Shown here: positions 1 to 64,000 of the stretch, one piece after another | Layout: every line of letters begins with the position of its first letter | Position numbering within the stretch: the stretch's first letter is position 1 | Source: Escherichia coli | Lineage (GTDB): Bacteria; Pseudomonadota; Gammaproteobacteria; Enterobacterales; Enterobacteriaceae | Reading direction: 5' to 3' (one strand) | Length of the DNA stretch: 64,000 bases | Assembly: GCF_003790525.1 (NCBI RefSeq) | Contig: NZ_CP033635.1 | Position numbers and translations under genes: made by a program | Notes under the pieces: model-generated | Database searches by the model: none | What the model was told of the DNA's origin: nothing | Seen by the model: the letters and a program-made list of their open reading frames with translations, nothing else

Positions 1-1
1 T

Positions 2-301
2 GCAATGGCGCTCGGCCTGCTGGAGCAGAAAATTCACGCCCGTGGCCCGGGTGAGCAGGATGAACAACCGGCGGAAATCCTTCATGGCGATATGGTGCAG
101 CCGCTGCGTGTGAAAGTGGATCGCGAAGCACGCCGCCTGGCGGGTTATCGTTACGGTCGCCAGATTGCCGATGATTTCCTGACGCAATTAGGGCAGGGCG
201 AAGAACAGGTTGCACGCTGGCTGGAAGCGGAAAACGATCCGCGTCTGAACGAGATTGTCAGCCATCTGAATCATGTTGTTGAAGAGGCGCGTATCCGATG
301 A
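2..301 (+). CDS. hycG: Hydrogenase-3 small subunit HycG, C-terminal part (5' end lies outside the window)
   Basis: Open frame from the window edge ending 4 nt into hycH; assigned by its position immediately upstream of hycH-hycI, not by direct sequence recall. Confidence 0.65.
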   Translation, partial: AMALGLLEQKIHARGPGEQDEQPAEILHGDMVQPLRVKVDREARRLAGYRYGRQIADDFLTQLGQGEEQVARWLEAENDPRLNEIVSHLNHVVEEARIR

Positions 302-708
302 GTGAAAAGGTGGTGTTCAGTCAACTGAGCCGTAAATTTATTGATGAGAACGATGCCACGCCCGCCGAGGCGCAGCAGGTGGTCTATTACAGCCTGGCGA
401 TTGGTCACCACCTTGGGGTTATCGATTGCCTGGAAGCGGCGCTCACCTGCCCGTGGGATGACTATCTGGCATGGATTGCCACTCTGGAGGCGGGCAGCGA
501 AGCCCGCCGTAAAATGGAAGGCGTGCCGAAGTACGGTGAGATCGTCATCGACATTAACCATGTGCCGATGCTGGCTAACGCATTCGATAAAGCCCGGGCA
601 GCGCAAACTTCGCAGCAGAAAGAATGGAGTACCATGCTGTTAAGTATGCTGCATGATATTTATCAGGAAAATGCCATCTATTTGATGGTGAGGAGATTGC
701 GTGACTGA
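298..708 (+). CDS. hycH: Formate hydrogenlyase maturation protein HycH
   Basis: 136-aa ORF, ATG start overlapping the upstream stop (ATGA); length and sequence match recalled HycH; followed by hycI. Confidence 0.9.
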   Translation: MSEKVVFSQLSRKFIDENDATPAEAQQVVYYSLAIGHHLGVIDCLEAALTCPWDDYLAWIATLEAGSEARRKMEGVPKYGEIVIDINHVPMLANAFDKARAAQTSQQKEWSTMLLSMLHDIYQENAIYLMVRRLRD

Positions 709-1171
709 CGTTTTACTCTGTGTTGGCAATAGCATGATGGGCGATGATGGCGCAGGCCCGCTGCTGGCGGAAAAGTGCGCCGCCGCGCCGAAAGGTAACT
801 GGGTGGTGATTGACGGCGGTAGCGCACCGGAAAACGATATCGTCGCCATCCGTGAACTGCGCCCGACACGACTGCTGATTGTCGACGCCACGGATATGGG
901 GCTAAACCCCGGCGAGATCCGCATCATCGACCCGGATGACATCGCCGAGATGTTTATGATGACTACCCATAACATGCCGCTGAACTACCTTATCGACCAG
1001 TTGAAAGAAGACATTGGCGAAGTGATTTTCCTCGGCATCCAGCCGGATATCGTCGGCTTTTACTACCCGATGACCCAGCCGATTAAAGATGCGGTGGAAA
1101 CCGTTTATCAACGTCTGGAAGGCTGGGAAGGGAATGGCGGCTTCGCGCAGTTAGCGGTGGAAGAAGAGTAG
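701..1171 (+). CDS. hycI: Hydrogenase 3 maturation endopeptidase HycI
   Basis: 156-aa ORF (GTG start overlapping the hycH stop) beginning MTDVLLCVGNSMMGDDGAGPLL, matching recalled HycI. Confidence 0.9.
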   Translation: MTDVLLCVGNSMMGDDGAGPLLAEKCAAAPKGNWVVIDGGSAPENDIVAIRELRPTRLLIVDATDMGLNPGEIRIIDPDDIAEMFMMTTHNMPLNYLIDQLKEDIGEVIFLGIQPDIVGFYYPMTQPIKDAVETVYQRLEGWEGNGGFAQLAVEEE

Positions 1172-1195
1172 TTTTTCAGTAAGGAATTCAGGGAA

Positions 1196-1969
1196 TTGAA
1201 CATCAGAACAGGGATGTGCGCTTTTTTATTGAGCTTAGTGCTGCCTGCACAGGCCACCAGCTTTACCGAATATCTGCCGATGAGTGACAGCGAATACGCG
1301 CAAAAGCGGGCGCTTAAACCTCTCCTGACCATGCCTTATGATGCCGAGCAAAACTGGCATTTTAGAAAAGTGGGCGTTGCTGGCGTGACGCTTGAGAAGA
1401 TGCCAAATGAAGAGGATTACTGGCAATTAACTGCTAAAGACCGCACCGGTAAATCCTGGAAGGTGCCTGTGGGTTTGCTGGCAAATATGGCGGGCAAAGG
1501 GCAGTTCTATCGTGCCGATCTGGATCGTAACGGCATTCAGGATCTGGTTATCTGGTTACCAAGTGCTGGTAATGGTCTGGCTCCTTATGCACATTTAATC
1601 CTTATGACGTTCACGCGCGATGGTCGTCCCTGTGTCTTTGAACCTTGGGGATTCTACACCGCAAGCAAAACTGGCGTAGATGATTTGCTGGATTTGCAAG
1701 GCAATGGCCACACGCAATTGCTGGATATGCAGTTTGATTCCGGTTACTGGATAACCAGTCTGTATCAGGTAAAAGACGCCAAATGGCAGCGTGTTCACGG
1801 CTGGTTTGGCAAGTTAAGCTATCCCGCGCTCACGCGTTTTACTTATACCCCCAACCGTAAACTCGTCCTCAAACCCATCGCCGGGCGCGACCCGCAAACG
1901 GAAGATCTGGCACTGACGCAGCGTTGCTTGATAAAGGGGGATGTTCTTGATGGGGTGAACCAGCTCTGA
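1196..1969 (+). CDS. Hypothetical secreted protein (about 250 aa); no recognised E. coli K-12 counterpart
   Basis: 257-codon open frame between hycI and ascB. N-terminal signal-peptide-like segment (CAFLLSLVLPAQA). Two DxDxNG-like loops (ADLDRNGIQD, DLQGNGHTQLLD). AAGGAA Shine-Dalgarno 9 nt before a TTG at 1196; alternative ATG at 1214. Confidence 0.6.
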   Translation: MNIRTGMCAFLLSLVLPAQATSFTEYLPMSDSEYAQKRALKPLLTMPYDAEQNWHFRKVGVAGVTLEKMPNEEDYWQLTAKDRTGKSWKVPVGLLANMAGKGQFYRADLDRNGIQDLVIWLPSAGNGLAPYAHLILMTFTRDGRPCVFEPWGFYTASKTGVDDLLDLQGNGHTQLLDMQFDSGYWITSLYQVKDAKWQRVHGWFGKLSYPALTRFTYTPNRKLVLKPIAGRDPQTEDLALTQRCLIKGDVLDGVNQL

Positions 1970-1979
1970 TGCCAAACGC

Positions 1980-2048
1980 CAGATTGCCCGATGCGCAACG
2001 CTTATCGGGCCTTGTAGGCCGGATAAGGCGTTCACGCCGCATCCGGCA
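1980..2048. repeat. REP (repetitive extragenic palindromic) element
   Basis: gcccgatgcgcaacgcttatcgggcc...gccggataaggcgttcacgccgcatccggc, a typical E. coli REP palindrome between convergent genes. Confidence 0.75.
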
Positions 2049-2055
2049 ATGTTAC

Positions 2056-4946
<2,891 letters not shown>

Positions 4947-5029
4947 CGGATTTTATCCTGTTATCAGTAGGGTAGATGTAGTTGTTATCAGTCGACGTGA
5001 CGGAAAAATGCCGATGCTGAAACGGAATT

Positions 5030-5045
5030 AGGAAACCGGTTTCAC
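5030..5045. promoter_or_regulatory. Perfect palindrome GAAACCGGTTTC; candidate AscG (LacI/GalR-family) operator
   Basis: 12-bp perfect palindrome in the ascF-ascG divergent intergenic region. Confidence 0.5.
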
Positions 5046-5105
5046 AAAATCATGAATAGTTGTCACTAAATAAGCAAGAGAGTTAATTGTTCATTTTTTA
5101 TATTT

Positions 5106-5119
5106 GTGAAACCGGTCAC
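5106..5119. promoter_or_regulatory. Second, imperfect AscG-operator-like site GTGAAACCGGTCAC
   Basis: Near-repeat of the 5032 palindrome about 75 bp downstream in the same intergenic region. Confidence 0.4.
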
Positions 5120-5202
5120 CTGAATATTTTTCCCGCCGATTGCGCAAGGACAATCGGCAAACGGTGCAGTACACTGCGTTGATTGCGTGTAAAGGGATGA
5201 AA

Positions 5203-6216
5203 ATGATGACGACGATGCTGGAAGTGGCGAAGCGCGCCGGGGTTTCAAAAGCGACCGTTTCCCGCGTGCTTTCAGGTAATGGCTACGTCAGCCAGGAGAC
5301 TAAAGATCGCGTGTTTCAGGCGGTAGAAGAGAGCGGTTACCGCCCAAATTTGCTGGCCCGCAATCTGTCGGCGAAAAGTACCCAGACGCTGGGGCTGGTA
5401 GTGACTAACACGCTTTACCACGGCATTTATTTTAGTGAACTACTGTTTCATGCCGCGCGAATGGCGGAAGAGAAAGGGCGGCAGTTGCTATTGGCAGATG
5501 GTAAACACAGCGCCGAAGAAGAGCGCCAGGCGATTCAGTATCTGCTGGATCTGCGCTGCGACGCGATCATGATTTATCCGCGCTTTTTAAGCGTGGATGA
5601 AATTGATGACATCATTGACGCGCACAGTCAGCCGATAATGGTGCTTAATCGCCGCCTGCGCAAAAATAGCAGCCATAGCGTCTGGTGCGATCATAAACAG
5701 ACCAGCTTTAACGCCGTGGCAGAGTTGATAAACGCCGGGCATCAGGAGATTGCTTTCCTTACCGGCTCGATGGATTCCCCCACCAGCATTGAACGTCTTG
5801 CCGGGTATAAAGACGCGCTGTCGCAGCATGGTATTGCGCTCAATGAAAAACTTATCGCTAACGGTAAATGGACGCCTGCCAGCGGGGCCGAAGGGGTAGA
5901 AACGTTGCTCGAACGTGGGGCTAAATTTAGCGTGTTAGTTGCCAGTAACGACGATATGGCGATAGGTGCGATGAAAGCGTTGCACGAGCGCGGCGTAGCG
6001 GTGCCAGAGCAGGTGTCAGTTATCGGATTCGATGATATCGCTATTGCCCCCTACACCGTTCCGGCGCTCTCCAGCGTAAAAATTCCGGTAACTGAGATGA
6101 TTCAGGAAATTATTGGACGGCTGATTTTTATGCTCGATGGTGGGGATTTCTCACCGCCGAAAACCTTCAGCGGAAAACTGATCCGCCGCGGCTCCCTCAT
6201 TGCTCTTTCGCAATAA
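5203..6216 (+). CDS. ascG: LacI-family transcriptional repressor AscG
   Basis: HTH N-terminus (MLEVAKRAGVSKATVSRVL) and periplasmic-binding-like fold. Start chosen at ATG 5203 to match the recalled 337-aa length; ATG 5197 is an alternative. Confidence 0.85.
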   Translation: MMTTMLEVAKRAGVSKATVSRVLSGNGYVSQETKDRVFQAVEESGYRPNLLARNLSAKSTQTLGLVVTNTLYHGIYFSELLFHAARMAEEKGRQLLLADGKHSAEEERQAIQYLLDLRCDAIMIYPRFLSVDEIDDIIDAHSQPIMVLNRRLRKNSSHSVWCDHKQTSFNAVAELINAGHQEIAFLTGSMDSPTSIERLAGYKDALSQHGIALNEKLIANGKWTPASGAEGVETLLERGAKFSVLVASNDDMAIGAMKALHERGVAVPEQVSVIGFDDIAIAPYTVPALSSVKIPVTEMIQEIIGRLIFMLDGGDFSPPKTFSGKLIRRGSLIALSQ

Positions 6217-6230
6217 ACATTGTCATCACA

Positions 6231-6268
6231 TGTCATCGTCACTAGTGTCGATGACATCGTTTTTCCTG
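6231..6268 (+). terminator. Rho-independent terminator downstream of ascG
   Basis: Inverted repeat tgtcatcg...cgatgaca followed by tcgttttt. Confidence 0.6.
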
Positions 6269-6364
6269 CATTACAGAATTTAATTTCTTTAAATAACAGT
6301 AAATTAAAAACTGGCATGATTTGTGAATGTATCGGCGCATTAACTGTCATTGCTGGAGAATTTG

Positions 6365-6892
6365 ATGAACCGTTTCATCATTGCTGACGCGAGTAAATGT
6401 ATTGGTTGCTGTACCTGTGAAGTGGCGTGCGTGGTTTCTCATCAGGAGAATCAGGACTGTGCATCGCTGACCCCGGAAACTTTTTTACCGCGAATCCATG
6501 TCATTAAAGGTGTGAACATTTCTACGGCAACAGTCTGCCGTCAGTGTGAAGATGCACCGTGTGCTAACGTCTGCCCGAATGGTGCTATCAGCCGTGATAA
6601 AGGGTTTGTTCATGTGATGCAGGAACGTTGCATTGGTTGCAAAACCTGCGTTGTGGCTTGCCCGTATGGCGCGATGGAAGTGGTGGTACGTCCGGTGATT
6701 CGCAACAGCGGCGCGGGGCTGAATGTACGGGCTGACAAAGCCGAAGCCAATAAATGCGACCTCTGTAACCATCGTGAAGACGGCCCGGCGTGTATGGCGG
6801 CTTGCCCGACCCATGCGCTGATTTGTGTCGATCGTAATAAACTTGAACAACTGAGCGCAGAAAAACGTCGCCGTACGGCGCTGATGTTCTAA
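6365..6892 (+). CDS. hydN: Electron-transport ferredoxin-like protein HydN (4Fe-4S clusters)
   Basis: 175 aa from ATG 6365 ([15 protein letters not shown]...), multiple CxxCxxCxxxCP motifs, GGAG Shine-Dalgarno; the track ORF starts at an upstream TTG. Confidence 0.85.
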
Positions 6893-7044
6893 AAATCTTA
6901 CAGAACTGTTCTGGCATCAAAGGAATTCCCGGAAATATTCGTAGAATACGAAGCGGGCAGTATCGCCGACCTGTGACTGCCGGATGCGACGCTGTCGTGT
7001 CCGGCAGGGCGGGTTACGAAATTCATGATGGCGGGAATAACTCA

Positions 7045-9285
7045 ATGGCAAAAAACATATCTTGCGGTGTCCAACTGCGTATTCGTGGCAAAGTGCAGGG
7101 CGTCGGTTTTCGTCCGTTTGTCTGGCAACTGGCACAGCAATTAAATCTTCACGGCGATGTCTGTAATGACGGCGATGGCGTAGAAGTCCGGCTGCTGGAA
7201 GCCCCGGAAACGTTTCTTGTTCAATTGCATCAGCACTGCCCGCCGCTGGCGCGTATTGATAGCGTCGAGCGTGAGCCGTTTATCTGGTCACAACTGCCCA
7301 CTGAGTTCACTATCCGCCAGAGCACAGGCGGCACCATGAATACGCAAATTGTCCCGGATGCCGCCACTTGCCCTGCTTGCCTTGCCGAAATGAATACCCC
7401 GGGCGAGCGGCGTTATCGTTATCCGTTTATCAACTGTACCCACTGCGGCCCGCGTTTCACCATTATTCGCGCGATGCCTTACGACCGCCCGTTTACCGTG
7501 ATGGCGGCGTTTCCGCTGTGTCCGGCTTGTGACAAAGAGTACCGCGACCCGCTCGATCGTCGCTTCCACGCCCAGCCGGTGGCCTGCCCGGAGTGTGGCC
7601 CACATCTTGAATGGGTAAGTCATGGTGAACATGCAGAACAAGAGGCGGCATTACAGGCGGCTATCGCACAGTTAAAAATGGGCAACATTGTCGCCATCAA
7701 AGGGATTGGCGGATTTCATCTCGCCTGCGATGCGCGTAACAGTAACGCGGTGGCGACACTACGGGCACGTAAACATCGCCCGGCGAAACCGCTGGCGGTC
7801 ATGTTGCCAGTGGCTGACGGTTTACCAGACGCTGCGCGCCAGTTGCTTTCCACGCCCGCCGCGCCGATTGTGCTGGTGGATAAAAAATACATACCTGAGC
7901 TTTGTGATGATATCGCCCCTGGCCTTAACGAAGTTGGGGTGATGTTGCCTGCGAACCCGCTCCAGCATTTGCTGTTACAGGAACTGCAATGCCCGCTGGT
8001 GATGACCTCCGGCAACCTGAGCGGTAAACCACCAGCTATCAGCAACGAACAGGCGCTGGCGGATTTGCAGGGCATTGCCGACGGATTCTTGATACATAAC
8101 CGCGACATCGTGCAGCGGATGGATGATTCGGTGGTGCGCGAAAGCGGCGAAATGCTGCGCCGTTCGCGGGGGTATGTGCCGGATGCGCTGGCTTTGCCTC
8201 CGGGCTTTAAAAATGTTCCGCCTGTGCTGTGTCTCGGCGCGGATCTGAAAAATACCTTCTGCCTGGTGCGCGGTGAACAAGCGGTGTTGAGTCAGCATCT
8301 GGGCGATTTAAGTGACGATGGCATCCAGATGCAGTGGCGCGAAGCGTTACGCCTGATGCAAAACATCTACGATTTTACCCCGCAATACGTTGTGCATGAC
8401 GCACATCCGGGCTATGTCTCCAGCCAGTGGGCGCGCGAAATGAATCTGCCGACGCAAACGGTGCTGCATCATCATGCCCACGCGGCGGCGTGTCTGGCAG
8501 AACATCACTGGCCACTGGAGGGCGGTGATGTCATTGCTTTGACGCTCGACGGTATCGGTATGGGGGAGAACGGCGCTTTGTGGGGCGGCGAGTGTCTGCG
8601 GGTGAACTATCGCGAATGCCAGCACCTGGGCGGCTTGCCAGCGGTGGCGCTTGCTGGGGGCGATTTGGCTGCAAAGCAGCCGTGGCGTAACCTGCTGGCG
8701 CAGTGCCTGCGCTTTGTGCCGGAGTGGCAGAATTACCCTGAAACGGCAAGTGTGCAACAGCAAAACTGGAGCGTGCTGGCGCGGGCCATTGAGCGTGGAA
8801 TTAACGCGCCGCTGGCGTCATCGTGTGGGCGTTTGTTTGATGCTGTGGCGGCGGCACTGGGCTGTGCGCCAGCCACGTTAAGTTATGAAGGTGAAGCGGC
8901 TTGTGCTCTGGAGGCGCTCGCAGCTTCATGCGACGGAGTGACGCATCCGGTGACGATGCCGCTGGTGGACAATCAACTGGATCTCGCCACTTTCTGGCAG
9001 CAGTGGCTGAACTGGCAGGCACCGGTTAATCAACGCGCGTGGGCGTTTCATGATGCGCTGGCGCAGGGTTTTGCCGCGTTGATGCGTGAGCAGGCCACGA
9101 TGCGCGGTATCACTACGCTGGTATTTAGCGGTGGGGTTATTCATAACCGATTGCTGCGTACACGCCTGGCGCATTATCTCGCTGATTTCACATTACTCTT
9201 TCCGCAGAGTTTACCGGCGGGTGATGGCGGCTTGTCTCTGGGGCAGGGGGTTATTGCTGCGGCGCGCATCCTGCATGCTGCATAG
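7045..9285 (+). CDS. hypF: Carbamoyltransferase HypF ([NiFe]-hydrogenase maturation)
   Basis: Begins [25 protein letters not shown] (acylphosphatase domain), then Zn-finger CxxC pairs and YrdC/Kae1-like regions; the track ORF includes a 24-codon upstream extension. The C-terminal end may differ slightly from K-12. Confidence 0.9.
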
Positions 9286-9330
9286 TGGCGGATGTGGCGT
9301 AACTAAGCGTTAAAAGTAGCGCGGACAGTC

Positions 9331-9351
9331 CCCTCGCCCTTTGGGCGAGGG
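9331..9351. other. GC-rich stem-loop between convergent hypF and norW
   Basis: ccctcgccc-ttt-gggcgaggg perfect 9-bp stem. It lacks a 3' U-run on either strand, so it is not called as a canonical intrinsic terminator. Confidence 0.4.
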
Positions 9352-9363
9352 AGAAAACCATGC

Positions 9364-10497
9364 CTACATCGGCAACGTTTTCAACAATCCAAACGCCTCT
9401 TTCATCCGATCCTCACTGACCACAAAGGCGCGAAGCTGGTCAGCATCGTCAACACCGCGCGCAACCATTCCCTGGCGTTCGGTATTAATTTGCCAGCGTA
9501 AATCCTGACGCTGGGTTTCGCCTGCCAGATGCAGCGGTAATTCTGGCGTTTTGATTTTCACCAGCATCGCCGGGAGTTTCAGCGGCGTGTTATTGCCGAG
9601 AAGATTTTTTGCCAGCACCATTGCGCTAAGTTGAATCGGCTGGAGGAACGGCAATACCTGACCGTTAATTTCCGCGCAATCGCCCAGCGCATAAATATCG
9701 GCATTACTGGTTTGCAGATAACTATCGACGCAAACGCCACGATTAATCGTCAGCCCGGCGCGTCGTGCCAGGGCGGTTTCCGGGCGCAGTCCGGTGGCGG
9801 CAATTACCGCATCCACTTCAATGCAGCGCTGGCATTCCAGCGTTGCCAGAATGCCAGAATCCGTTTTTTCCAGTCCCTGCAACTGAGATTTTAACAGCAG
9901 ATGAACGCCCATCTCCGTCAACCGATGCTGCAAGCGGCTGCTTACTTCCGGTGGCATTAACGACGCCAGAATACTGGCAGCGTTGTCGATCAGCGTGACC
10001 GCTTTGCCTGCCCGACAAAAATCCATCGCCAGCTCGCTACCAATCAAGCCACCGCCAACAATCAACACGCGTCGGGCATCCCGCAGTTGCGTTTCACAGG
10101 CGCGATACTCTTGCTGACTATTTAACGTCAGCATTAACTCACGCCCGGGCACTGGCGGGACAAAGGCGCTGGCACCGGTTGCCAGCACTAACTTGTCGTA
10201 TTGCCACTGATTATTCTGACTTTTCACCACATGGGCTTCGGCATCGATATCCGTTACCCAGGTGTGCGGAAACAGGCGCAGATTAAACTGCTCGGCAAAT
10301 TCACCTGCCGTCTGGCGGGTAAGGTCGTCGGCACGTTGCCCCTGACTGATAACATGGCTGAGGTCAGGTTTGTTGTACTCATCCATGCTGTCGGCGGCAA
10401 TCAGAGTTAATGGAATACTGGCGTCCTGTTTGCGAATATTTTTCACCAGTTGGCGGGCGGCGAAGCCCGAACCAATGATCACAATGCTGTTGCTCAT
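9364..10497 (-). CDS. norW: NADH:flavorubredoxin reductase NorW
   Basis: 377-aa ORF beginning [22 protein letters not shown]; start overlaps the norV stop. Confidence 0.9.
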
Positions 10498-11933
10498 TTT
10501 GCCTCCGATGCCAGTTCGTCAAAGACGTCTTTGCCGAGAGAGCATTCCGGGCACAGGAAGTTATCCGGGACTTCACTCCACGGCGTTCCTGGCGCAACGT
10601 CCTGCATTGGCTCACCTTTTGCCGGATCGTAAATCCACTGGCAGACGCTGCATTGCATCCGTGGGCCGAGGTCAGCCGTCGTGGTGGCAGAGGTTTCTTC
10701 TTTAACTACCGTATTCACCGTGCTCTGCGGCAGCGGCGCGAGCGCCCACTGACGGGCGATTTCGCGACCGTGTTCACGACATAACTCCAGAGCGTCCTGG
10801 TCTGGTCGCCATTTGGCTTTCAGGCTAAGCGACATTTCGAAACCCGCATCCTGCAGGCGCGTGGAAAGACGATCCACCGCACCGCCGCTCCAGCCGTGAG
10901 AGCCGAAAGCGCTGGCGCGTTTGTTACGGAAGCGTAATCCGGTCATCTCCTCCACCAGCCCGGCGATTTTCGGCATCATCACATTATTCATCGTAGAGGT
11001 GCCGACCAGCATGCCTTTTGAGCGGAAGACATTGGTCAGGATTTCGTTTTTATCGCTTCGGGCGACGTTGAAAATTTTCACCGCCACGCGTGGGTCGGTT
11101 TCCGCAATCCCCTGGGCGATAGCGTCAGCCATCATGCGGGTGTTATTCGACATGGTGTCGTAGAAAATGGTGATTCTGTCTTCCTGATAATCCGCCGCCC
11201 ATTTCAGGTACAGCTCGACAATTTGCGTCGGGTTATCGCGCCATACCACGCCGTGAGAGGTCGCTATCATATCGACTGGCAAGTTAAAGCCCAGGATCTC
11301 GGTAATTTTCGGCGTTACCAGGCGGCTGAACGGCGTCAGGATATTGGCGTAGTAACGCTGGCACTGCTCGAAAAGCTCCGTCTGATCCACTTCATCGTTG
11401 AACAGATGCTCGTCGCAGTAGTGCTGACCGAAAGCATCGTTACTGAACAGCACCGCGTCGCCTGTCAGGTAAGTCATCATGCTGTCCGGCCAGTGCAGCA
11501 TTGGCGTTTCGACAAAAATGAGCTGTTTGCCGTTGCCGATATCCAGCGTGTCGCCAGTTTTCACCACATTAAAATTCCACTCCGGATGATGGTGATGACC
11601 ATTTATCGAGTCGATAGCGTTGGCAGTACAGTAGATCGGCGTATCGGGAATTTGTGCCATCAGTTCGGTCAGCGCCCCGGCGTGGTCCTCTTCAGCATGG
11701 TTAATTACGATGTAATCGATATCTGCCAGATCGATTTCATTACGCAGGTTCTGCACAAATTCGCGGCTGAATTTATGGTCGACGGTGTCGATCAGCACGT
11801 TTTTTTCTTCACGGATGAGGTAGCTGTTGTAGCTGCTGCCGCGCAGCGTTTTATATTCTGTACCGTGAAAATCACGCACTTCCCAGTCACGTTGACCAAC
11901 CCAATGAATGTTATTTTTCACCACAATAGACAT
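10494..11933 (-). CDS. norV: Anaerobic nitric oxide reductase flavorubredoxin NorV
   Basis: 479-aa ORF with metallo-beta-lactamase and flavodoxin regions and a C-terminal rubredoxin CxxC...CxxC. Confidence 0.9.
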
Positions 11934-11979
11934 AGCAACCTCAATTTATTCAGCGTGTTCTAAAAAGATGTCTTGCTAA

Positions 11980-11997
11980 TTGCAGATTGCGTGCCAG
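11980..11997 (-). promoter_or_regulatory. Sigma-54 (-24/-12) promoter of norVW
   Basis: Minus-strand reading CTGGCACGCAATCTGCAA fits the TGGCAC-N5-TTGCA consensus, about 45 nt upstream of the norV start. Confidence 0.75.
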
Positions 11998-12051
11998 TTT
12001 TTTATCTGATTGATTTTTATGTATAAATTAATTCATGCTCATTAATGAGTA

Positions 12052-12062
12052 GTCAAAATGAC
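12052..12062. promoter_or_regulatory. NorR enhancer site 1 (GT-N7-AC): GTCAAAATGAC
   Basis: Inverted-repeat GT-N7-AC motif in the norV-norR divergent region. Confidence 0.7.
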
Positions 12063-12075
12063 TATTAATCAAATG

Positions 12076-12086
12076 GTCGATATGAC
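12076..12086. promoter_or_regulatory. NorR enhancer site 2: GTCGATATGAC
   Basis: Second GT-N7-AC motif, 24 bp from site 1. Confidence 0.7.
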
Positions 12087-12096
12087 AATATCTATA

Positions 12097-12107
12097 GTCA
12101 AATTGAC
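12097..12107. promoter_or_regulatory. NorR enhancer site 3: GTCAAATTGAC
   Basis: Third GT-N7-AC motif, 21 bp from site 2. Confidence 0.7.
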
Positions 12108-12119
12108 AGTGAGGCAAAG

Positions 12120-13634
12120 ATGAGTTTTTCCGTTGATGTGCTGGCGAATATCGCCATCGAATTGCAGCGTGGGATTGGTCATCAGGATCGTTTTCAGCGC
12201 CTGATCACCACGCTGCGTCAGGTGCTGGAGTGTGATGCCTCTGCGTTGCTACGTTATGACTCGCGGCAGTTTATTCCGCTTGCCATCGACGGGCTGGCGA
12301 AGGATGTACTCGGTAGACGCTTTGCGCTGGAAGGGCATCCACGGCTGGAAGCGATTGCCCGCGCCGGGGACGTGGTGCGCTTTCCCGCAGACAGCGAATT
12401 GCCCGATCCCTATGACGGTTTGATTCCCGGGCAGGAGAGTCTGAAGGTTCACGCCTGCGTTGGTCTGCCATTGTTTGCCGGGCAAAACCTGATCGGCGCA
12501 TTGACGCTCGACGGGATGCAGCCCGATCAGTTCGATGTTTTCAGCGACGAAGAGTTACGCCTGATTGCCGCGCTGGCGGCGGGAGCGTTAAGCAATGCGT
12601 TGCTGATTGAGCAACTGGAAAGCCAGAATATGCTGCCGGGCGATGCCGCGCCGTTTGAAGCGGTGAAACAGACGCAGATGATCGGTCTGTCGCCAGGCAT
12701 GACGCAATTGAAAAAAGAGATTGAGATTGTGGCGGCGTCCGATCTCAACGTCTTAATCAGCGGTGAGACGGGAACCGGTAAGGAGCTGGTGGCGAAAGCG
12801 ATTCATGAAGCCTCGCCAAGGGCGGTGAATCCGCTGGTCTATCTCAACTGTGCCGCACTGCCGGAAAGTGTGGCGGAAAGTGAGTTGTTCGGGCACGTGA
12901 AAGGGGCGTTTACTGGCGCTATCAGTAACCGCAGCGGGAAGTTTGAAATGGCGGATAACGGCACGCTGTTTCTGGATGAGATCGGCGAGTTGTCGTTGGC
13001 ATTGCAGGCCAAGCTGCTGCGGGTGTTGCAGTATGGCGATATTCAGCGCGTTGGCGATGACCGCAGTTTGCGGGTCGATGTGCGCGTGCTGGCGGCGACT
13101 AACCGTGACTTACGCGAAGAGGTACTGGCAGGGCGATTTCGCGCTGACTTGTTCCACCGCCTGAGCGTGTTTCCACTTTCAGTGCCGCCGCTGCGTGAGC
13201 GGGGCGATGATGTCATTCTGCTGGCGGGGTATTTCTGCGAACAGTGCCGCCTGCGGTTGGGGCTCTCCCGCGTGGTATTAAGTGCCAGAGCGCGAAATTT
13301 ACTGCAACACTACAATTTTCCGGGGAACGTTCGTGAACTGGAACATGCTATTCATCGGGCGGTAGTGCTGGCGAGAGCCACTCGCAGCGGCGATGAAGTG
13401 ATTCTTGAAGCGCAACATTTTGCTTTTCCTGAGGTGACGTTGCCGCCGCCAGAAGCGGCGGCGGTGCCTATCGTTAAGCAAAACCTGCGTGAAGCGACAG
13501 AAGCGTTCCAGCGTGAAACCATTCGTCAGGCACTGGCACAAAATCATCACAACTGGGCTGCCAGCGCACGGATGCTGGAAACCGACGTCGCCAACTTGCA
13601 TCGGTTGGCGAAACGTCTGGGGCTGAAGGATTAA
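12120..13634 (+). CDS. norR: Sigma-54-dependent NO-responsive regulator NorR
   Basis: 504-aa ORF with N-terminal GAF-like region, AAA+ sigma-54 activator domain (GETGTGKE Walker A, GAFTGA-like segment) and C-terminal HTH. Confidence 0.9.
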
Positions 13635-14596
13635 ATAATCCCGGCCTGATAGAAATCCTGCAGGTTAATTGCGCCGGTGAGTTTGCCGTTTTCATCCACT
13701 ACCGGTGCGGCGGTGATTTTGCGTTTCATCAGGATTTCTTTGGCGTCGATGGCACGGCTTTGCGATTGCAACGTGGTGCCGCCGACCGTCATCGCTTCAT
13801 TGACTGGCGTGGTGAGTGCGCCGCCGCCAACCAGCCAGCGACGTAAATCACCGTCGGTAAAGACGCCTTGTACCTGTTGCTGAGCGTCACATACCGCCAC
13901 CAGCCCCAGACCGGTGCGGCTGAGTTCCAGCATCGCATCCATCACGCTGGCGGTTAACGCTACCTGCGGAATAGCGTCATCACGGCGCATCAGATGATGC
14001 ACTTTATTCAGCAAGCGAGCGCCCAGTGCCCCGGCTGGGTGGGAGCGGGCAAAATCTTCTTCATTAAAACCACGCGCCTGCATGACTGCCATCGCCAACG
14101 CGTCGCCCATCATCAGGGTATTCACGGTGCTGGAGGTCGGCGCAAGATGCATCGGGCAGGCTTCGCGTTCTACGGAGATATCCAGCACCGCTTTCGCCGC
14201 CAGGCCCAGCGGTGACGTCGGTTTGCCGGTCATCGCCAGCAGCGCGATAGATTTATCTTCCAGACGCGGAATAATCAGATCCAGTTCCTTCGCGCCACCG
14301 GAGTAAGAGATAAACAGCATCACATCGCGGCTTTCGATCATCCCCAGGTCGCCGTGCAATGCCTCTGCCGGATGGACAAAAAAGGCAGGAGTGCCGGTGC
14401 TGGCAAGCGTTGCGGCGATTTTCTTACCAATGTGGCCCGATTTGCCAATTCCCGAAACCACCACTTTGCCTTCGCAGTGCAGGATGATATTGGCGGCGCG
14501 AACAAAATCATCGCCCAGACGTTCCGGTAAACGGCTTGCTTCCTGTAACTCCAGCATTAACGTCTGACGTCCCGCGTTCAGTAGTGCTTCACTCAT
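13631..14596 (-). CDS. gutQ: Arabinose-5-phosphate isomerase GutQ (SIS plus CBS domains)
   Basis: 321-aa ORF; sequence and position downstream of srlR match recalled GutQ. Confidence 0.9.
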
Positions 14597-15362
14597 TGCT
14601 CTCTCCGGTTATGATCACATCGATCCCTTTCTTTTCCAGCGCCTGACGAAACGCCGGATCGATACCTACGTCGGTAATTAGCTTATCGACGCTTTCAAGA
14701 CTACAAACCACGTTGGGGCTTTTACGACCAAACTTCGATGAGTCAGCCATCAAAATCACTTCGCGCGCGGCATTACACATCGCCTTACTGACGGTATAGA
14801 CCTCGTTGAAGGTGGTTACGCCCGCATTGAGATCGATGCCGTCGGTGCCCATAAACAATTTATCGAAGGTGAAATGCTCGAAGGCATTCTCTGCCAGTTG
14901 CCCGTGAAATGAGGCCGATTTTTTACGAAATGTTCCGCCTGGCATCAGGATAGTTTGTTCGTTATCCAGTTCGGATAGCGCATTGACGATATGCAGGCTG
15001 TTGGTCATCACTGTGATGTTATTAAAGCGCGAGAGCAGGGGAACCATCTGCAAAACGGTACTGCCAGCATCAAGAATGATCGAATCGCCATCATGGATAA
15101 AACTAACGGCAGCTTCTGCAATCAGCTCTTTCTTGTGGGTGTTGATGAGTGTTTTATGATCGATAGGCGGATCGGATTCCTCTTTATTCAACACCACTCC
15201 GCCATAAGTACGAATGACGGTTCCGGCATGTTCCAGAATGACCAGATCTTTGCGAATGGTTGTTCCTGTGGTGTCAAAGTATTGCGCCAATTCTTCAACC
15301 GAGCATTTACCCTGCTTTTGCAGATACTCCAGAATGGCGGCCTGACGCTGACGAGGTTTCAT
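14589..15362 (-). CDS. srlR: DeoR-family glucitol operon repressor SrlR
   Basis: 257-aa ORF beginning [29 protein letters not shown] (DeoR HTH). Confidence 0.9.
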
Positions 15363-15428
15363 GGGCGTGATTACCTGATTTAGGTTTCAAAATGATAACT
15401 TCGCAAGCAAGTAACATTCACAACGAAA

Positions 15429-15788
15429 TTATCCACGTTTCAGTTTAAGCGCCAATGATAGAGCATTCTGTGATAGTGGATCATGGGGAAAGATCACATC
15501 GGGCTGTAAATCACCCGCATGCATACCGGTAATTGCGGGAATTTTTTGCGGTCGGGCGAAGACGGTCAGTCCTTTCATAAACAAGGTGTCGACGATGCGC
15601 TGCTGATCGTCCAGGGCGATGGCGACCACGACCCGCGGTTTAAAGCGCCCGCTGGAACGGCCCACGCCAACCCGCCCTTGCTGGCATAGTGTGTCGAAGG
15701 CACGGTTAAAACGAGAAATTTGCCAGCCGCCTAAAGCCAGTTGCGCACACCAGGCGATAACGGCGACGGTGATGAGTGCGGATACCAT
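15429..15788 (-). CDS. gutM: Glucitol operon activator GutM
   Basis: 119-aa ORF between srlD and srlR, matching the recalled length. Confidence 0.85.
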   Translation of the reverse strand: MVSALITVAVIAWCAQLALGGWQISRFNRAFDTLCQQGRVGVGRSSGRFKPRVVVAIALDDQQRIVDTLFMKGLTVFARPQKIPAITGMHAGDLQPDVIFPHDPLSQNALSLALKLKRG

Positions 15789-15814
15789 AACTTCTCCGTA
15801 ATGTAGTGGCGGAA

Positions 15815-15850
15815 GTCCTGTAGGCCTGATAAGCGTAGCGCATCAGGCAT
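15815..15850. repeat. REP element
   Basis: gtaggcctgataagcgtagcgcatcaggc, the canonical REP consensus. Confidence 0.7.
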
Positions 15851-15862
15851 TCTATTAGTCGC

Positions 15863-15887
15863 GCGGAGATCCTTAAAAGATCTCCGC
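15863..15887. other. Perfect 9-bp-stem hairpin downstream of srlD
   Basis: gcggagatc-cttaaaa-gatctccgc; no adjacent U-run, so a structural or attenuator role is uncertain. Confidence 0.35.
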
Positions 15888-15893
15888 TGTTGA

Positions 15894-17048
<1,155 letters not shown>

Positions 17049-17058
17049 GTTTCAGCCT

Positions 17059-18596
<1,538 letters not shown>

Positions 18597-18834
18597 TTAT
18601 TGTTTTATTACCAAACGGCAATCTAATCTAATCAGATTGAAAGATTTAAAAGTGTTATTTTGATCGCAAAATGAAAGATAAATATTTTATTTTGAAAGTT
18701 TATATAAAGAAGGTAGTGAGGAGAATGAGTTGAGTTATGTAAAGTCCGTATCGGGCAGTGACTACCGCTTCCTTGTGCGGGGCGGGATGCTTTACCATAC
18801 TTGCCCCTGGTTGAATCTGTTAAATGGACCCCTC

Positions 18835-19920
18835 ATGTTCAAGCGTCGTTATGTAACATTGCTTCCCCTTTTTGTGTTGCTTGCCGCCTGTAGCAGCAAG
18901 CCAAAACCTACTGAGACTGAAACGACCACCGGAACGCCGTCTGGCGGCTTCCTGCTTGAGCCGCAGCACAATGTGATGCAGATGGGCGGTGACTTCGCCA
19001 ATAACCCGAATGCCCAGCAGTTCATCGACAAAATGGTGAACAAACACGGTTTCAATCGTCAGCAGTTGCAGGAAATTCTCTCCCAGGCGAAACGTCTGGA
19101 TTCGGTACTGCGGCTGATGGATAACCAGGCACCAACCACATCGGTGAAACCGCCATCAGGTCCGAACGGCGCATGGCTGCGTTATCGCAAAAAATTTATT
19201 ACGCCGGACAACGTGCAGAATGGTGTGGTTTTCTGGAATCAGTATGAAGATGCGTTGAATCGCGCGTGGCAGGTGTATGGCGTACCGCCGGAAATTATCG
19301 TCGGGATTATCGGCGTTGAAACCCGTTGGGGGCGCGTGATGGGGAAAACCCGTATCCTCGATGCGCTGGCAACGCTGTCATTTAACTACCCACGCCGCGC
19401 GGAATATTTCTCTGGCGAGCTGGAAACCTTCCTGTTAATGGCGCGCGACGAGCAGGACGATCCGCTCAATCTGAAAGGTTCCTTTGCCGGGGCGATGGGC
19501 TACGGACAGTTTATGCCGTCGTCTTACAAACAATATGCGGTAGATTTCAGCGGCGACGGGCATATCAACCTGTGGGATCCGGTTGATGCCATTGGTAGTG
19601 TGGCGAACTATTTCAAAGCGCACGGCTGGGTGAAAGGTGATCAGGTTGCGGTAATGGCAAACGGTCAGGCTCCAGGCTTGCCAAATGGCTTCAAAACCAA
19701 GTACAGCATTTCGCAGCTTGCCGCGGCAGGTTTAACGCCACAGCAGCCGCTGGGCAACCATCAACAAGCCAGCCTGCTGCGTCTGGATGTTGGAACAGGT
19801 TACCAGTACTGGTACGGTCTGCCGAACTTCTACACCATTACCCGTTATAACCACAGCACCCATTACGCAATGGCGGTCTGGCAGTTAGGACAAGCCGTGG
19901 CGCTGGCGCGCGTGCAGTAA
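18835..19920 (+). CDS. mltB: Membrane-bound lytic murein transglycosylase B (lipoprotein)
   Basis: 361 aa from ATG 18835 (MFKRRYVTLLPLFVLLAACSS, lipobox LAAC); the track ORF starts at an upstream non-ATG codon. Confidence 0.85.
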   Translation: MFKRRYVTLLPLFVLLAACSSKPKPTETETTTGTPSGGFLLEPQHNVMQMGGDFANNPNAQQFIDKMVNKHGFNRQQLQEILSQAKRLDSVLRLMDNQAPTTSVKPPSGPNGAWLRYRKKFITPDNVQNGVVFWNQYEDALNRAWQVYGVPPEIIVGIIGVETRWGRVMGKTRILDALATLSFNYPRRAEYFSGELETFLLMARDEQDDPLNLKGSFAGAMGYGQFMPSSYKQYAVDFSGDGHINLWDPVDAIGSVANYFKAHGWVKGDQVAVMANGQAPGLPNGFKTKYSISQLAAAGLTPQQPLGNHQQASLLRLDVGTGYQYWYGLPNFYTITRYNHSTHYAMAVWQLGQAVALARVQ

Positions 19921-20064
19921 CTCTTTGCAAGAGGGGGGCGTGAGCTTCCCTCTGGCTAATCAGCTTTTTTCTGAATCCTCCTCGTAAAATTGCAACGCCA
20001 ACACCATCTTCCTGACGAAAGTGCTATCTTGTCCGGCATAAATTTTTGACTGACAGAGGTTGTG

Positions 20065-20538
20065 ATGACTGACAGTGAACTGATGCAGTTAAGCGAACAG
20101 GTTGGGCAGGCGCTGAAAGCCCGTGGCGCAACCGTAACAACTGCTGAGTCTTGTACCGGTGGTTGGGTAGCGAAAGTGATTACCGATATTGCCGGTAGCT
20201 CCGCCTGGTTTGAACGCGGATTTGTCACCTACAGTAACGAAGCCAAAGCGCAAATGATCGGCGTACGTGAAGAGACGCTGGCGCAGCATGGCGCGGTGAG
20301 TGAACCCGTCGTGGTGGAAATGGCGATAGGCGCACTGAAAGCGGCTCGTGCTGATTATGCCGTGTCTATTAGTGGTATCGCCGGGCCGGATGGCGGCAGT
20401 GAAGAGAAGCCTGTCGGCACCGTCTGGTTTGCTTTTGCCACCGCCCGCGGCGAAGGTATTACCCGCCGGGAATGCTTCAGCGGTGACCGTGATGCGGTGC
20501 GTCGTCAGGCTACTGCGTATGCATTGCAGACCTTGTGA
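20065..20538 (+). CDS. pncC: NMN amidohydrolase PncC (CinA-like); ends at a TGA where K-12 is recalled to read on for 8 more codons
   Basis: ATG 20065 with AGAGG Shine-Dalgarno. Reading through the TGA at 20536 gives WQQFLQNT then stop, which would restore the recalled 165-aa length. Confidence 0.8.
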   Translation: MTDSELMQLSEQVGQALKARGATVTTAESCTGGWVAKVITDIAGSSAWFERGFVTYSNEAKAQMIGVREETLAQHGAVSEPVVVEMAIGALKAARADYAVSISGIAGPDGGSEEKPVGTVWFAFATARGEGITRRECFSGDRDAVRRQATAYALQTL

Positions 20539-20558
20539 CAACAATTTCTACAAAACAC

Positions 20559-21703
<1,145 letters not shown>

Positions 21704-21723
21704 TCGTCTTGTTTGATACACAA

Positions 21724-21753
21724 GGGTCGCATCTGCGGCCCTTTTGCTTTTTT
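21724..21753 (+). terminator. Rho-independent terminator after recA (partial; recX reads through)
   Basis: gggtcgcatctgcggccc stem-loop followed by ttttgctttttt. Confidence 0.7.
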
Positions 21754-21771
21754 AAGTTGTAAGGATATGCC

Positions 21772-22272
21772 ATGACAGAATCAACATCCCTTCGCCCGGC
21801 ATATGCTCGCCTGTTGGATCGTGCGGTACGCATTCTGGCGGTGCGCGATCACAGTGAGCAAGAACTGCGACGTAAACTCGCGGCACCGATTATGGGCAAA
21901 AATGGCCCGGAAGAGATTGATGCCACGGCAGAAGATTACGAGCGCGTTATTGCCTGGTGCCATGAACATGGCTATCTTGATGACAGCCGATTTGTTGCGC
22001 GCTTTATCGCCAGCCGTAGCCGCAAAGGTTATGGACCTGCGCGTATTCGTCAGGAACTGAATCAGAAAGGTATTTCCCGCGAAGCGACAGAAAAAGCGAT
22101 GCGTGAATGTGACATCGACTGGTGCGCACTGGCGCGCGATCAGGCGACGCGAAAATATGGCGAACCTTTGCCAACTGTCTTTTCAGAAAAAGTTAAGATC
22201 CAGCGTTTTCTGCTCTATCGTGGCTATCTGATGGAAGATATCCAGGATATTTGGCGAAATTTTGCCGACTGA
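21772..22272 (+). CDS. recX: RecA regulator RecX
   Basis: 166-aa ORF immediately downstream of recA. Confidence 0.9.
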
Positions 22273-22400
22273 ACGCATACGGTATTTTACTTCCCAGTCA
22301 AGAAAACTTATCTTATTCCCACTTTTCAGTTACCAGCCGGGCGGTTAACGACACGCAACGGCTGGTGGCGATATTTCGTTAGCTTGATTTCAGGATAATT

Positions 22401-25031
22401 ATGAGCAAGAGCACCGCTGAGATCCGTCAGGCGTTTCTCGACTTTTTCCATAGTAAGGGACATCAGGTAGTTGCCAGCAGCTCCCTGGTACCCCATAACG
22501 ACCCAACTTTGTTGTTTACCAACGCCGGGATGAACCAGTTCAAGGATGTGTTCCTTGGGCTCGACAAGCGTAATTATTCCCGCGCTACCACTTCCCAACG
22601 CTGCGTGCGTGCGGGTGGTAAACACAACGACCTGGAAAACGTCGGTTACACCGCGCGTCACCATACCTTCTTCGAAATGCTGGGCAACTTCAGCTTCGGC
22701 GACTATTTCAAACACGATGCCATTCAGTTTGCATGGGAACTGCTGACCAGCGAAAAATGGTTTGCCCTGCCGAAAGAGCGTCTGTGGGTTACCGTCTATG
22801 AAAGCGACGACGAAGCCTACGAAATCTGGGAAAAAGAAGTAGGGATCCCGCGCGAACGTATTATTCGCATCGGCGATAACAAAGGTGCGCCATACGCATC
22901 TGACAACTTCTGGCAGATGGGTGACACTGGTCCGTGCGGCCCGTGCACCGAAATCTTCTACGATCACGGCGACCACATTTGGGGTGGCCCTCCGGGAAGT
23001 CCGGAAGAAGACGGCGACCGCTACATTGAGATCTGGAACATCGTCTTCATGCAGTTCAACCGCCAGGCCGATGGCACGATGGAACCGCTGCCGAAGCCGT
23101 CTGTAGATACCGGTATGGGTCTGGAGCGTATTGCTGCGGTGCTGCAACACGTTAACTCTAACTATGACATCGACTTGTTCCGCACGCTGATCCAGGCGGT
23201 AGCGAAAGTCACTGGCGCAACCGATCTGAGCAATAAATCGCTGCGCGTAATCGCTGACCACATTCGTTCTTGTGCGTTCCTGATCGCGGATGGCGTAATG
23301 CCGTCCAACGAAAACCGTGGTTATGTACTGCGTCGTATCATTCGTCGCGCAGTGCGTCACGGTAATATGCTCGGCGCGAAAGAAACCTTTTTCTACAAAC
23401 TGGTTGGTCCGCTGATCGACGTTATGGGCTCTGCGGGTGAAGACCTGAAACGCCAGCAGGCGCAGGTTGAGCAGGTGCTGAAGACTGAAGAAGAGCAGTT
23501 TGCTCGTACTCTGGAGCGCGGTCTGGCGTTGCTGGATGAAGAGCTGGCAAAACTTTCTGGTGATACGCTGGATGGTGAAACTGCTTTCCGTCTGTACGAC
23601 ACCTATGGCTTCCCGGTTGACCTGACGGCTGATGTTTGTCGTGAGCGCAACATCAAAGTTGACGAAGCTGGATTTGAAGCAGCAATGGAAGAGCAGCGTC
23701 GTCGTGCGCGCGAAGCCAGCGGCTTTGGTGCCGATTACAACGCAATGATCCGTGTTGACAGTGCATCTGAATTTAAAGGCTATGACCATCTGGAACTGAA
23801 CGGCAAAGTGACCGCGCTGTTTGTTGATGGTAAAGCGGTTGATGCCATCAATGCAGGCCAGGAAGCTGTGGTCGTGCTGGATCAAACGCCATTCTATGCG
23901 GAATCCGGCGGTCAGGTTGGTGATAAAGGCGAACTGAAAGGCGCTAACTTCTCCTTTGCGGTGGAAGATACTCAGAAATACGGCCAGGCGATTGGTCACA
24001 TCGGTAAACTTGCTACGGGTTCTCTGAAAGTGGGCGACGCGGTGCAGGCTGATGTTGATGAGGCTCGTCGCGCCCGTATTCGTCTGAATCACTCCGCAAC
24101 GCACCTGATGCACGCTGCGCTGCGCCAGGTTCTGGGTACTCATGTATCGCAGAAAGGTTCACTGGTTAACGACAAAGTGCTGCGCTTCGACTTCTCACAC
24201 AACGAAGCGATGAAACCAGAAGAGATTCGTGCGGTCGAAGACCTGGTGAACGCACAGATTCGCCGTAACTTGCCGATCGAAACCAACATCATGGATCTCG
24301 AAGCGGCGAAAGCGAAAGGTGCGATGGCGCTGTTTGGCGAGAAGTATGATGAGCGCGTACGCGTGCTGAGCATGGGTGATTTCTCCACCGAGTTGTGTGG
24401 CGGTACTCACGCCAGCCGCACTGGTGATATTGGTCTGTTCCGCATCATCTCTGAATCGGGTACTGCTGCAGGCGTTCGTCGTATCGAAGCGGTAACCGGA
24501 GAAGGCGCTATCGCCACCGTTCATGCAGACAGTGATCGCTTAAGCGAAGTCGCGCATCTGCTGAAAGGCGATAGCAATAATCTGGCTGATAAAGTGCGTT
24601 CAGTACTGGAACGTACGCGTCAGTTGGAAAAAGAGTTACAACAGCTTAAAGAACAAGCTGCCGCACAGGAGAGCGCAAATCTTTCCAGTAAGGCAATTGA
24701 TGTTAATGGTGTTAAGCTGTTGGTTAGCGAGCTTAGCGGTGTTGAGCCGAAAATGTTGCGTACCATGGTTGACGATTTAAAAAATCAGCTGGGGTCGACA
24801 ATTATCGTGCTGGCAACGGTAGCCGAAGGTAAGGTTTCTCTGATTGCAGGCGTATCTAAGGACGTCACAGATCGTGTGAAAGCAGGGGAGCTGATTGGTA
24901 TGGTCGCTCAGCAGGTGGGCGGCAAGGGTGGTGGACGTCCTGACATGGCGCAAGCCGGTGGTACGGATGCTGCGGCCTTACCTGCAGCGTTAGCCAGTGT
25001 GAAAGGCTGGGTCAGCGCGAAATTGCAATAA
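22401..25031 (+). CDS. alaS: Alanine--tRNA ligase AlaS
   Basis: 876-aa ORF beginning [24 protein letters not shown]; class II aaRS with C-terminal editing region. Confidence 0.95.
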
Positions 25032-25265
25032 TATAAGCGTCAGGCAATGCCGTGGACTCGCTTCACGGCATTCGCATTAACGCTATCGACAACGATAAAG
25101 TCAGGTTGAAGTTGTGTATATCGGCTAAACTTAGGTTTAACAGAATGTAATGCCATGACTGCTTAGATGTAATGTGTTTGTCATTGCTTACTTTTTGGCG
25201 TTATATGATGGATAATGCCGGGATACAGAGAGACCCGACTCTTTTAATCTTTCAAGGAGCAAAGA

Positions 25266-25451
25266 ATGCTGATTCTGACTCGTCGAGTTGGTGAGACCCT
25301 CATGATTGGGGATGAGGTCACCGTGACAGTTTTAGGGGTAAAGGGCAACCAGGTACGTATTGGCGTAAATGCCCCGAAGGAAGTTTCTGTTCACCGTGAA
25401 GAGATCTACCAGCGTATCCAGGCTGAAAAATCCCAGCAGTCCAGTTACTAA
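25266..25451 (+). CDS. csrA: Carbon storage regulator CsrA
   Basis: 61-aa [64 protein letters not shown], matching CsrA. Confidence 0.95.
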
Positions 25452-25676
25452 TCTTTCCGCGTCTCATCTTTATCGGTGAGACGCACCCTCAAAATTTCTC
25501 TTTCACTCCATTGTCTTTTCGCTTTACTCCCGTTCATTCAACTTAAGTCTCCATTTTTTTGCATTACTGCTATCTGTCAGACCTCCGTTTTTCTGTTGAT
25601 AAAACACTCTTTTTGACGTTTTTACAGACTAATTGAGCGTGAAGTGTGCAAACGATAAAAGTGTGGGAAAAATTGT

Positions 25677-25704
25677 TTGACTTATAAGTCTCAGAAAGTA
25701 ATAT
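25677..25704 (+). promoter_or_regulatory. Candidate promoter for the serV-arg tRNA operon
   Basis: TTGACT, 16-nt spacer, TAATAT, then a GC-rich discriminator (gtgcgcc); about 60 nt upstream of serV. Confidence 0.4.
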
Positions 25705-25766
25705 GTGCGCCACGCAGCGACGATGAGCGATAAACAAGTTCTTCGAAGCACTCGTAAGAGGCGTGT

Positions 25767-25859
25767 GGTGAGGTGGCCGAGAGGCTGAAGGCGCTCCCCT
25801 GCTAAGGGAGTATGCGGTCAAAAGCTGCATCCGGGGTTCGAATCCCCGCCTCACCGCCA
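25767..25859 (+). tRNA. serV: tRNA-Ser (anticodon GCU)
   Basis: 93-nt cloverleaf with long variable arm, GCT anticodon and CCA end; begins GGTGAGGTGGCCGAGAGG. Confidence 0.9.
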
Positions 25860-25862
25860 TTT

Positions 25863-25939
25863 GCATCCGTAGCTCAGCTGGATAGAGTACTCGGCTACGA
25901 ACCGAGCGGTCGGAGGTTCGAATCCTCCCGGATGCACCA
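25863..25939 (+). tRNA. argV: tRNA-Arg (anticodon ACG), copy 1
   Basis: GCATCCGTAGCTCAGCTGGATAGAGTACTCGGCTACGAACCGAGCGGTCGGAGGTTCGAATCCTCCCGGATGCACCA, 77 nt. Confidence 0.9.
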
Positions 25940-26003
25940 TCTCTTACTTGATACGGCTTTAGTAGCGGTATCAAAAAATCTGCAGTAAAGTAAGTTTCCC
26001 GAT

Positions 26004-26080
26004 GCATCCGTAGCTCAGCTGGATAGAGTACTCGGCTACGAACCGAGCGGTCGGAGGTTCGAATCCTCCCGGATGCACCA
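26004..26080 (+). tRNA. argY: tRNA-Arg (ACG), copy 2
   Basis: Identical 77-nt tRNA-Arg sequence. Confidence 0.9.
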
Positions 26081-26142
26081 TCTCTTACTTGATATAGCTT
26101 TAGTGGCGGTATCAATATCAGCAGTAAAATAAATTTCCCGAT

Positions 26143-26219
26143 GCATCCGTAGCTCAGCTGGATAGAGTACTCGGCTACGAACCGAGCGGTCGGAGGTTCG
26201 AATCCTCCCGGATGCACCA
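26143..26219 (+). tRNA. argZ: tRNA-Arg (ACG), copy 3
   Basis: Identical 77-nt tRNA-Arg sequence. Confidence 0.9.
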
Positions 26220-26282
26220 TCTCTTACTTGATATGGCTTTAGTAGCGGTATCAATATCAGCAATAAAATAAATTTTCCCGAT

Positions 26283-26359
26283 GCATCCGTAGCTCAGCTG
26301 GATAGAGTACTCGGCTACGAACCGAGCGGTCGGAGGTTCGAATCCTCCCGGATGCACCA
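26283..26359 (+). tRNA. argQ: tRNA-Arg (ACG), copy 4
   Basis: Identical 77-nt tRNA-Arg sequence; its 3' flank differs from copies 1-3. Confidence 0.9.
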
Positions 26360-26473
26360 TCTTCTCCGTAATCTTCAGCAATGAAGATATCGAAGAGGTA
26401 GCGGTATTAACCGCAGGCACCAGGGAGGATAACGCCGGCCAGCAACGGCCCGAAGGGCGAACGCCAGTGAGTC

Positions 26474-26499
26474 ATCCTCCCGGATGCACCATCTTCTCC
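26474..26499 (+). repeat. 26-bp direct repeat of the tRNA-Arg 3' end plus trailer
   Basis: atcctcccggatgcaccatcttctcc is identical to 26342-26367, the 3' end of copy 4 and its trailer. Confidence 0.7.
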
Positions 26500-26638
26500 A
26501 AAAAATTTCCTTCAAAAATATCTCATTTCTAAATAACTACTTTATCCATTTCCTGAATTTTCTTCTCCTTCGCCATCAGCGACAAAATCAAGCAATTACG
26601 CTAAAGTAGCGTCATATTTTTCGACTTGCGAGAAGACC

Positions 26639-27205
26639 ATGTACGAGCGTTATGCAGGTTTAATTTTTGATATGGATGGCACCATCCTGGATACCGAGCC
26701 TACGCACCGTAAAGCGTGGCGCGAAGTATTAGGGCACTACGGTCTTCAGTACGATGTTCAGGCGATGATTGCGCTTAATGGCTCGCCCACCTGGCGTATT
26801 GCTCAGGCAATTATTGAGCTGAATCAGGCCGATCTCGACCCGCATGCGTTAGCGCGTGAAAAAACAGAAGCAGTAAGAAGTATGCTGCTGGATAGTGTCG
26901 AGCCGCTTCCTCTTGTTGAAGTGGTGAAAAGTTGGCATGGTCGTCGCCCAATGGCTGTAGGAACGGGGAGTGAAAGCGCCATCGCTGAGGCATTGCTGGC
27001 GCACCTGGGATTACGCCGTTATTTTGACGCCGTCGTCGCTGCCGATCACGTCAAACACCATAAACCCGCGCCAGACACATTTTTGTTGTGCGCGCAGCGT
27101 ATGGGCGTGCAACCGACACAGTGTGTGGTCTTTGAAGATGCCGATTTCGGTATTCAGGCGGCCCGTGCAGCAGGCATGGACGCTGTGGATGTTCGCTTGC
27201 TGTGA
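26639..27205 (+). CDS. yqaB: HAD-family sugar phosphatase YqaB
   Basis: 188-aa ORF with the HAD motif I FDMDGT near the N-terminus. Confidence 0.9.
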   Translation: MYERYAGLIFDMDGTILDTEPTHRKAWREVLGHYGLQYDVQAMIALNGSPTWRIAQAIIELNQADLDPHALAREKTEAVRSMLLDSVEPLPLVEVVKSWHGRRPMAVGTGSESAIAEALLAHLGLRRYFDAVVAADHVKHHKPAPDTFLLCAQRMGVQPTQCVVFEDADFGIQAARAAGMDAVDVRLL

Positions 27206-27630
27206 GTGAAGCGTTATCGCTTTTCTCGTTGTTTGCCAGTAGTTTTCTCAGCGCTACACTATTACCCGGCAACTCCGAAGTCGTGCTGGTGGCAATGTTG
27301 CTTTCCGGGATCAGTCATCCCTGGGTTTTAGTTTTAACAGCAACAATGGGTAATAGCCTTGGAGGGTTAACTAACGTTATCCTTGGGCGTTTCTTTCCAT
27401 TGCGTAAAACATCGCGCTGGCAAGAGAAAGCTACCGGCTGGCTGAAACGCTATGGTGCAGTCACGCTATTATTAAGCTGGATGCCCGTGGTTGGCGATTT
27501 ACTGTGTCTGTTAGCGGGATGGATGCGCATCTCGTGGGGACCGGTAATCTTTTTTTTGTGCCTTGGTAAAGCGTTACGCTATGTTGCAGTTGCAGCAGCT
27601 ACCGTTCAGGGCATGATGTGGTGGCACTAA
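27202..27630 (+). CDS. yqaA: Inner membrane protein YqaA (DedA/SNARE-associated family)
   Basis: 142-aa hydrophobic ORF overlapping the yqaB stop. Confidence 0.85.
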   Translation: MSEALSLFSLFASSFLSATLLPGNSEVVLVAMLLSGISHPWVLVLTATMGNSLGGLTNVILGRFFPLRKTSRWQEKATGWLKRYGAVTLLLSWMPVVGDLLCLLAGWMRISWGPVIFFLCLGKALRYVAVAAATVQGMMWWH

Positions 27631-27675
27631 TTGTAGGCCTGCACATATGGTCACCATTACAGTTATGCTAATTAA

Positions 27676-29259
<1,584 letters not shown>

Positions 29260-29267
29260 CAGAAAAG

Positions 29268-29340
29268 AAAAAGGCCACTCGTGAGTGGCCAAAATTTCAT
29301 CTCTGAATTCAGGGATGATGATAACAAATGCGCGTCTTTC
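29268..29340 (-). ncRNA. micA: MicA (SraD) small regulatory RNA
   Basis: Minus-strand sequence GAAAGACGCGCATTTGTTATCATCATCCCTGAATTCAGAGATGAAATTTTGGCCACTCACGAGTGGCCTTTTT matches recalled MicA, including its terminator hairpin and U-run; it lies in the gshA-luxS intergenic region. Confidence 0.8.
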
Positions 29341-29408
29341 ATATACTCAGACTCGCCTGGGAAGAAAGAGTTCAGAAAATTTTTAAAAAAATTACCGGAG
29401 GTGGCTAA

Positions 29409-29924
29409 ATGCCGTTGTTAGATAGCTTCACAGTCGATCATACCCGGATGGAAGCGCCTGCAGTTCGGGTGGCGAAAACAATGAACACCCCGCATGGCGA
29501 CGCAATCACCGTGTTCGATCTGCGCTTCTGCGTGCCGAACAAAGAAGTGATGCCAGAAAGAGGGATCCATACCCTGGAGCACCTGTTTGCTGGTTTTATG
29601 CGTAACCATCTTAACGGTAATGGCGTAGAGATTATCGATATCTCGCCAATGGGCTGCCGCACCGGTTTTTATATGAGTCTGATTGGTACGCCAGATGAGC
29701 AGCGTGTCGCTGATGCCTGGAAAGCGGCAATGGAAGACGTGCTGAAAGTGCAGGATCAGAATCAGATCCCGGAACTGAACGTCTACCAGTGTGGCACTTA
29801 CCAGATGCACTCGTTGCAGGAAGCGCAGGATATTGCGCGTAACATTCTGGAACGTGACGTGCGCATCAACAGCAACGAAGAACTGGCGCTGCCGAAAGAG
29901 AAGTTGCAGGAACTGCACATCTAG
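29409..29924 (+). CDS. luxS: S-ribosylhomocysteine lyase LuxS
   Basis: 171-aa ORF beginning [23 protein letters not shown], with the HTLEHL metal-binding motif. Confidence 0.95.
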
Positions 29925-29954
29925 TCAGTAAACTATCTTCACAATTAATTGAAA

Positions 29955-29980
29955 AAAGCCAGTTCAAATGAACTGGCTTA
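29955..29980 (-). terminator. Terminator hairpin between convergent luxS and emrB
   Basis: agccagtt-caaatg-aactggct stem-loop; a T-run follows on the minus strand (emrB direction), and the plus-strand flank is U-rich. Confidence 0.6.
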
Positions 29981-29987
29981 GTTGTAC

Positions 29988-31526
29988 TTAGTGCGCACCG
30001 CCTCCGCCGCCACCTGCGCCAAATGGCGGTTTAGCAAACCACACCAGCCCCAGCAAGACGAGGAATATCCCGGCTGACATCCAGAAGATCTCATTGGCGG
30101 AAATAATCAGCCCCTGATTGGTGATCTGCTGGGCAATCCAGCCTGATGCCTGCTGTTGCGTCATCCCAAGCCCTTCCAGTTGACTGTACATCGCCTGGGC
30201 ATTCGGGTTGAACGGGTTTACCGACTCAGTCAACTGCGCATGGTGCAGCGACTCGCGGTTGGTCCACATAGTCGTGGTTATCGATGTGCCGATAGACCCC
30301 GCCAGCGTTCGCGTAAAGTTGGAGAGGCTCGATGCTGCCGCCAGTCGTTCCGGTGGCAAACCGGACAGCGTAATGGTGGTTAGCGGCATAAAGAAGCAGG
30401 CCACCGCAAAACCCTGGATAAACTGCGGCCAGGCCGACGCGCCAAAATCCATACCCGGTTCAAAGGTATAGGCACGCCAGTAGAAGCAGACGGCATACAT
30501 AATAAAGCTGAAGGTTACCAGTCGGCGCATATCCAGTTTATGCGCGAAGCGGCCGATAATCGGCGACAGGATCACCGGAATAATCCCTACCGGTGCAGAG
30601 GCCAGCCCTGCCCACGTCGCCGTGTAACCGTAGACCTCCTGCAACAACTGCGGCAGCAGAACAATCGCGCCGAAGTAGAGCATATACGCGAGGCTGATAC
30701 ACAAGCAGCCGATGGTGAAGTTGCGCGACTTAAACAACGACAGATCGACTATCGGGTTATCGTCGGTCAGCTCCCAGACAATCAGGAAGCAGATAGCCAC
30801 CACCGCCACCACGGTGAGGATGATAATTTCCTGTGATGAGAACCAGTCCAGCTCTTTACCGCGGTCGAGCATAATCTGCAGGCTGCCGATACCAATAACC
30901 AGCAGTGCCAGCCCCACGGCATCAATCCGCCGCCGTTCGGTGCGGGTTTCACGTCCGCGCAGAGTTTGCAGTGTCATCAACACCACCGCCACGCCAATCG
31001 GCACGTTGATGAAGAATATCCAGCCCCAGTGGTAATTATCACTGATATAACCGCCGAGGATCGGACCGCAAATTGGCGCAACAATCACCGTCATCGACCA
31101 CAACGCCAGCGCGATCGAGCGTTTGGCTGGCGGGTAGTTATTCAGCAATAGACTTTGCGAAAGCGGGATCAGCGGCCCGGCGACAATCCCCTGAATCACG
31201 CGGAAGAAGATCAGCATATTCAGGCTGCTGGAGACACCACACGCCCACGACGCAATAGCAAAGGCGATGGTTGACCAGAGGAACAATTTCACTTCCCCGA
31301 CGCGCTTTGCCAGCCAGCCGGTAAGCGGGATCGAGATGGCATTCGCCACCCCGAAAGAAGTGATTACCCACGTTCCCTGGCTGAGCGATGAGCCCAGATT
31401 CCCGGCGATAGTGGGGATCGCCACGTTAGCAATGGTGGAGTCCAGCACCTGCATGAATGTCGCCAGTGACAGCGCAATCGTCATAATGACCAGTTGCGCG
31501 CCTTCCAGCGGTTTTTGCTGTTGCAT
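29988..31526 (-). CDS. emrB: Multidrug efflux MFS transporter EmrB
   Basis: 512 aa from the ATG at 31526 (MQQQKPLEGAQLVIMTIALSLATF...); 14-TM MFS protein with a C-terminal glycine run. Confidence 0.9.
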   Translation of the reverse strand: MQQQKPLEGAQLVIMTIALSLATFMQVLDSTIANVAIPTIAGNLGSSLSQGTWVITSFGVANAISIPLTGWLAKRVGEVKLFLWSTIAFAIASWACGVSSSLNMLIFFRVIQGIVAGPLIPLSQSLLLNNYPPAKRSIALALWSMTVIVAPICGPILGGYISDNYHWGWIFFINVPIGVAVVLMTLQTLRGRETRTERRRIDAVGLALLVIGIGSLQIMLDRGKELDWFSSQEIIILTVVAVVAICFLIVWELTDDNPIVDLSLFKSRNFTIGCLCISLAYMLYFGAIVLLPQLLQEVYGYTATWAGLASAPVGIIPVILSPIIGRFAHKLDMRRLVTFSFIMYAVCFYWRAYTFEPGMDFGASAWPQFIQGFAVACFFMPLTTITLSGLPPERLAAASSLSNFTRTLAGSIGTSITTTMWTNRESLHHAQLTESVNPFNPNAQAMYSQLEGLGMTQQQASGWIAQQITNQGLIISANEIFWMSAGIFLVLLGLVWFAKPPFGAGGGGGGAH

Positions 31527-31542
31527 CACACGCACCTCTGGA

Positions 31543-32715
31543 TTAGCCAGCGTTAGCTTTTACGATATCGTCGATCAGTTTATTGACAGGTGCCAAGCTG
31601 ATTTCACGCGCGGTGCTTACCGCTACCGGTGTGGAACGTACTTTATTTGCCAGTACCTGACCGTCACGGTTAGTGGTATTGACGCTCACCAGCGTGGACA
31701 AACCGATACGCAGCGGGTATTGCTCGAGCTGTTTCTGGTCCAGTTCAATACGAACAGGCAGACGCTGAACGACTTTGATCCAGTTACCGGTGGCGTTTTG
31801 CGCCGGAAGCAGTGAGAACGCGCTACCTGTGCCCATATCCAGACCAACCACTTTACCGGTGTATTTCACATCATCGCCGTAAATATCGGTGGTGATGGTG
31901 ACCGGTTGACCGATACGCATATTGGCAATCTGCGTCTCTTTAAAGTTGGCATCCACCCACATATTGGTGGCTGGAACGACCGCCATCAGCGGCGTCGTTG
32001 GGCTAATTTGCGCCCCAGGCTGTACCGCGCGGCGGGAGACATAACCGGTCATCGGACTGACAATACGAGTACGCTCCAGCGCCAGCCAGGCGTTACGTAC
32101 TTCGGTGGCAGCCTGTTGCACGGCAGGCTGATCTTCCAGTTTCGTCCCCAGAATCATCGCCTGATTTGCATTGTATTGTTGAATAGCGACGTCCAGTTGT
32201 GCCTGGGCACTGGTAACGGCGTCGCGGGCGTGTTGCAGCTCTTCGCGACCAATCAGGTTGGCATTGCCCAGCGGCACACGGCGGTTGTAGTCGCTTTGTG
32301 CTTTCGCGAGTGCGATTTTTTGCACCTCAATATTCGCCTGCAACTGTTTGCTGTTAATCATCAGCTGGTGGGTTTGGCGAACGCTGGAAGCCAGTGCAGT
32401 TTTGGCTTTTTCAAACGCCTGGCGAGCATCTGTCGGGTCGAGAGTGACCAGCACGTCGCCTTCTTTTACAAAATCGGTGTTATCGGCCCAGACTTTCGTC
32501 ACGCTGCCAGACACCTGAGACATAATTTGAATCTGATTCCCTGCCACGTATGCATCATCGGTTTCTTCGAAATGACGCAGTACTAAAAACCAATAAATCC
32601 CTATCGCTACGGCAATAATTATAAAGAGCAAGGTGAGAAGGAGGAGCAGACGCTTACGTTTGCCGCTCTTCTTTACCGGTTGCTGCGGGGTTTGAGTCTC
32701 CGCATTTGCGCTCAT
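31543..32715 (-). CDS. emrA: Multidrug efflux membrane fusion protein EmrA
   Basis: 390 aa from the ATG at 32715 (MSANAETQTPQQPVKKSGKRKR...), matching recalled EmrA. Confidence 0.9.
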   Translation of the reverse strand: MSANAETQTPQQPVKKSGKRKRLLLLLTLLFIIIAVAIGIYWFLVLRHFEETDDAYVAGNQIQIMSQVSGSVTKVWADNTDFVKEGDVLVTLDPTDARQAFEKAKTALASSVRQTHQLMINSKQLQANIEVQKIALAKAQSDYNRRVPLGNANLIGREELQHARDAVTSAQAQLDVAIQQYNANQAMILGTKLEDQPAVQQAATEVRNAWLALERTRIVSPMTGYVSRRAVQPGAQISPTTPLMAVVPATNMWVDANFKETQIANMRIGQPVTITTDIYGDDVKYTGKVVGLDMGTGSAFSLLPAQNATGNWIKVVQRLPVRIELDQKQLEQYPLRIGLSTLVSVNTTNRDGQVLANKVRSTPVAVSTAREISLAPVNKLIDDIVKANAG

Positions 32716-32763
32716 ATTGTTCTCCACGATCTTCTTAACTCATCGGCTGAGCCGACCTGCTTG

Positions 32764-32794
32764 CCAAAAAGGCCAGCATGTTGCGATGCTGGCC
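32764..32794 (-). terminator. Intrinsic terminator or attenuator hairpin between mprA and emrA
   Basis: ggccagcat-gttgcg-atgctggcc stem followed on the minus strand by TTTTT. Confidence 0.5.
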
Positions 32795-32841
32795 AGTCAT
32801 TTTTTCTTTTATAAATCTGGATTTTTGAGCGAGATGACGCG

Positions 32842-33372
32842 TTAGCTCATCGCTTCGAGAACCACACCGTCTTGTTCCATCTGGTCGAGACGGGAGAGCA
32901 ATTTGCGGGTGATTTGCTCGAGCTGATCTTTTTCTGTTGTGCTGAGCGCGGACCAGAGTTGATGCAGGCAGTTATGCTGCGGTGGTAAAACCTCGCGCAA
33001 AAACTCGTGACCTTTTTCCGTTAATTGCAGATGCAGGCAGCGGCGATCGTTATCGCTTTCACGACGTTCGATCCAACCGCGTTTTTCCAGTTCATCGGCA
33101 ATACGCGTCGCGTTGGTACGGGATGATCCAAGAGCACAACTCAATTCAGAAGGCTGAATACTGTGGTTTTCCTGAGACTCCAGCGTAATCAACGCCATAA
33201 ACAACGTCTCGTTAATCCCCTGAGCCTTCAGCATTTTATTGCGGTTTTCCAGCAGCTTGCTTTGCATATGCATGCAAAGACGGGTCAGAAGGATCTCCTG
33301 ATAAGGAAAATCTTCGTGGCGGCTGGCGCGAAATTTTAGCATTTGTTCAATGGGCGTAAACGAACTATCCAT
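32842..33372 (-). CDS. mprA: MarR-family repressor MprA (EmrR)
   Basis: 176-aa ORF upstream of emrAB with a winged-HTH MarR-like sequence. Confidence 0.9.
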
Positions 33373-33462
33373 TTGGGTATGACCTCATTAATTTCAGCCG
33401 ATATAGTAACGACAGTGACAAATAAAGTAAATGTATTGTTTTAGAAAAATGATTCTTGTGGG

Positions 33463-33798
33463 TTATATAATCGCCATCACTTTCCAGGCTAGCCCATAGG
33501 CCAGCGCACTAAGCAGTGTTGGGATGATAATGCTGCGTGTTTTATAGAAACTGGCACCCAGTACCGCGAAGCCGACCAGCGTGGGCACGAAACGGCGTGT
33601 ATCGTGCATCACTTCTGGTGCGGTAGAGACAACCAGCAGAGCGCATATCGAGGCGATGCCAATGGTGTCGAGCAAAATGCCTATCGCGCCACGTTTGGTT
33701 GGGCGGGCATTACCCACACGCAGGCGCAGCGGCAGATAGCGGAAGCAATAATTCGCCGCGCCAACCAGTAACCCAAGCAGCAGAACCTCATAGCTCAT
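33463..33798 (-). CDS. ygaH: Branched-chain amino acid exporter small subunit YgaH (AzlD-like)
   Basis: 111-aa hydrophobic ORF overlapping ygaZ. Confidence 0.85.
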
Positions 33799-34525
33799 CG
33801 GGCGCTCCTTGCCAGAATGCCTGGATTAACGCAGTGAGGCAGCCACAGACAATGCCTGCCAGAATGGCGACGGGAATAGAAAATAGCGTTACGCCTGCAA
33901 GGGCACCAACTAACGCTGCGGTAACGCAAAGAGATTGTTTGCGCTGGAAAGAGGCGAGCAGGAAACTCATAAAGAGTGCCGGAAGCATAAAACCTAATGC
34001 TGCTTCAACGGCGGGATATCCTTGCAGCAAGCCGCTGCCGGAGAATGCCCCTATTACCGTACCAAATACCCACGATGACCATGAACTGAAGGCAATGCCG
34101 ATCATCCAGTTTTCGCTCCAGCGGCGATTATTGCGTACCAGTTTTGCGGTTGCGGCGGCAAAAACCTCATCCGTCAGGCCAAACGCCCACAGGGCGGTTT
34201 TCGATTTTTGCAGACGCTGAATAATACGGCTACGCAGTGACGGGCCATACAAAACATGGCGAACATCCATTGCCATGACGGTCAGTGCAGCAACCCACAA
34301 ACTACTCCCGGCTGCCAGCATCGCGGTAATGACGAACTGGCTCGCGCCTGCATAAATGATGCAGGAGAAAAAAACGCTTTCGAGAGGAGAGAATCCCAGA
34401 CGGGTCGCATTCAGACCGAACGCAAAGGCCACCGGAATATAACTAATAACAATCGGTAAACTGTCTTTGCATCCTTCCATGAAGGTCGCCGAACCAGGAG
34501 CAGGCTGTGGAGTAGGGCTTTCCAT
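33788..34525 (-). CDS. ygaZ: Branched-chain amino acid exporter large subunit YgaZ (AzlC-like)
   Basis: 245-aa membrane ORF preceding ygaH. Confidence 0.85.
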
Positions 34526-34648
34526 AGAGTGTACGCTTAACGATTGTTAATATTATAAATAGACTGAATGAATATCTTAACCTTATCAGACTGATGGGCT
34601 TCTTAACACCCTTATAAGTGTAAAGCCACGAAAACGGTTGCTGATTGC

Positions 34649-35833
34649 TTAATTTGCGGCTTCCTGACGATGAAAACCTCGCCACCAGACCAGTAAGTTA
34701 ACCAGGGCAATCGTCGCGCCAGCCAGACAAACGCCAGCCCAACCGCCATGTTGCCAGGCTGAGGCTGAAATTAGCGAACCGGCGGCACCGCCAATAAAGT
34801 AGCTGGTCATGTAACCTGCGGTCAGGCGATTACGCGCATCAGGGTGTATTCGATAAATTACCGTCTGGTTAGTGATATGCACGCCCTGCACGGTGAGGTC
34901 CAGCACCAGGATGCCGATAACCAGCGCCAGTACAGAAGTGTGTCCAAACCAGATAGCCAGCCATGAAAGTAACAGCAGCAGCAGGCCGAAAGTTGTGGTG
35001 AGGTGTGATTTGCCCTTATCGGCAAAACCGCCCGCCGGACGAGCGCCTAACGCCCCGGCAGCTCCTGCAAGTCCGAACAGACCAATTACGCCATCGCTGT
35101 AGTTAAAAGGTGGAGCGGCAAGCAAAAAGGCCATTGAGGTCCAGAGAATGCTGAAGTTGGCAAAGGTCAGGCAGCCCAGCAACGCGCGGGTGCGCAGGAT
35201 TTTATCGCTGATAAACATGCTGAAAACAGAACCTAGCAACTGTGGGTAGTTGAGGTGGGTTTCTGATTTCATTTGTGGCAGACCACGCCATAACGCCAGC
35301 GCCATCAGTGCCATTAATACCGAAGCGACCCAAAAGACAGTTCGCCAGCCACCGAGACTCGCCAGCAATCCGGCAACGGTCCGTGCCAGCAAGATCCCCA
35401 ACAGCAGCCCGCTCATAATGGTGCCGACCACTTTGCCGCGTTTGTCCGGTGAAGCCAGCGTCGCTGCCAGCGGAACCAGAATTTGTGCCACGACTGAGAA
35501 TAAACCGGTTAATGCCGTACCGAGGATCATCATCGCCAGCGACTGACTGCTGGCGGTAATCAACATACCGCCCGCTGCCAGTAAGGTCATCGAGACAATC
35601 AGGCGGCGGCGTTCAAACATATCACCGAGGGGAACAAGAAACAGCAGACCTGCGGCATAGCCCAACTGCGCGGCGGTAACAATAAAGCCCGCCGAACTGG
35701 CGGAAAGGGAAAAGTTACGCGCGATGGTGTCGAGTAATGGCTGGGCGTAATAGTTACTGGCTACCGCCAGACCGGTGGCGATAGACATCAGCACGATCAG
35801 TGCCGGGCTAAGCTCATGATTAGGTTTAGTCAT
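34649..35833 (-). CDS. ygaY: MFS transporter YgaY (intact here; recalled as a pseudogene in K-12)
   Basis: 394-aa uninterrupted 12-TM-like ORF at the ygaY position between ygaZ and proX. Confidence 0.75.
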   Translation of the reverse strand: MTKPNHELSPALIVLMSIATGLAVASNYYAQPLLDTIARNFSLSASSAGFIVTAAQLGYAAGLLFLVPLGDMFERRRLIVSMTLLAAGGMLITASSQSLAMMILGTALTGLFSVVAQILVPLAATLASPDKRGKVVGTIMSGLLLGILLARTVAGLLASLGGWRTVFWVASVLMALMALALWRGLPQMKSETHLNYPQLLGSVFSMFISDKILRTRALLGCLTFANFSILWTSMAFLLAAPPFNYSDGVIGLFGLAGAAGALGARPAGGFADKGKSHLTTTFGLLLLLLSWLAIWFGHTSVLALVIGILVLDLTVQGVHITNQTVIYRIHPDARNRLTAGYMTSYFIGGAAGSLISASAWQHGGWAGVCLAGATIALVNLLVWWRGFHRQEAAN

Positions 35834-35934
35834 TATTTTTGTTCATCAGGTGATGATTAAGCTGGAAATCAATAATAGCGGATGTTGATGAATATGGGAT
35901 GAAAGATAGATTGTTGAAATGTGCGGTGTGGTTT

Positions 35935-36014
35935 GTAGGTATGATAAGACGCACCAGCGTCGCATCAGGCATTGTGTACAGAGCGGCGGATGAGGCAAAA
36001 ACGCCTTATCCGCC
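35935..36014. repeat. REP/BIME element
   Basis: gtaggtatgataagacgcaccagcgtcgcatcaggc...ggcggatgaggcaaaaacgccttatccgccc. Confidence 0.7.
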
Positions 36015-36024
36015 CGAATAAAAA

Positions 36025-37017
36025 TTACTTCTGCGCTGCCAGCGCTTCATTCACCCAGCCATCGAACTGCTGCTGGTGGGCTTTGATCCAACCATCAACG
36101 TGGCCCTGAATATCGCCTTCTGAGGCTTTGCCGTCATGCATAATGGCGTTCTGGGCGTTAATATCTGCCACTGGTAACTGCATAATGGCAAACAGTTTCG
36201 CTGCTGCCGGGTTTTTCTCAGCCCAGGCTTTGTTGGCAACGATATGCATGGTACTGACCGGGAAGCCGTAATTCGCGCCATTCGGCAGTTTGGTATCGGC
36301 ATTTTTATCGCCCGGCAGTGCGGAGAACGGCACCTGCAACCAGACCACATCTTTCCCCGGTTTCAGTTCGTTACTCACCCAGTACGGCGTCCAGGTGTAG
36401 TAAAACACCGGCTTACCCTCTTTGTAACGACTGATGGTGTCAGCCATCATCGCTGCGTAGTTCCCCTGATTATGCGTCACGGTATTGGTCAGTCCATACG
36501 CGGCAAGCTGGTGGTTGATCGCACCTTCGCAGCCCCAGCCTGGGTTACAGCCGGTTAAATCCGCTTTACCGTCGCCGTTGGTATCGAACAGTTTGGCGAT
36601 CTTCGGATCTTTAAGTTGCGCGATGTTGGTAATTTTATACTGGTCGGCGGTTTTCTTATCGATCAGGTAACCCTGTGCCGCGCCGTTAACAAATACTCCT
36701 TCACGATAAAATTTCTTATCGCCACCGGCAGCTTCATACATGTTGTCATGCAGCGGCGTCCAGTTCACGGCGGTGAAGGTTGCATCGCCGGAAGCAAGTG
36801 AGGTGTAGCCAACGTTGTAATCCACTTCGCTGGGTTTATTGACGGTATAACCTAATTTCTCCAGTGCACGACTGACCAGCAGCGTCTGGAAGGTTTCTTC
36901 AGTGATGGTACTCTGAACTGGATTAACAGTAATGCCTTTGCCCGGCAGATCGGCAGCAAAAGTTTGTGTAGAGATAAGCGTGGCAAACGCTGTCGCAAAA
37001 AGTACGCTATGTCGCAT
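36025..37017 (-). CDS. proX: Glycine betaine/proline ABC transporter periplasmic binding protein ProX
   Basis: 330 aa from the ATG at 37017 ([28 protein letters not shown], signal peptide); the track ORF has a 14-codon upstream extension. Confidence 0.9.
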
Positions 37018-37074
37018 TGTTATTCCTTTTTTTGGCAGGGTGATAATGCCCGGCGTCACCGGGCAAGTGCAGAG

Positions 37075-38139
37075 TTACTTAATGAATGGGCGGGTCAGCA
37101 GACCGACAGGGCCAGTGGTGTACCAGCGACGGTTGCCGCGACTGCGTGAGTCGCGCCCAACGGCCTGCGTCAGGCGGTCGAGGATAATGGCGAGGATCAC
37201 AATCCCGACGCCGCCAACGGTGGCAAGCCCCATATCCAGACGACCGATACCGCGAAGTACCATCTGACCCAGCCCGCCGACGGCAATCATCGAGGCGATG
37301 ACCACCATAGAAAGGGCCAGCATCAGCGTCTGGTTAACGCCCGCCATAATGGTTGGCATCGCCAGTGGTAACTGAACTTTGAACAGCATCTGGCGCGGGC
37401 TGGCACCGAATGAGCGCGAGGCTTCAATCAGATCCGCCGGAACCTGGTTAATTCCCAGAATCGTCAGACGGATAATCGGCGGCAGCGCAAAGATGATTGT
37501 CACCACCACGCCCGGCACGTTACCGATACCAAACAGCATGACGATTGGCACCAGATAAACAAACGCGGGCGTGGTCTGCATGGCATCAAGCAGTGGACGA
37601 ATAATTTTCGCCGCTCGCGGACTTCTCGCCAGCCAGATCCCCAACGGCAAACCTATGACGATACAGAACAGCAGGGCGGTTAACACCAGCGCCAGGGTAA
37701 CCATGGCCTGCGACCAGGCACCGATTGCGCCGATGGCAATCAGCGAAACCAGCGTCGCCACGCCCATTCCGACCCCGGAAATCTGCCAGGCGATGAGAGC
37801 GAAAACGATAATCGCCACCGGCGCGGGCATACCCAGCAGCAATTGCTGGAAACCGTTGAGGATGTAATCAACCGGAAGGCGCACGCCCTGAAAGACGGGA
37901 CGAAAATGGGTAACGACCCAGTCGATCCCTTCAGTGACCCAACTGTCGAGCGGGATTAGCGTTTTATGGAACGGATCGAGAATATTAAAATGCTCGACGT
38001 TTGGCGCAGGCGTACTGGTCAGCCAGTCAGCGCCACCGCCGTCAGTCGGTGCAGTCGCCGGTGTACCCCAGGCGTCTGCGGATTGTGCAGCACTGTCCGC
38101 CGCTGGCGTGGTATCCCACGGATTATTTTGATCAGCCAT
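37075..38139 (-). CDS. proW: Glycine betaine/proline ABC transporter permease ProW
   Basis: 354-aa ORF with a hydrophilic N-terminus followed by TM segments. Confidence 0.9.
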
Positions 38140-39334
38140 TATTTACCCCCTCACGATCTAAAGCGCGCAGCAGCATTCCTTTCGAAATAATGCCGACATA
38201 CTGTTGGTCCTCGTCGACCACGGGCACCGCACAGGGTGCCTGTCCGACATGAGAGAGCAACTCGCTAAGAGGCGTTTGTGCATCGACCGCTAACGGCGCA
38301 TCAATCAGCGCCGCATCAAGACCTTGCTGCTGCGTTAACGCGGTTTTAAGCGAATCGATAGACACTGCGCCGACAAACTTATTACCACGTTCGATGACGT
38401 AGCCATATTCGCGATCTTCATCCTGCAATAATTTCAGTGCCGAACGCGGGCCGAAGCCGGGGGTTTTACGAATTAAGCCGTTCGGTGTCCGGCGAGCAAT
38501 ATCTTTCGCACTGAATACCTGACTAATATCGACGCCACGGAAGAAGGTACGGACATAATCATTCGCCGGATTATTAAGAATTTCATCCGGTGTACCAACC
38601 TGCACCACTTCACCATTTTGCATAATGGCAATTCGGTCACCAATACGCATAGCTTCATCGAGATCGTGGGAAATAAAGACAATGGTGCGCTGATGTTTCG
38701 CCTGTAATTTTACCAGCTCATCCTGCATCTCGGTGCGAATTAATGGATCGAGCGCCGAGAAGGCTTCGTCCATTAATAATATATCCGGATTAATCGCTAA
38801 CGCGCGGGCTAATCCCACACGTTGACGCATCCCGCCAGAGAGTTCATCCGGGTAGCTGTGGGCATAATTTTCCAGCCCGACCTGACGCAGTGCATCAAGG
38901 GCTTTTTCCCGGCGTCCTTCGGCATTAATTCCGGCCAGTTCCATACCGAACGCAGTATTGTCCAGCACGGTCATATGCGGCATTAAGGCAAAGGACTGGA
39001 ATACCATCGCAATCTTTTTTCTGCGCACCTCACGGAGTTCGGCGTCGGATATTTTGGCAATATCCACACCATCAATCAGCACTTGCCCGCGGGTGGGTTC
39101 AATCAGGCGATTGAGAAGGCGTACCATTGTGGATTTACCCGAACCGGATAATCCCATGATGACAAATATCTCGCCTTCTTCAATGGCCAGACTGGCGTCT
39201 TTTACGCCAAGCGATAGCCCAGTTTTTTCAAGAATTTGTTCTTTTGAAAGTCCTTGTTCGATATATTTGAAAGCTCGCTGTGGATGCTCACCAAATATTT
39301 TATAAAGATTTTTAATTTCTAATTTAATTGCCAT
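38132..39334 (-). CDS. proV: Glycine betaine/proline ABC transporter ATPase ProV
   Basis: 400-aa ORF with Walker [13 protein letters not shown] signature LSGGMRQR and C-terminal CBS domains. Confidence 0.9.
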
Positions 39335-39689
39335 GCAATAGAAAGATTCCTGTTATTTGTTTATGTCGATACATTACCCAATGGAAATAGTCACTTTTTT
39401 CTACCCTAACATACTGAGAATCTGAGGCAACCCCTGATGGCAAATGTGGCATGAATATTGATGTGAGCAAATCGCCGGAATTTCCCATGATATAAGGGCT
39501 GAGAGCAAATCGAGAAAAGTTGATATTTTTTATCAAAGATAGCAAAAAAACGCCTGAATATTGTGGTTTCAGGCGAATAATGCAACAGAGTATCAGTGTA
39601 GATCACCACAAATTATTTGCGTGATATAAAGCTATTTGGCGGGAATTATTTCCCTGCAGCGGGTAGTGATATTTTTGAAAATAACCCCC

Positions 39690-40658
<969 letters not shown>

Positions 40659-42803
40659 TTAAAGTGCACAGGAGACGCAGCCTTCAATTTCAGTGCCTTC
40701 CAGCGCCATCTGACGCAGGCGAATGTAATAGAGCGTTTTGATACCCTTGCGCCAGGCGTAAATCTGCGCTTTGTTGATATCGCGAGTGGTGGCGGTATCG
40801 GGGAAAAACAGCGTCAGCGACAGCCCCTGATCGACATGGCGAGTCGCTTCCGCGTAGGTGTCGATGATCTTTTCTGCGCCGATTTCGTAAGCGTCCTGAT
40901 ACAGCGCCAGATTTTCGTTAGTCATAAACGGGGCAGGGTAGTAAACGCGTCCTGTTTTGCCCTCTTTGCGTATCTCTACTTTCGCCACAATCGGATGAAT
41001 ACTCGACGTGGCATGGTTGATATAAGAGATAGAACCGGTTGGGGGCACCGCCTGGAGATTCTGGTTGTATATGCCATAGCACATCACGTCGTCGCGCAGC
41101 TGCGCCCACATCTCACGGGTAGGTAACGTAACACCACTACGGGCAAACAGTTCGCCAACTTTCGCCGTTTTCGGCTGCCAGTTACTTTGCAGATATTGGC
41201 TGAAATATTCACCACTGGCATAGCGTGACTGTTTGAACCCGGCGAAGGTTTCACCGCGTTCGCGCGCCAGCAACATCGAGGTACGCAGTGCGTGCCAGGT
41301 GATGGTATAGAAATAGAGATTGGTGAAATCCAGTGCTTCCGGCGAACCATAAGCGATGCCTTCTCGCGCCAGATAACCGTGTAAATTCATCTGCCCCAGA
41401 CCGATGGCGTGTGAGGCGGCATTTCCGGCTTCGATGGACGGCACACTGCGGATATGACTCATATCTGACACCGCCGTTAAACCGCGTACGGCAGTCTCTA
41501 CCGTGCGGGCAAAGTCGGGGGAATCCATGGTGTGGGCAATATTCAACGAACCTAAATTGCAGGAAATATCATGGCCTGTACGGGCATAGTCGAGATTCTC
41601 GTCATAATCTGAGGCGCTGTTAACCTGCAAAATTTCTGAGCAGAGATTGCTCATATTTATGCGCCCGGCGATAGGGTTAGCACGGTTAACCGTGTCTTCA
41701 TACATGATGTACGGATAGCCAGACTCAAACTGGATCTCTGCCAGTCGCTGGAAGAAATCACGGGCGTTGAGGTATTTTTTGCGAATGCGTTCATCGGCAA
41801 CCAGTTCGTCATAGTGTTCACTGATGGCGACATCGGCAAACGGCTTGCCATAAACCCGCTCAACGTCATAGGGCGAAAACAGCGCCATCTGCGCATTCTC
41901 TTTCGCCAGATGGAAAGTGATATCCGGGATCACCACGCCCAGCGACAGTGTTTTAATGCGGATTTTTTCGTCGGCATTTTCCCGTTTTGTATCGAGAAAA
42001 CGCAGAATATCGGGATGATGAGCATGTAAATAGACTGCCCCAGCCCCCTGACGCGCGCCGAGTTGGTTGGCATAGGAAAATGCGTCTTCCAGCATTTTCA
42101 TCACCGGAATCACGCCAGAAGATTGATTTTCAATACGTTTAATTGGCGCGCCCGCTTCCCGCAGATTCGACAGCAAAAATGCTACGCCGCCGCCGCGTTT
42201 CGACAGTTGTAGTGCGGAATTTACTGCCCGGCCAATCGACTCCATATTGTCTTCAATACGCAGCAGAAAACAGGAAACCAGTTCGCCGCGCTGCTGCTTA
42301 CCGCAGTTGAGGAATGTTGGCGTGGCTGGCTGAAAGCGTCCTGACAGCATCTCATCAGTGAGCTGCGTCGCTAGTGTTTCATCGCCTTGTGCCAGCGTCA
42401 GCGCCACCATCGTGACGCGATCGGCAAAATCTTCCAGATAACGCTTACCGTCGAATGTCTTCAACGTATAGCTGGTGTAAAACTTCCATGCTCCGAGGAA
42501 TGTCTGGAAACGAAAACCGCTGGCGTGCGCGTGGGCAAACAGCGTAATGACAAAATCGCGAGAGTAGCGATTAAGGACGCTTTCATCATAGTAACCTTCG
42601 TTAACCAGCCAGTTCAGGCGCTGCTGCTGGCTACTGAAGGCCACACTGTTCGGACGCACATGCGTTGTCATAAAGGCGTCTACTGCCTGGCGATCTTTAT
42701 CGAACTGAATGCGACCTGCGCTATCGTAAAGGTTAAGCATCGCATTCAGAGCGTGATAATCCATCGTTTCCTGCGTCAGGCGTTCTGCGGTTGTCGTTGC
42801 CAA
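40659..42803 (-). CDS. nrdE: Class Ib ribonucleotide reductase alpha subunit NrdE
   Basis: 714-aa ORF with the C-terminal CxxC tail (GCVSCAL). Confidence 0.9.
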
Positions 42804-43186
42804 AATTCGGTTACTCCTTTACGAACGTTTTCGATATCGCTTTGCGTACCCATGAGTTCAAAGCGGTACAGCCACGGCACGCCGCATTTCCGGGCAATCA
42901 CATCTCCGGCGCGGCCATATGCCTCACCAAAGTTGCGATTACCCGAAGCAATAACGCCGCGCAGCAACGCCCGGTTATGCTCGTCGTTTAAAAAGCGAAT
43001 GACCTGTCGTGGCACCGCGCCAGCCGTACCGCCGCCGCCGTAAGAGGGCACGATCAGGATGTAAGGCTCGTCTACCTGAATCCGTTCCCGCTCATTGAGC
43101 GGGATGCGCACCGCGGGCAGCCCTAAACGTTCGATAAAACGCTGCGTATTTTCGGAGCTGCTGGAAAAGTAGACGAGCTGGCTCAT
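42776..43186 (-). CDS. nrdI: Flavodoxin-like protein NrdI
   Basis: 136-aa ORF beginning [17 protein letters not shown]. Confidence 0.9.
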
Positions 43187-43428
43187 GCACTGGCCGCGTG
43201 TGGCGCTGGATGCAGACGATTGATCATGTCCGGGCGGAAACCAGACCAGCTAAGATCGCCTGCAATCACAACCGGCAACTGACGAAAGCCCTGAGCACGC
43301 AGCGCTTCTGCCGCTTCAGGAACGCGATCGACATTAATCATTTCAAAATCAAAGCCCCGGTTTTCCATCGCCCGTTTGGTGGCGTGGCACTGAACGCAAT
43401 CGTTACGAGTGTAAATAGTAATGCGCAT
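43183..43428 (-). CDS. nrdH: Glutaredoxin-like protein NrdH
   Basis: 81-aa ORF with the redox motif CVQCHATKR (CxxC). Confidence 0.9.
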
Positions 43429-43636
43429 GATTCGTATTTCCGTTTAAAATGAAGATACGGCGCGATGATACGCGTCGGGTTGTCTCTCTGTTGATACAGA
43501 GATACTAGATGTAGTTGAAAAAAGATTCAACCACACAAGATATGGGAATTTTAGATTGATTACGCCACCGATGAATGGCTCAACGGGGTAGGGGATTTTG
43601 TGTTTTTTTGCCGGGCGAATACCCGGCATCAAGAAG

Positions 43637-44068
43637 TTACATCCGCATGGAAACGGCCAGACGGTTAAAACAATTCATCAGCCCGATGGCAAACGTTAAG
43701 TCGCTGATCTCTGCTGCGCTGAAATGCTCAAGCAAAGGCTGATAAACCTCGTCTTCCGCATGGGTTCTGGCAATTTCGGTTACCGATTCCGCCCATGCCA
43801 GCGCCGCCCGCTCGCGTTCATCAAAATGATGGCTTACGCGCCAACCTGCCAGGGCGTCCAGTTTGTGCTGTGGCACGCCGGATTTGCGCAATGCTTTGCT
43901 GTGCATCTCCAGACAAAATGCGCAGCCGTTGATTTGCGAGACGCGCAAATAAACTAACTCCATCAACGTGGTATCCAGTGTGCTATTTTCCAGTGCCGTT
44001 TTGGCCTGCACTAGTGCGTTATACACTGCCGGGCTAAGTTCGTAGTAAGGCTGACGTAATGTAGTCAT
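43637..44068 (-). CDS. Carboxymuconolactone decarboxylase (CMD)/AhpD-like peroxidase-related protein; no K-12 counterpart at this locus
   Basis: 143-aa ORF with strong AGGAG Shine-Dalgarno; contains GCAFCLEMH (CxxC...H, AhpD-core-like); divergent from the MocR-type regulator. Confidence 0.8.
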   Translation of the reverse strand: MTTLRQPYYELSPAVYNALVQAKTALENSTLDTTLMELVYLRVSQINGCAFCLEMHSKALRKSGVPQHKLDALAGWRVSHHFDERERAALAWAESVTEIARTHAEDEVYQPLLEHFSAAEISDLTFAIGLMNCFNRLAVSMRM

Positions 44069-44099
44069 ACAGTTTCTCCTCTTATTAACGCCCGCAATG

Positions 44100-44120
44100 T
44101 AGCACTATAATGGACTGCTA
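44100..44120. promoter_or_regulatory. Inverted repeat TAGCA-N11-TGCTA enclosing a perfect TATAAT; candidate operator/promoter
   Basis: Located in the 87-bp divergent region between the CMD gene and the MocR gene. Confidence 0.3.
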
Positions 44121-44155
44121 AAGAGAGCCATAAATTACCTAAAAAAGCAGACCAT

Positions 44156-45490
44156 ATGCCGCGCTATCAGGATATCGCCCGTCAGTTAAAAACGGCTATT
44201 GAGCAAGGGGAACTGAAACCCGGCGCAAGGCTGCCTTCAAGTCGTACCTGGTCGCAGGAGCTGGGGGTGTCTCGATCCACTGTCGAAAATGCGTATGCTG
44301 AGCTGGTGGCGCAAGGATGGCTGATCAGGCGGGGACAGGCTGGCACATTTGTCAGTGAGCGGATATATCCGCAACAATCTACTGTACAAGTTGTAGCTTT
44401 TGCCGGTGAAAGTCAGCAACCGTTGCCATTTCAAATGGGATTACCCGCACTCGATCTCTTTCCGCGAGAGCTGTGGGCGCGGGTGATGGGGCGTCGCCTT
44501 CGTACCCAGACGCGCTTTGATTTGGCGTTAGGCGATGTCTGCGGTGAGGCGGCGTTGCGCGAGGCAATAGTTGATTACTTACGCGTTTCACGTGGGATTG
44601 ATTGTCAGCCAGAGCAGGTCTTTATCACTCACGGTTATGCGGCCTCAATAGCTTTAATTCTGCACGCGCTGGCGAAACCGGGAAACGGGATGTGGATAGA
44701 AGATCCCGGCTTTCCACTGATTCGCCCGATTGTCACTCGCCATGATGTGGAAATTTTGCCTGTGCCGGTTGATGACAATGGACTGGATATCACAAGCGGA
44801 ATACAAAATTATCCTGATGCGCGTTTTGCCCTGATAACACCAGCACACCAAAGTCCGCTGGGTGTGGCGCTCTCTTTAGCGCGCAGGCATCAGATACTGG
44901 AATGGGCAGATCGTAGTCAGGCATGGATTATTGAAGATGATTATGACAGTGAGTTTCGCTATCACGGTAAGCCGTTACCGGCGTTGAAAAGTCTCGACGC
45001 ACCGCAGCGGGTAATTTATGCCGGAACATTCAGCAAAGCGCTATTTCCTGCATTGCGCTGTGCGTGGCTGGTGGTGCCGGTGAAGCAAATTGCACAATTC
45101 CGCCACCAGGCGTCACTGGCTCCATGTGCGGTACCTGTTCTATGGCAGAACACACTGGCAGACTTTCTTCGCGAGGGGCATTTCTGGCGGCATCTGAAGA
45201 AAATGCGTCAGCATTATGCTCAACGTCGGCAATGGATTGAGCAAGCGTTGACGCAGCAAGGATTTCAGGTTGTGCCGCAGAAAGGTGGTATCCAGATGGT
45301 GATCAGAATGATAGGCGATGATATTGCCCATGCGCGTAAAGCCAATGCTGCAGGCCTTGCGGTGCAGGCACTTAGCGACTGGCGTATCCGTTCAAGTGGG
45401 GAAGGTGGATTACTGCTTTCGTTTACTAATATCGTTAACGAAGGTATGGCGCGACAGGTAGCACAACAATTACGTAAAGCCTTAAGCTAA
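44156..45490 (+). CDS. MocR/GabR-family regulator (GntR-type HTH fused to a PLP aminotransferase-like domain)
   Basis: 444-aa ORF; N-terminus LPSSRTWSQELGVSRSTVENAYAELVAQGWL is a GntR-type HTH; the remainder is aminotransferase fold-type-I-like. Flagged as absent from K-12 at this position. Confidence 0.8.
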   Translation: MPRYQDIARQLKTAIEQGELKPGARLPSSRTWSQELGVSRSTVENAYAELVAQGWLIRRGQAGTFVSERIYPQQSTVQVVAFAGESQQPLPFQMGLPALDLFPRELWARVMGRRLRTQTRFDLALGDVCGEAALREAIVDYLRVSRGIDCQPEQVFITHGYAASIALILHALAKPGNGMWIEDPGFPLIRPIVTRHDVEILPVPVDDNGLDITSGIQNYPDARFALITPAHQSPLGVALSLARRHQILEWADRSQAWIIEDDYDSEFRYHGKPLPALKSLDAPQRVIYAGTFSKALFPALRCAWLVVPVKQIAQFRHQASLAPCAVPVLWQNTLADFLREGHFWRHLKKMRQHYAQRRQWIEQALTQQGFQVVPQKGGIQMVIRMIGDDIAHARKANAAGLAVQALSDWRIRSSGEGGLLLSFTNIVNEGMARQVAQQLRKALS

Positions 45491-45519
45491 AAAACCCCGA
45501 AGCCAGGCTTCGGGGTCAA
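45491..45519 (-). terminator. Intrinsic terminator of ygaM (abuts the MocR-gene stop)
   Basis: ccccgaag-ccagg-cttcgggg stem followed on the minus strand by TTTTT. Confidence 0.6.
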
Positions 45520-45546
45520 AGACGCGTATTTATTATCATTTTTGCA

Positions 45547-45876
45547 TTACGATTTGCGCATGCTTAACAGTGCGCCGATAAAAATACCCACCGCTGCCGC
45601 TGTACCCACACTACACCAGGGTCTTTCACGAACAAAAGAATCCGCGCAGCCAACGGCATCGCGCGCGGCTTGCTGGACGCGAGTACGACCATGCATCCGC
45701 GCCCTGGTTTCTTTCAGTAGAGCCTGCGCTTTACTACGAGCGGCTTCGGCTTCCCCTTTGGCGTCGCTGCACCAGGACTTCAATACAGATTCGAGACTGT
45801 CAGCTAATTGATTGACATCATTCTGGATATCTTGCACGCCATCATCAACGTCGTTGCGGTTCGGTCGGTTAAACAT
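45547..45876 (-). CDS. ygaM: Ribosome-associated DUF883/ElaB-family membrane-anchored protein YgaM
   Basis: 109 aa from the internal ATG, which has a GGGGGA Shine-Dalgarno (the track ORF is 113 aa); C-terminal TM segment. Confidence 0.8.
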   Translation of the reverse strand: MFNRPNRNDVDDGVQDIQNDVNQLADSLESVLKSWCSDAKGEAEAARSKAQALLKETRARMHGRTRVQQAARDAVGCADSFVRERPWCSVGTAAAVGIFIGALLSMRKS

Positions 45877-46027
45877 ATGATCCCCCATTAGAATTCGATG
45901 TAATTTTCAGTGTAGACCATAATTTTCTTAACTGAGGTTCATCGCGGCTTTATGGACTTTTCTGAAAGCGTTGTGAATGCGCAATCAGGTAAGGTAGGCC
46001 CGCGGTTGATAATAACGAGGATCAAAT

Positions 46028-46372
46028 ATGTATTTACGACCAGACGAGGTGGCGCGCGTACTTGAAAAAGTCGGTTTTACTGTCGATGTGGTAACCCAGA
46101 AAGCGTATGGTTACCGCCGTGGGGAAAATTATGTCTATGTTAATCGCGAAGCGCGAATGGGACGTACCGCCCTGGTGATTCATCCAACATTAAAAGAACG
46201 TAGTTCAACACTGGCTGAACCCGCTTCCGATATTAAAACTTGCGATCATTACCAGCAATTTCCGCTCTATTTAGCGGGTGAACGTCATGAGCATTACGGT
46301 ATCCCGCATGGCTTTAGTTCGCGTGTTGCGCTTGAACGTTATTTGAATGGTTTATTTGGCGAAGCCAGTTAA
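46028..46372 (+). CDS. ygaC: Uncharacterized protein YgaC (DUF2002)
   Basis: 114-aa ORF with GAGGA Shine-Dalgarno; position and length match ygaC. Confidence 0.8.
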
Positions 46373-46408
46373 AGACGCGACTGGCGATGCCAGTCGCGAA
46401 AAGAAGGG

Positions 46409-46858
46409 TCAGGCTTTTACCTGCTGGTAACGGCTGACTTTAAACAGTCGGCGGCAATAATCGAGGAAGTAGCCATAAACCGCCCCCATCAACATCGAAA
46501 CAACGATGTTTGAACTGACTGCCGCCATAATCTGATGCCAGTCTGCGCCCACCACTAACAAGATCGCCACATACACCGGTGACTGGAACGTCACATAAGC
46601 CAGGATATCCGCCAGATTTTTTATCCAGCCCGACGGGCTAACTTTGCGTGCCGCGCGCATAAACAGATCGCGGTACATACCGTATGGCCATGCAATTAAG
46701 ATGTTCACCGGAATCGCTACCAATCTGGAATAAAAAGACTGTTCGAAGCTCATTCCGGAGAGGAAAACTTCAATACACATGTTCACGACAGAACAGTAAA
46801 CAACCATCGCGAACGTATCTGCAACTGCATGACGCAAGCGTGACTGCGGTGAGAACAT
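46409..46858 (-). CDS. alaE: L-alanine exporter AlaE
   Basis: 149-aa membrane ORF matching recalled AlaE. Confidence 0.85.
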
Positions 46859-47525
46859 GCTAATGCTCCTTAATAAAAGCGTAATGGGATGTTAATGGAG
46901 ATGAAAGCAGTGGATCTCATTGCCATCTGCATTTTCGCATAGCGTATATCGCTGGCTATGACTAATCAATTAGTGAAAAATTTTTATTTAATCTGTTTTT
47001 GTAGATAAAATATTCCGTAACAGCGCGTTTTTTGTACATTGTGGATTTTTACATGCCGATATGATTTATTTTTAATTAAATCAATTGGATATGTGTTTAC
47101 CTTTATTATCACTCATGAAGGTTTGGGGGTGAGGTAACGCTATAAGCGTAGAGAATTCGGTGTATGTCGTGACCGGGTCATTTTCAGCATTTTTTATGCC
47201 AGAAAATGTACATTGACAGCAGAAAGCACCAGTGAGGGGTGTTTCCATTTATTCGGTTAAATTGCATTTTTATTCATTTTTGTTTTGTCAGGCTTGCGGA
47301 ATTAGCGAGCAGAGAGCGCCGCTCTGCTCACAAATAACCGAAATTACTCATCAAAATGGCTAATATATAATCTTGAAATTATTCTGAGAGTTTCAGAAAA
47401 TAACAGCTGAAATAATCTCGCGCAGGACTGTAAATAGATTAAATTTTGTGGAAATATAATAAGTGATCGCTTACACTACGCGACGAAATACTTTTTTGTT
47501 TTGGCGTTAAAAGGTTTTCTTTATT

Positions 47526-47930
47526 ATGTCCGTAATGTTACAAAGTTTAAATAACATTCGCACCCTCCGTGCGATGGCTCGCGAATTCTCCATTGACGTT
47601 CTTGAAGAAATGCTCGAAAAATTCAGGGTTGTCACTAAAGAAAGACGTGAAGAAGAAGAACAGCAGCAGCGTGAACTGGCAGAGCGCCAGGAAAAAATTA
47701 GCACCTGGCTGGAGCTGATGAAAGCTGACGGAATTAACCCGGAAGAGTTATTGGGTAATAGCTCCGCGGCCGCCCCACGCGCTGGTAAAAAACGCCAGCC
47801 GCGTCCGGCGAAATATAAATTCACCGATGTTAACGGTGAAACTAAAACCTGGACCGGTCAGGGCCGTACACCGAAGCCAATCGCTCAGGCGCTGGCAGAA
47901 GGTAAATCTCTCGACGATTTCCTGATCTAA
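47526..47930 (+). CDS. stpA: H-NS paralogue StpA
   Basis: 134-aa ORF beginning [36 protein letters not shown], with the C-terminal [12 protein letters not shown]-binding motif. Confidence 0.9.
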
Positions 47931-47976
47931 TTACTGAGGCCGGATGCCGCCGCTATGGCGCGTCCGGCGTCGCTTC

Positions 47977-48501
47977 TCAAGCTCGTTGGTTCCACGGCAT
48001 CTTATCTAACAACCTTGCCATCCCACAAAAACCGCTAATTCCTGCAAACAGTAACCCGGCACCAACAAAGCCGCTTAATAAGAAGAAACCGCTATTTACG
48101 GTATAACCCAGTATAACGCCGATTAATATTAAACCACCCGCAGCGATCTGCACCTGGCGCATTAACGGCAAGGGTTGAGATTTATTTACCGCTACTAGTA
48201 ATCCTGCTTTTTTCCAGCCATCAATCCCATCTTCGAGTAAAAAGATTTCTGCGGGGGCGGCAATCGCTGCTAATTTATCGGCGTTATTACTGGTGCGTTT
48301 ACCTGCCTGGCAGTGGAATATAATTTGCTCGCGACGTAATTTAGCCGGAAGACCTGACTGTTCCAGCACGGATAATGGAGCCAGATCTGCTTCAGGAATA
48401 TGTTCACGAAGATATTCATCAGCGTCACGAATATCGATTAACTTTGCGCCGCGTGCGATTAATTCTTGTGCATCATGCGGCGAAATGGTTGTCAAAGCCA
48501 T
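47977..48501 (-). CDS. ygaP: Rhodanese-domain inner membrane protein YgaP
   Basis: 174-aa ORF with an N-terminal rhodanese domain (active-site Cys in FHCQAGKR) and C-terminal TM helices. Confidence 0.85.
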
Positions 48502-48510
48502 AGTGACTCC

Positions 48511-48810
48511 TTACGGACAATAGACATTTTTCAGGGTGGCGATAATGGCATTTACCGCCTCATTTTTAATGGAATATAGAATGCGTTGGGCATCCCGTTG
48601 TCTGTCGATAAGCCCTTCGTCCCGCATACGAGCGAGATGCTGTGATGTCGCAGAGGCACTCAGTCCGGTAATGCGCGTCAGCTCTCCCGCACTGGTGCCG
48701 GGGGAACCGCTAAGCATGCACAGAATCAGCAACCGTTTAGGGTGGCTCATTGCTTTCAATAAGGCCGCTGCCTGTTCGGCACTGGCCTGCAATTGCGCGA
48801 GTTCAGTCAT
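48511..48810 (-). CDS. ygaV: ArsR/SmtB-family regulator YgaV
   Basis: 99-aa ORF with an ArsR-type HTH (SHPKRLLILCML). Confidence 0.85.
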   Translation of the reverse strand: MTELAQLQASAEQAAALLKAMSHPKRLLILCMLSGSPGTSAGELTRITGLSASATSQHLARMRDEGLIDRQRDAQRILYSIKNEAVNAIIATLKNVYCP

Positions 48811-48992
48811 AGTTATTTAAGTATTTTCTAAATTAAGAAAACTCTAAACTAAAAATATAACATATGCCAGCATCAGCAGCGTAAATGAGAGTAAAAGCGT
48901 AAGCTGAAACTGGCAGGCTCCGCTAAAATTACTACGCTTAAGAGATAAAATCTCTTTTTAAACAATGAGTAATTTTCTTATAGGGAGTACAT

Positions 48993-49151
48993 ATGGGTTT
49001 CTGGAGAATCGTCATCACCATCATTCTGCCGCCGCTCGGCGTGCTGCTCGGTAAAGGGTTCGGTTGGGCGTTCATTATTAATATTCTGCTGACACTGCTT
49101 GGGTATATCCCCGGTTTGATTCACGCTTTCTGGGTGCAAACCCGCGATTAA
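48993..49151 (+). CDS. yqaE: Pmp3/UPF0057-family small membrane protein YqaE (52 aa)
   Basis: Not in the ORF track (under 60 aa); ATG with AGGGAG Shine-Dalgarno; MGFWRIVITIILPPLGVLLGKGFGWAFIINILLTLLGYIPGLIHAFWVQTRD. Confidence 0.75.
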   Translation: MGFWRIVITIILPPLGVLLGKGFGWAFIINILLTLLGYIPGLIHAFWVQTRD

Positions 49152-49234
49152 ACCTGTCCTCACCCCCGCGGCGTTAACGCGCCGCGTTCCTCTGCTACAC
49201 TTTCTGAGTGTTTCCGTTAACGAATGAGGTAGCT

Positions 49235-49684
49235 ATGGGTCTGTTCAATTTTGTGAAAGATGCCGGAGAAAAACTCTGGGACGCGGTTACAGGTCAGCAC
49301 GATAAAGACGATCAGGCGAAGAAGGTGCAGGAGCATCTGAACAAAACCGGTATACCTGATGCCGATAAAGTGAACATTCAAATCGCCGACGGCAAAGCGA
49401 CGGTCACGGGTGATGGCCTGAGTCAGGAGGCGAAGGAGAAAATCCTTGTTGCGGTGGGGAATATTTCCGGTATTGCCAGTGTCGATGATCAGGTGAAAAC
49501 GGCGACACCAGCCGCTGCCAGCCAGTTTTATACCGTTAAGTCTGGCGACACTCTGAGTGCCATTTCCAAACAGGTCTACGGTAACGCCAATCTGTACAAT
49601 AAAATCTTCGAAGCGAATAAACCGATGCTAAAAAGCCCGGATAAAATTTACCCGGGGCAAGTGTTGCGTATTCCTGAAGAGTAG
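49235..49684 (+). CDS. kbp: Potassium-binding protein Kbp (YgaU; BON plus LysM domains)
   Basis: 149 aa from ATG 49235 ([16 protein letters not shown]), GAGGT Shine-Dalgarno; C-terminal LysM ([18 protein letters not shown]). Confidence 0.85.
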
Positions 49685-50347
49685 TTAATTGCCAGCCATC
49701 GCCTGCTGGATAATGGGAATTGGCGTCAGTAAATGCTGGCGCATTAACTCACTGGCGCGCGCGGTATCTCGCGCCAGTACCGCCGCAGTCAGGGTCTGGT
49801 GCTGATCGTGTTTATCCTCCAGCATCTCCACCGAAAGCACTGTTCGCCGCAGCCAGATAAATCGATAGCGCGCCGCCAGATCAAACAACCGTTCACGCAT
49901 TTGCAGCAAATAGTGAGAACCACAGCCCGCCACAATTGCAGTATGAAACGCCTGATGACGAAGATCCCACTCATCAAGCATTTTCTCACTGGCGTCACAG
50001 GCCTCCAGCTTACTGAGCAGATGCGCTTTTGCGAGAACGTCTGCCTCCCATTCATCGCCACCGCGGGCAATCGCCAGACTGACCAGCATCGCTTCCATAT
50101 TGGCGCGGGCGTCGAAAATATCGAGCAGCTCCTGCTCTGACATAGACGCCACCCGATACCCTTTTTGATTCACCACCGTGACCAGCCGTTCCGCCACCAG
50201 TTGCGAAAGAGCTTCCCGTAACGGCCCAACGCCAAGTGCATAACGCGATGTCAGCAAACTCATCCGTAATTTTTCATCCGGTTGAAAATTACCGCGAATA
50301 ATATCGTTCTTCAGCCAGCGATAGCCATCCAGAGACGTAATGGTCAT
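49685..50347 (-). CDS. csiR: GntR-family repressor CsiR (GabC)
   Basis: 220 aa from the internal ATG (MTITSLDGYRWLKNDIIRGNF...), matching recalled CsiR. Confidence 0.85.
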   Translation of the reverse strand: MTITSLDGYRWLKNDIIRGNFQPDEKLRMSLLTSRYALGVGPLREALSQLVAERLVTVVNQKGYRVASMSEQELLDIFDARANMEAMLVSLAIARGGDEWEADVLAKAHLLSKLEACDASEKMLDEWDLRHQAFHTAIVAGCGSHYLLQMRERLFDLAARYRFIWLRRTVLSVEMLEDKHDQHQTLTAAVLARDTARASELMRQHLLTPIPIIQQAMAGN

Positions 50348-50367
50348 GGTGTGACTCCTGATCATTA

Positions 50368-51768
50368 TCAGCGCGTATTATGAACGGGTGTTTTTTGCCA
50401 CAATACCAGCTTTTTCCAGCGAGCCATAATTGGCACGGTACAGATAATCCCTATCGCTAATAAGCCGGTGGAGATCACTTCTAACTGTTGCGCCGGGCGG
50501 AATAGCATCACTACCAACACAAAGGTAATAAAGCCGATGACCAGCCAGGTGAGCCACGGATAAAGCCACATCCGCAGGCGAATTTCGCTTCCTTCTGCTC
50601 GCAGAATTTTGCGCATCCGCAATTGTGAAACGGCGATGACTAAATAAACCAGCAGGGCGATAGCACCGGAGCTGTCGATCAGAAATTTAAACACTTTCGC
50701 AGGCGCGTAATAATTCACCACCACCGTTAAAAATGCCGCGCCGGTGGAGAGTAATACCGCCACATACGGGGTTTTACTGCGGTTGATTTTACCCATTACC
50801 GCGGGCGCATCACCGCGACGGCTTAAGGAGTAGAGCATTCTGGAAGCGGTATACAGCGCCGAGTTCAGGCAACTGGTTACGGAAAGTAATATCACGCAGT
50901 CCATGATTAATTTCGCATGGGGAATATTGAGCAACTCCAGAACCGAGCGATAAGATCCAACGGCTTTCAGCCCCGGCATATTCCACGGTATTAATGCCAC
51001 GACGACAAAAATAGAGCACAAATAGAAGATAGAAATACGCCAGATAACCGAGTTGGTGGCGCGGACAATATGTTTTTCCGGCGTGTCAGATTCCGCGGCG
51101 GCAATAGTGACAATTTCTGCGCCCATAAACGAGAACATGGTGATCAACATCGCGCTTAATACCGCACCGAAGCCGTTGGGCATAAAGCCGCCGCTATCCC
51201 ACAATCTTGAGATCCCGCTCACTTCGGCATAAGGGTAAAAACCGCTAATTGCGACTGCACCAAGGAAAATAAAGGCCAGGATAGCGATGACTTTGCACAG
51301 CGCCAGCCAGAACTCAAATTCGCCGTAGTTTTTAACGCTTAATAAATTACTGCCAGTCAAGGCGAGGGTAATGACCAGGGAAAATAACCAGATGGGAATG
51401 CCTGGAACCCACGAGTGCAGGATCATGGCGGCGATGTTGGCTTCCAGTGGGATAACCAGTACCCAAAACCACCAGTACAACCAGCCGATGGTATAGCCCG
51501 CCCAACGGCCAATGGCTTTATCGGCATAGGTGGAAAACGAACCGGTATCGGGCGTGGCAACCGCCATTTCCGCCAACATCCGCATAATCATAACCACCAG
51601 TAATCCGGCGAACAGATAGGCCAGTAATACCGCCGGGCCCGCTTCGGCGATGGCGACGCTGGAACCGACAAACAGACTTGCGCCGATAACACCGGCAATA
51701 GACAACATGGTGACGTGGCGTGACTTCAGCCCGCCGCCTAACTCATGTGGTTGCGATGATTGCCCCAT
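50368..51768 (-). CDS. gabP: Gamma-aminobutyrate permease GabP (APC family)
   Basis: 466 aa from the ATG at 51768 (MGQSSQPHELGGGLKSRHVTMLSIAGVIG...). Confidence 0.9.
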   Translation of the reverse strand: MGQSSQPHELGGGLKSRHVTMLSIAGVIGASLFVGSSVAIAEAGPAVLLAYLFAGLLVVMIMRMLAEMAVATPDTGSFSTYADKAIGRWAGYTIGWLYWWFWVLVIPLEANIAAMILHSWVPGIPIWLFSLVITLALTGSNLLSVKNYGEFEFWLALCKVIAILAFIFLGAVAISGFYPYAEVSGISRLWDSGGFMPNGFGAVLSAMLITMFSFMGAEIVTIAAAESDTPEKHIVRATNSVIWRISIFYLCSIFVVVALIPWNMPGLKAVGSYRSVLELLNIPHAKLIMDCVILLSVTSCLNSALYTASRMLYSLSRRGDAPAVMGKINRSKTPYVAVLLSTGAAFLTVVVNYYAPAKVFKFLIDSSGAIALLVYLVIAVSQLRMRKILRAEGSEIRLRMWLYPWLTWLVIGFITFVLVVMLFRPAQQLEVISTGLLAIGIICTVPIMARWKKLVLWQKTPVHNTR

Positions 51769-51857
51769 CCTGAATCCTCTCGAAAGTGTGTCACTTGGGA
51801 GAGCGCCCCGACATTTCCCGCGTCGGGTCACGCGTTTAATTGTTATTGGTTCTTTTT

Positions 51858-51995
51858 GCCGGAGAGCGGCTCCGCCTTATCCGGCCGACATAGATTTATT
51901 CCTGTTCACGTACAGATTGTCGGATGCGGCGTAAACGCCTTATCCGACCTGGATTCTCGTAGGCCGGACAAGCCGCAAAGCGTCGCCTCCGGCAT
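51858..51995. repeat. REP/BIME cluster in the gabT-gabP intergenic region
   Basis: Several REP-like palindromes (gccggagagcggctccgccttatccggcc, gtcggatgcggcgtaaacgccttatccgacc, taggccggacaagccgcaaagcgtcgcctccggca). Confidence 0.7.
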
Positions 51996-52004
51996 GGTGC
52001 GGTG

Positions 52005-53285
52005 CTACAGCTTCGCCTCAGCAAAACACTGGCTGATGATCTCCAGACCCTGACGGATCTGAGCGTCTTCAATGGTGAGCGGTACAAGGATGCGCAGCAC
52101 GTTGTAATACGGGCCGCAGGAGAGAAGAATCAGACCCTTATCGCGGGCGCGTGCCACGATCTCGGCGGTGAGTTTTGCGTCCGGTTTGCTGGGATCGCCA
52201 TCTTCAAACAGCTCGATGGCGATCATCGCCCCCAGCCCGCGTACGTCGCCGATCTCCGGGTGTTTTTCGGCGATCGCCAGCAATCCGTCTTTCAGCTTCT
52301 GCCCCAGAACGTTGGCTTTTTGCAGCAGATTTTCCTGCTCGAACACCTTCAACACTTCCAGCGCCGCTACGCAGGCAATCGGGTTACCGGCATAGGTGCC
52401 ACCCAGTCCGCCCGGTGCGACGGCGTCCATCACTTCCGCGCGCCCGGTGACGCCCGCCAGCGGGAAACCGCCTGCGATCGATTTCGCAAAGGTGGTGAGA
52501 TCTGGTGCCACGCCCATTTGCTCCATCGCAAACAGCGTGCCGGTACGCCCTGCGCCGCTCTGCACTTCATCGGCAATCAGCATGATCCCGTGCTCGTCAC
52601 ACAGCGCGCGTAAACGCTGCATAAAGGCTGGCGTCGCGGCGTAGAAACCGCCTTCGCCCTGAACGGGCTCAATCACGATGGCGGCGATATCTTCCGGCGC
52701 GGCATCATTTTTGAAGATCCGGTGGATGCTGGCGATAGCGTCATCCTCGCTTATGCCGTGCAGCGGGCAAGGATAAAGCGCGCGATAAACATGACCCGGC
52801 ATCAGCCCCATGCCCGCAGAGTACGGATTCACCTTGCCGGTCAGCGCCAGCGTGTAATGCGTGCGCCCGTGATACGCGCCGCTAAAAGCGATGGTGCCGC
52901 TACGTTTGGTGGCGGCGCGGGCGATTTTCACCGCGTTTTCCACCGCTTCGGAACCGGTCGTAACCAGCAGCGTTTTCTTGGCGAAATCGCCCGGCACCTT
53001 CTGATTCATAATCTCGCACAGCTCCAGATACGGCTCGTAAGCCAGCACCTGGAAGCAGGTGTGCGACAGTTTTTTCAACTGCGCTTCCACCGCGGCCACC
53101 ACCTTCGGATGCAGGTGCCCGGTATTGAGCACCGCAATCCCGCCCGCGAAATCAAGATACTCACGGCCTTCAACGTCCCACACCCGGCAGTTTTCCGCGC
53201 GGTCAGCGAAAATCGGGTGAATTTGCCCAACGCCACGGGGAATCGCCTGACTGCGGCGCTGCATTAACTCTTTATTGCTGCTCAT
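52005..53285 (-). CDS. gabT: 4-aminobutyrate aminotransferase GabT
   Basis: 426-aa ORF, PLP class III aminotransferase. Confidence 0.9.
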   Translation of the reverse strand: MSSNKELMQRRSQAIPRGVGQIHPIFADRAENCRVWDVEGREYLDFAGGIAVLNTGHLHPKVVAAVEAQLKKLSHTCFQVLAYEPYLELCEIMNQKVPGDFAKKTLLVTTGSEAVENAVKIARAATKRSGTIAFSGAYHGRTHYTLALTGKVNPYSAGMGLMPGHVYRALYPCPLHGISEDDAIASIHRIFKNDAAPEDIAAIVIEPVQGEGGFYAATPAFMQRLRALCDEHGIMLIADEVQSGAGRTGTLFAMEQMGVAPDLTTFAKSIAGGFPLAGVTGRAEVMDAVAPGGLGGTYAGNPIACVAALEVLKVFEQENLLQKANVLGQKLKDGLLAIAEKHPEIGDVRGLGAMIAIELFEDGDPSKPDAKLTAEIVARARDKGLILLSCGPYYNVLRILVPLTIEDAQIRQGLEIISQCFAEAKL

Positions 53286-53298
53286 TCGCGTTCTCCAG

Positions 53299-64000: not shown

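Follow-up and report, generated by a model that had tools for sequence, protein, structure and literature searches.

The region between ascF and the divergent gene ascG carries two elements that resemble the operator of AscG, and the two are not equivalent. The element closer to ascF (site 1) is conserved throughout the orthologous regions and, by phylogenetic footprinting, probably lies on the ascF transcription start. The element closer to ascG (site 2) is primarily a conserved site for the activator CRP. We consider it probable that ascFB is expressed from a weak promoter activated by CRP, that AscG acts at the operator on the start site and that AscG and CRP compete with one another at site 2. 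AscG sites at ascFB are already known, and the first-pass annotation of this DNA named the feature correctly.

The asc locus

Coordinates are those of the window, the 64,000-nucleotide stretch of Escherichia coli DNA that was analysed. The locus controls expression of ascFB, a cryptic beta-glucoside operon transcribed divergently from ascG, and the genes were identified as shown in Table 1. The ascF-ascG intergenic region is 259 bp long, contains both AscG sites and is 100% identical to that of E. coli SMS-3-5; RefSeq also has ascF and ascG on its flanks. AscG matched the AscG structures 3dbi and 3brq of the PDB with E = 1.6e-215 and 4.5e-189, respectively, and GalS and GalR were the nearest NCBIfam families to it. 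Three of the 259 intergenic bases differ from K-12. One of these is the outermost base of site 1 (position 5031, G vs A in K-12) and none is in site 2.

The control region was found in 4,698 of 5,426 complete E. coli genomes. In 118 E. coli metagenome contigs, the predicted ascF -35 and -10 hexamers and the 12-bp core of site 1 were nearly invariant, and what variation there was fell within the promoter spacer or at positions 5084 and 5031.

Table 1. Elements of the ascF-ascG control region and neighbouring genes, in window coordinates.
Feature	Position	Strand	Description
ascB	2056-3492	-	6-phospho-beta-glucosidase; NF007356, 1091 bits vs cutoff 623; match from residue 5 of the ORF
ascF	3489-4946	-	PTS cellobiose/arbutin/salicin IIBC transporter; NCBIfam NF007311, 1027.9 bits vs cutoff 722; first gene of the regulated operon
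Extra TGAAAC half-site (putative)	5018-5023	+	in the leader of ascF; reads GTTTCA on the ascF-sense strand
AscG operator site 1	5031-5044	.	14-mer GGAAACCGGTTTCA (ascF-sense TGAAACCGGTTTCC); core 5032-5043
Left arm of exact 14-nt inverted repeat	5035-5048	.	ACCGGTTTCACAAA
ascFB -10 (predicted)	5049-5054	-	CATGAT; conserved block ATGATTtTGTGgAACCGGTTTCCTA in 80 regions; start at about 5042
ascFB -35 (predicted)	5072-5077	-	TTGCTT; 17 bp upstream of the -10; TTG (in cTTG) at a fixed distance from the operator
Right arm of exact 14-nt inverted repeat	5103-5116	.	TTTGTGAAACCGGT
CRP box	5105-5120	.	TGTGAAACCGGTCACC, centre 5112.5; 9/10 core bases of TGTGA-N6-TCACA
AscG site 2	5107-5120	.	TGAAACCGGTCACC, centre 5113.5; overlaps the CRP box with a 1-bp offset
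ascG -35 (predicted)	5147-5152	+	AGGACA; GACAAt core conserved; from an alignment with the CRP box and ascG as anchors
ascG -10 (predicted)	5170-5175	+	TACACT; within strikingly conserved block cgGTGcAGTACACTGC (5163-5177); 17-bp spacer to the -35
ascG	5206-6216	+	LacI/GalR-family repressor; 336 aa counted from the second ATG (K-12 annotation)

Two related sites

The first-pass annotation had claimed a perfect 12-bp palindrome and an imperfect second copy 75 bp away. The palindrome, GAAACCGGTTTC, was read directly at 5032-5043, and the second copy is GAAACCGGTCAC at 5108-5119, which differs from the first at 2 of 12 positions. The distance was about right; it is 76 bp both from start to start and from centre to centre (5037.5 for site 1 and 5113.5 for site 2), with a gap of 64 bp between the two. 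The dyad of site 1 is centred on the CpG step at 5037/5038, and ACCGGT forms the centre of both sites. Relative to the palindromic consensus, site 2 matches at 11 of 14 positions.

A single perfect palindrome of 12 bp is not unusual in this DNA, where 19 were found vs 15.6 expected. The pairing of the two sites is not due to chance. Sites 1 and 2 have in common an exact 14-nt inverted repeat, which takes in flanking bases and is present nowhere else in the window. Of 491 sliding windows of 259 bp laid over the 64 kb, only one held an inverted repeat this long, and that one is the region described here. When the intergenic region was shuffled, none of 5000 shuffles gave so long an inverted repeat.

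To score both sites independently of the E. coli sequence, we used a weight matrix for AscG built from 12 distinct operator sequences, which came from non-Escherichia species only. Over the whole window, site 1 ranked first (27.8 bits) and site 2 ranked second (13.5 bits). GTTTCA was seen at the place of the putative half-site in the ascF leader in many other genera, and the column consensus at that place does not score as conserved. In the K-12 prpR-prpB region, the full 14-bp AscG consensus was unmatched at up to 3 mismatches, and only repeats of the TGAAAC half-site were found.

Binding of AscG at ascFB

The annotation had proposed a motif comparison with published AscG operators. In that comparison, site 1 on the ascF-sense strand matched TGAAACCGGTTTCT, the AscG binding sequence taken from PascF (PMC8667592 Table S3), at 13 of 14 positions. 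On a synthetic promoter, with TGAAACCGGTTTCT at +1, AscG was 'a strong repressor', and with the same sequence at -61 it had 'almost no regulatory role' (PMC8667592). Support for the claim that both elements are AscG operator sites comes from PMC3505978, which credits ascFB with two AscG binding sites and cites Ishida et al. 2009. TGAAACCGGTTTCT is exactly the K-12 allele of site 1 as read on the ascF strand, and the window has C for T at its last base (5031).

The study of Ishida, Kori and Ishihama (2009, J Bacteriol 191:6136) is said to give the AscG consensus as TGAAACC-GGTTTCA (TGAAACCGGTTTCA). Repression was reportedly attributed to interference with CRP, at a box that overlaps AscG site 2, and with the binding of RNA polymerase. 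The abstract reportedly describes both sites as lying upstream of the promoter of ascFB; taken literally, this would put the ascF start further downstream than we infer here. Published work from 2009 covers the AscG sites of ascFB as well as its dependence on CRP, and both are entered in regulatory databases. The operators described here are at the same locus and are the same two sites as the K-12 ascFB operators of Ishida et al. 2009, in the SMS-3-5 allele, and nothing essential differs.

Site 1 and the ascFB promoter

A scan of positions 4900-5260 for sigma-70 promoters and terminators yielded none at threshold, and phylogenetic footprinting was used instead to place the promoters. A scan of the window for the sigma-54 consensus did no better than chance. 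For the footprinting, a scan of species-representative genomes for AscG gave 80 loci, with 79 of which the window was compared. The loci represent Escherichia, Citrobacter, Enterobacter, Klebsiella, Raoultella, Kluyvera, Leclercia and others, through Aeromonas and Sodalis. In all 80, ascF is divergent from ascG, and site 1 was kept as TGRAACCGGTTYCA in all 80 regions.

On the ascF strand, the conserved block ATgATTtTGTGgAACCGGTTTCCTA adjoins site 1 on its upstream side, with a conserved TTG 17 bp further up. The ascFB hexamers predicted from this alignment (Table 1) are weak, with 3/6 and 4/6 matches. With these elements, the ascF start would fall at about 5042, which corresponds to about 2,839,428 in K-12. 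Counted from there, site 1 would be centred near +5.5 and the CRP box near -70.5. Whereas the annotation had set site 1 between the divergent promoters, the footprint places it on the probable ascF transcription start instead. In regions of the Enterobacter/Lelliottia type whose intergenic spacers are the shortest (212-215 bp), the operator and the ascF ATG are only 34-36 bp apart, too close for a promoter to fit downstream of the operator.

At the predicted ascG promoter, the conservation of cgGTGcAGTACACTGC reaches beyond the -10 hexamer. The element GCAGTACACTGC does not recur in the window. Relative to ascG, the CRP box would be centred at about -69.5, and one CRP site may serve both divergent promoters. 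We also considered whether the inverted repeat might function in RNA, and rejected this; the predicted ascF start is inside site 1 and the predicted ascG start is downstream of both arms, so that no transcript would contain the two arms of the repeat. An Rfam scan of 4850-5300 found no RNA family.

Site 2 as a CRP box

The description of site 2 as an imperfect copy holds insofar as it is AscG-like, but it overlooked a near-consensus CRP box at the same place, TGTGAAACCGGTCACC. This is the sole match in the window to TGTGA-N6-TCACA with at most one mismatch, although the count by itself is not significant, with 1.9 expected by chance. The right half of site 2 reads GGTCACC, vs GGTTTCA for AscG, and it deviates from the latter precisely where the CRP consensus is satisfied. 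Genomic SELEX recovered ascF among the known cAMP-CRP targets (PMC3105977).

A CRP-like box with no more than 2 mismatches was present upstream of the operator in 78 of the 80 regions. From centre to centre, the CRP box and the operator were 75 bp apart in 43 regions and 74 bp apart in a further 32; one region had 73 bp and four had 65 bp. An A-rich tract separates the box from the -35 in the alignment of orthologous regions. In the four 65-bp cases the box is exactly one helical turn closer, at about -60.5 relative to the predicted start. Class I CRP sites are centred near -61.5, -71.5, -82.5 or -92.5, and in the window the box would be at -70.5 relative to the start predicted from the conserved -10. 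Positions -70.5 and -60.5 would both be on the helix face used by class I sites.

The second AscG site was much less widespread than the CRP box on which it lies. AscG-like second sites scoring 8 bits or more were found in only seven of the 80 regions (four of the Escherichia type and three from Kluyvera), always on the CRP box, and the next-best AscG score in the remaining 73 was 3.5 bits or less. The three Kluyvera regions have TGAAACCG in the CRP box. A CRP box of the Citrobacter type, TGTGATTACGATCACC, has no AscG half-site. Upstream of ascF, then, site 1 is conserved in every region, and site 2 is not conserved as an AscG site (7/80).

A model for repression of ascFB

In the arrangement that we favour, a weak sigma-70 ascFB promoter would depend on cAMP-CRP bound at 5105-5120, in a class I position. 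An AscG dimer on 5031-5044, which would extend from about -2 to +12, would block RNA polymerase sterically. The spacer of the Escherichia CRP box holds an AscG half-site, TGAAACC, and a second, weaker AscG dimer could take the DNA of CRP there, with the result that activation is prevented (anti-activation by competition). That AscG acts at site 2 by competition is our inference, in agreement with what Ishida et al. reportedly state in their 2009 abstract. The spacing of 76 bp would then represent the distance from a class I CRP site to an operator on the start site, and not the length of a loop.

Like class I CRP promoters with CRP near -70, the asc region has a CRP box about seven helical turns upstream of the start, with the A-rich tract between it and the -35, although here the value of -70.5 depends on the predicted start; malT is a class I CRP-dependent promoter with CRP at -70.5. 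CytR is also a LacI-family repressor that interferes with CRP, as proposed for AscG. CytR binds beside CRP and contacts it, whereas at asc the site for the repressor and the CRP box overlap each other, which would lead to competition. PtxS, a LacI-family regulator from Pseudomonas that responds to 2-ketogluconate, has the identical 14-bp palindrome TGAAACCGGTTTCA as its operator at about +5 to +18 of its target promoters, where it occludes RNA polymerase. PtxS differs from AscG as a regulator and in effector and organism, and its partner is the activator PtxR rather than CRP.

Looping between the two sites

The annotation had considered the spacing compatible with DNA looping. As a statement on spacing this stands, because 76 bp is within the 75.5-77.5 bp range of stable LacI loops, but looping itself was not supported. 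The proposal would be that AscG dimers at sites 1 and 2 touch and loop out the 54-bp core promoter, and that 76 bp was selected for this. We regard it as unlikely. In its favour are the two AscG-like sites with centres 76 bp apart, when LacI forms a stable, relaxed loop at 75.5 and 77.5 bp, and the kinship of AscG with GalS and GalR, its closest paralogue families, of which GalR loops without a tail of the LacI type. Several LacI/GalR chimeras displayed dimer-dimer looping, and PtxS, with the same operator sequence, has been proposed to loop with PtxR. The asc region also resembles the LacI O1/O2/O3 and GalR OE/OI systems in having two dyad operators, each with a CpG at its centre and separated by tens of bp, at a CRP-dependent promoter.

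The evidence from the protein points the other way. A chimera of LacI's DNA-binding domain with the AscG core (LLhA/Q55A) changed less than 2-fold across four diagnostic spacings, unlike GalR- and TreR-based chimeras, for which spacing dependence was seen; the authors contrast the LLhA/Q55A result with the two AscG sites at ascFB (PMC3505978). AscG residues 3-329 align to residues 5-327 of the 360 of LacI, and AscG ends at 336, without the C-terminal tetramerisation segment. It is possible that AscG tetramerises and loops through another surface, as GalR does.

The comparison of regions bears on the spacing directly. A spacing of 74-75 bp was found in 75 of the 80 regions, no more than six of which have an AscG-like second site, and it is thus kept in at least 69 regions where the upstream element is a plain CRP box. 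Since the spacing is conserved without a second AscG site, it can be explained with no appeal to looping. The general design is one operator on the start site, and in 73 of the 80 regions no other AscG-like site scored 8 bits or more. Unlike the LacI and GalR looping systems, then, asc has a repressor without the LacI-type tail, no looping signal from the chimera and an upstream site that is not conserved as a site for its repressor.

AscG or CRP at site 2

A simpler proposal is that site 2 is only a CRP site, that its likeness to an AscG site is incidental and that AscG acts solely through site 1. This would account for the 73 orthologous regions in which a CRP box is present with no AscG-like sequence there, and for the departure of GGTCACC from the AscG consensus exactly where it fits that of CRP. 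The near lack of effect of AscG at -61 of a CRP-independent promoter is also in its favour. The sequence of site 2 speaks against it, ranking second among AscG-like sites of the 64 kb under a matrix that contains no Escherichia sequences and sharing with site 1 an exact 14 nt, including flanking bases that neither consensus requires. The presence of TGAAACCG in the same box in three Kluyvera, and the two AscG sites given for ascFB in PMC3505978, also argue against a site for CRP alone. On balance we think this proposal quite improbable, and prefer AscG-CRP competition at site 2.

Other regulators and inversion of the promoter

It is very unlikely that the paralogues GalR and GalS bind the sites, whether instead of AscG or besides it. 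They belong to the NCBIfam families closest to AscG, and a scan of K-12 with a GalR weight matrix flags both sites, with a score of 12.66 at 2839356 (ascG-ascF) and AAGAAACCGGTTTCAC at 2839425-2839440. Against this, the part of the same study's ChIP-chip table of 15 GalR-bound regions that runs down to cytR has no peak near 2,839,000, and the GalR operators that are bound have a G/T-rich centre (e.g. GTGGTAACGTTTACA), not AACCGGTT.

In one strain, E. coli TUM1226, the 54 bp of 5049-5102 are exactly reverse-complemented, with breakpoints inside the 14-nt arms. The exact 14-nt inverted repeats flank this 54-bp segment, which contains the predicted -35 and -10 of ascFB. After inversion the predicted ascFB promoter would face ascG, with site 2 over its start. 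If such an event were recurrent and reversible, it would constitute a recombinase-independent switch that silences ascFB and raises expression of the repressor. The inverted arrangement was found in 1 of 4,699 E. coli records (TUM1226 only), and the inverted junction was present in none of the metagenome contigs, vs at least 120 with the normal junction. No dedicated recombinase is adjacent to the segment, whose flanking genes are ascF and ascG. An invertible switch similar to fimS was rejected, since the two orientations are not recurrent in populations and there is no adjacent recombinase. That the inverted repeats serve as recombination substrates for a promoter flip is therefore only a slight prospect, and TUM1226 is better accounted for by one rare recombination event between the operator repeats, or by an assembly error, than by a switch.

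Implications for the asc operon

The asc region cautions against reading the spacing between two operators as evidence for a loop. The comparison of regions points to an operator on the start site with a CRP box upstream as the ancestral asc design in both Enterobacterales and Aeromonas. In E. coli, the second AscG site would be a lineage-specific overlay on the CRP box, and it may add to the tight ('cryptic') silencing of the operon.

Inversion of the segment between the AscG sites

The 54-bp segment between the AscG operator and the AscG-like site on the CRP box is exactly inverted in E. coli TUM1226 (NZ_CP135719.1), and the breakpoints lie within the 14-nt inverted-repeat arms. The inverted segment carries both the predicted -35 and the predicted -10 hexamer of the ascFB promoter. 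TUM1226 was alone in this arrangement among 4,699 E. coli records, and the inverted junction was found in none of the metagenome contigs, while the normal junction was present in at least 120. The positions of this segment and of the other features described here are collected in the table.

Features of the asc region and related loci (window positions unless a locus is named)
Feature	Position	Sequence
Inverted segment in TUM1226	5049-5102	
TUM1226 ascF-ascG region	233-491 (locus L083)	
Direct repeat	4959-4968	TGTTATCAGT
Direct repeat	4983-4992	TGTTATCAGT
Additional half-site	5018-5023	TGAAAC
Conserved block upstream of ascG	5163-5177, with 5147-5152	cgGTGcAGTACACTGC
Fourth-ranked AscG-matrix match	6363-6380	TGATGAACCGTTTCATCA
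K-12 prpR-prpB repeats	about 116-196 (locus L002)	TGAAAC (four)

Spacing of the CRP box and operator

The CRP box lies 65 bp from the operator, as opposed to the usual 74-75 bp, in four loci, those of Escherichia sp. ESNIH1 (L025), Pseudescherichia vulneris (L030), Enterobacter sp. ENT03 (L031) and Enterobacteriaceae UBA7338 (L032). The predicted CRP position is -60.5 in these four, against -70.5 with the usual spacing. The box is one helical turn nearer the operator, as expected if CRP is held to the same face of the helix.

Additional elements in the ascF leader and near ascG

An additional half-site is present in the ascF leader, 13 bp past the operator half-site, and many genera have GTTTCA at the equivalent position. 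AscG has one other reported target, the K-12 prpR-prpB region, where TGAAAC is present as four direct repeats and not as a full palindrome. Two identical 10-bp direct repeats, reading ACTGATAACA in the sense of ascF, also lie 24 bp apart in the ascF 5' leader; the second extends into the ribosome-binding region.

On the other side of the intergenic region, the block 5' of ascG is near-invariant from Escherichia through Aeromonas and includes the near-palindrome GCAGT-AC-ACTGC. It probably contains the ascG -10 (TACACT). Because the conservation is wider than one hexamer, a second factor may also bind here. The fourth-ranked match to the AscG matrix in the window (7.9 bits), the centre of which is 1 bp shorter than that of the AscG operator, falls at the beginning of the ORF after ascG, annotated hydN in K-12, and is probably coding sequence matched by chance.

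Distribution of the asc locus

Aeromonas spp. (L070-L080) have the same ascF-ascG arrangement as E. coli, and most of them carry a perfectly palindromic 14-bp operator, TGGAACCGGTTCCA. Their AscF proteins are 82-87% identical to that of E. coli, which seems high for so remote a lineage and hints that the locus was transferred horizontally. The intergenic region of Sodalis sp. dw_96 is 459 bp, about 200 bp longer than in other loci, and its spacer holds several tandem copies of a unit resembling the ascG 5' end (GATATGACGACAAT..CTTGAAGTGGCGAAAGAGAC). Two asc loci (L003 and L015) were found in one bin, the MAG 'Citrobacter sp. HRGM_Genome_0066'; one is Citrobacter-type and the other, on a 6.8-kb contig, is E. 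coli-type (AscG 99% identity), and this contig looks like E. coli contamination.

Within E. coli, the asc control region (query, window 5015-5135) was missing from 728 of 5,426 complete genomes (13%), and the asc locus is therefore a member of the accessory genome of this species.

Follow-up and report, generated by a model that had tools for sequence, protein, structure and literature searches.

In E. coli K-12, the norV promoter (norVp) and NorR sites 1 to 3 were reportedly described by Tucker et al. 2004 (J Bacteriol 186:6656) and by Gardner et al. 2003, and Tucker 2004 is likewise said to have reported conservation beyond E. coli. Activation in vivo, ATPase activity, and formation of the open complex each depend on the full set of three sites, and DNA carrying the sites promotes assembly of a hexameric ring (PMC2831303). 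This evidence comes from methylation protection, ATPase, open-complex, and lacZ assays performed on K-12 sequences identical to those described here (PMC2831303), and genomic SELEX found NorR bound to the norV-norR spacer only (PMC8249747). NO is sensed at a mononuclear iron in the GAF domain, and IHF reportedly bends the DNA (PMC4601167), binding between the start site and the NorR sites (PMC2831303; PMC4601167). The promoter sequence CTGGCACGCAATCTGCA corresponds to the K-12 sigma-54 ChIP-seq peak OS25, which is 11-fold above threshold, carries the EcoCyc label "experimentally confirmed", and lies on the same strand as norV with a predicted start 37 nt from that gene (PMC4591121). For E. coli norVW, Rodionov et al. 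2005 list TGGCACgcaATcTGCA as the sigma-54 site and, in a supplementary table, three NorR sites identical to ours (PMC1274295).

We compared with this system a norV-norR intergenic region in a 64-kb stretch of E. coli DNA (the whole of which is called the window). The gap at 11934-12119 runs exactly from the norV start (ATG at 11933, minus strand) to the norR start (12120, plus strand); it is 186 bp long, has a G+C content of 31%, and is flanked on either side by divergent open reading frames. An earlier note on this DNA had named the same interval as the norV-norR divergent region, and its bounds match both start codons exactly. norV is the first gene of the regulated operon and norW the next, the norW start and the norV stop overlapping by 4 nt, and both products gave full-length equivalog matches (Table 1). 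gutQ and hypF neighbor the norR-norVW genes in the E. coli order. E. coli SMS-3-5 and several further strains match 701 bp around the gap at 100% identity, and RefSeq annotates norR and norV under the matching stretch in 5,425 of 5,426 complete E. coli genomes. Since the match to SMS-3-5 is perfect, norR and norV are annotated, and the proteins reach equivalog level, the identity of the locus is secure. We regard it as virtually certain that this is the known norR-norVW control region of E. coli and that it works as in K-12. No rpoN or IHF gene is present in the 64-kb window, and an Rfam scan of the whole window at gathering thresholds found no structured RNA in 9364-13634. Elsewhere in the window, the same scan returned the MicA sRNA, a five-tRNA cluster and one more tRNA, and the REP-derived naRNA4 (29269-29340, 25767-26356, 35938-36015, and 60181-60253), none of them unusual for this chromosomal region of E. 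coli.

Table 1. Genes and control elements of the norR-norVW region, in window coordinates
Feature	Position	Strand	Description
norW	9364..10497	-	NADH:flavorubredoxin reductase, 377 aa; NCBIfam NF003437 equivalog, 683.4 bits (cut-off 392)
norV	10494..11933	-	Flavorubredoxin NO reductase, 479 aa, intact; NCBIfam NF003954 equivalog, 1045.9 bits (cut-off 711)
Predicted norV 5' leader	11934..11970	-	37 nt, from the predicted start; identical to K-12
Sigma-54 norVW promoter	11981..11997	-	CTGGCACGCAATCTGCA; -24 GG at 11995/11994, -12 GC at 11983/11982
Enhancer-promoter spacer	11998..12051		54 bp, 81% A+T
NorR enhancer site 1	12052..12062		GTCAAAATGAC; promoter-proximal; centre ~-87 from the predicted start
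NorR enhancer site 2	12076..12086		GTCGATATGAC; centre ~-111 from the predicted start
NorR enhancer site 3	12097..12107		GTCAAATTGAC; centre ~-132 from the predicted start
norR	12120..13634	+	NO-sensing sigma-54 activator (GAF, AAA+, DNA-binding domains), 504 aa, intact; NCBIfam NF003451 equivalog, 825 bits (cut-off 476)

The genes, the 186-bp length of the gap, the 17-mer of the promoter, the leader, the three NorR sites, and the spacings between the sites are identical to those of the K-12 norR-norVW region. Nine single bases of the intergenic region differ from K-12 MG1655: eight cluster within 27 bp of AT-rich spacer (12013-12039), the ninth (12066) lies between sites 1 and 2, and no defined element is hit.

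To locate the promoter, we relied on both a consensus pattern and a weight matrix. Across both strands of the 64 kb, the pattern TGGCAC-N6-TGC[AT] matched once, as TGGCAC-GCAAT-CTGCA at 11996..11981 on the minus strand. The full element, CTGGCACGCAATCTGCA, points at norV, lies 54 nt to the promoter side of NorR site 1, and departs from the TGGCAC-N5-TTGCW consensus at a single position, a C for T before the GC, with GG and GC spaced 10 nt apart. The matrix had 17 columns and was derived from 133 ChIP-seq motifs of Bonocora et al. 2015 (PMC4591121), with norV and hydN omitted. On this leave-out matrix the norV element scored 17.33 bits of a possible 22.3, above 123 of the 133 training ChIP sites, and ranked second of ~128,000 positions (both strands, 64 kb), while the next best score within the intergenic region was 7.96 bits. 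By the exact score distribution, ~0.065 chance matches of at least 17.33 bits are expected per 64 kb on both strands, and ~1.4-1.7e-4 in the intergenic region. The earlier note had described a near-consensus TGGCAC-N5-CTGCA on the minus strand with the repeats upstream of it, and had named both a matrix scan and a comparison with the published norV promoter as ways of checking it; the scan returned the element at that position and on that strand, and the published 17-mer is identical (OS25, PMC4591121).

Applying the rule of PMC4591121, by which transcription begins 19 nt downstream of the motif centre (here 11989), we infer a norV transcription start near 11970. The leader that this predicts has the same length, 37 nt, as the distance listed for K-12 norV, and a Shine-Dalgarno sequence, GAGG, is located at 11942..11939, 5 nt before the norV ATG. 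Among the sampled E. coli alleles, the only variant of the promoter was CTGGCATGCAATCTGCT in O145 RM9467 (L124), at the equivalent of 11981-11997. It carries a C-to-T change in the -24 box and an A-to-T change after the -12 GC (TGGCAT...CTGCT), and both changes stay inside the sigma-54 consensus.

The other top matrix matches in the window are the known ChIP sites alaE, hydN, ygaC, and ygaP, which validates the matrix. The best match of the window, CTGGCATAAAAAATGCT (47186-47202, minus strand, 17.5 bits), is located in the stpA-alaE divergent region, ~320 nt upstream of a 149-amino-acid frame taken as alaE; the names stpA and alaE were assigned from the sizes of the open reading frames (149 and 134 amino acids) and from synteny and are thus provisional. 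In K-12, the sigma-54 ChIP-seq data include its sequence as a low-stringency peak assigned to alaE (PMC4591121 supplement). A further sigma-54-like sequence, TTGGCTCACCTTTTGCC, runs antisense inside norV and towards norR (10607-10623, plus strand, 12.6 bits); the K-12 equivalent, TTGGCTCGCCTTTTGCC, is listed among the low-stringency ChIP peaks as intragenic and antisense, norR being the gene downstream (PMC4591121 supplement). The hydN (hydN-hypF) promoter, CTGGCATGATTTGTGAA (6311-6327, plus strand), is identical to the published K-12 site (PMC4591121) and, although left out of the matrix, was recovered at 12.6 bits; its predicted start lies 27 nt before the ATG (6365), as published (PMC4591121).

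The three NorR sites are 11-bp inverted repeats, all of the form GTC-N5-GAC, with gaps of 13 nt between sites 1 and 2 and 10 nt between sites 2 and 3. The GT-N7-AC repeats that the earlier note had placed at 12052, 12076, and 12097 are exact to the base, and they are the only three matches to GT-N7-AC in 11901-12150. Taken alone, GT-N7-AC is a weak motif: it occurs 201 times in the 64 kb, three other places carry three copies inside 60 bp, and the probability of at least three copies in the intergenic region is ~0.014-0.018. GTC-N5-GAC occurs 11 times in the 64 kb, and three of these copies are in the norV-norR gap (P ~2e-6); no other triple cluster of it exists in the 64 kb, and none of 20,000 shuffles of the region reached one. 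The significance of the sites rests on these longer palindromes, not on GT-N7-AC. Sites 1, 2, and 3 are the repeats that were mutated as NorR sites by Tucker et al. 2010 (PMC2831303), and the mutagenic primers Site1, Site2, and Site3 of that study, when reverted to wild type, give the window sequences around 12052, 12076, and 12097.

A perfect GTCA-N3-TGAC palindrome, GTCACGTTGAC, at 11886-11896 within norV codons 13 to 16 (G-Q-R-D), was considered as a fourth NorR site and rejected. The third base of its Gly codon varies in relatives (GGC, GGA, GGG), so that the palindrome is lost and the protein stays the same, and the published reporter fragments truncate it, their ends falling inside it (primer norVfusion, PMC2831303). 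The palindrome is best read as a by-product of the conserved G-Q-R-D peptide.

The NorR sites were unchanged in the sampled E. coli alleles, with the exception of a deletion in strain AF3 (NZ_OZ547117.1; L127, 3001-3141). The norV-norR spacer of AF3 is 141 bp rather than 186 bp long; 45 bp, corresponding to window positions 12059-12103, are missing, and site 1 and site 3 are fused into a single hybrid site, GTCAAAATGAC. The match spans at least 80% of the region in every one of the 5,426 records but AF3. Because all three sites are needed according to published work, norVW of this blood isolate is predicted not to be induced by NO.

The intact norR frame has the domains expected of the regulator by Pfam: GAF at residues 22-154, Sigma54_activat at 187-353, and an AAA lid at 359-420, with GAFTGA at residue 262. 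The iron ligands R75, D96, D99, C113, and D131 (ligand list from PMC4601167) are present, five of five. Pfam gave no match to the C-terminal helix-turn-helix at an E value of ≤0.001, and the equivalog model spans residues 2-503. On the K-12 model, three NorR dimers would occupy the three GTC-N5-GAC repeats and assemble into a hexamer, and sigma-54 RNA polymerase would wait at the -24/-12 element (11997..11981, minus strand) as a closed complex. IHF would bend the 54-bp AT-rich spacer so that NorR meets the polymerase. Binding of NO to the non-haem iron of the GAF domain would lift repression of the AAA+ ATPase, and ATP hydrolysis would then open the promoter, with norVW transcribed leftward from ~11970. 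With its end 12 nt from the norR ATG, site 3 lies over the norR 5' region; because the sites reach this close to the start codon, bound NorR is placed to affect norR transcription too, and may do so. NorR is annotated as a dual regulator, and the position of site 3 fits that annotation. A consensus scan of the region found no sigma-70 promoter for norR on the plus strand; TATAGT at 12093-12098, picked out by eye as a norR promoter element, was set aside for want of a convincing -35 sequence.

To examine how far the arrangement extends, we searched 100,044 species, each represented by one genome, for TGTC-N5-GAC, 8-12 nt, GTC-N5-GAC, 11-15 nt, and GTC-N5-GAC, a pattern that carries zero promoter information. 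It matched at least 120 stretches of DNA, and at least 36 of the matches adjoin a divergent norR homologue (44-99% identity). These represent other proteobacterial species, belonging to Escherichia, Citrobacter, Enterobacter, Klebsiella, Pectobacterium, Morganella, Moellerella, Moritella, Shewanella, Salinivibrio, Pseudomonas, Comamonas, Mitsuaria, Cupriavidus, Azospirillum, and others. Sigma-54 elements were then sought within 200 nt on the promoter side. In 33 of the 36 norR-adjacent matches listed, the best sigma-54 match was a sense-strand, TGGC-containing -24/-12 element of at least 9 bits, 39-74 nt downstream of site 1, and most of these elements were TGGCAC or TGGCAT. Among the scored matches listed, 117 of 153 were without norR, being tandem-repeat arrays and chance matches, and served as negative controls. 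The median sigma-54 score was 13.7 bits in the sense orientation; it fell to 3.4 when the antisense strand was scored and to 2.6 for the 117 matches without norR (among the matches listed). The gaps between sites summed to 23 nt in 22 of the 33 loci listed, the E. coli combination of 10 + 13 being the commonest. As judged from these matches, conservation of both elements, and of their order, orientation, and approximate spacing, extends well outside E. coli, as Rodionov 2005 reported earlier (PMC1274295).

Across the 33 loci listed, the distance from site 1 to the sigma-54 17-mer falls into classes of 39-42, 52-55, 63, and 73-74 nt. Successive classes are ~10-12 nt apart, about one turn of the helix, a pattern suggesting that the helix face is conserved while the length between enhancer and promoter varies. 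The pattern also caught DNA of other kinds: dispersed tandem arrays with a 22-bp period (TGTCATTTCGACC plus 9 variable nt) in an unclassified MAG, "bacterium isolate H5_UNCL2" (L103-L121), and a 23-bp-period array (TGTCCTGCGGACCCC...) in a Sandaracinus sp. MAG (L021-L027). Both sets of arrays are unrelated to NorR.

Two readings would deny the region its known mode of control. The first, that the motifs are chance matches in an AT-rich gap with no regulatory role, is favored by the commonness of the bare GT-N7-AC motif (201 copies, three other triples, P ~0.015). In addition, ~0.065 sigma-54 matches of 17.3 bits are expected per 64 kb, so that in the window as a whole such a match is not exceedingly rare. 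The GTC-N5-GAC cluster, however, is unique (P ~2e-6, 0 of 20,000 shuffles), just ~1.5e-4 promoter matches are expected in the region itself, the position and orientation of both elements are kept in 33 of the 36 norR-adjacent matches listed, and the motifs coincide with experimentally defined sites (PMC2831303, PMC1274295, PMC4591121). Conservation and the literature matches refute the chance reading, and we give it practically no credence. Transcription of norV mainly from a sigma-70 promoter inside the enhancer, with the NorR sites acting as a classical operator or activator site, could draw on TTGTCA-16 nt-AATAGT at 12088..12061 on the minus (norV) strand, which agrees with the consensus at 9 of 12 positions and was the single match in the consensus scan. 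Yet shuffled sequences are expected to yield 0.9 such matches, and the TTGTCA belongs to one half of NorR site 2. In published assays, open-complex formation on this fragment depended on sigma-54 (PMC2831303), the -24/-12 element is occupied by sigma-54 in vivo in K-12 (PMC4591121), and what is conserved in the cross-species matches listed is the -24/-12 element rather than the hexamer pair. We consider such a promoter extremely improbable as the main source of norV transcription. Nothing found in this analysis contradicts the known norR-norVW reading.

A milder alternative accepts the known architecture and proposes that the spacer allele shifts IHF binding or intrinsic bending, so that output differs quantitatively from that in K-12. 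The eight spacer changes at 12013-12039 define a minority allele: a spacer at least 99% identical to that of the window was found in 39 of 5,426 complete E. coli records, AF3 among them. Both this rarity and the packing of eight of the nine K-12 differences into 27 bp of spacer speak for the proposal, as does an improvement of the best IHF-consensus match from two mismatches to one. That match, to WATCAANNNNTTR, is AATCAATCAGATA at 12015..12003, with one mismatch where K-12 has two; matches in the enhancer are equally good, so that AATCAATCAGATA is one of several candidate IHF sites. On the other hand, the spacer is still 54 bp long and AT-rich, leaving the phasing unchanged, and spacer sequence varies freely across species, as does spacer length, in steps of 10-12 nt. 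Because the spacer stays at 54 bp and AT-rich while its sequence varies freely between species, the variation suggests relaxed sequence constraint rather than tuning. A quantitative difference from K-12 therefore seems unlikely to us, and that the allele would alter IHF binding or DNA bending and thereby retune the strength of the norVW response to NO is a doubtful proposition. We retain the reading of the region as the K-12 type of NorR- and sigma-54-dependent control region.

The NorR enhancer and the sigma-54 norVW promoter were already known, and the architecture is not new. The earlier note had said that its motifs agree with the known NO-responsive regulation of norVW, which they do, the sites and promoter being identical to the published K-12 elements. 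Its description of the architecture as "complete" held for the NorR sites and the promoter and left out the AT-rich spacer bound by IHF. The locus had also been offered there as an internal check on motif reading, and it is a valid control, accurate to the base. Its value is as a control only: accurate motif reading here lends some credit to the other motif calls that the note made in the window.

Features shared with the norR-norVW loci described in other Enterobacterales, in Vibrionales, and in Pseudomonas (Rodionov et al. 2005, PMC1274295) are a norR in divergent orientation, three GTC-N5-GAC sites in tandem whose gaps add up to 21-24 nt, and, downstream of them, a TGGCAC-type -24/-12 element on the sense strand. 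From enhancer to promoter the distance is 52-55 nt for the E. coli-like group; others, such as Pectobacterium, Klebsiella sp., Moritella, and Pseudomonas, have 39-42 nt, and the spacer sequences are unrelated. The hmp/fhp and norAB/norB systems of Vibrio cholerae, Pseudomonas aeruginosa, and Ralstonia eutropha likewise combine a NorR-family regulator, tandem GT-N7-AC motifs, and sigma-54 dependence (PMC2831303; PMC1274295), but their targets are a flavohaemoglobin or a membrane NO reductase, whereas the target here is flavorubredoxin. NtrC-glnAp2 and other promoters served by enhancer-binding proteins have in common with norVp an upstream enhancer, a -24/-12 element, DNA looping that is often assisted by IHF, a hexameric AAA+ ring, and ATP-driven formation of the open complex. 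NorR differs from the NtrC type in that its assembly into a hexamer requires three DNA sites, which act as a ligand (PMC2831303), and in that it is controlled by NO at the iron of its GAF domain, not by phosphorylation-driven oligomerisation (PMC2831303).

Follow-up and report, generated by a model that had tools for sequence, protein, structure and literature searches.

A probable private nonsense substitution in pncC, next to the recA promoter of an Escherichia coli chromosome

Introduction

The pncC gene of Escherichia coli encodes an NMN deamidase, is well characterised and non-essential (dispensable) in this organism, and lies directly upstream of recA. In the window analysed here (the whole stretch of 64,000 nucleotides from an E. 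coli chromosome), its reading frame closes at a TGA that the first-pass annotation had attributed to a TGG to TGA change or to a sequencing error, with the loss of eight C-terminal residues next to the recA promoter. The locus thus raises the questions of whether the shortened gene is real, how widespread and how old it is, what the truncated protein might still be able to do, and whether a base change so near to recA affects that gene as well.

Results

A stop codon in place of Trp158

The locus belongs to the E. coli chromosome, with the gene order mltB-pncC-recA-recX-alaS, and the gene is annotated as pncC in strains SMS-3-5, XDL and K-12; a position between mltB and recA corresponds to the enterobacterial genomic context. 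In the window, the truncated pncC (an NMN deamidase/CinA-domain coding sequence) occupies 20065..20538 on the + strand and consists of 157 codons and an opal stop, and its translation bears out both the start at the ATG of 20065 and the end at the TGA of 20536-20538 that had been read from the sequence. Beyond this TGA (W/*), the frame runs on through QQFLQNT to a further TGA at 20560-20562, which makes 165 aa in total, as had been claimed. These seven codons, which are now untranslated, and the ancestral TGA (together 20539..20562, + strand) have the same sequence as in K-12 and SMS-3-5. The length of 165 aa that had been given for the K-12 protein is also right, since the K-12 gene (b2700) measures 498 nt (165 aa) and the published description of E. 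coli PncC gives 165 residues, with W158 as one of four tryptophans (PMC8231969); the SMS-3-5 gene has the same size.

Alignment with the reference genomes traces the early stop to a single base. The window carries A at 20538 (+ strand), while G is present in every genome compared; K-12, SMS-3-5 and XDL all have TGG (Trp158) where the window has TGA, and the K-12 protein, rather than ending at this point, continues to 165 aa. A three-way alignment with K-12 and SMS-3-5 set the window apart from SMS-3-5 at just one of 621 nt, namely 20538 (A vs G), a G:C>A:T transition. One base change has thus converted the Trp158 codon of pncC into a stop codon, and the last eight amino acids are lost, as had been supposed. 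Since the difference amounts to a single base, its rarity, and not chance, is the relevant question.

Rarity and age of the substitution

The A at 20538 was found in none of the 5,419 complete RefSeq E. coli genomes searched, a set that does not include the window's own source assembly (66-nt query centred on the site; all genomes at most 98.5% identical). An allele-specific DNA pattern likewise had no match in 100,044 species-representative genomes (GTDB, one per species) and none in JGI metagenome contigs. Twenty-four genomes are at least 99% identical to the window over 24 kb, with top bit scores that correspond to one mismatch, and the A is absent from all of these near-identical genomes. 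When the entire 64 kb was compared with SMS-3-5 and XDL, three differences proved to be private to the window (6410, 20538 and an A-run at 61182-61186). Within the clade, each genome shows a background divergence of ~1-2 SNPs in 64 kb, and the relatives have private SNPs of their own in the same stretch (SMS-3-5 at 4672, in ascF; XDL at 50054, in csiR). As the window is otherwise identical to its relatives across tens of kilobases, the pncC change is very recent and postdates their split.

The private difference at 6410 lies in hydN (6365-6892, + strand), where a C>T change relative to SMS-3-5, XDL and K-12 replaces Arg16 of HydN by Cys within the first iron-sulphur motif, CxxCxxCxxxC (CIGCRTC > CIGCCTC). 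At least 1000 contigs, named for Shigella/Enterobacteriaceae, encode exactly this Cys16 protein, which is a recurrent allele without novelty. At 61182-61186, in a ypjCB/DUF5507 pseudogene, the window has A5 where SMS-3-5 and XDL have A6, a difference that could be real slippage or a homopolymer assembly error. Elsewhere in the window (~25860-26360), four tandem tRNA-Arg genes follow a tRNA-Ser gene downstream of csrA; in BLAST they appear as 140-nt repeats with ~96% self-similarity, and they represent the normal E. coli arrangement.

A real substitution or a wrong base

The A5/A6 run bears on the trust that can be placed in single-base differences of this assembly. The alternative that survives best is, indeed, one of sequencing or assembly error, in which TGG and an intact 165-aa PncC are present in the strain itself and the consensus of the deposited assembly was miscalled as A at 20538. 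Such an error would fit an allele that is a singleton against 5,419 complete genomes and absent from both large collections scanned; the A5 vs A6 run in the same window, a classic assembly artefact, points the same way, as does the absence of the source assembly from the complete RefSeq genomes searched, though its protein received a WP accession. Nevertheless, the difference at 20538 is a substitution and not a homopolymer indel, and it stands in a non-repetitive context with no Dam/Dcm motif, unlike typical long-read errors. Furthermore, the 157-aa protein appears under two GenBank accessions (probably those of the window's own strain), and the rest of the 64-kb stretch is clean against the closest relatives. 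A base-call error is less likely than a real private opal substitution; we hold it to be unlikely, though worth keeping in mind.

Other copies of the truncated protein

The exact 157-aa protein has been deposited as WP_121831914.1, AYW29305.1 and RLY44036.1 (two GenBank records and one RefSeq WP record), the first of which bears the NCBI name 'nicotinamide-nucleotide amidase [Escherichia coli]' and a length of 157 aa. A look-up of the exact protein returned "44 contigs", the longest of 5,539,489 bp. As this longest contig also encodes the Cys16 form of HydN found in the window, the deposited protein is probably derived from the window's strain or clone, and the contig itself is probably the chromosome from which the window was taken. 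HydN R16C was rejected as a link between the NCBI records, the Cys16 protein being common elsewhere and the look-up listing no accessions for this sequence.

Ten of the 44 contigs were read, and the TGA allele was present in none of them. In eight (L006-L013) the gene is cut at the contig end, the contig finishing within codon 158 without a stop codon. One is an adapter chimera (L005:10465-10487, a Logan contig), in which codon 157 of pncC is joined to an Illumina adapter (CTTGTG then AGATCGGAAGAGC) with a spurious TGA, and one has a different, TAG, allele. The idea that the "44 contigs" are independent occurrences of the TGA was therefore rejected. As the database copies are mostly contig-end fragments plus an adapter chimera, counts of an identical truncated protein are not evidence for the allele; the NCBI-annotated records are the sole remaining candidates for the window's allele elsewhere.

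The TAG allele (L014:3680-3700, on a metagenome scaffold of ENA ERZ28663712) is an independent pncC stop that arose by TGG>TAG at codon 158. It carries a further change, CAA>TAA at codon 160, so that two G:C>A:T changes fall in a 6-nt stretch upstream of recA, and it was found in none of 5,399 complete genomes. Apart from these stops, a 74-aa ORF is present in an alternative frame of the window (20348-20572, + strand). In two cluster representatives (P0136 and P0140), which resemble E. coli PncC, the sequence passes into an alternative frame and ends in ...NNFYKTLDTV, the frame of this 74-aa ORF; a frameshift in other assemblies, by error or by mutation, is the probable cause.

The recA promoter and the base at -55

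The sigma-70 promoter of recA (20559..20586, + strand; 11/12 matches in the scan) comprises a -35 element TTGATA at 20559-20564, a 16-nt spacer and a -10 element TATAAT at 20581-20586. The natural pncC stop at 20560-20562 falls inside TTGATA, so that the overlap with the -35 region described in the first-pass annotation is real. The SOS/LexA box TACTGTATGAGCATACAGTA (20563-20582, + strand) is embedded in the promoter, and its core at 20565-20580 has the form CTGT-N8-ACAG, a motif which we take, from established recA knowledge, to be the LexA box. The recA coding sequence follows at 20642..21703 (+ strand; from the ORF list, with the annotation taken from SMS-3-5, L001 2103-3164) and is the same as in the relatives. 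From the core promoter and LexA box through the 5' UTR to the end of the coding sequence, recA is identical to the references in the 64-kb comparison.

With the transcription start placed by inference 7 nt past the -10 element (20593), the variant base lies at ~-55 of recA, 21 nt upstream of the -35 element. As the pncC stop has moved 24 nt upstream, the untranslated gap between pncC and recA has grown from 79 to 103 nt, and the scan found no terminator-like site between the two genes. An extension of 24 nt is too little for polarity on recA to be expected. Little effect of the change at 20538 on recA is expected.

UP elements act in the zone of -40 to -60 (PMC6501063), within which 20538 falls, and a regulatory explanation can be built on this position. 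On this view, the G>A at ~-55 would have raised the A/T content of the distal UP zone (-57 to -47) and have been selected for altering basal or induced recA expression, with the loss in PncC being tolerated. In its adaptive form, the change would tune recA via a UP-like A/T tract, Trp read-through of the new stop would keep the cost to PncC small, and the L014 allele, with its two G:C>A:T changes at about -56 and -51 in another background, would provide a second example. Against this, nothing relevant on a UP element at the recA promoter was found in the literature, and where the sequence resembles the UP consensus so poorly, a lone G>A is expected to have little effect. Spontaneous changes are most often of the G:C>A:T kind, so that chance would be expected to move a sequence towards an A/T-rich consensus. 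Both alleles have failed to spread among complete genomes (0/5,419 for the TGA and 0/5,399 for the TAG of L014). A regulatory origin is hence very improbable, and the adaptive scenario, with recA tuned at little cost to PncC, is just as hard to credit.

What the truncated protein keeps

The window's PncC is identical to K-12 PncC over residues 1-157. Its match to the Pfam CinA profile (PF02464; cut-off 23.5) extends over residues 8-157 and profile positions 3-151 of 155, with the loss of two positions, and scores 197.5 bits vs 199.7 for the full-length protein. By this domain profile, the truncated PncC is assigned to the PncC/CinA-domain NMN deamidase family. Mutagenesis identified S29, Y56, K61 and R142 of E. 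coli PncC as essential, and W158 is not in the active site (PMC8231969); the equivalents of the essential residues in AtCinA of A. tumefaciens are likewise essential (PMC5384747). An alignment of 86 diverse family members shows no variation at any of the four, and the window's protein keeps them all.

What the truncated protein loses

In an AlphaFold2 model (pLDDT 96.1), residues 142-162 form one C-terminal helix. The stop removes the last five residues of this amphipathic helix (about one and a half turns) together with a three-residue tail; the helix, which has hydrophobic residues at 154, 157, 158 and 161, is therefore incomplete in the window's PncC and ends at L157. Among 95 stand-alone family representatives (clusters at 50% identity), a large hydrophobic residue is found at position 150 in 80%, at 154 in 100%, at 157 in 95%, at 158 in 61% and at 161 in 93%, so that the lost W158 and F161 are family-conserved hydrophobic positions of a buried type. 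Only 3 of the 95 end at or before position 159, and in the Enterobacteriaceae a PncC length of 165 aa is essentially fixed.

E. coli PncC proteins of 161-164 aa were considered as precedents for a shorter C-terminus and rejected, as they have internal deletions and keep the LWQQFLQNT end. The view that the tail is dispensable, drawn from the Pfam scores and from W158 being unconserved in PDB homologues, was revised in light of the conservation at 158 and 161 and of the few early ends. The conserved hydrophobic residues at 158/161, along with the fixed length of 165 aa, suggest that the tail is not free to go and that the effect of its loss could exceed a mild one. On the sequence and the structural model, PncC(1-157) probably folds and keeps its catalytic site, and would be neutral to mildly hypomorphic and somewhat less stable.

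Leakiness of the new stop

The new pncC stop stands in the context TGA-C. Termination at UGA with C at +4 is inefficient, and tRNA-Trp misreads UGA in E. coli (PMC5289835); in K-12 reporters, UGA read-through amounts to ~2% at 37 C and ~4% at 25 C, with Trp-tRNA(Trp) competing with RF2 (PMC10570021). As the ancestral codon was Trp, each event of Trp read-through would restore the wild-type 165-aa PncC, with termination at the ancestral TGA. The RF2 of K-12 is unusually weak, so that a lower rate of read-through is likely in a non-K-12 strain. Extrapolated from the K-12 reporters, up to a few percent of wild-type PncC might be made in this way.

Programmed recoding would make the full-length protein the intended product, with the TGA either read as selenocysteine or passed by the ribosome at high efficiency. 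It could draw on the leaky UGA-C and on the ancestral Trp restored by read-through, but it is effectively refuted: even at E<=10, neither SECIS nor any other Rfam family matches 20300-20750, an in-frame UGA occurs in 0/5,419 E. coli genomes, no recoding signal could have evolved at codon 158 given that the relatives (K-12, SMS-3-5 and XDL) all have TGG, and the downstream sequence is identical to that of genomes without need for such a signal, which leaves leakiness instead.

Discussion

Taken as a whole, the locus is likely to harbour a real, recent and private nonsense SNP, with a neutral to mildly weakened PncC, a low level of Trp read-through and an intact recA. A very recent, lineage-private G:C>A:T change at 20538 would have turned the Trp158 codon from TGG into an opal stop, and the main product would be PncC(1-157), in which the catalytic apparatus and nearly the whole CinA domain are kept. 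Deprived of the helix end and of W158 and F161, this product would still be predicted to fold and dimerise and is probably less stable. The resulting NMN deamidase, whose gene E. coli can spare, would be neutral to mildly hypomorphic, and it would be supplemented by 165-aa wild-type PncC from perhaps ~2-4% of the ribosomes (the K-12 reporter values; probably fewer with a fully active RF2).

The type of event, a nonsense SNP, is already known, and NCBI already has records of the allele. Its wider importance is little; at most, the strain may have a slightly impaired NMN-recycling enzyme. At this locus, a single stretch of DNA serves both as the 3' end of pncC and as the upstream part of the recA promoter. 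In annotation, the 157-aa PncC is best labelled a truncated allele.

Comparison with known systems

K-12 PncC (YgaD, b2700; an NMN amidohydrolase of the pyridine nucleotide cycle, PF02464) shares with the window's protein residues 1-157, the synteny, the domain and the essential residues, but possesses residues 158-165 (WQQFLQNT), which the window's protein lacks due to TGG>TGA. The deposited WP_121831914.1, compared as a protein sequence, has no protein-level difference from the window's PncC. The L014 allele resembles that of the window in having its stop at codon 158 and the same 157-aa product, while it differs in the use of TAG and not TGA, in its second change, in a different E. coli background and in 13 other pncC differences. 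Natural leaky UGA-C stops (for example, the autoregulatory UGA-C of prfB, and stops subject to tRNA-Trp read-through) likewise consist of an opal codon followed by C, with insertion of Trp. Unlike the UGA-C of prfB, however, the stop in the window is accidental, has neither an upstream Shine-Dalgarno-like stimulator nor a slippery CUU, and is not shared by the relatives.

Follow-up and report, generated by a model that had tools for sequence, protein, structure and literature searches.

Why does the 3' end of the last of four tRNA-Arg genes occur a second time a short distance downstream, in a stretch of 64,000 nucleotides of Escherichia coli DNA (hereafter the window)? The sequence ATCCTCCCGGATGCACCATCTTCTCC was found exactly at 26342-26367 and at 26474-26499 on the + strand, and the distance of 106 bp between the two copies agreed with that given in an earlier, sequence-only reading. 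The repeat cannot be put down to chance, as any match to the 26-mer, with up to three mismatches, was recovered in 0 of 100 dinucleotide-preserving shuffles of the window. Its first copy comprised the final 18 nt of the fourth tRNA-Arg(ACG) and 8 nt of trailer, while tRNA-Arg copies 1-3 matched the 26-mer with three mismatches, every one of them in the trailer. Start to start, the two repeat copies lay 132 bp apart, a shorter period than the 139-141 bp of the tRNA units. The sequence-only reading had proposed the scar of an integrase-mediated insertion, a decayed fifth tRNA or a miniature insertion as possible sources of the second copy.

The locus followed the order csrA - serV - four tRNA-Arg(ACG) - yqaB and was identical to that of E. 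coli SMS-3-5 over 3.6 kb. Plain spacers of 62-64 nt separated the four tRNA-Arg genes of the window. The features surrounding the repeat were as follows:

25677..25704, + strand: promoter-like site TTGACT-16-TAATAT upstream of serV, likely the operon promoter (consensus scan)
25767..25859, + strand: tRNA-Ser(GCU), serV (ARAGORN; Rfam tRNA model, 56.8 bits)
25863..26359, + strand: four identical tRNA-Arg(ACG) genes (ARAGORN; Rfam tRNA model, 67.1 bits each)
25863-25939, 26004-26080, 26143-26219 and 26283-26359, + strand: tRNA-Arg(ACG) copies 1-4, respectively (ARAGORN)
26342..26367, + strand: repeat copy 1, made of the T-stem 3' strand, the acceptor 3' strand and ACCA (18 nt), then the trailer TCTTCTCC
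26598..26621, + strand: weak terminator-like hairpin with a T run, upstream of the yqaB start at 26640 (consensus scan)

The promoter assignment is to be read as weak evidence, since promoter-like sites found in the consensus scan were no more numerous than in shuffles; the terminator-like site, from an equally weak scan, was the sole one found and lay downstream of the second repeat copy. Elsewhere in the window, the Rfam scan at gathering threshold returned a match to the MicA sRNA (29269-29340, - strand), a match just at threshold to the REP-derived naRNA4 (35938-36015, - strand) and a lone tRNA-Met (60181-60256, + strand).

The second tRNA-Arg 3' end is very probably the 3' terminus of a 132-nt RtT-like module, a structured RNA element residing in tRNA operons and related to the RtT RNA of the tyrT operon. 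The 114 bp past the last tRNA-Arg and the second tRNA 3' end make up one module (26360-26491), the first base of which directly follows the CCA of the fourth tRNA-Arg on the same strand. All copies of this Arg type that were seen with an upstream tRNA likewise began directly after its CCA. The parts are arranged as a trailer U(A/C)UUCUCC, hairpin A, hairpin B and a closing helix that encloses three small hairpins:

26360..26491, + strand: Arg-linked RtT-like module, entire unit (covariance model, 116 bits, E 3e-25)
26361..26398, + strand: hairpin A, with core stem 26371-26377 / 26382-26388 (RNAfold)
26401..26414, + strand: hairpin B, GCGGU-AUUA-ACCGC (both-side changes in 3 of 5 pairs)
26417..26430, + strand: closing helix, 5' strand GCACCAGGGAGGAU (predicted pairing with 26474-26487)
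26433..26447, + strand: hairpin 1, degenerate, with CGCCG for CGUUGC facing GCAACG (non-pairs in the model alignment)
26448..26458, + strand: hairpin 2, GCCC-GAA-GGGC, the most conserved piece of the RtT core
26459..26473, + strand: remnant of hairpin 3 and GAGUC junction, of the terminal-copy type GAACGCCAGUGAGUC
26474..26499, + strand: repeat copy 2, made of the closing-helix 3' strand (26474-26487) and ACCA (26488-26491), then the trailer TCTTCTCC

The predicted fold of the window copy reached -53.5 kcal/mol (z = -4.5 against shuffled controls), and module copies from K-12 gave z values of -4.0 to -6.6 against their own controls. The 5' strand of the closing helix resembled the acceptor 5' strand of tRNA-Arg (GCAUCCG, with two changes) joined directly to the T-stem 5' strand (GGAGG), and the helix thus imitates the coaxial acceptor/T-stem arm of a tRNA. 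Its 3' strand is the tRNA-derived AUCCUCCCGGAUGC, followed by ACCA, so that the 18 nt at 26474-26491 are identical to the 3' end of the upstream tRNA-Arg. From the start of the closing helix through ACCA, the module measured 75 nt in the window and 78 nt in K-12, compared with 77 nt for the tRNA. Within the acceptor-like part (26417-26423, alignment columns 60-66), nearly all of the 21 copies (7 species) shared two mismatches or bulges, with GCACCAG facing CGGAUGC where the tRNA has GCAUCCG; the Arg-type closing helix gives the impression that a perfect acceptor stem is being avoided.

The structure was assessed on an alignment of these 21 Arg-type copies, and standard pairs occupied 96.4% of the paired cells. 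Both sides had changed in five pairs, of which three belong to hairpin B (GC to AU in 7 sequences, for one) and two to hairpin 3 (GCC/GGC to GGC/GCC). The covariation score was reached by 0 of 500 column shuffles, a control that ignores sequence relatedness, and sliding the pairing partners along the alignment destroyed the pairing. RNAalifold independently predicted the same architecture. The closing helix, hairpin 1 and hairpin 2 were near-invariant within the Arg type and carried no covariation signal of their own. Hairpin A was omitted from the pair counts and folded copy by copy, the MAFFT registers differing between genera; a hairpin was predicted at its position in most copies from other genera, with differing sequences. 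Identity between genera rose from 56% in the leader to 86% in the core and 97% in the tRNA-derived end. For the RtT family itself, covariation-supported pairs, among them a tandem GA motif, have been obtained with CaCoFold (PMC7657543).

Rfam alone did not reveal what the module is related to. At gathering threshold, no RtT match was obtained anywhere in the 64-kb window, and for the window copy such a match was absent even at E<=10; the link surfaced through better-preserved copies from K-12, Klebsiella and Salmonella. RtT RNA (RF00391; rttR/rtT, tyrT-tyrV operon) has been known since 1991 and is usually regarded as peculiar to the tyrT operon. Published descriptions have it processed from the tyrT transcript and possibly linked to the stringent response. 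Arg modules scored 22-46.6 bits against RF00391, for which the gathering score is 45 (22-41.5 bits for all copies except one truncated copy at 46.6), and copies linked to Tyr, Pro and Lys scored 57-137 bits. The four RtT units of the K-12 tyrT-tyrV operon reached 133-137 bits, each ending in the tRNA-Tyr 3' end paired to an upstream GGGGAAGGA. When Arg modules were aligned to RF00391, a near-identical core emerged (AACGUUGC-loop-GCAACGGCCCG.AGGGCGAG-hairpin-GAGUAAUCC). The likeness of the Arg module interior to the Tyr RtT core had a score reached by 0 of 500 shuffles, while that to the tRNA-Arg interior was reached by 108 of 500 and was not significant.

A covariance model of the Arg type, built from 20 copies of 7 species with the window copy left out, matched 26360-26491 end to end (model positions 1-133) as the sole such match in the 64 kb. 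The same model gave 23-62 bits on the Tyr, Pro and Lys types. The window copy kept hairpin 2 and the junction, with the 5' strand of hairpin 1 mutated and hairpin 3 weak. The CGUUGC/GCAACG pairing of hairpin 1 was kept in all other Arg-type copies, and the Arg type as a whole possesses the RtT core: hairpin 1, GCCCGAAGGGC, a GA-flanked hairpin 3 and GAGU(A/C)AUCC.

RtT RNA and the Arg module share several traits of organization. Both immediately follow a tRNA gene and share its strand, both end in the last 17-19 nt of the cognate tRNA, CCA included, paired to a complementary 5' strand, both contain the core AACGUUGC-loop-GCAACG-GCCCGAAGGGC-GA-small hairpin-GAGUAAUCC, and both occur as tandem repeats in variable number. 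The Arg type differs from RtT RNA in lacking about 40 nt of the RtT model (approximately positions 20-65), namely a T-arm-like hairpin and a UCGAGCG..AGCGAGAG segment, so that UAA and hairpin 1 come directly after the closing helix. It also differs in having a leader of its own, with hairpins A and B, and a longer closing helix of 13 bp that spans the whole acceptor strand. Arg-linked copies bore no annotation in the E. coli records inspected, where a Pro-linked copy was labelled 'RtT sRNA' by PGAP, and no description of them was found in the literature searched; older work, such as the tRNA gene mapping of 1990, may have noted the repeats. The window copy is a slightly degenerate, unannotated member of a short, Arg-linked variant of the RtT family.

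The module was widespread, and its number varied among strains. The 114-nt spacer (26360-26473) was present in 5351 of 5426 complete E. coli genomes, always on the chromosome, with 1-6 matching places per genome; in all six genomes inspected, the count of places equalled that of Arg-linked modules. A K-12-like strain carried a module of about 134 nt, with the same 18-nt tRNA ending, after argV, argZ and argQ. Modules followed tRNA-Arg copies 1, 3 and 4 in K-12, copies 1 and 4 in CH4793, all four in Ec-FL1-1X and only the fourth in SMS-3-5. One terminal copy bore a hairpin 3 of the internal-copy type, and terminal copies of some strains showed internal deletions or a damaged CCA end. E. coli WB61 (L035) had a single tRNA-Arg with a plain spacer joined into the middle of the module core, and in the copy of E. 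coli 980-2 (L036) the 5' strand of the closing helix was absent and hairpin 1 was halved; these changes are deletions within the array or, in WB61, possibly a collapse of the assembly. The window allele was rare (90 genomes at >=99% identity). Between SMS-3-5 and K-12, the terminal module differed by 7.8% and its flanks by 1-3%; given this divergence and the deletions and damaged CCA ends, selection on the E. coli terminal copy looks weak.

The same module was found within the csrA-serV-Arg array of Salmonella houtenae, Klebsiella pneumoniae, K. aerogenes, Enterobacter sp. Bisph1 and E. cloacae, and Arg-type copies also occurred in Superficieibacter electus and Citrobacter werkmanii; among the matches listed, these genera represent a lower bound. 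In Klebsiella an extra gene stood between the array and yqaB, and the module remained with the tRNAs, which ties it to the tRNA array rather than to yqaB. A role as a leader of yqaB was rejected on this ground.

RtT-like cores were not confined to tRNA-Arg. A scan with the core pattern, one genome per species, combined with ARAGORN and yielding a lower bound for taxonomic range, placed such cores 3' of tRNA-Tyr(GUA), tRNA-Pro(CGG), tRNA-Lys(UUU) and tRNA-Arg(ACG), variously by genus, in Citrobacter, E. albertii, Enterobacter, Superficieibacter, Klebsiella, Rahnella and Acerihabitans (among the matches listed), and 3' of tRNA-Arg(CCG) in Marinobacterium. Again among the matches listed, and counting those with an upstream tRNA in the DNA retrieved, 57 of 63 RtT-like copies ended by repeating the final 17 nt of that tRNA, with at most one mismatch. 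The Tyr, Pro, Lys, Arg(CCG) and 5S versions each had, upstream of the cognate end, a strand complementary to it.

Some members of this wider set departed from the common arrangement. In S. electus (L085:99-221) and E. albertii (L068), an RtT-like core lay between the 5S rRNA gene and tRNA-Thr(GGU); this element ended in AACUGCCAGGCAU instead of a tRNA end, as did a partial 5S copy just upstream, had GGCAGUU upstream as complementary strand and scored 30 bits with RF00391, below threshold. Marinobacterium lutimaris (L126, minus strand, approximately 3320-3700 in reversed coordinates) displayed two tandem RtT-like units with a 177-bp period after tRNA-Arg(CCG), which shared only the T-stem part AAUCCCUCCAG of the tRNA end and then diverged; with these units, the RtT family extends outside the Enterobacterales. 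In C. werkmanii (L060:6772-6891), a short RtT-like form directly followed the first tRNA-Lys of a Lys/Val cluster and resembled the Arg type in having GGAUAACGUUGC directly after the closing helix. This short Lys form was detected, without annotation, at >=80% coverage in 3550 of 5426 E. coli genomes (H134-H141).

These distributions bear on the readings in which the repeat records an insertion. Direct repeats of a tRNA 3' end, from the T-loop to the CCA, are the usual signature of tRNA-targeting integrases, and a repeat that is exact over 26 bp fits the proposal that an island or prophage entered at the 3' end of the last tRNA-Arg, duplicated its att core and was later lost, with about 106 bp left behind. 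Such a history can be given next to no credence. The spacer was conserved at this locus in E. coli and other genera and occurred up to four times per array, internal tRNA copies included, as would suit a conserved tRNA-operon trailer and not a scar. The two flanks of the array, each represented by a unique 1.2-kb anchor (one ending before serV, the other beginning past the second 26-mer), stood at most 1.7 kb apart in 5409 of 5425 E. coli genomes, which leaves no insert above about 1 kb, and the one inspected among the 16 genomes with split flanks had an IS4-like ISVsa5 transposase within its array. What the comparison of genomes returned is thus essentially a conserved trailer of the operon, and not strains with further DNA between the repeats. 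Searches of the spacer against phage and plasmid records produced no meaningful match, the apparent ones being mislabelled chromosomes with the same locus. The core pattern GCAACGRCCCNNAGGGYGA hit 29 loci in viral contigs, mostly chance matches in coding DNA; the four real copies were Tyr- or Lys-linked and mostly situated at, or close to, an end of a predicted prophage contig. The same core, with other cognate ends, also followed tRNA-Tyr, -Pro, -Lys and 5S rRNA. The locus therefore resembles the attL/attR sites of tRNA-integrating islands and prophages in its direct repeat of a tRNA 3' part, T-loop to CCA and beyond, and differs from them in that there is neither integrase nor foreign DNA, the apparent insert being a conserved structured module, repeated in the array and found beside 5S as well. 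A small mobile element, whose RtT core would insert at the 3' ends of stable RNAs and leave the repeat as a target-site duplication, would account for the finding that at least six kinds of host gene (Tyr, Pro, Lys, Arg-ACG, Arg-CCG and 5S) have their own 3' end on both sides of the same core of about 60 nt. Here the geometry of the suggested miniature insertion does fit, but the element itself is missing: no transposase or integrase was associated with the RtT core, the 5' strand of the helix and the internal T-arm-like hairpin of the long forms are host-specific too, beyond what simple duplication would give, the Arg-linked copies seen with flanking genes were all at the csrA-serV-Arg locus across genera, and variation in E. 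coli concerned copy number within existing arrays, not new insertion sites. This explanation is accordingly very improbable, and there is neither mobile element nor scar at the tRNA-Arg array. Two observations stand beside this. In E. coli GPEC1054 (L159:5536-6744), an ISVsa5 transposase gene lay right after the third tRNA-Arg, the only large insertion seen at the locus. In the viral contig IMGVR_UViG_2660238126_000002 (L024:4550-4837, minus strand), in which ARAGORN found no tRNA, the 5' side of a Tyr-linked RtT unit was cut by an unrelated sequence resembling an IS end.

Decay raises a different set of questions. That the module is a recently decayed fifth tRNA-Arg, a pseudogene from tandem duplication with a middle drifted beyond recognition, agrees with the length of the closing helix with ACCA, with a unit period close to that of the tRNA units, and with helix ends that do derive from tRNA-Arg (GCACCAG and GGAGG, similar to the acceptor and T-stem 5' strands, and the last 18 nt); only in these helix ends did the sequence-only reading come close. 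The interior argues otherwise, as it was no more similar to tRNA than shuffled sequences were, was 86% identical between genera and recurs in the RtT elements of other tRNA operons, and both ARAGORN and the Rfam tRNA model were silent on the module. The interior is an RtT core and not a decayed tRNA, the module is old and constrained, and recent decay can hardly be upheld; an ancient tRNA-derived origin of the helix ends is plausible. More weight, while still on the unlikely side, attaches to the possibility that the SMS-3-5 module is a non-functional relic, a transcribed trailer kept by linkage to, and recombination with, the tRNA array. In favour of this, the single Arg-linked copy of SMS-3-5 has a broken hairpin 1, divergence within E. 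coli is about 3-5 times faster for the terminal copy than for its flanks, deletions and damaged CCA ends are seen in other strains, and the window allele is rare. Against this, the core is well conserved between genera, the hairpins of the far more variable leader are kept through compensatory changes, at least one copy is kept in nearly all E. coli genomes, and the RtT family has the covariation-supported pairs and tandem GA motif mentioned above. The window copy may nonetheless be decaying.

With an RtT-like module as the preferred reading, the repeat itself can be accounted for. Repeat copy 2 is the beginning of a truncated second repeat unit, and tRNA end, trailer and module would together form a 1.2-copy tandem repeat with a period of 132 bp, much as RtT units recur behind tyrV in the tyrT operon. 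Through unequal recombination or gene conversion among tandem units, modules would be made and erased and the 3' fragment would be held identical to the tRNA; recombination between tandem units is the most likely source of the variation in module number. By analogy with rtT RNA, the module would be co-transcribed with serV and the four tRNA-Arg genes from the serV promoter, and its tRNA-like helix with ACCA may let the nucleases of tRNA 3' processing release it and trim it to a defined, protected end.

Other RNAs offer partial parallels. Lalaouna and colleagues reportedly described 3'ETS-leuZ, in 2015, as an RNA derived from a tRNA-operon spacer; the module would likewise be a by-product of a tRNA operon released by tRNA processing nucleases, but it is not known to have a base-pairing target or a link to Hfq, and it is closed and highly structured, with a tRNA-like end, and not a single-stranded sponge. 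Minihelices of the tRNA acceptor and T-stem, and tRNA-like domains such as that of YrlA, provide a further comparison. The module shares with them a continuous acceptor and T-stem helix that ends in single-stranded ACCA. Unlike them, it has a three-hairpin junction in place of the T loop and two conserved mismatches or bulges in the acceptor part, and it escapes every tRNA model used.

For the window, these results remove an island or att scar as a false lead. For the organism and its relatives, they mean that most E. coli and several other enteric genera have a shorter relative of RtT RNA in their tRNA-Arg(ACG) operon, mostly below the Rfam threshold. The more interesting by-product is that each copy of the family bears its own host RNA's 3' end and a 5' strand to match it. 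It is conceivable, if rather doubtful, that RtT-like elements are a single old 'hitch-hiker' RNA family of gammaproteobacterial stable-RNA operons, which imitate the end of their host so that the host maturation nucleases excise and protect them, the three-hairpin core being the payload. If so, the payload could serve, for instance, as a platform for binding proteins or could mimic an uncharged tRNA end and so bear on the stringent response, and the Arg-linked short form would represent the minimal functional unit. The regularity of the host ends gives a concrete, testable idea of how RtT-like RNAs are released and stabilised, for which the Arg form is a minimal version to work with, and the number of modules from strain to strain constitutes a natural experiment on recombination in tRNA arrays.

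Follow-up and report, generated by a model that had tools for sequence, protein, structure and literature searches.

The ygaY gene of E. coli K-12 has long been established as a pseudogene, and its locus serves as a neutral control deletion and integration site. The "crypticity" of K-12 ygaY was also remarked in chromatin work on proVWX, and it was reported that the ygaY DNA of this strain anchors an H-NS bridge to the downstream regulatory element of proU. The K-12 transcript is detectable, and its modest to moderate rise after osmotic shock was attributed to proU read-through. Literature searches on YgaY yielded only these pseudogene, neutral-site and H-NS-loop mentions, and none of the papers found gave it a substrate or phenotype. 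The E. coli protein was listed in TCDB as 2.A.1.36.3, within the YnfM family (PMC5417439), and YnfM of E. coli itself was reported as a CCCP-sensitive, proton-dependent glutarate exporter (PMC12622518) and also as improving anthocyanin export. Since CuiT, a YnfM orthologue of Salmonella and Pseudomonas, was claimed to take up Cu (PMC13101709), the direction of transport is not readable from membership of this family.

The window considered here is the whole stretch of 64,000 nucleotides of E. coli DNA that was analyzed. It carried ygaY as an ATG-initiated open reading frame of 394 codons located exactly at 34649..35833 on the minus strand, both in the list of open reading frames and in the raw sequence, so that the uninterrupted 394-aa frame announced in the earlier note stands. 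The DNA of this gene was 100% identical to a coding sequence of strain SC516 annotated as "MFS transporter" (WP_000165717.1), and the encoded protein scored 145.5 bits with the Pfam family MFS_1 (PF07690) over residues 17-311, well above the cut-off of 33.4 (E = 2.5e-42), and matched Sugar_tr and MFS_4 less strongly. A hydropathy scan with a 19-residue window revealed 10 strong hydrophobic stretches, and an AlphaFold2 model built from 75 diverse homologues (pLDDT 95.2, pTM 0.93) was all-helical with a complete set of transmembrane helices, resolving two Gly/Ala-rich helices that hydropathy had under-scored. The model presented the twelve-helix arrangement of MFS transporters, in which two six-helix bundles are joined by a cytoplasmic loop, its central loop falling near residues 185-195, and superposed on 12-TM MFS structures with TM-scores of 0.8-0.9. 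The 12-TM-like pattern that had been noticed from the letters was thus borne out by the Pfam match and the full helix set of the model, hydropathy by itself giving ten strong segments. Taken together with the comparisons presented below, the window ygaY is read, with a probability of about 0.85, as an ordinary, functional wild-type allele of a stand-alone 12-helix MFS transporter gene of the YnfM family, which E. coli and its relatives keep by purifying selection; its product would most likely be a proton-coupled exporter.

In K-12 MG1655 (NC_000913.3), ygaY (b2681) is annotated as a pseudogene of 1178 bp, and the same region of another K-12 genome bears the PGAP label "frameshifted". When the window gene was aligned with that of K-12, 45 positions were substituted and one gap of 7 bp appeared, at gene positions 255-261 (window 35573-35579); past this gap the K-12 frame is shifted at codon 86-88 and terminates at codon 89. 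The earlier note had described the K-12 copy as disrupted and had named an intact and identical K-12 gene as the observation that would speak against it; the alignment that it proposed showed the K-12 copy to be neither intact nor identical, and the annotated 1178-bp pseudogene, with 7 bp missing and a stop at codon 89, agrees with that description. At the site homologous to this lesion (35564..35579 on the minus strand, gene positions 255-270), the window presented neither a tandem repeat nor a deletion in the alignments; it reads GCA GCG GGC GGT ATG, coding for Ala-Ala-Gly-Gly-Met. Accordingly, the window gene is not a K-12-type pseudogene allele, defined by a single GCGGCAT unit and a frameshift, but has the full 1185 bp in frame.

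The origin of the K-12 lesion was clarified by the intact gene of strain D9, which is identical to that of K-12 except for two repeat units in place of one (1178/1185). D9-type alleles read CTG GCG GCA TGC GGC ATG at this site, holding a perfect 7-bp tandem repeat (GCGGCAT GCGGCAT) over codons 86-90, and the perfect double repeat with ygaY in frame was found in 789 genomes, of varied host and environmental origin, among the 5426 complete ones of E. coli. Since K-12 has one GCGGCAT unit where otherwise identical intact alleles have two, its lesion is the loss of one of two tandem 7-bp units, as slippage would give. The repeat allele is itself the derived state. At gene positions 256-270 of D9 it encodes Cys88, a residue that is Gly in the window and in Citrobacter, and the window sequence and that of Citrobacter (GCC GCA GGC GGC ATG) show that it arose when one G-to-T change (Gly88Cys) perfected a repeat that already matched at 6 of 7 positions. 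A different history was favoured at first, given the three clustered sites at which the window and the repeat allele disagree: 7 bp would have been deleted and 7 bp then duplicated so as to restore the frame, the repeat allele being the scar of these events and K-12 the surviving intermediate. It was rejected, as a class with three mismatches also carries the repeat, the repeat alleles are themselves diverse, and a single G-to-T change suffices to reach them from the Citrobacter sequence.

Moreover, the distribution of ygaY placed K-12 and not the window as the exception. The gene was present in 5418 of the 5426 complete E. coli genomes, in each case as one copy on the chromosome, and the match covered at least 80% of the gene in 5413 of these 5418. 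In each of three spread samples of E. coli genomes, every full-length non-K-12 row measured exactly 1185 bp; intactness across genomes was judged from the matched length and from a probe for the K-12 junction. An exact match to this probe was found in 353 genomes, and 60 of the 60 among the matches listed were K-12 laboratory strains. Since the carriers include the early K-12 branches C600, J53, DH1, RR1, NCM3722 and HMS174, the lesion dates back to the K-12 stock. Protein searches recovered the 394-aa YgaY at 97-99% identity across E. coli, Shigella, E. fergusonii, E. albertii and E. marmotae, as well as a 394-aa Citrobacter protein at 93% identity, and the homologues were always named plainly "MFS transporter". 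Outside K-12, an intact ygaY is the wild type of essentially every E. coli, and likewise of Shigella, the other Escherichia species and Citrobacter; it is not special to the strain of the window, whose nucleotide variant is one of the less common (26 genomes at 99% identity or above). The contrast between an intact copy here and a broken one in K-12 is therefore the known and normal state of an annotated gene. The idea that the window gene was unusually divergent or horizontally replaced was also discarded, because the whole 64-kb window lies at about 1-4.5% from K-12 gene by gene, and the 96.2% of ygaY fits a range that includes nrdF (95.8%), glaH (95.9%) and norR (95.4%). In the same searches, a 596-aa protein predicted on a 5.4-kb metagenome contig of the ENA (P0001) outscored the YgaY orthologues with 1098 bits at 73% identity, which probably reflects either a tandem duplication of part of ygaY or an artefact of assembly or gene calling.

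The window gene differed from that of K-12 by 42 synonymous and 3 non-synonymous changes, giving a dS of 0.15 and a dN/dS of 0.023 that was indistinguishable from those of proV, proW, proX, emrA and emrB. Against Citrobacter, at a dS of about 1, the dN/dS was 0.045. Therefore, ygaY is under strong purifying selection.

With regard to its family, YgaY was aligned with E. coli YnfM over its full length (BLASTP, 26% identity over 409 columns, E = 2e-20), and this similarity, together with the published listing, makes it a member of the YnfM family (TCDB 2.A.1.36). At 26% identity, the substrate of YnfM cannot be transferred to YgaY. The YgaY-like subfamily comprised 1145 clusters (50% identity) at E <= 1e-30. 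None of the NCBIfam equivalogs reached its cut-off with YgaY, and the full-length matches below threshold were all to efflux proteins, namely SotB-type sugar efflux, Cmx/CmrA, Bcr/CflA, MxcK and EmrD, with scores against cut-offs of 63/401 for SotB-type PRK03545, 50/303 for Bcr/CflA, 37/479 for EmrD and 51/400 for Cmx/CmrA. Similarly, a Foldseek comparison of the model with the PDB placed SotB, MdfA and NorA at the top (TM-score 0.80-0.90, rmsd 2.3-4.3 A), and the family profile matched SotB over its full length (E = 2e-15), followed by EmrD and YajR.

The conserved residues were also those of an MFS transporter. Motif A (GxxxD[RK]xGR[RK]) was recognized in the TM2-TM3 loop at residues 68-77, as PLGDMFERRR, with P68 conserved in 75 of 75 homologues, G70 in 70, D71 in 74, R75 in 61 and R76 in 57, the inner Gly of the motif being Glu74 in YgaY. 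An echo of this motif was present in the TM8-TM9 loop as G268-x3-D272-[RK], with G268 in all 75 and D272 in 70 of the 75, and TM1 presented a signature, Y28-Y-x-Q31-P32-L, conserved across the 75 homologues. In TM5, the canonical motif C of DHA antiporters is GxxxGPxxGG. TM5 of YgaY did not match it and reads S-G142-LLL-G146-ILLA-R151 instead, so that G142 and G146 were kept (74/75 each), the Pro and the Gly-Gly were absent, and Arg151 stood in their place in 74 of the 75 sequences. Since motif C is absent, YgaY was not filed as a member of DHA1 (TCDB 2.A.1.2), only as working like one. TM10 presented a polar face formed by D312 (66/75), Q316 (64/75), H319 (45/75), N322 (67/75) and Q323 (67/75).

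The genetic context was that anticipated by the earlier note, which had placed proU and ygaZH beside ygaY: all on the same strand, proVWX lies upstream and ygaZ-ygaH-mprA(emrR)-emrAB downstream. The upstream neighbour is proX, the last gene of proVWX (36025..37017, minus strand), identified by annotation and by BLAST at 96.7% identity to K-12 proX, and the downstream neighbour is ygaZ, which codes for an L-valine exporter subunit (33788..34525, minus strand; annotation and 99.3% identity to K-12 ygaZ by BLAST). Just past the proX stop codon, a REP-type palindromic element was found at 35938..36015 on the minus strand (Rfam RF02564, naRNA4/CssrE; score 60 bits, gathering score 59.5, E = 3e-9; the plus strand also matched, less well), which marks the end of the proU operon. 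The search for a structured RNA or riboswitch upstream of ygaY was abandoned, as Rfam gave this element only. The presumed promoter and 5′ UTR of ygaY correspond to an AT-rich region of 104 bp with 35% GC (35834..35937, minus strand), in which a promoter scan found no match to the σ70 consensus and no clear Shine-Dalgarno sequence was seen; about the last 110 nt upstream of the gene were identical in the window and K-12, although dS within the gene is 0.15. An out-of-frame mini-ORF of six codons (ATG AAC AAA AAT AAT GAC TAA; 35834-35850, minus strand) starts 13 nt before the ygaY ATG and overlaps it, and is probably fortuitous.

On the other side of the gene, the spacer between ygaY and ygaZ holds a σ70 promoter of ygaZH, TTAAGA-17-TATAAT (34552..34580, minus strand), which agreed with the consensus at 10 of 12 positions in the scan, and the same hexamers were listed as a constitutive RpoD promoter between these genes (PMC3946193). 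Since ygaZH has its own constitutive promoter, it is independent of ygaY transcription, and a ygaY-ygaZH operon was left unsupported given this consensus-like promoter in the spacer. The order nrdEF-proVWX-ygaY-ygaZH-emrR-emrAB was fully conserved in Citrobacter, whereas homologues at 41-57% identity had other surroundings, and none of their neighbours was of the ProU or AzlCD type. An attempt to read the function from the neighbourhood of six homologue loci (41-93% identity) was likewise given up, as no conserved partners appeared outside the Escherichia/Citrobacter backbone. The adjacency to proU and ygaZH is backbone synteny that is absent around the homologues at 41-57% and, therefore, gives no independent hint of the substrate.

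These observations bear on two other views of the gene. One holds that the intact frame is effectively silent, its DNA acting mainly as the H-NS-bound anchor of the repressive loop of proVWX and the protein being of little consequence. The upstream region with 35% GC and neither a consensus promoter nor a Shine-Dalgarno sequence would suit such a role, as would the frameshift tolerated by K-12, but a constraint at the DNA level would not selectively spare non-synonymous sites, and dN/dS stayed at 0.02-0.045 up to a dS of about 1. The residue-specific conservation across the family also speaks for selection at the protein level, the allele with the repeat is in frame in 789 wild genomes, and transcripts are detectable even in K-12, all of which makes silence highly improbable. 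The other view ties YgaY functionally to its neighbours, either to osmoprotectants with ProU or to branched-chain amino-acid export with YgaZH. It draws on the adjacency and common orientation of these genes, on their order being kept in Citrobacter and on the moderate rise of the K-12 transcript after osmotic shock, itself attributed to proU read-through. Nevertheless, the REP element separates proX from ygaY and ygaZH is served by its own constitutive promoter, the homologues at 41-57% identity reside in unrelated contexts, and the synteny of Escherichia and Citrobacter spans the whole nrdEF-emrAB backbone without being specific to ygaY, so that a shared function with either neighbour is quite unlikely.

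The reading of ygaY as a functional transporter gene leaves the direction of transport to be weighed. YgaY would act as an alternating-access secondary transporter, presumably one that exports a small metabolite or a xenobiotic by coupling to protons. Two nearly invariant residues embedded in the membrane, Arg151 in TM5 and Asp312 in TM10, are candidates for proton coupling, and Gln316, His319, Asn322 and Gln323 on the polar face of TM10 could form with them a site for proton and substrate. Analysis of the matches tilts somewhat towards export. Import of a nutrient or a metal by proton symport or facilitated transport is possible but doubtful: the N-terminal half of YgaY (TM1-6 only) resembles symporters, such as the aromatic acid/H+ symporter subfamily (E = 1e-21) and GlcP (4e-8), the canonical antiporter motif C is absent, and import of Cu was reported for CuiT, the counterpart of YnfM in Salmonella and Pseudomonas (PMC13101709), whereas the full-length matches in sequence and fold were all to exporters (SotB, MdfA, NorA, EmrD, Bcr, Cmx), the YnfM proteins of E. 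coli and Corynebacterium act as exporters, and the ygaY homologues had no linked catabolic genes in any context examined. A more speculative proposal, and an unlikely one, is that YgaY is a conserved orphan exporter, or possibly importer, whose specific substrate has been missed because K-12 lacks the protein, and that the osmotic-shock rise ascribed to read-through is meaningful. If this were true, restoring the 7 bp in K-12, or using the window allele, would permit the de-orphanising of YgaY.

Since K-12 lives without ygaY, the gene is dispensable in the laboratory. Resources built on K-12, such as the Keio collection, transporter screens and orphan-transporter metabolomics, are blind to YgaY, since K-12 is exceptional in this respect. 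Any non-K-12 allele, that of the window included, could serve to de-orphanise this conserved and strongly selected MFS transporter, and putting back exactly the missing 7 bp would return its native protein to the K-12 lineage. The value added here to an already known contrast is modest and consists of the definition of the K-12 lesion as the loss of one 7-bp repeat unit, and of the recognition of ygaY as a gene that is strongly selected yet functionally orphan.

Other features were observed elsewhere in the window. The ygaQ gene (57372-59624, minus strand) is an uninterrupted open reading frame of 750 aa with weak matches to alpha-amylase domains, and K-12 ygaQ (b4462) is annotated as a pseudogene of the same length with in-frame TAG codons at positions 111, 346 and 614, each of which is TGG (Trp) in the window. 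It is thus a second gene intact here and a pseudogene in K-12, all three lesions being TGG-to-TAG changes. Between nrdH and ygaM (43429-45547), the window has about 1.9 kb that K-12 lacks, including an open reading frame of 143 aa of the carboxymuconolactone-decarboxylase family (AhpD-like; 43637-44068, minus strand) and a divergent 444-aa regulator of the GntR/aminotransferase fold (MocR-type; 44156-45490, plus strand). The region beyond ygaQ (59625-64000), of low GC (38%), corresponds to the K-12 region holding ileY, ypjB and ypjC, and carries a DUF5508 open reading frame of 285 aa (ypjB-like) at 61594-62451 on the plus strand.

In comparison with the systems described to date, one of the nearest is K-12 ygaY (b2681; UniProt P76628; once split as ygaX/ygaY), the orthologous locus between proX and ygaZ, which shares 96.2% nucleotide identity with the window gene outside the indel and differs by 3 amino acids in conceptual translation. 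The K-12 gene is one 7-bp unit short and frameshifted, whereas the window copy is in frame and reads GCAGCGGGCGGT at the site, without the repeat. No difference of substance separates the window protein from about 5000 near-identical proteins of E. coli, Shigella, Escherichia and Citrobacter. The solved DHA1 drug/sugar:H+ antiporters SotB (YdeA), MdfA and NorA share with YgaY the 12-TM topology and size at 15-18% sequence identity, and YgaY differs from them in lacking the canonical motif C and the acidic residues of MdfA TM1. YnfM of E. coli (TCDB 2.A.1.36.1) has as its neighbour the divergent ynfL, by annotation a putative transcriptional regulator, whereas no regulator gene lies next to ygaY; nevertheless, YnfM belongs to the same family as YgaY, can be aligned with it over the full length, has 12 TM helices and presents, like YgaY, a TM5 signature ending in Arg (SGxxxGxxxxR).

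Follow-up and report, generated by a model that had tools for sequence, protein, structure and literature searches.

In the Escherichia coli genome analyzed here, two divergently transcribed genes lie between nrdH and ygaM, raising the question of how they came to occupy this position and whether one of them controls the other. A first reading made from the sequence alone (the sequence-only reading) had proposed a strain-specific insertion that forms a small private regulon. We reassessed this proposal over the window, i.e., the whole 64-kb stretch of DNA that was analyzed, and in related genomes. The reading that we favor, at a probability of about 0.72, is that an inherited mocR-CMD module was lost in K-12 and that its regulator acts through a 46-bp operator on both genes.

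Gene layout and protein families

The two open reading frames are separated by 87 bp in the gene order alaE-ygaC-ygaM-[mocR<>CMD]-nrdH-nrdI. The features of the locus, with the evidence for each, are as follows.

43610..43627, no strand: hairpin GCCGGGCGAATACCCGGC, directly past the CMD stop codon (sequence; kept in Escherichia carriers)
43637..44068, minus strand: CMD/AhpD-like gene, 143 aa (ORF list, Pfam CMD, TIGR00778, PDB matches)
44075..44081, minus strand: Shine-Dalgarno sequence of the CMD gene, GAGGAGA on the minus strand (direct sequence reading)
44104..44109, minus strand: predicted CMD -10 box TATAGT (position deduced from the near-invariant CACTATAAT block)
44106..44111, plus strand: predicted mocR -10 box TATAAT (position deduced from near-invariance in 66 distinct orthologous sequences)
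44110..44155, no strand: predicted three-box operator (fixed spacing, conservation)
44156..45490, plus strand: mocR-type regulator gene, 444 aa (Pfam GntR and Aminotran_1_2, PDB matches)
45493..45517, minus strand: ygaM terminator hairpin, between the convergent mocR and ygaM genes (terminator scan; K-12 junction alignment)

For the CMD transcript, the hairpin at 43610..43627 lacks a U-tract. Purifying selection acts on both genes (dN/dS about 0.03-0.12), with values of 0.03-0.10 for the CMD gene and 0.07-0.12 for mocR.

Domain searches bore out both protein assignments of the sequence-only reading. The 143-residue protein, which includes the CxxC...H motif GCAFCLEMH, matched Pfam CMD PF02627 (E 5e-21) and scored 54.9 against the TIGR00778 AhpD-core model (cutoff 27.8). 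Its closest solved homologue, aligned over the full length, is the AhpD-like protein PA0269 of P. aeruginosa (PDB 2o4d, 2ijc, 7xw1; E 3e-31 for 2o4d and 2ijc), which belongs to the same length class and has the same Glu/Cys/Cys/His set. The residues E37, C49, C52, and H56 were invariant in 17 orthologues and are predicted to form the catalytic set, in the pattern Glu37-Cys49-x-x-Cys52-x3-His56. PA0269 has the relay Glu36/Cys48/Tyr50/Cys51/His55 and a weak, thiol-dependent H2O2 reduction activity (PMC3141380); unlike PA0269, the protein of the window has an invariant Phe51 at the place of Tyr50. A redox or peroxide role by homology to PA0269 is reasonable, and the gene product would be a small CxxC thiol oxidoreductase of the AhpD-like PA0269 subgroup, probably with weak peroxidase or disulfide reductase activity. 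Thiol oxidoreductase activity as such is somewhat favored; the change from Tyr to Phe in the relay and the very weak activity of PA0269 speak against a firm assignment of the substrate.

The CMD protein shares the CxxC-x3-His active-site motif and the fold family with M. tuberculosis AhpD but is not a canonical AhpD of that type: it scored 30.9 against the TIGR00777 AhpD model (cutoff 192), it carries its active-site helices at the N-terminal end, like PA0269 (PMC3141380), and no ahpC partner gene was found next to it or elsewhere in the locus.

The divergent 444-residue protein combines an N-terminal GntR wHTH domain (PF00392, residues 4-66, E 1.4e-17) with a fold-type I aminotransferase-like domain that spans approximately residues 100 to 440 (PF00155 Aminotran_1_2, residues 126-386, E 3.8e-26). 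It aligned full-length with the structures of B. clausii PdxR (7pq9, E 1e-62) and GabR (4n0b, E 2e-54); its PLP (Schiff-base) lysine K294, within TFSKALFP, aligned with GabR K312, and the EDDYDSEF motif is conserved. These features, along with a multi-box operator near its own gene, place the protein in the MocR subfamily, most likely as a PLP-holding GntR-family dimer. It is not GabR: the GabR NCBIfam model gave 261 bits (cutoff 600), the GABA-binding Arg207 and Arg430 of GabR are replaced by Leu188 and Asp408, and there is no gabT neighbor.

Two other functional identities were weighed. Membership in the Pfam CMD family would also suit a true gamma-carboxymuconolactone decarboxylase that acts in the catabolism of aromatics, but this is scarcely credible, given the CxxC-x3-His AhpD-core signature with TIGR00778 above its cutoff, the absence of any PcaC-specific family among the NCBIfam matches, the absence of nearby pca genes in any genus surveyed, and the AhpD-like PA0269 and Atu0492 as the nearest structures in the PDB search. 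The regulator could be a true PdxR for vitamin B6 synthesis or salvage, with the CMD gene as an incidental neighbor. PGAP calls the gene PdxR in many genomes, the NCBIfam PdxR model NF052282 scored above its cutoff (407 bits versus 320), the top PDB match is B. clausii PdxR, and the protein, like PdxR, lacks the two GABA-binding arginines. E. coli, however, makes PLP by the PdxA/PdxJ route, and pdxS, pdxT, and pdxK were absent from the locus in every genus (~65 species), where the CMD gene is the sole conserved divergent neighbor and the conserved operator sits between it and mocR. The orthologues have also been placed in a non-PdxR group with COG2128 as the sole target, whereas the Enterobacteriales PdxR2, PdxR3, and PdxW form separate groups (PMC5320631). 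A PdxR function is thus quite unlikely, and the PGAP label probably reflects an over-extended model.

Distribution of the pair and the K-12 deletion

In K-12 MG1655, ygaM adjoins nrdH across a 247-bp spacer, as the sequence-only reading had stated, and both genes of the pair are missing. Its description of the pair as strain-specific did not survive the comparison of this junction across E. coli: 1276 of 5426 complete genomes carry both genes intact, 111 more match them in part, and ~74% lack them. All 1387 matches are chromosomal and single-copy, with none on plasmids. Carriers include the B2 strains IHE3034 and Nissle 1917 and O157:H7, where the genes are ECs_3534/3535. As many as 111 B2 genomes make up the partial matches; in the five listed, the N-terminus of the regulator is missing, yet the CMD gene is intact.

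A tblastn survey that covered 80 species loci revealed the pair in the same slot and orientation in ~65 other Enterobacteriaceae species from more than 12 genera. The pair-bearing taxa include Escherichia albertii and whittamii, Citrobacter, Salmonella diarizonae, Klebsiella, Raoultella, Buttiauxella, Cedecea, Yokenella, Pluralibacter, and Shimwellia. In Citrobacter, Salmonella, Klebsiella, and others, the divergent layout is the same, and the protein identities are 61-79% for MocR and 68-90% for CMD. The common slot across genera means that the K-12 state is a deletion of ~1.87 kb. K-12 keeps just two boundary hairpin remnants: the left edge of the deletion is marked by the nrdH-proximal arm of the hairpin 43610..43627, of which only GCCTGGTG...AAAATCCCC remains, and the right edge by the ygaM terminator hairpin 45493..45517, which is common to K-12 and the window.

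Consequently, the notion of an inserted pair has to be replaced by lineage-specific deletion of an ancestral module; this and the identities of both genes we regard as practically certain. That the pair entered between nrdH and ygaM by horizontal transfer, as a strain-specific insertion, is highly improbable. Such an insertion would accommodate the lack of the pair in K-12 and in about three quarters of complete E. coli genomes, as well as the divergence between the B2 and O157 alleles of the mocR-ygaM segment (dS 0.34-0.42 compared to ~0.1 in the neighbors), a sign of local recombination or old haplotypes. Against it stand the position and orientation, identical across genera, the exclusively single-copy chromosomal matches, and the features expected of an islet, which are missing: the pair has no flanking direct repeats or mobility genes, and its GC content of 0.50-0.53 is similar to that of the neighboring DNA. 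The two-gene module was instead inherited vertically in Enterobacteriaceae and kept in phylogroup B2 (the type of the window) and the O157:H7 lineage, and the ~1.87-kb deletion removed it from K-12 and from some three quarters of the E. coli sequenced. The pair divides B2 and O157 from K-12-like E. coli.

The shared control region

The 87-bp intergenic region contains a predicted 46-bp operator, ATGGNCTG-N10-CCAT-N16-CAGNCCAT (44110-44155), composed of box A (44110-44117, forward), the box B core (44128-44131, reverse), and box C (44148-44155, reverse), the last abutting the mocR ATG. [quoted passage not shown] Spacing was fixed, with zero indels among 66 distinct sequences, and the mean information was 1.52 bits per column compared to 0.56 on the CMD 5'UTR side, where the CTCCTC block of the Shine-Dalgarno sequence is mostly kept in orthologous intergenic regions (variants TTCCTC and ATCCTC). 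The operator pattern has a single match in the window, with a chance expectation of 0.03. In Kluyvera, the operator carries mirrored changes, ATGGTCTTA and TAAGACCAT. Box B has only CCAT in common with boxes A and C, and its conservation could reflect a promoter element instead of a binding box. The operator spacer at 44117-44128 has a 12-nt perfect inverted match in the mocR coding region (44869-44880), which is most likely due to chance (~0.16 expected per 2.3 kb, an estimate).

The operator overlaps the predicted -10 boxes of CMD and mocR, which themselves overlap back to back, and the mocR start codon. A consensus scan of the intergenic region detected no complete sigma-70 promoter, so the promoter positions are predicted from the conserved -10 hexamers only. 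The CMD promoter has a -10 box but no good -35, and its -35 position falls on box B.

The inverted repeat of boxes A and C could, as an alternative to a protein site, fold within the mocR leader RNA into a hairpin that hides the start codon. Its 9-nt arms, ATGGNCTGC and GCAGNCCAT, would be separated by a loop of 28 nt and run up to the ATG, and the mirrored Kluyvera changes suit a paired stem. However, the predicted fold gains no stability over shuffled sequence (-8.2 kcal/mol, z 0.10), and the arm pair seen most often, in 21 of the 66 distinct sequences (among them those of Escherichia, Citrobacter, and Klebsiella), is mismatched at its center (A-A). The arms are no more conserved than the loop and box B, as expected of a DNA site rather than a stem. 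We therefore consider the hairpin very unlikely.

Proposed regulation and related systems

The divergent synteny across genera and the strongly conserved three-box operator agree with the earlier suggestion that the regulator controls its divergent neighbor. The conserved operator lies over the -10 boxes and the start codon of mocR, which supports both autoregulation and control of the CMD gene, and the regulator probably acts on both genes through the 44110-44155 site. Most likely, it would bind the 46-bp three-box operator in the common 87-bp control region. Relative to the predicted mocR transcription start near 44118 (+), the operator extends from about -8 to +38, over the start codon, which implies autorepression. 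Relative to the predicted CMD transcription start near 44097 (-), it would lie at about -13 to -58, and this position combined with the lack of a usable -35 implies that CMD is activated from boxes B and C in an effector-dependent manner, in the geometry of B. subtilis GabR at gabR/gabT. The odds for activation, as opposed to plain repression, are about even.

Plain repression at both promoters, released by an effector and involving no activation step, is the less likely but possible course. Box A touches or overlaps the two -10 boxes, the start codon of mocR is covered by box C, and the listed natural mocR N-terminal deletions retain an intact CMD gene, which makes more sense if CMD is de-repressed once the regulator is lost; under obligate activation, CMD would not be expressed in these strains. 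On the other hand, the CMD promoter has no recognizable -35, boxes B and C occupy class II activator positions, and the relatives GabR, TauR, and PdxR activate their divergent targets (PMC5320631). The sequence suits activation and simple repression alike. The natural regulator-null alleles, such as the N-terminal deletion in strain CFE299, make the system experimentally tractable, and the exact predicted operator is now available for work on the MocR regulon.

The mocR-CMD regulatory link itself is already known as a comparative-genomics prediction from 2016: Table S1b of Suvorova & Rodionov 2016 lists the regulog 'Spro_3719 - Enterobacteriales', with target COG2128 and the members STM2803, KPN_03002, CKO_04020, Ent638_0497, ECA2654, and Spro_3719 (PMC5320631). 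The regulator type, the single AhpD/CMD target family, the taxa, and the divergent orientation of an orthologous MocR and a COG2128 gene in Enterobacteriales are the same here, and the genes of the window are the E. coli B2 orthologues of this regulog. It differs in that E. coli is represented there by K-12 only, which lacks the pair, and in being purely computational. From synteny in the same genera and the LT2 numbering, in which nrdH is presumably STM2805, we infer that the regulog's locus tags denote the nrdH-adjacent genes. A literature search by full text and locus tags found no experiments on the pair. The finding is of small import beyond housekeeping, and nothing points to an unusual mechanism.

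Among characterized relatives, B. clausii PdxR (7pq9; cryo-EM with DNA 7zla, 7zn5, 7zpa, 7zth) is the best structural homologue of the regulator. Its operator mixes direct and inverted repeats, as does the mocR-CMD operator (PMC5320631), but it controls pdxST, and no pdx gene is linked to the mocR-CMD locus. B. subtilis GabR-gabT (4n0b) resembles the pair in domain architecture, in the PLP lysine (K312/K294), and in its layout: the target is divergent, and the operator overlaps the promoter and start of the regulator as well as the -35 region of the target, as Belitsky reportedly described for gabR/gabT in 2004. It differs from the pair in that our regulator fails the GabR model and lacks Arg207/Arg430, and the target is not an aminotransferase.

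PA0269 lies in the predicted regulon of the adjacent MocR PA0268 (PMC5320631). PA0268, however, belongs to another orthologous MocR group, and its regulon adds the cupin COG1917. Closer Pseudomonas homologues of the CMD protein (65-69% identity) have no adjacent MocR homologue. MocR-COG2128 pairing is widespread, with 53 instances (PMC5320631). The PLP of the regulator might serve as a chemical sensor of a PLP-reactive molecule and induce the CxxC enzyme to detoxify it. Carbonyl reagents such as cyanide, hydroxylamine, or an aminooxy compound, or an amine adduct formed from an oxidant, would be examples of the sensed molecule. This idea, which we hold to be doubtful, draws solely on the recurrent pairing and on MpaR, a MocR reported to respond to cyanide. 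If true, MocR-COG2128 would constitute a general, undescribed stress-sensing circuit, and the difference within E. coli between lineages with and without it (B2 and O157 versus A and B1) would be ecologically meaningful.

The CMD-mocR gene pair among E. coli genomes

Two divergently transcribed genes, 87 bp apart, are bordered by nrdE-nrdI-nrdH on one side and by ygaM, ygaC, alaE, and stpA on the other.

43637..44068, minus strand: CMD gene (AhpD-like), ORF of 143 aa containing GCAFCLEMH
44156..45490, plus strand: mocR (MocR-type regulator), ORF of 444 aa

Both ORFs are clean, and domain searches confirmed the family assignments of the sequence-only reading, namely the CMD/AhpD core (Pfam PF02627, E 5e-21; TIGR00778, 54.9 bits versus a cutoff of 27.8) and, for the regulator, a GntR wHTH domain at residues 4-66 (E 1e-17) combined with a class I/II aminotransferase domain (E 4e-26). 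As that reading had also proposed, the pair is missing from K-12 MG1655, where ygaM and nrdH are neighbours with a 247-bp spacer that holds neither gene. Its description as strain-specific, by contrast, did not hold. When the region was compared by megablast with 5426 complete E. coli genomes, three classes emerged: the full segment was present in 1276 genomes, a partial match only in 111 more, and the flanks only in the remainder; every match was chromosomal and single-copy. IHE3034 and Nissle 1917, both B2, are among the 1007 carriers at ≥99% identity; strains SC516 and MINF_1A match the window at 100%. Another 365 genomes, mainly O157:H7, have a second allele (~92% identity), and in Sakai the genes are named ECs_3534 ('transcriptional regulator') and ECs_3535 ('alkylhydroperoxidase'). 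The pair is a common, long-annotated component of the E. coli accessory genome. Purifying selection acts on both genes, since pairwise dN/dS within E. coli, among Escherichia species, and versus Citrobacter was low (CMD gene, 0.03-0.10; mocR, 0.07-0.12); the comparison with Salmonella covers mocR only, the CMD dS being saturated.

Five listed partial-match genomes (H86-H90; L083:1690-1700 in E. coli CFE299) lack the same 589 bp, with microhomology at the junction (...GCAGACCA/GATGTGG...), equivalent to window 44155-44740. The deletion takes out the mocR start, the wHTH, and ~195 residues, leaving the operator and the CMD gene untouched, and PGAP calls the mocR remnant a pseudogene. These genomes represent natural regulator-null strains.

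Ancestry of the module and the K-12 junction

A scan of one genome per species (GTDB) with the CMD-orthologue alignment yielded 80 loci, in which a tblastn survey found the order alaE-ygaC-ygaM-[mocR<>CMD]-nrdH-nrdI in many taxa: Escherichia albertii, E. whittamii, and Escherichia sp. E1V33; many Citrobacter species and Salmonella enterica subsp. diarizonae; Klebsiella and Raoultella; Yokenella, Pluralibacter, and Pseudocitrobacter; and Buttiauxella, Cedecea, and Shimwellia. At the Citrobacter freundii-group loci (L014, L015, L017, L018, L020-L025) tblastn detected no ygaM, the remaining order being intact. CMD-nrdH adjacency is kept in most genera and lost in Kluyvera and Leminorella, where the pair is present and nrdHI are not adjacent. 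The GC content of the region (0.50-0.53) is backbone-like, and no flanking repeats or mobility genes were found around the pair. In K-12, the ygaM terminator hairpin almost directly abuts the nrdH-proximal arm of another hairpin, located in carriers as follows.

43610-43627: hairpin just 3' of the CMD stop codon, cut by the K-12 junction

The joining of the terminator to this remnant arm shows a ~1.87-kb deletion in K-12 (roughly 43620-45492) that removed exactly the two genes. Together with the shared gene order, the GC content, and the lack of repeats and mobility genes, the junction refutes the earlier framing of the pair as a strain-specific insertion; the module is ancestral.

On the CMD transcript, this hairpin is followed by an A-run, not a U-run (region 43610-43636). 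It is not a canonical terminator, so transcription from the CMD gene could run on into the nrdHIEF operon. Locus L034, titled Chryseobacterium sp. 18061, has an enterobacterial alaE-ygaC-ygaM-mocR-CMD-nrdHI locus on its contig with a layout nearly identical to that of L032 (Citrobacter sp. 18056), which comes from the same study; mislabelling or contamination of the assembly is probable.

Predicted operator and regulation of the CMD gene

Intergenic DNA between mocR and the CMD gene was extracted at 71 loci and comprised 66 distinct sequences, in which a ~58-bp block with absolutely fixed spacing is almost invariant (TAGCACTATAATGGaCTGc..AGAgAGCCATA......AAAAAgCAGaCCAT; mean 1.52 bits/column versus 0.56 in the remainder of this intergenic DNA).

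44110-44155: predicted operator of three boxes, from conservation
Box A, forward: ATGGACTG, 5' part of the operator
Box B, reverse: core CCAT at 44128-44131
Box C, reverse: CAGACCAT, last base directly before the mocR ATG
44106-44111, plus strand: predicted -10 box of mocR, conserved hexamer TATAAT
44104-44109, minus strand: predicted -10 box of the CMD gene, conserved hexamer TATAGT

Boxes A and C are mutually inverted copies, and the pattern ATGGNCTG-N10-CCAT-N16-CAGNCCAT occurs once in the 64-kb window (0.03 expected by chance). Kluyvera has mirrored changes in both boxes (ATGGTCTTA and TAAGACCAT), which count as one event because they come from one clade. The candidate operator is of the same type as the commonest MocR operator, 'two direct boxes plus one inverted box' with a TGG core, found in 32% of regulons (PMC5320631). 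An RNA hairpin formed by the A/C repeat was rejected, as the fold was no better than that of shuffled sequence (z 0.10) and the arms of the commonest pair are mismatched (A-A) at their centre. The operator spacer (44117-44128) and mocR coding sequence (44869-44880) share a perfect 12-nt inverted match (GCTAAAGAGAGC / GCTCTCTTTAGC), probably due to chance.

The two -10 hexamers overlap within the invariant CACTATAAT; both lack a good -35 box, and a consensus scan of the intergenic DNA gave no full promoter. If transcription starts ~7 nt downstream of each -10 box, the operator covers ~-8 to +38 relative to the mocR start and ~-13 to -58 relative to the CMD start.

This conserved operator between the two genes supports the proposal that the regulator controls its divergent neighbour. 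Work by Belitsky from 2004 is said to describe the same layout for B. subtilis GabR at gabR/gabT. Because the layout predicted for mocR/CMD matches it, we prefer a model in which MocR would repress its own gene via the operator and, together with an effector, would activate the CMD gene. Simple repression by MocR is a serious rival to this autorepression and activation model.

The MocR-CMD circuit is already catalogued, as a computational description, in a published regulon atlas. Table S1b of Suvorova & Rodionov 2016 lists the Enterobacteriales regulog of orthologous group 'Spro_3719' with target COG2128 (AhpD/CMD) in Citrobacter koseri (CKO_04020), Enterobacter sp. 638 (Ent638_0497), Klebsiella pneumoniae (KPN_03002), and Salmonella Typhimurium (STM2803), as well as ECA2654 and Spro_3719; COG2128 is also the P. 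aeruginosa target of group PA0268 and appears 53 times among MocR targets (PMC5320631). The PA0268-group target is taken to be PA0269. Our literature search returned no experimental study of the pair in E. coli or Salmonella. Synteny of the pair was confirmed in Salmonella, Klebsiella, and Citrobacter species by the tblastn survey. In LT2, nrdH is STM2805, and STM2803/2804 would accordingly be this pair. It seems improbable that MocR-COG2128 pairing serves generally to sense and detoxify PLP-reactive compounds.

Several Pseudomonas species with CMD homologues (L068-L079; 65-69% identical) lack a MocR homologue within 5 kb, and in Pollutimonas, Pectobacterium zantedeschiae, and Bordetella hinzii (L076, L081, L082) a 45-47% identical MocR lies 600-1100 bp off and is not directly divergent, so the pairing is not universal in this CMD subgroup.

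Protein relatives and allele divergence

The closest relatives of the CMD protein are P. aeruginosa PA0269 (2o4d, 2ijc, 7xw1; E 3e-31) and Atu0492. PA0269 has Glu36, Cys48, Tyr50, Cys51, and His55 and weak thiol-dependent H2O2 reduction (PMC3141380). All 17 orthologues compared share the CMD residues E37, C49, C52, and H56, and the Tyr is replaced by an invariant Phe. The protein is not a canonical AhpD (TIGR00777, 30.9 versus a cutoff of 192; no adjacent ahpC), and nothing points to a PcaC decarboxylase role.

Among solved structures, the regulator best matches B. clausii PdxR (7pq9, E 1e-62) and B. subtilis GabR (4n0b, E 2e-54). K294 lines up with K312, the PLP lysine of GabR, and the EDDYDSEF motif is preserved. 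The GABA-binding Arg207 and Arg430 of GabR are replaced by Leu188 and Asp408, so the effector is not bound the way GabR binds GABA. The NCBIfam PdxR model NF052282 scores the regulator at 407 (cutoff 320), and newer PGAP annotations in many genomes (H5, H37, H41, and others) read 'pdxR: MocR-like pyridoxine biosynthesis transcription factor'. We do not file it as PdxR because the locus has no linked pdx gene in any genus surveyed and its conserved operator is directed towards the CMD gene. The equivalog model seems to extend past true PdxR.

Between the B2 and O157 alleles (window 44156-45888 versus L002), dS was 0.42 for mocR and 0.34 for ygaM, compared with 0.10-0.12 for nrdI, nrdH, CMD, and ygaC and 0.01 for alaE. 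The mocR-ygaM segment comprises either much older haplotypes than its neighbours or imported DNA. In K-12, a ~45-bp stretch (L001:2290-2340; window 43540-43585) that lies immediately upstream of the conserved nrdH promoter block and borders the nrdHIEF regulatory region matches the window at only about half of its positions. It differs also from O157, E. albertii, and E. whittamii, which resemble each other more, so the deletion haplotype was not recently derived from the B2 or O157 alleles. The O157-type allele (L002:3592-3740; window 45518-45546) has ~93 bp extra between the shared terminator hairpin and ygaM, which looks like a REP-type element (…GATGCGCTATGTTTTTCAGGCCTGTAGGCGGACAAGGCG…).

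Follow-up and report, generated by a model that had tools for sequence, protein, structure and literature searches.

MocR-type regulators have been surveyed comparatively by Suvorova and Rodionov, who reconstructed 825 MocR regulons and found a combination of two direct boxes plus one inverted box to be the commonest motif structure (245 regulons), with a TGG or TGT core in most of the motifs (PMC5320631). PdxR recognizes a site of 48 bp. Its holo dimer grips the two outer, inverted repeats on strongly bent DNA with the help of an A/T tract; in its apo form, the protein binds the three repeats about equally tightly and activates pdxST (PMC10450172). The 47-bp site of GabR lies over both divergent promoters; the protein acts as an autorepressor and as a GABA-dependent activator, and the gabT -35 element is situated within the bridging DNA between the GabR boxes (PMC4756830). 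In both operators, A/T-rich bending tracts matter (PMC10450172, PMC4756830).

Here, we describe the region between a gene for a CMD/AhpD-like protein and a divergently transcribed mocR gene in Escherichia coli. All positions refer to the window, i.e. the whole stretch of 64,000 nucleotides that was analyzed. We consider it probable that the 87-bp spacer between the two genes is a compact divergent control region with a tripartite MocR operator as its core, and that this core is not the short inverted repeat TAGCA-N11-TGCTA that had originally been put forward as a candidate MocR site.

The CMD-mocR gene pair and its genomic setting

The description of the locus as a CMD/MocR divergent pair around an 87-bp spacer, with which the original prediction had started, agrees with Pfam domains and start codons. 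The spacer spans positions 44069-44155 and is bordered by two start codons, that of the CMD gene at 44068 (minus strand) and that of mocR at 44156. The CMD/AhpD-like protein matches Pfam family PF02627 at 3.5e-21 in addition to the AhpD core domain TIGR00778, and a CxxC motif (CAFC) is present at residue 49. The regulator combines an N-terminal wHTH domain (PF00392 at 1.4e-17, residues 4-66) with a C-terminal aminotransferase fold (PF00155 at 2.8e-26), which is the domain arrangement of the MocR subfamily. Its PLP-binding residues are kept (S293, K294, R301 and EDDYD at 260-264): FSK with K294, R301 and the EDDYD stretch align to S308, K309, R316 and D276 of PdxR, and the wHTH contact arginine is likewise conserved in this comparison.

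The two genes form a module between nrdH (43183-43428) and ygaM (45547-45888). The stretch that separates nrdH from the CMD gene is taken up by a 62-aa open reading frame on the minus strand (43444-43632). The Salmonella gene STM2804 appears in the literature as a marker-insertion site of 'no known function' about 5 kb from stpA, and the position of stpA in the window (47526-47930) is consistent with that distance. We take STM2803/STM2804, near stpA and nrdH, to represent the same chromosomal context as the CMD-mocR locus. The gene pair is accessory in E. coli. Its intergenic region occurs in 1387 of 5426 complete genomes of the species, that is in about a quarter of them, and in every case it is a single copy on the chromosome. 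Genomes of the K-12 type give matches to the flanks only and lack the locus. The window is 100% identical in strain SMS-3-5 and in many further genomes. A literature search on the locus and its orthologs returned no binding, footprint, transcription-start or expression work.

Layout and conservation of the control region

The comparison is based on 79 loci from Gamma-, Beta- and Alphaproteobacteria that encode relatives of the regulator with 91% to about 40% identity. Two alignments were used, one of 22 regions from Enterobacteriaceae and one of 59 sites across clades. In the former, near-invariant blocks are found at 44076-81, corresponding to the CMD Shine-Dalgarno sequence, and at 44100-44117, 44122-44132 and 44141-44155. 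The originally proposed repeat is enclosed in a strongly conserved control region of 60 bp, in which a three-box site is flanked by two predicted back-to-back promoter elements. The predicted operator itself is a 46-bp site of fixed geometry (44110-44155) made up of box 1, box 2, an A-tract that possibly acts as an intrinsic bend by analogy with the described operators, and box 3 (Table 1).

Table 1. Coordinates of genes, predicted control elements and compared features; positions are those of the window unless a locus or structure entry is given.
Feature	Position	Strand or orientation	Remarks
CMD/AhpD-like gene, 143 aa	43637..44068	-	predicted regulated target
Shine-Dalgarno sequence GAGGAG of CMD gene	44076..44081	-	each position 21/22 in Enterobacteriaceae alignment
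Predicted CMD extended -10, TGCTACATT = TGn + TACATT	44096..44104 (44104→44096)	-	predicted start near 44089
Originally proposed inverted repeat TAGCA-N11-TGCTA	44100..44120		judged to combine, by chance, pieces of two other elements
TATAAT, predicted mocR -10	44106..44111	+	predicted start near 44118
Predicted operator box 1, ATGGACTGCT	44110..44119	inverted	reverse complement AGCAGTCCAT; ATGG-CT 22/22 in Enterobacteriaceae
Predicted operator box 2, AGAGAGCCAT	44122..44131	direct, 24 bp upstream of box 3	GCCAT 22/22 in Enterobacteriaceae
A6 tract, between box 2 and box 3	44141..44146		19-22/22 per position in Enterobacteriaceae
Predicted operator box 3, AGCAGACCAT	44146..44155	direct, abuts mocR ATG	CAGACCAT 21-22/22 in Enterobacteriaceae
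MocR-type regulator gene, 444 aa	44156..45490	+	GntR wHTH and aminotransferase-like domain
Divergent GNAT-azoreductase-CMD operon	L020 855-2374		
Bacillus clausii PdxR structures	PDB 7PQ9, 7ZLA, 7ZN5, 7ZPA, 7ZTH		pdxR-pdxST divergent region

The same geometry recurs across clades, with ATGGNCTRC at offset 0, the CCA of box 2 at offset 18, an A-rich stretch and then GYAGNCCAT, the CCAT of which is at offset 42. The true repeats are ATGGNCTRC and GYAGNCCAT, inverted with respect to each other and 28 bp apart, joined by a direct copy that has GCCAT at its end; in all clades box 2 reads GCCAA or GCCAT at the same offset. Offsets 0, 18 and 42 are fixed in the 59 aligned sites, as is fitting for MocR operators with their two to four repeated boxes, and the ATGG and CCAT cores conform to the TGG/TGT type: alignment columns T16, G17 and C58 are invariant, and A15, A59 and T60 are conserved to at least 90%. 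The direct boxes 2 and 3 are separated by 24 bp in all clades (about 2.3 helical turns) and the inverted boxes 1 and 3 by 36 bp from centre to centre (about 3.4 turns), distances that are constant across clades but non-integral, where the survey of MocR operators describes boxes spaced by one or several helical turns.

Boxes 1 and 3 pair with each other in 82.1% of the cells of the 59-site alignment versus 21-39% in slid controls. Their covariation amounts to 0.234 as compared to 0.158±0.012 in shuffles, none of 500 of which reached the observed value, and a partner-permutation test gave P<1/5000, shared ancestry inflating both covariation statistics. Double changes are seen at the level of clades, where CTGC/GCAG is replaced by CTAC/GTAG or by CTTA/TAAG. 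Judged from these patterns, boxes 1 and 3 are to be read as a co-varying inverted repeat of 9-10 bp, and boxes 2 and 3 as direct repeats.

A weight matrix of 62 bp was built from 28 directly divergent loci and the window's own site. Its top match lies just upstream of mocR and reaches at least 10 bits in 35 of 51 held-out loci; 16 have no such top site at this position, nine of them none in the entire locus. As background, 2 of 964,482 positions attain 10 bits. The window contains a single operator site with 82.3 bits, the next best position scoring -4.3. The site recurs beside orthologous mocR genes in three proteobacterial classes. In Enterobacter sp. ENT03 (L079, 2501-3806), the mocR homolog is detected by tblastn in two overlapping segments (residues 4-244 and 234-443), suggesting a frameshift or a pseudogene, though the operator is intact (75.7 bits).

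For the CMD gene, the minus strand offers a predicted sigma-70 extended -10 element consisting of TGn followed by TAnnnT and with its conservation concentrated on T-12, A-11 and T-7; the segment that holds it (44096-44105) is referred to as box 0 below. In Enterobacteriaceae, T-15 and G-14 are present in 20/20 sequences, position -13 is variable, and the hexamer shows T-12 in 19/20 and both A-11 and T-7 in 20/20. A pattern TAnAnT is met at a fixed offset from the operator in 41 held-out loci that were chosen by boxes 1-3 only and stem from genomes with 42% AT (A-11 40/41, T-7 33/41, A-9 29/41, T-12 28/41). In many clades the start codon of the target, preceded by a Shine-Dalgarno-like sequence, is 26-30 nt away from the -10 hexamer. 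A GC-rich discriminator, GCGGGC (44090-44095, minus strand), is located between the CMD -10 and the predicted start in the window and is variable in other Enterobacteriaceae. E. coli has a second candidate -10 on the minus strand, TATAGT (44109→44104), which was demoted as the signature across clades favours TACATT with its TGn.

On the opposite strand, TATAAT shows T1, A2, A5 and T6 in 20/20 sequences from Enterobacteriaceae, with either A or G at position 4. Conservation of this hexamer was not seen outside that family, and it is the likely mocR -10 within Enterobacteriaceae only. The mocR -35 is weak (TATTAA or TTATTA at 44082-44088) and that of the CMD gene is poor as well. A consensus promoter/terminator scan of 43950-44300 returned nothing at threshold and no full -35/-10 pair, so that the promoter calls are drawn from conservation patterns only. 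Readings of the spacer as giving rise to a leaderless mRNA or as carrying a sigma-54 promoter were dropped by eye, with no matching elements present. In E. coli, mocR has no recognizable Shine-Dalgarno sequence upstream (AAAAAAGCAGACCATATG, 44141-44158). In 27 of 58 related loci (e.g. L005, L006, L008 and L020), the ATG within the CC-ATG of box 3 is an in-frame, stop-free mocR start, which adds N-terminal extensions of 5-29 codons relative to the E. coli protein.

About 65 of the 79 loci have a CMD gene in linkage with this MocR. In Pseudomonas and elsewhere outside Enterobacteriaceae, mocR often diverges from a GNAT-azoreductase-CMD operon that encodes a GNAT acetyltransferase and a flavodoxin-like azoreductase in addition to CMD. 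Two orphan copies of the operator are present, one preceding a GNAT-azoreductase operon (L066, 29 bits, 3986-5212) and the other a CMD gene (L048, 16.8 bits, 3897-4495). Neither is adjoined by a mocR start and in both the box 0 side faces the target, from which it follows that the operator should serve the target promoter as well as that of mocR. Together, the GNAT, azoreductase and CMD targets and the orphan sites suggest a small redox/detoxification regulon.

Competing readings of the conserved elements

The best surviving alternative concerns box 0, which might be a fourth regulator box in a -> <- -> -> motif rather than the CMD -10. With respect to the AG in box 2 and the AG in box 3, its TAG/AG is at distances of exactly 24 and 48 bp, it resembles the distal portion of box 3 (TAGCA versus AGCAG; TTAGG versus CTAGG), and four-box motifs of this very structure are on record for 19 MocR regulons (PMC5320631). 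However, the CCAT core is absent from box 0, and the positions conserved in it are those expected for a sigma-70 -10 on the target strand (T-12, A-11 and T-7, joined by TGn in Enterobacteriaceae). It also does not covary with boxes 1 and 3, as exemplified by loci L005 and L008-L010, and its distance to the target start codon is fixed at 26-30 nt. We therefore regard a fourth box as unlikely and prefer to see the segment as the predicted extended -10 of the CMD promoter.

The repeat formed by boxes 1 and 3 could, as a second possibility, act in RNA, as a hairpin in the mocR leader that sequesters the start codon and exerts translational control in place of a DNA operator. The arms do co-vary and are paired in the minimum-free-energy fold, the start codon adjoins the 3' arm or lies within it, and the lack of an upstream Shine-Dalgarno sequence in front of E. 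coli mocR would also fit. Yet there is nothing special about the folding energy of the putative leader (z = -0.73, matched by 49 of 200 shuffles), an Rfam search gave no match, and cells that cannot pair occur in the middle of the stem (columns 18/57 in 17/59 and columns 19/56 in 23/59 sites). The arm sequences, with ATGG/CCAT and the GntR-type TGG core, are conserved beyond what pairing needs. Moreover, the 5' arm overlaps the predicted mocR -10 and +1 and would thus not be transcribed from that promoter, and the orphan sites are without an adjoining mocR start altogether. These points favour a DNA site over an RNA element, and a hairpin as the actual function of the repeat appears very improbable to us.

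Just as little speaks for the idea that the DNA site is the footprint of another DNA-binding protein, be it a global or a neighbouring regulator, and not of the adjacent MocR. Conservation by itself names no binder. On the other hand, the site accompanies mocR in three proteobacterial classes, in fixed orientation and abutting the start codon; its architecture and TGG core fit the MocR/GntR norm, and changes in the boxes follow clade-level changes in the recognition helix. Here, position 41 (S/A/T versus G) correlates with box bases (CAGA versus TAGG), a correlation that is weak because it is largely clade-level and has exceptions (L026, L068, L073 and L014). The occurrence of the locus in 1387 of 5426 E. 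coli genomes makes a core-genome regulator an unlikely owner. A foreign binder would come as a considerable surprise, and the adjacent MocR is the probable binder of the site.

This leaves the originally proposed repeat, according to which a regulator dimer would sit on a 21-bp palindrome centred on the -10. Its elements are exactly where they had been placed: TAGCA at 44100-44104 and TGCTA at 44116-44120 are separated by an 11-bp spacer and surround TATAAT at 44106-44111 as a perfect 5+5 inverted repeat. The left arm is well conserved in Enterobacteriaceae, and non-enteric sites show pairing in another register (TAGG-N10-CCTA; -3 slide, 59.7%). Such repeats are, however, to be expected by chance. 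In sequences of the same length and composition generated by mononucleotide shuffling or by a first-order Markov model, 1.4 and 1.7 perfect inverted repeats with 5-bp arms and spacers of 0-20 are expected per 87 bp, respectively, and the probability of at least one is 0.67-0.71. Across orthologous regions, where the repeat should have been conserved, it is not: it is intact in 8/22 regions from Enterobacteriaceae and in 8/59 sites overall, and compensatory changes were looked for in both sets with none seen. In L005, boxes 1 and 3 change together and TAGCA remains as it is. In the 59-site alignment, the two arms are complementary in 50.8% of the cells versus 31-60% in slid controls, which do as well, the -3 slide even better.

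The two arms also differ in their fate. Among the 22 Enterobacteriaceae regions the right arm decays (T22 G20 C15 T13 A15) and the left one is conserved, because TAGCA on the minus strand reads TGCTA, that is the TGn plus TA of the predicted CMD extended -10. An invariant TG, a variable n and an invariant TA suit such an element better than a half-site. The right arm in turn is the poorly conserved tail of box 1, and the entire repeat is a by-product of two unrelated conserved elements. As the operator, TAGCA-N11-TGCTA is scarcely credible. What stands is the more general notion attached to it, that the operator lies across a -10 element in an autorepression-type layout: the last two bases of TATAAT are also the first two of box 1, and the predicted mocR leader is covered by boxes 2 and 3 as far as the start codon, so that this notion holds, as a prediction, for the three-box operator and has to be given up for the TAGCA/TGCTA repeat.

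Regulon context and comparison with PdxR and GabR

A link between orthologs of the regulator and the CMD gene has been predicted before. Table S2 of the 2016 survey lists a regulog 'Spro_3719 - Enterobacteriales' with the members STM2803, CKO_04020, KPN_03002, Ent638_0497, ECA2654 and Spro_3719, and gives COG2128/PF02627 as its only predicted target (Suvorova and Rodionov, 2016). This group resembles the E. coli locus in being an enterobacterial MocR with a COG2128 target, a likeness that concerns regulator and target. An E. coli member is missing from the regulog because K-12 does not have the locus. The entries name PA0268 and blr6977 as sister groups of Spro_3719, and COG2128, COG1182 and PF00583 as targets of PFL_2191 (Suvorova and Rodionov, 2016), a set that matches the GNAT-azoreductase-CMD loci found here in Pseudomonas. 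The regulator-target link is thus already computationally predicted in RegPrecise (Spro_3719), which presumably holds a motif for this regulog as well.

The name of the regulator deserves comment. In newer RefSeq/PGAP records it reads 'pdxR: MocR-like pyridoxine biosynthesis transcription factor PdxR', and the protein indeed scores 407.1 bits with NCBIfam NF052282 (PdxR), above the cut-off of 320. In the neighbourhoods of the 79 loci, no linked pdx genes (pdxST, pdxK) were seen, although such linkage would be expected for PdxR, and this conserved neighbourhood without pdx genes renders the name doubtful. The regulog assignments of the 2016 study place orthologs of the regulator in the non-PLP group Spro_3719 (Suvorova and Rodionov, 2016). 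PdxR is probably an over-annotation here, the conserved target being no vitamin B6 gene but one for a redox protein of the AhpD/CMD family.

By analogy with the two characterized systems, a single MocR dimer would wrap about 46 bp of the control region, as GabR and PdxR do on their sites of 47-48 bp. Counted from the predicted start of mocR (about 44118), the boxes would cover -9 to +38, so that any bound form should block transcription of mocR. Counted from the predicted start of CMD (about 44089), box 1 would be at -21 to -30, within the spacer, box 2 at -33 to -42, where the -35 is missing, and box 3 at -57 to -66 (about -62). Binding in a direct-repeat mode to boxes 2 and 3 may then activate CMD, and an inverted-repeat mode involving boxes 1 and 3 may leave it non-activated or repressed. 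Given these box positions at both promoters, the regulator probably toggles CMD between modes with the help of a PLP-linked effector, in an effector-dependent two-mode switch after the published PdxR model. We infer that mocR is autorepressed and that an effector governs how CMD is controlled; for the sign of regulation as well as for the two-state switch, the assumptions are taken over from PdxR and GabR and not from the locus itself. A still broader picture would be that MocR/CMD(-GNAT-azoreductase) constitutes a widespread PLP-dependent stress/detoxification regulon governed by an amine/carbonyl-driven, PdxR-like switch (inverted repeat off, direct repeat on) with a post-transcriptional layer where box 3 meets the start codon; this is conceivable but has to be considered tentative and, taken as a whole, rather doubtful.

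The result replaces a spurious operator call by a base-resolved map of three predicted boxes, an A-tract and two predicted -10 elements, and, by comparison of loci, it illustrates with unusual clarity how a MocR operator can extend over both divergent promoters. Its value is modest, and knowledge of how MocR regulators work is unchanged by it.

Of the regulators with solved structures, PdxR from Bacillus clausii (7PQ9) is the closest relative of the E. coli protein (E = 9.5e-63), with which it has the four PLP-binding residues and the contact arginine of the wHTH in common. Its operator is like the predicted E. coli site in that it measures about 48 bp, occupies a divergent spacer and comprises two repeats in direct and one in inverted orientation. 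The box sequences differ, and the E. coli target belongs to the AhpD/CMD family, in contrast to pdxST or pdxK. E. coli synthesizes PLP via the DXP-dependent route. GabR from Bacillus subtilis is more distant from the E. coli regulator than PdxR (E = 2e-54). It, too, is of the MocR type and its site overlaps both divergent promoters, with the operon transcribed divergently (gabR-gabTD). GabR recognizes two direct ATACCA repeats 34 bp apart, with a bridge of 29 bp and a proposed inner inverted box, whereas in the E. coli site the outer inverted repeat is the strongest pair and a third, direct box is added. Seen against these systems, the control region between the CMD gene and mocR is an ordinary example of the known MocR operator design.

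Follow-up and report, generated by a model that had tools for sequence, protein, structure and literature searches.

The long intergenic region between alaE and stpA of Escherichia coli as a probable shared control region of two divergent promoters bound by Lrp and H-NS

The 667-bp gap at positions 46859-47525 of the window, the term we use for the whole 64-kb stretch of E. coli DNA under analysis, lies between the start codon of alaE and the ATG of stpA (47526) and is, with a probability that we put at roughly 0.88, a shared non-coding control region of these two divergent genes to which both Lrp and H-NS bind. Both genes are transcribed away from the gap, the arrangement of a type-A spacer. 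The locus is already known and ordinary; it is the same as the one characterised in strain K-12, from which it departs by strain-level differences only. A previous reading of this DNA from its sequence alone had described the gap as lying upstream of stpA. The stpA promoter is indeed located inside it, but the region is shared with the divergent alaE gene, whose leader, promoter and upstream activating stretch take up about 240 bp (46859-47100). The gap and its two flanking genes can be divided into the following features:

46409-46858, minus strand: alaE, L-alanine exporter (name from RefSeq)
46859-46936, minus strand: 5' UTR of alaE (78 nt), bounded by the mapped start, with the Shine-Dalgarno sequence AAGGAG (complement of CTCCTT, 46866-46871)
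46937-47100, minus strand: core promoter of alaE with a conserved block of A/T tracts upstream of it; local GC content 28%
47101-47356, no strand assigned: fast-evolving spacer to which no function is assigned, with low conservation outside Escherichia and variation inside the genus; GC content 41%
47357-47448, plus strand: stpA upstream regulatory region, conserved within Escherichia and near-invariant in E. coli
47449-47484, plus strand: stpA core sigma-70 promoter, with the -35 element TGGAAA (47449-47454), a 17-nt spacer and the -10 element TACACT (47472-47477)
47485-47525, plus strand: 5' UTR of stpA (41 nt; 42 nt in K-12 through one extra T)
47526-47930, plus strand: stpA, H-NS paralogue (name from RefSeq)

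The genome of E. coli SMS-3-5 is 100% identical to the window in this region, and 5419 of the 5426 complete E. coli genomes searched contain the gap, as a single copy. On this ground, an origin of the spacer from a mobile or multi-copy element was rejected. No annotated feature lies inside the gap in K-12 MG1655, in SMS-3-5 or in 40 genomes chosen to span the range of identities. With respect to its length, the gap ranks second among the 56 annotated gaps of the window (median, 86.5 bp), and it is the longest of those that separate two intact protein-coding genes. The impression that a stretch of about 670 bp is free of any ORF of at least 60 codons was accurate; the two longest ORFs within the 667 bp comprise 55 and 43 amino acids. 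Equally well founded was its description as AT-rich and endowed with A/T tracts, since the GC content amounts to 34.9% (0.349, versus 0.509 for the window) and 22 runs of at least four A or T residues are found where composition-matched shuffles contain 10.4 +/- 2.7, a number that was reached in 1 of 2000 shuffles. Runs of at least five such residues occur ten times, against 3.4 expected. The gap thus combines a low GC content with an excess of A/T tracts, as would be expected of AT-rich DNA bound by H-NS. The further suggestion that this DNA is curved fared less well: the helical phasing of AA/TT steps is marginal, with a best period of 10.75 bp that 58 of 1000 shuffles equal after correction for the scanned periods. 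What stands of the proposed H-NS-bound curved DNA is its character as H-NS-type regulatory DNA, for which genomic SELEX data speak (see below); the sequence by itself does not establish its curvature.

In the wider neighbourhood of this locus, ygaM and nrdH are separated in the SMS-3-5 genome by two genes that are absent at that position in K-12, where ygaM is directly followed by nrdH. They code for a carboxymuconolactone decarboxylase-family protein (43637-44068) and a PLP-dependent aminotransferase-family protein (44156-45490), and the interval 43637-45490 of the window looks like a small accessory islet.

The boundaries of transcription within the gap can be taken from published maps of K-12, the coordinates of which were transferred to the window through alignment. 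By SMRT-Cappable-seq of strain MG1655, the stpA (b2669) transcript extends from 2798537 to 2798047, as given in both sheets of Supplementary Data 1, and that of alaE (b2670) from 2799086 to 2799651 (PMC6131387). The start of stpA corresponds to a G at window position 47485, which leaves a leader of 41 nt here and 42 nt in K-12, while the start of alaE corresponds to position 46936 on the minus strand and leaves a leader of 78 nt; the two starts are 548 bp apart. No further start or end inside the gap is contained in this supplement, which was searched by every coordinate prefix covering the gap. Likewise, no 3' end was found between K-12 positions 2798500 and 2799099, about 90% of the gap, in the Term-seq tables of Adams et al. 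2021 for cells grown in LB to an OD of 0.4 or 2.0 and in M63 to an OD of 0.4 (PMC7815308); the last 64 nt of the gap, which lie beyond this range (2799100-2799163), fall within the alaE leader. The closest 3' ends in these tables are the stpA terminator at 2798048, approximately window position 47973, and an end internal to stpA at 2798243, approximately 47778. In Mendoza-Vargas 2009, alaE and stpA are without entry. All these maps were obtained with wild-type K-12, a strain other than the one studied here, under a few laboratory conditions, and SMRT-Cappable-seq under-samples very short RNAs; as they stand, the transcribed part of the gap consists of the 78-nt and 41-nt leaders only. Each gene thus has one mapped start with -10 and -35 elements that are correctly spaced and conserved across genera, as befits a pair of divergent sigma-70 promoters. 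The sequence-only reading had named transcriptome data that show nothing beyond the stpA 5' UTR and promoter activity as the outcome speaking against a hidden gene; once the alaE leader is allowed for, the published maps come down to essentially this picture.

A comparison of the alaE locus across 80 enterobacterial species places these promoters into an evolutionary context. We located stpA in 57 of these species, always in divergent orientation to alaE; about 25 genera possess this adjacency, and the gap measures 475-789 bp with a GC content of 31-43% in the stpA-adjacent genomes. In a conservation profile derived from an alignment of 27 sequences, cross-genus conservation is strong over most of 46935-47060, at the TGGAAA and TACACT elements and in the ribosome-binding region of stpA, and weak between about 47100 and 47440. 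Judged from this alignment, the architecture of the gap is that of two conserved AT-rich modules parted by a spacer of about 250 bp that seems to be under little sequence constraint.

The alaE-side module is deeply conserved, with 70-90% identity across 20 non-Escherichia sequences over most of 46935-47060. The -10 element of alaE reads TATACG (complement of 46943-46948) and occupies positions -12 to -7; the CTAATTG motif in its -35 region is found at about 46964-46972. A deeply conserved palindrome that resembles the Lrp consensus, TAGCGTATATCGCTG (46940-46954), overlaps the -10 element, and further conserved elements of the block are AAATAAAAATT, TATTTTATC.ACAAAA and CAAAAAA. Within the alaE leader, the Shine-Dalgarno sequence is conserved in all genera, and the remainder is poorly conserved. 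The block is also kept upstream of alaE in ten genomes without an adjacent stpA gene, representatives of Kosakonia, Silvania and Superficieibacter included, where the elements TATTTTATC.ACAAAA, AAATAAAAATT, CTA(A/G)TTG and GATATAC.CTAT can be recognised. Its retention in these genomes argues that the block belongs to alaE and predates the adjacency of stpA; from a comparative viewpoint, the module at 46937-47100 is ancestral. A 25-aa ORF situated within the deeply conserved block is interrupted by a stop codon in K-12, and the conservation of the block is therefore to be sought at the level of the DNA. We infer that 46937-47100 serves as the main binding platform for Lrp and H-NS, with the placement of Lrp on this block being our own. 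In Citrobacter amalonaticus only, the alaE leader contains next to the alaE Shine-Dalgarno sequence a GC-rich insertion of about 130 bp with inverted repeats (GGTTGTGGGTGTACCCGCTCC...GGGGCCAGCGTAAGCGCTG...), possibly a mobile or repeat element of miniature size.

On the opposite side of the gap, the conservation of the module preceding stpA (47357-47484) holds for the genus Escherichia and, in its core promoter, extends to other genera. Among 20 sequences from other genera, TGGAAA is 70-90% conserved, as are, at about 90%, the key T and A and the final T of TACACT. The leader contains a weak Shine-Dalgarno sequence, AAAGG (47510-47514), and the conserved segment GCGTTAAAAGGTTTT. The upstream region includes the Escherichia-conserved elements GGCTAATATATAATCT and TCAGAAAATAACAG, and the entire interval 47357-47525 shows three variable sites among nine E. 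coli sequences, versus 11-12 per 50 bp in the spacer. The segment 47357-47448 is the probable site at which Lrp activates and H-NS represses stpA, an assignment to the level of a site that is made here.

The spacer between the two modules differs from them in composition, with a GC content of 41% against 28-32%, and in its rate of change. Most of the polymorphism of the gap among the nine E. coli sequences falls into 47059-47356, and within Escherichia the middle of the gap has diverged by about half, with short islands kept; two of these, AAGCGTAGAGAATTCGG (47144-47160) and CAGCATTTTTTATG (47185-47198), are specific for this genus. Between SMS-3-5 and K-12, 6.5% of the sites in 47100-47440 differ (4.6% over the whole gap), as compared with 1.3-4% of the third codon positions in alaE, stpA, ygaP and ygaV; the middle 250-340 bp accordingly evolve about as fast as, or faster than, the third codon positions of the neighbouring genes. 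In 4015 of 5419 E. coli genomes, 47100-47440 is merely 90-95% identical to the strain studied here. The spacer also tolerates an insertion of about 0.8 kb, as witnessed by one natural isolate, E. coli PK8277, in which a copy of IS1A (L092, 2770-3467) sits inside the spacer at approximately window position 47353, flanked by the alaE module on one side and by the stpA promoter on the other.

Published experiments connect this DNA with Lrp, H-NS and RNA polymerase. Lrp ChIP-seq peaks have been reported at the stpA-alaE region, together with an "Lrp-occupied stpA promoter"; with a PalaE-lacZ fusion, Lrp slightly represses alaE in minimal medium and strongly activates it when leucine, isoleucine and valine are present, and stpA, for which qRT-PCR has been reported, is activated by Lrp in minimal medium (PMC10127797). 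Ihara 2017, as cited in PMC6801825, describes an activation of alaE by Lrp that responds to L-alanine and L-leucine. Lrp gives a second ChIP peak more than 1 kb away, within the ygaP ORF (window 47977-48501); this peak is needed for full activation of stpA by Lrp, and deletion of this site affects stpA (PMC10127797). The functional regulatory unit therefore reaches beyond the gap to the far side of stpA. Atomic force microscopy has visualised the bridging of a stpA-alaE fragment by Lrp and its abolition by leucine (PMC10127797), and the primers employed in that study map to 46629-48728 of the window, so that the fragment contains the whole gap. With regard to H-NS, the spacer between stpA and alaE is marked in genomic SELEX experiments both for this protein and for the RpoD holoenzyme (PMC3946193), and stpA is known to be silenced by H-NS, to be stimulated by osmotic and temperature upshifts, and to require Lrp in minimal medium (PMC4668568).

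Scans with consensus motifs were rejected as a means to place individual binding sites on the gap, as the matches occur at near-chance density. The Lrp consensus YAGHAWATTWTDCTR matches with three mismatches at 46940-46954 and 47372-47386, at a density that corresponds to chance (95 matches in 64 kb versus 82 +/- 9), and the high-affinity H-NS motif TCGATAAATT, with up to two mismatches, behaves in the same manner; its best match in the gap, TAGATAAAAT (47002-47011, two mismatches), reads TCGATAAAAT in other genera. The promoters predicted in the SELEX study, TTTACA-17-TTTAAT for stpA and, in K-12, GTGATA-17-TCTAAT for alaE (PMC3946193), correspond to 47048-47076 on the plus strand and to about 47085-47113 on the minus strand; the latter lies in variable sequence and has TCCAAT in the strain studied here. 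Neither coincides with the in vivo start of its gene (47485 and 46936, respectively), so that other places in the gap may be bound by RNA polymerase in vitro.

In the picture that emerges, each gene is expressed from its own sigma-70 start near its own end of the gap (46936 for alaE, 47485 for stpA), with the A/T-tract blocks probably serving as the binding platforms for Lrp and H-NS. According to the cited studies, Lrp activates stpA in minimal medium, leucine switches its effect on alaE from slight repression to strong activation, and Lrp bridges the gap to the second Lrp site inside the ygaP ORF; H-NS binds to the spacer, and stpA is silenced by it. The unusual length of the gap may reflect a back-to-back pair of extended promoters under nucleoprotein control, together with neutral filler.

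The size of the gap had led the sequence-only reading to consider that an unannotated small RNA or a small protein might be hidden in it, and that reading had also noted a GC-rich hairpin at about 47305-47330. The hairpin exists, at 47307-47329; its sequence and the ORFs that bear on these alternatives are:

47307-47329, no strand assigned: inverted repeat, GAGCAGAG (47307-47314), 7-nt loop AGCGCCG, CTCTGCTC (47322-47329)
47081-47248, minus strand: ORF of 55 aa, the longest in the gap; interrupted by a stop codon in K-12
47232-47363, plus strand: ORF of 43 aa, the second longest; interrupted by a stop codon in K-12
46870-46932, minus strand: ORF of 20 aa within the leader, directly preceding the alaE gene; codon 6 is a stop in three clades of Escherichia

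Among shuffles of the gap, 0.3% contain a perfect 8-bp hairpin that includes five or more G or C residues, and 27 such structures exist across the 64-kb window. Its folding energy of -17.1 kcal/mol corresponds to a z-score of -1.7 (11 of 200 shuffles fold equally well), and the minimum-energy fold of the K-12 segment is a different structure. It is situated between both mapped starts, 155 bp upstream of that of stpA and 370 bp upstream of that of alaE, and since these starts diverge it is untranscribed on current data. A role as an intrinsic (Rho-independent) terminator was considered and rejected: a T-run is absent after the hairpin on either strand (the plus strand continues with ACAAATAACC, the minus strand with GCTAATTCCG), and no Term-seq or SMRT-Cappable-seq end maps there. 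It was not called as a terminator in a consensus promoter/terminator scan either, a scan that missed both real promoters. The perfect hairpin is found in two of nine aligned E. coli sequences, SMS-3-5 and ETEC4071; the other seven carry C47327T, which yields a G:U pair in RNA and a mismatch in DNA, along with further changes in the arms or the loop, and four other Escherichia lineages have lost pairing at four of the eight positions. Covariation was likewise discarded, as the changes on both sides of the helix reflect one deep lineage split with half of the helix broken and are not compensatory. We infer that the hairpin is an incidental, lineage-specific palindrome within filler sequence.

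Seen against this background, we regard it as very unlikely that the gap conceals a gene for an unannotated small RNA, or an RNA element acting in cis, which the hairpin would form part of or terminate. Such an element would find sufficient room in the gap, the hairpin exists and stands out from the local composition, the spacer is bound in vitro by RNA polymerase holoenzyme, the promoters predicted there differ from the mapped starts, and promoters silenced by H-NS would be invisible in wild-type cells, in which few conditions have been mapped. Yet no start besides those of the two mRNAs is listed in the published maps nor, over the roughly 90% of the gap that was checked in three conditions, any 3' end; the hairpin lacks a T-run, has an unremarkable folding energy (z = -1.7) and folds differently in K-12, and its pairs are G:U or worse in most E. 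coli, half broken in the other Escherichia lineages and devoid of covariation. A permissive Rfam scan of 45500-49000 gave chance-level matches only, the best one within the gap having an E-value of 0.58 or worse, and the surrounding sequence diverges at the pace of the neighbours' third codon positions or above it. For standard conditions, a small RNA is thereby largely refuted. The same Rfam scan returned a weak MicA-like match near the 3' end of ygaM (45517-45543; 23 bits versus a gathering score of 41, E = 1.8), which we judge to be a chance match. Somewhat less credible still is a small protein of fewer than 60 amino acids. Several ORFs of 12-55 codons can be delineated mechanically, and that of 20 codons sits in the alaE leader, but none of at least 12 codons stays intact across Escherichia, each carrying an interruption or a frameshift in K-12 or elsewhere in the genus; a Pfam scan of the nine longest ORFs of the gap gave no match, and no coding sequence is annotated there in the sampled genomes. 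Conservation, which had been proposed as a guide to a hidden gene, leads elsewhere, as the middle of the gap is fast-evolving and its conserved parts are the two promoter modules.

A different kind of explanation holds that the spacer acts through its length or architecture and not through its sequence; a long AT-rich tract would then be required for the wrapping or bridging of DNA by an Lrp hexadecamer and for the formation of an H-NS filament, and would insulate the two promoters from each other as well. As a self-standing account we consider this improbable, and it refines the best explanation instead of being an exclusive alternative to it. The fact that the gap stays long and AT-rich throughout some 25 genera agrees with it, as do the double peaks of Lrp and the DNA bridging documented at the locus (PMC10127797), and short Escherichia-conserved islands exist within the spacer. 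On the other hand, the gap is over 300 bp longer in some genera than in others, one natural strain carries IS1A inside the spacer, and the spacer is less AT-rich than the promoter modules that flank it. There is, in addition, a slim chance that the spacer holds cryptic promoters, such as TTTACA-17-TTTAAT at 47048-47076, that are silenced by H-NS or StpA in wild-type laboratory cultures. If so, a de-silenced promoter of this kind could give rise to a long-leader stpA transcript or to a non-coding RNA confined to Escherichia that extends across the hairpin at 47307-47329; it would then add a second, condition-specific layer of stpA control, for which the islands in the spacer would be the regulatory sites. 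The reading of the gap as a shared control region bound by Lrp and H-NS remains the one that we favour.

Another Lrp-regulated promoter with an extended upstream nucleoprotein complex is that of ilvIH. The closest relative of the gap is the alaE-stpA (formerly ygaW-stpA) region of K-12 itself, the same locus, in which gene order, promoter modules and the contexts of the start sites are retained; in the strain studied here, it is distinguished by the perfect 8-bp inverted repeat of the SMS-3-5 lineage and by one T fewer in the stpA leader. Like the gap, dadAX and oppA have AT-rich upstream regions of more than 100 bp with multiple degenerate Lrp sites, are subject to leucine-modulated activation or repression, and show secondary peaks of Lrp at a distance of about 1 kb (PMC10127797). 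Unlike these two systems, the gap combines two Lrp-responsive promoters that face away from each other. With the proU regulatory region, which is located in the same window, it has a low GC content, an enrichment of A/T tracts and H-NS binding by SELEX in common; it differs from H-NS-silenced regions such as that of proU in that its matches to the high-affinity H-NS motif are not strong and its phasing is only marginal.

Collectively, the gap can now be annotated with two starts, two promoter modules and a fast-evolving spacer that is apparently under little constraint, and both the hairpin and the mechanically predicted ORFs can be dismissed. The locus represents a textbook-style case of two Lrp/H-NS-controlled promoters housed in one gap and already serves as a model for DNA bridging by Lrp. 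To this, the comparison across enterobacteria adds that the alaE-side module is older than the adjacency of stpA, and that the spacer between the two promoters turns over quickly and tolerates the insertion of an IS element.
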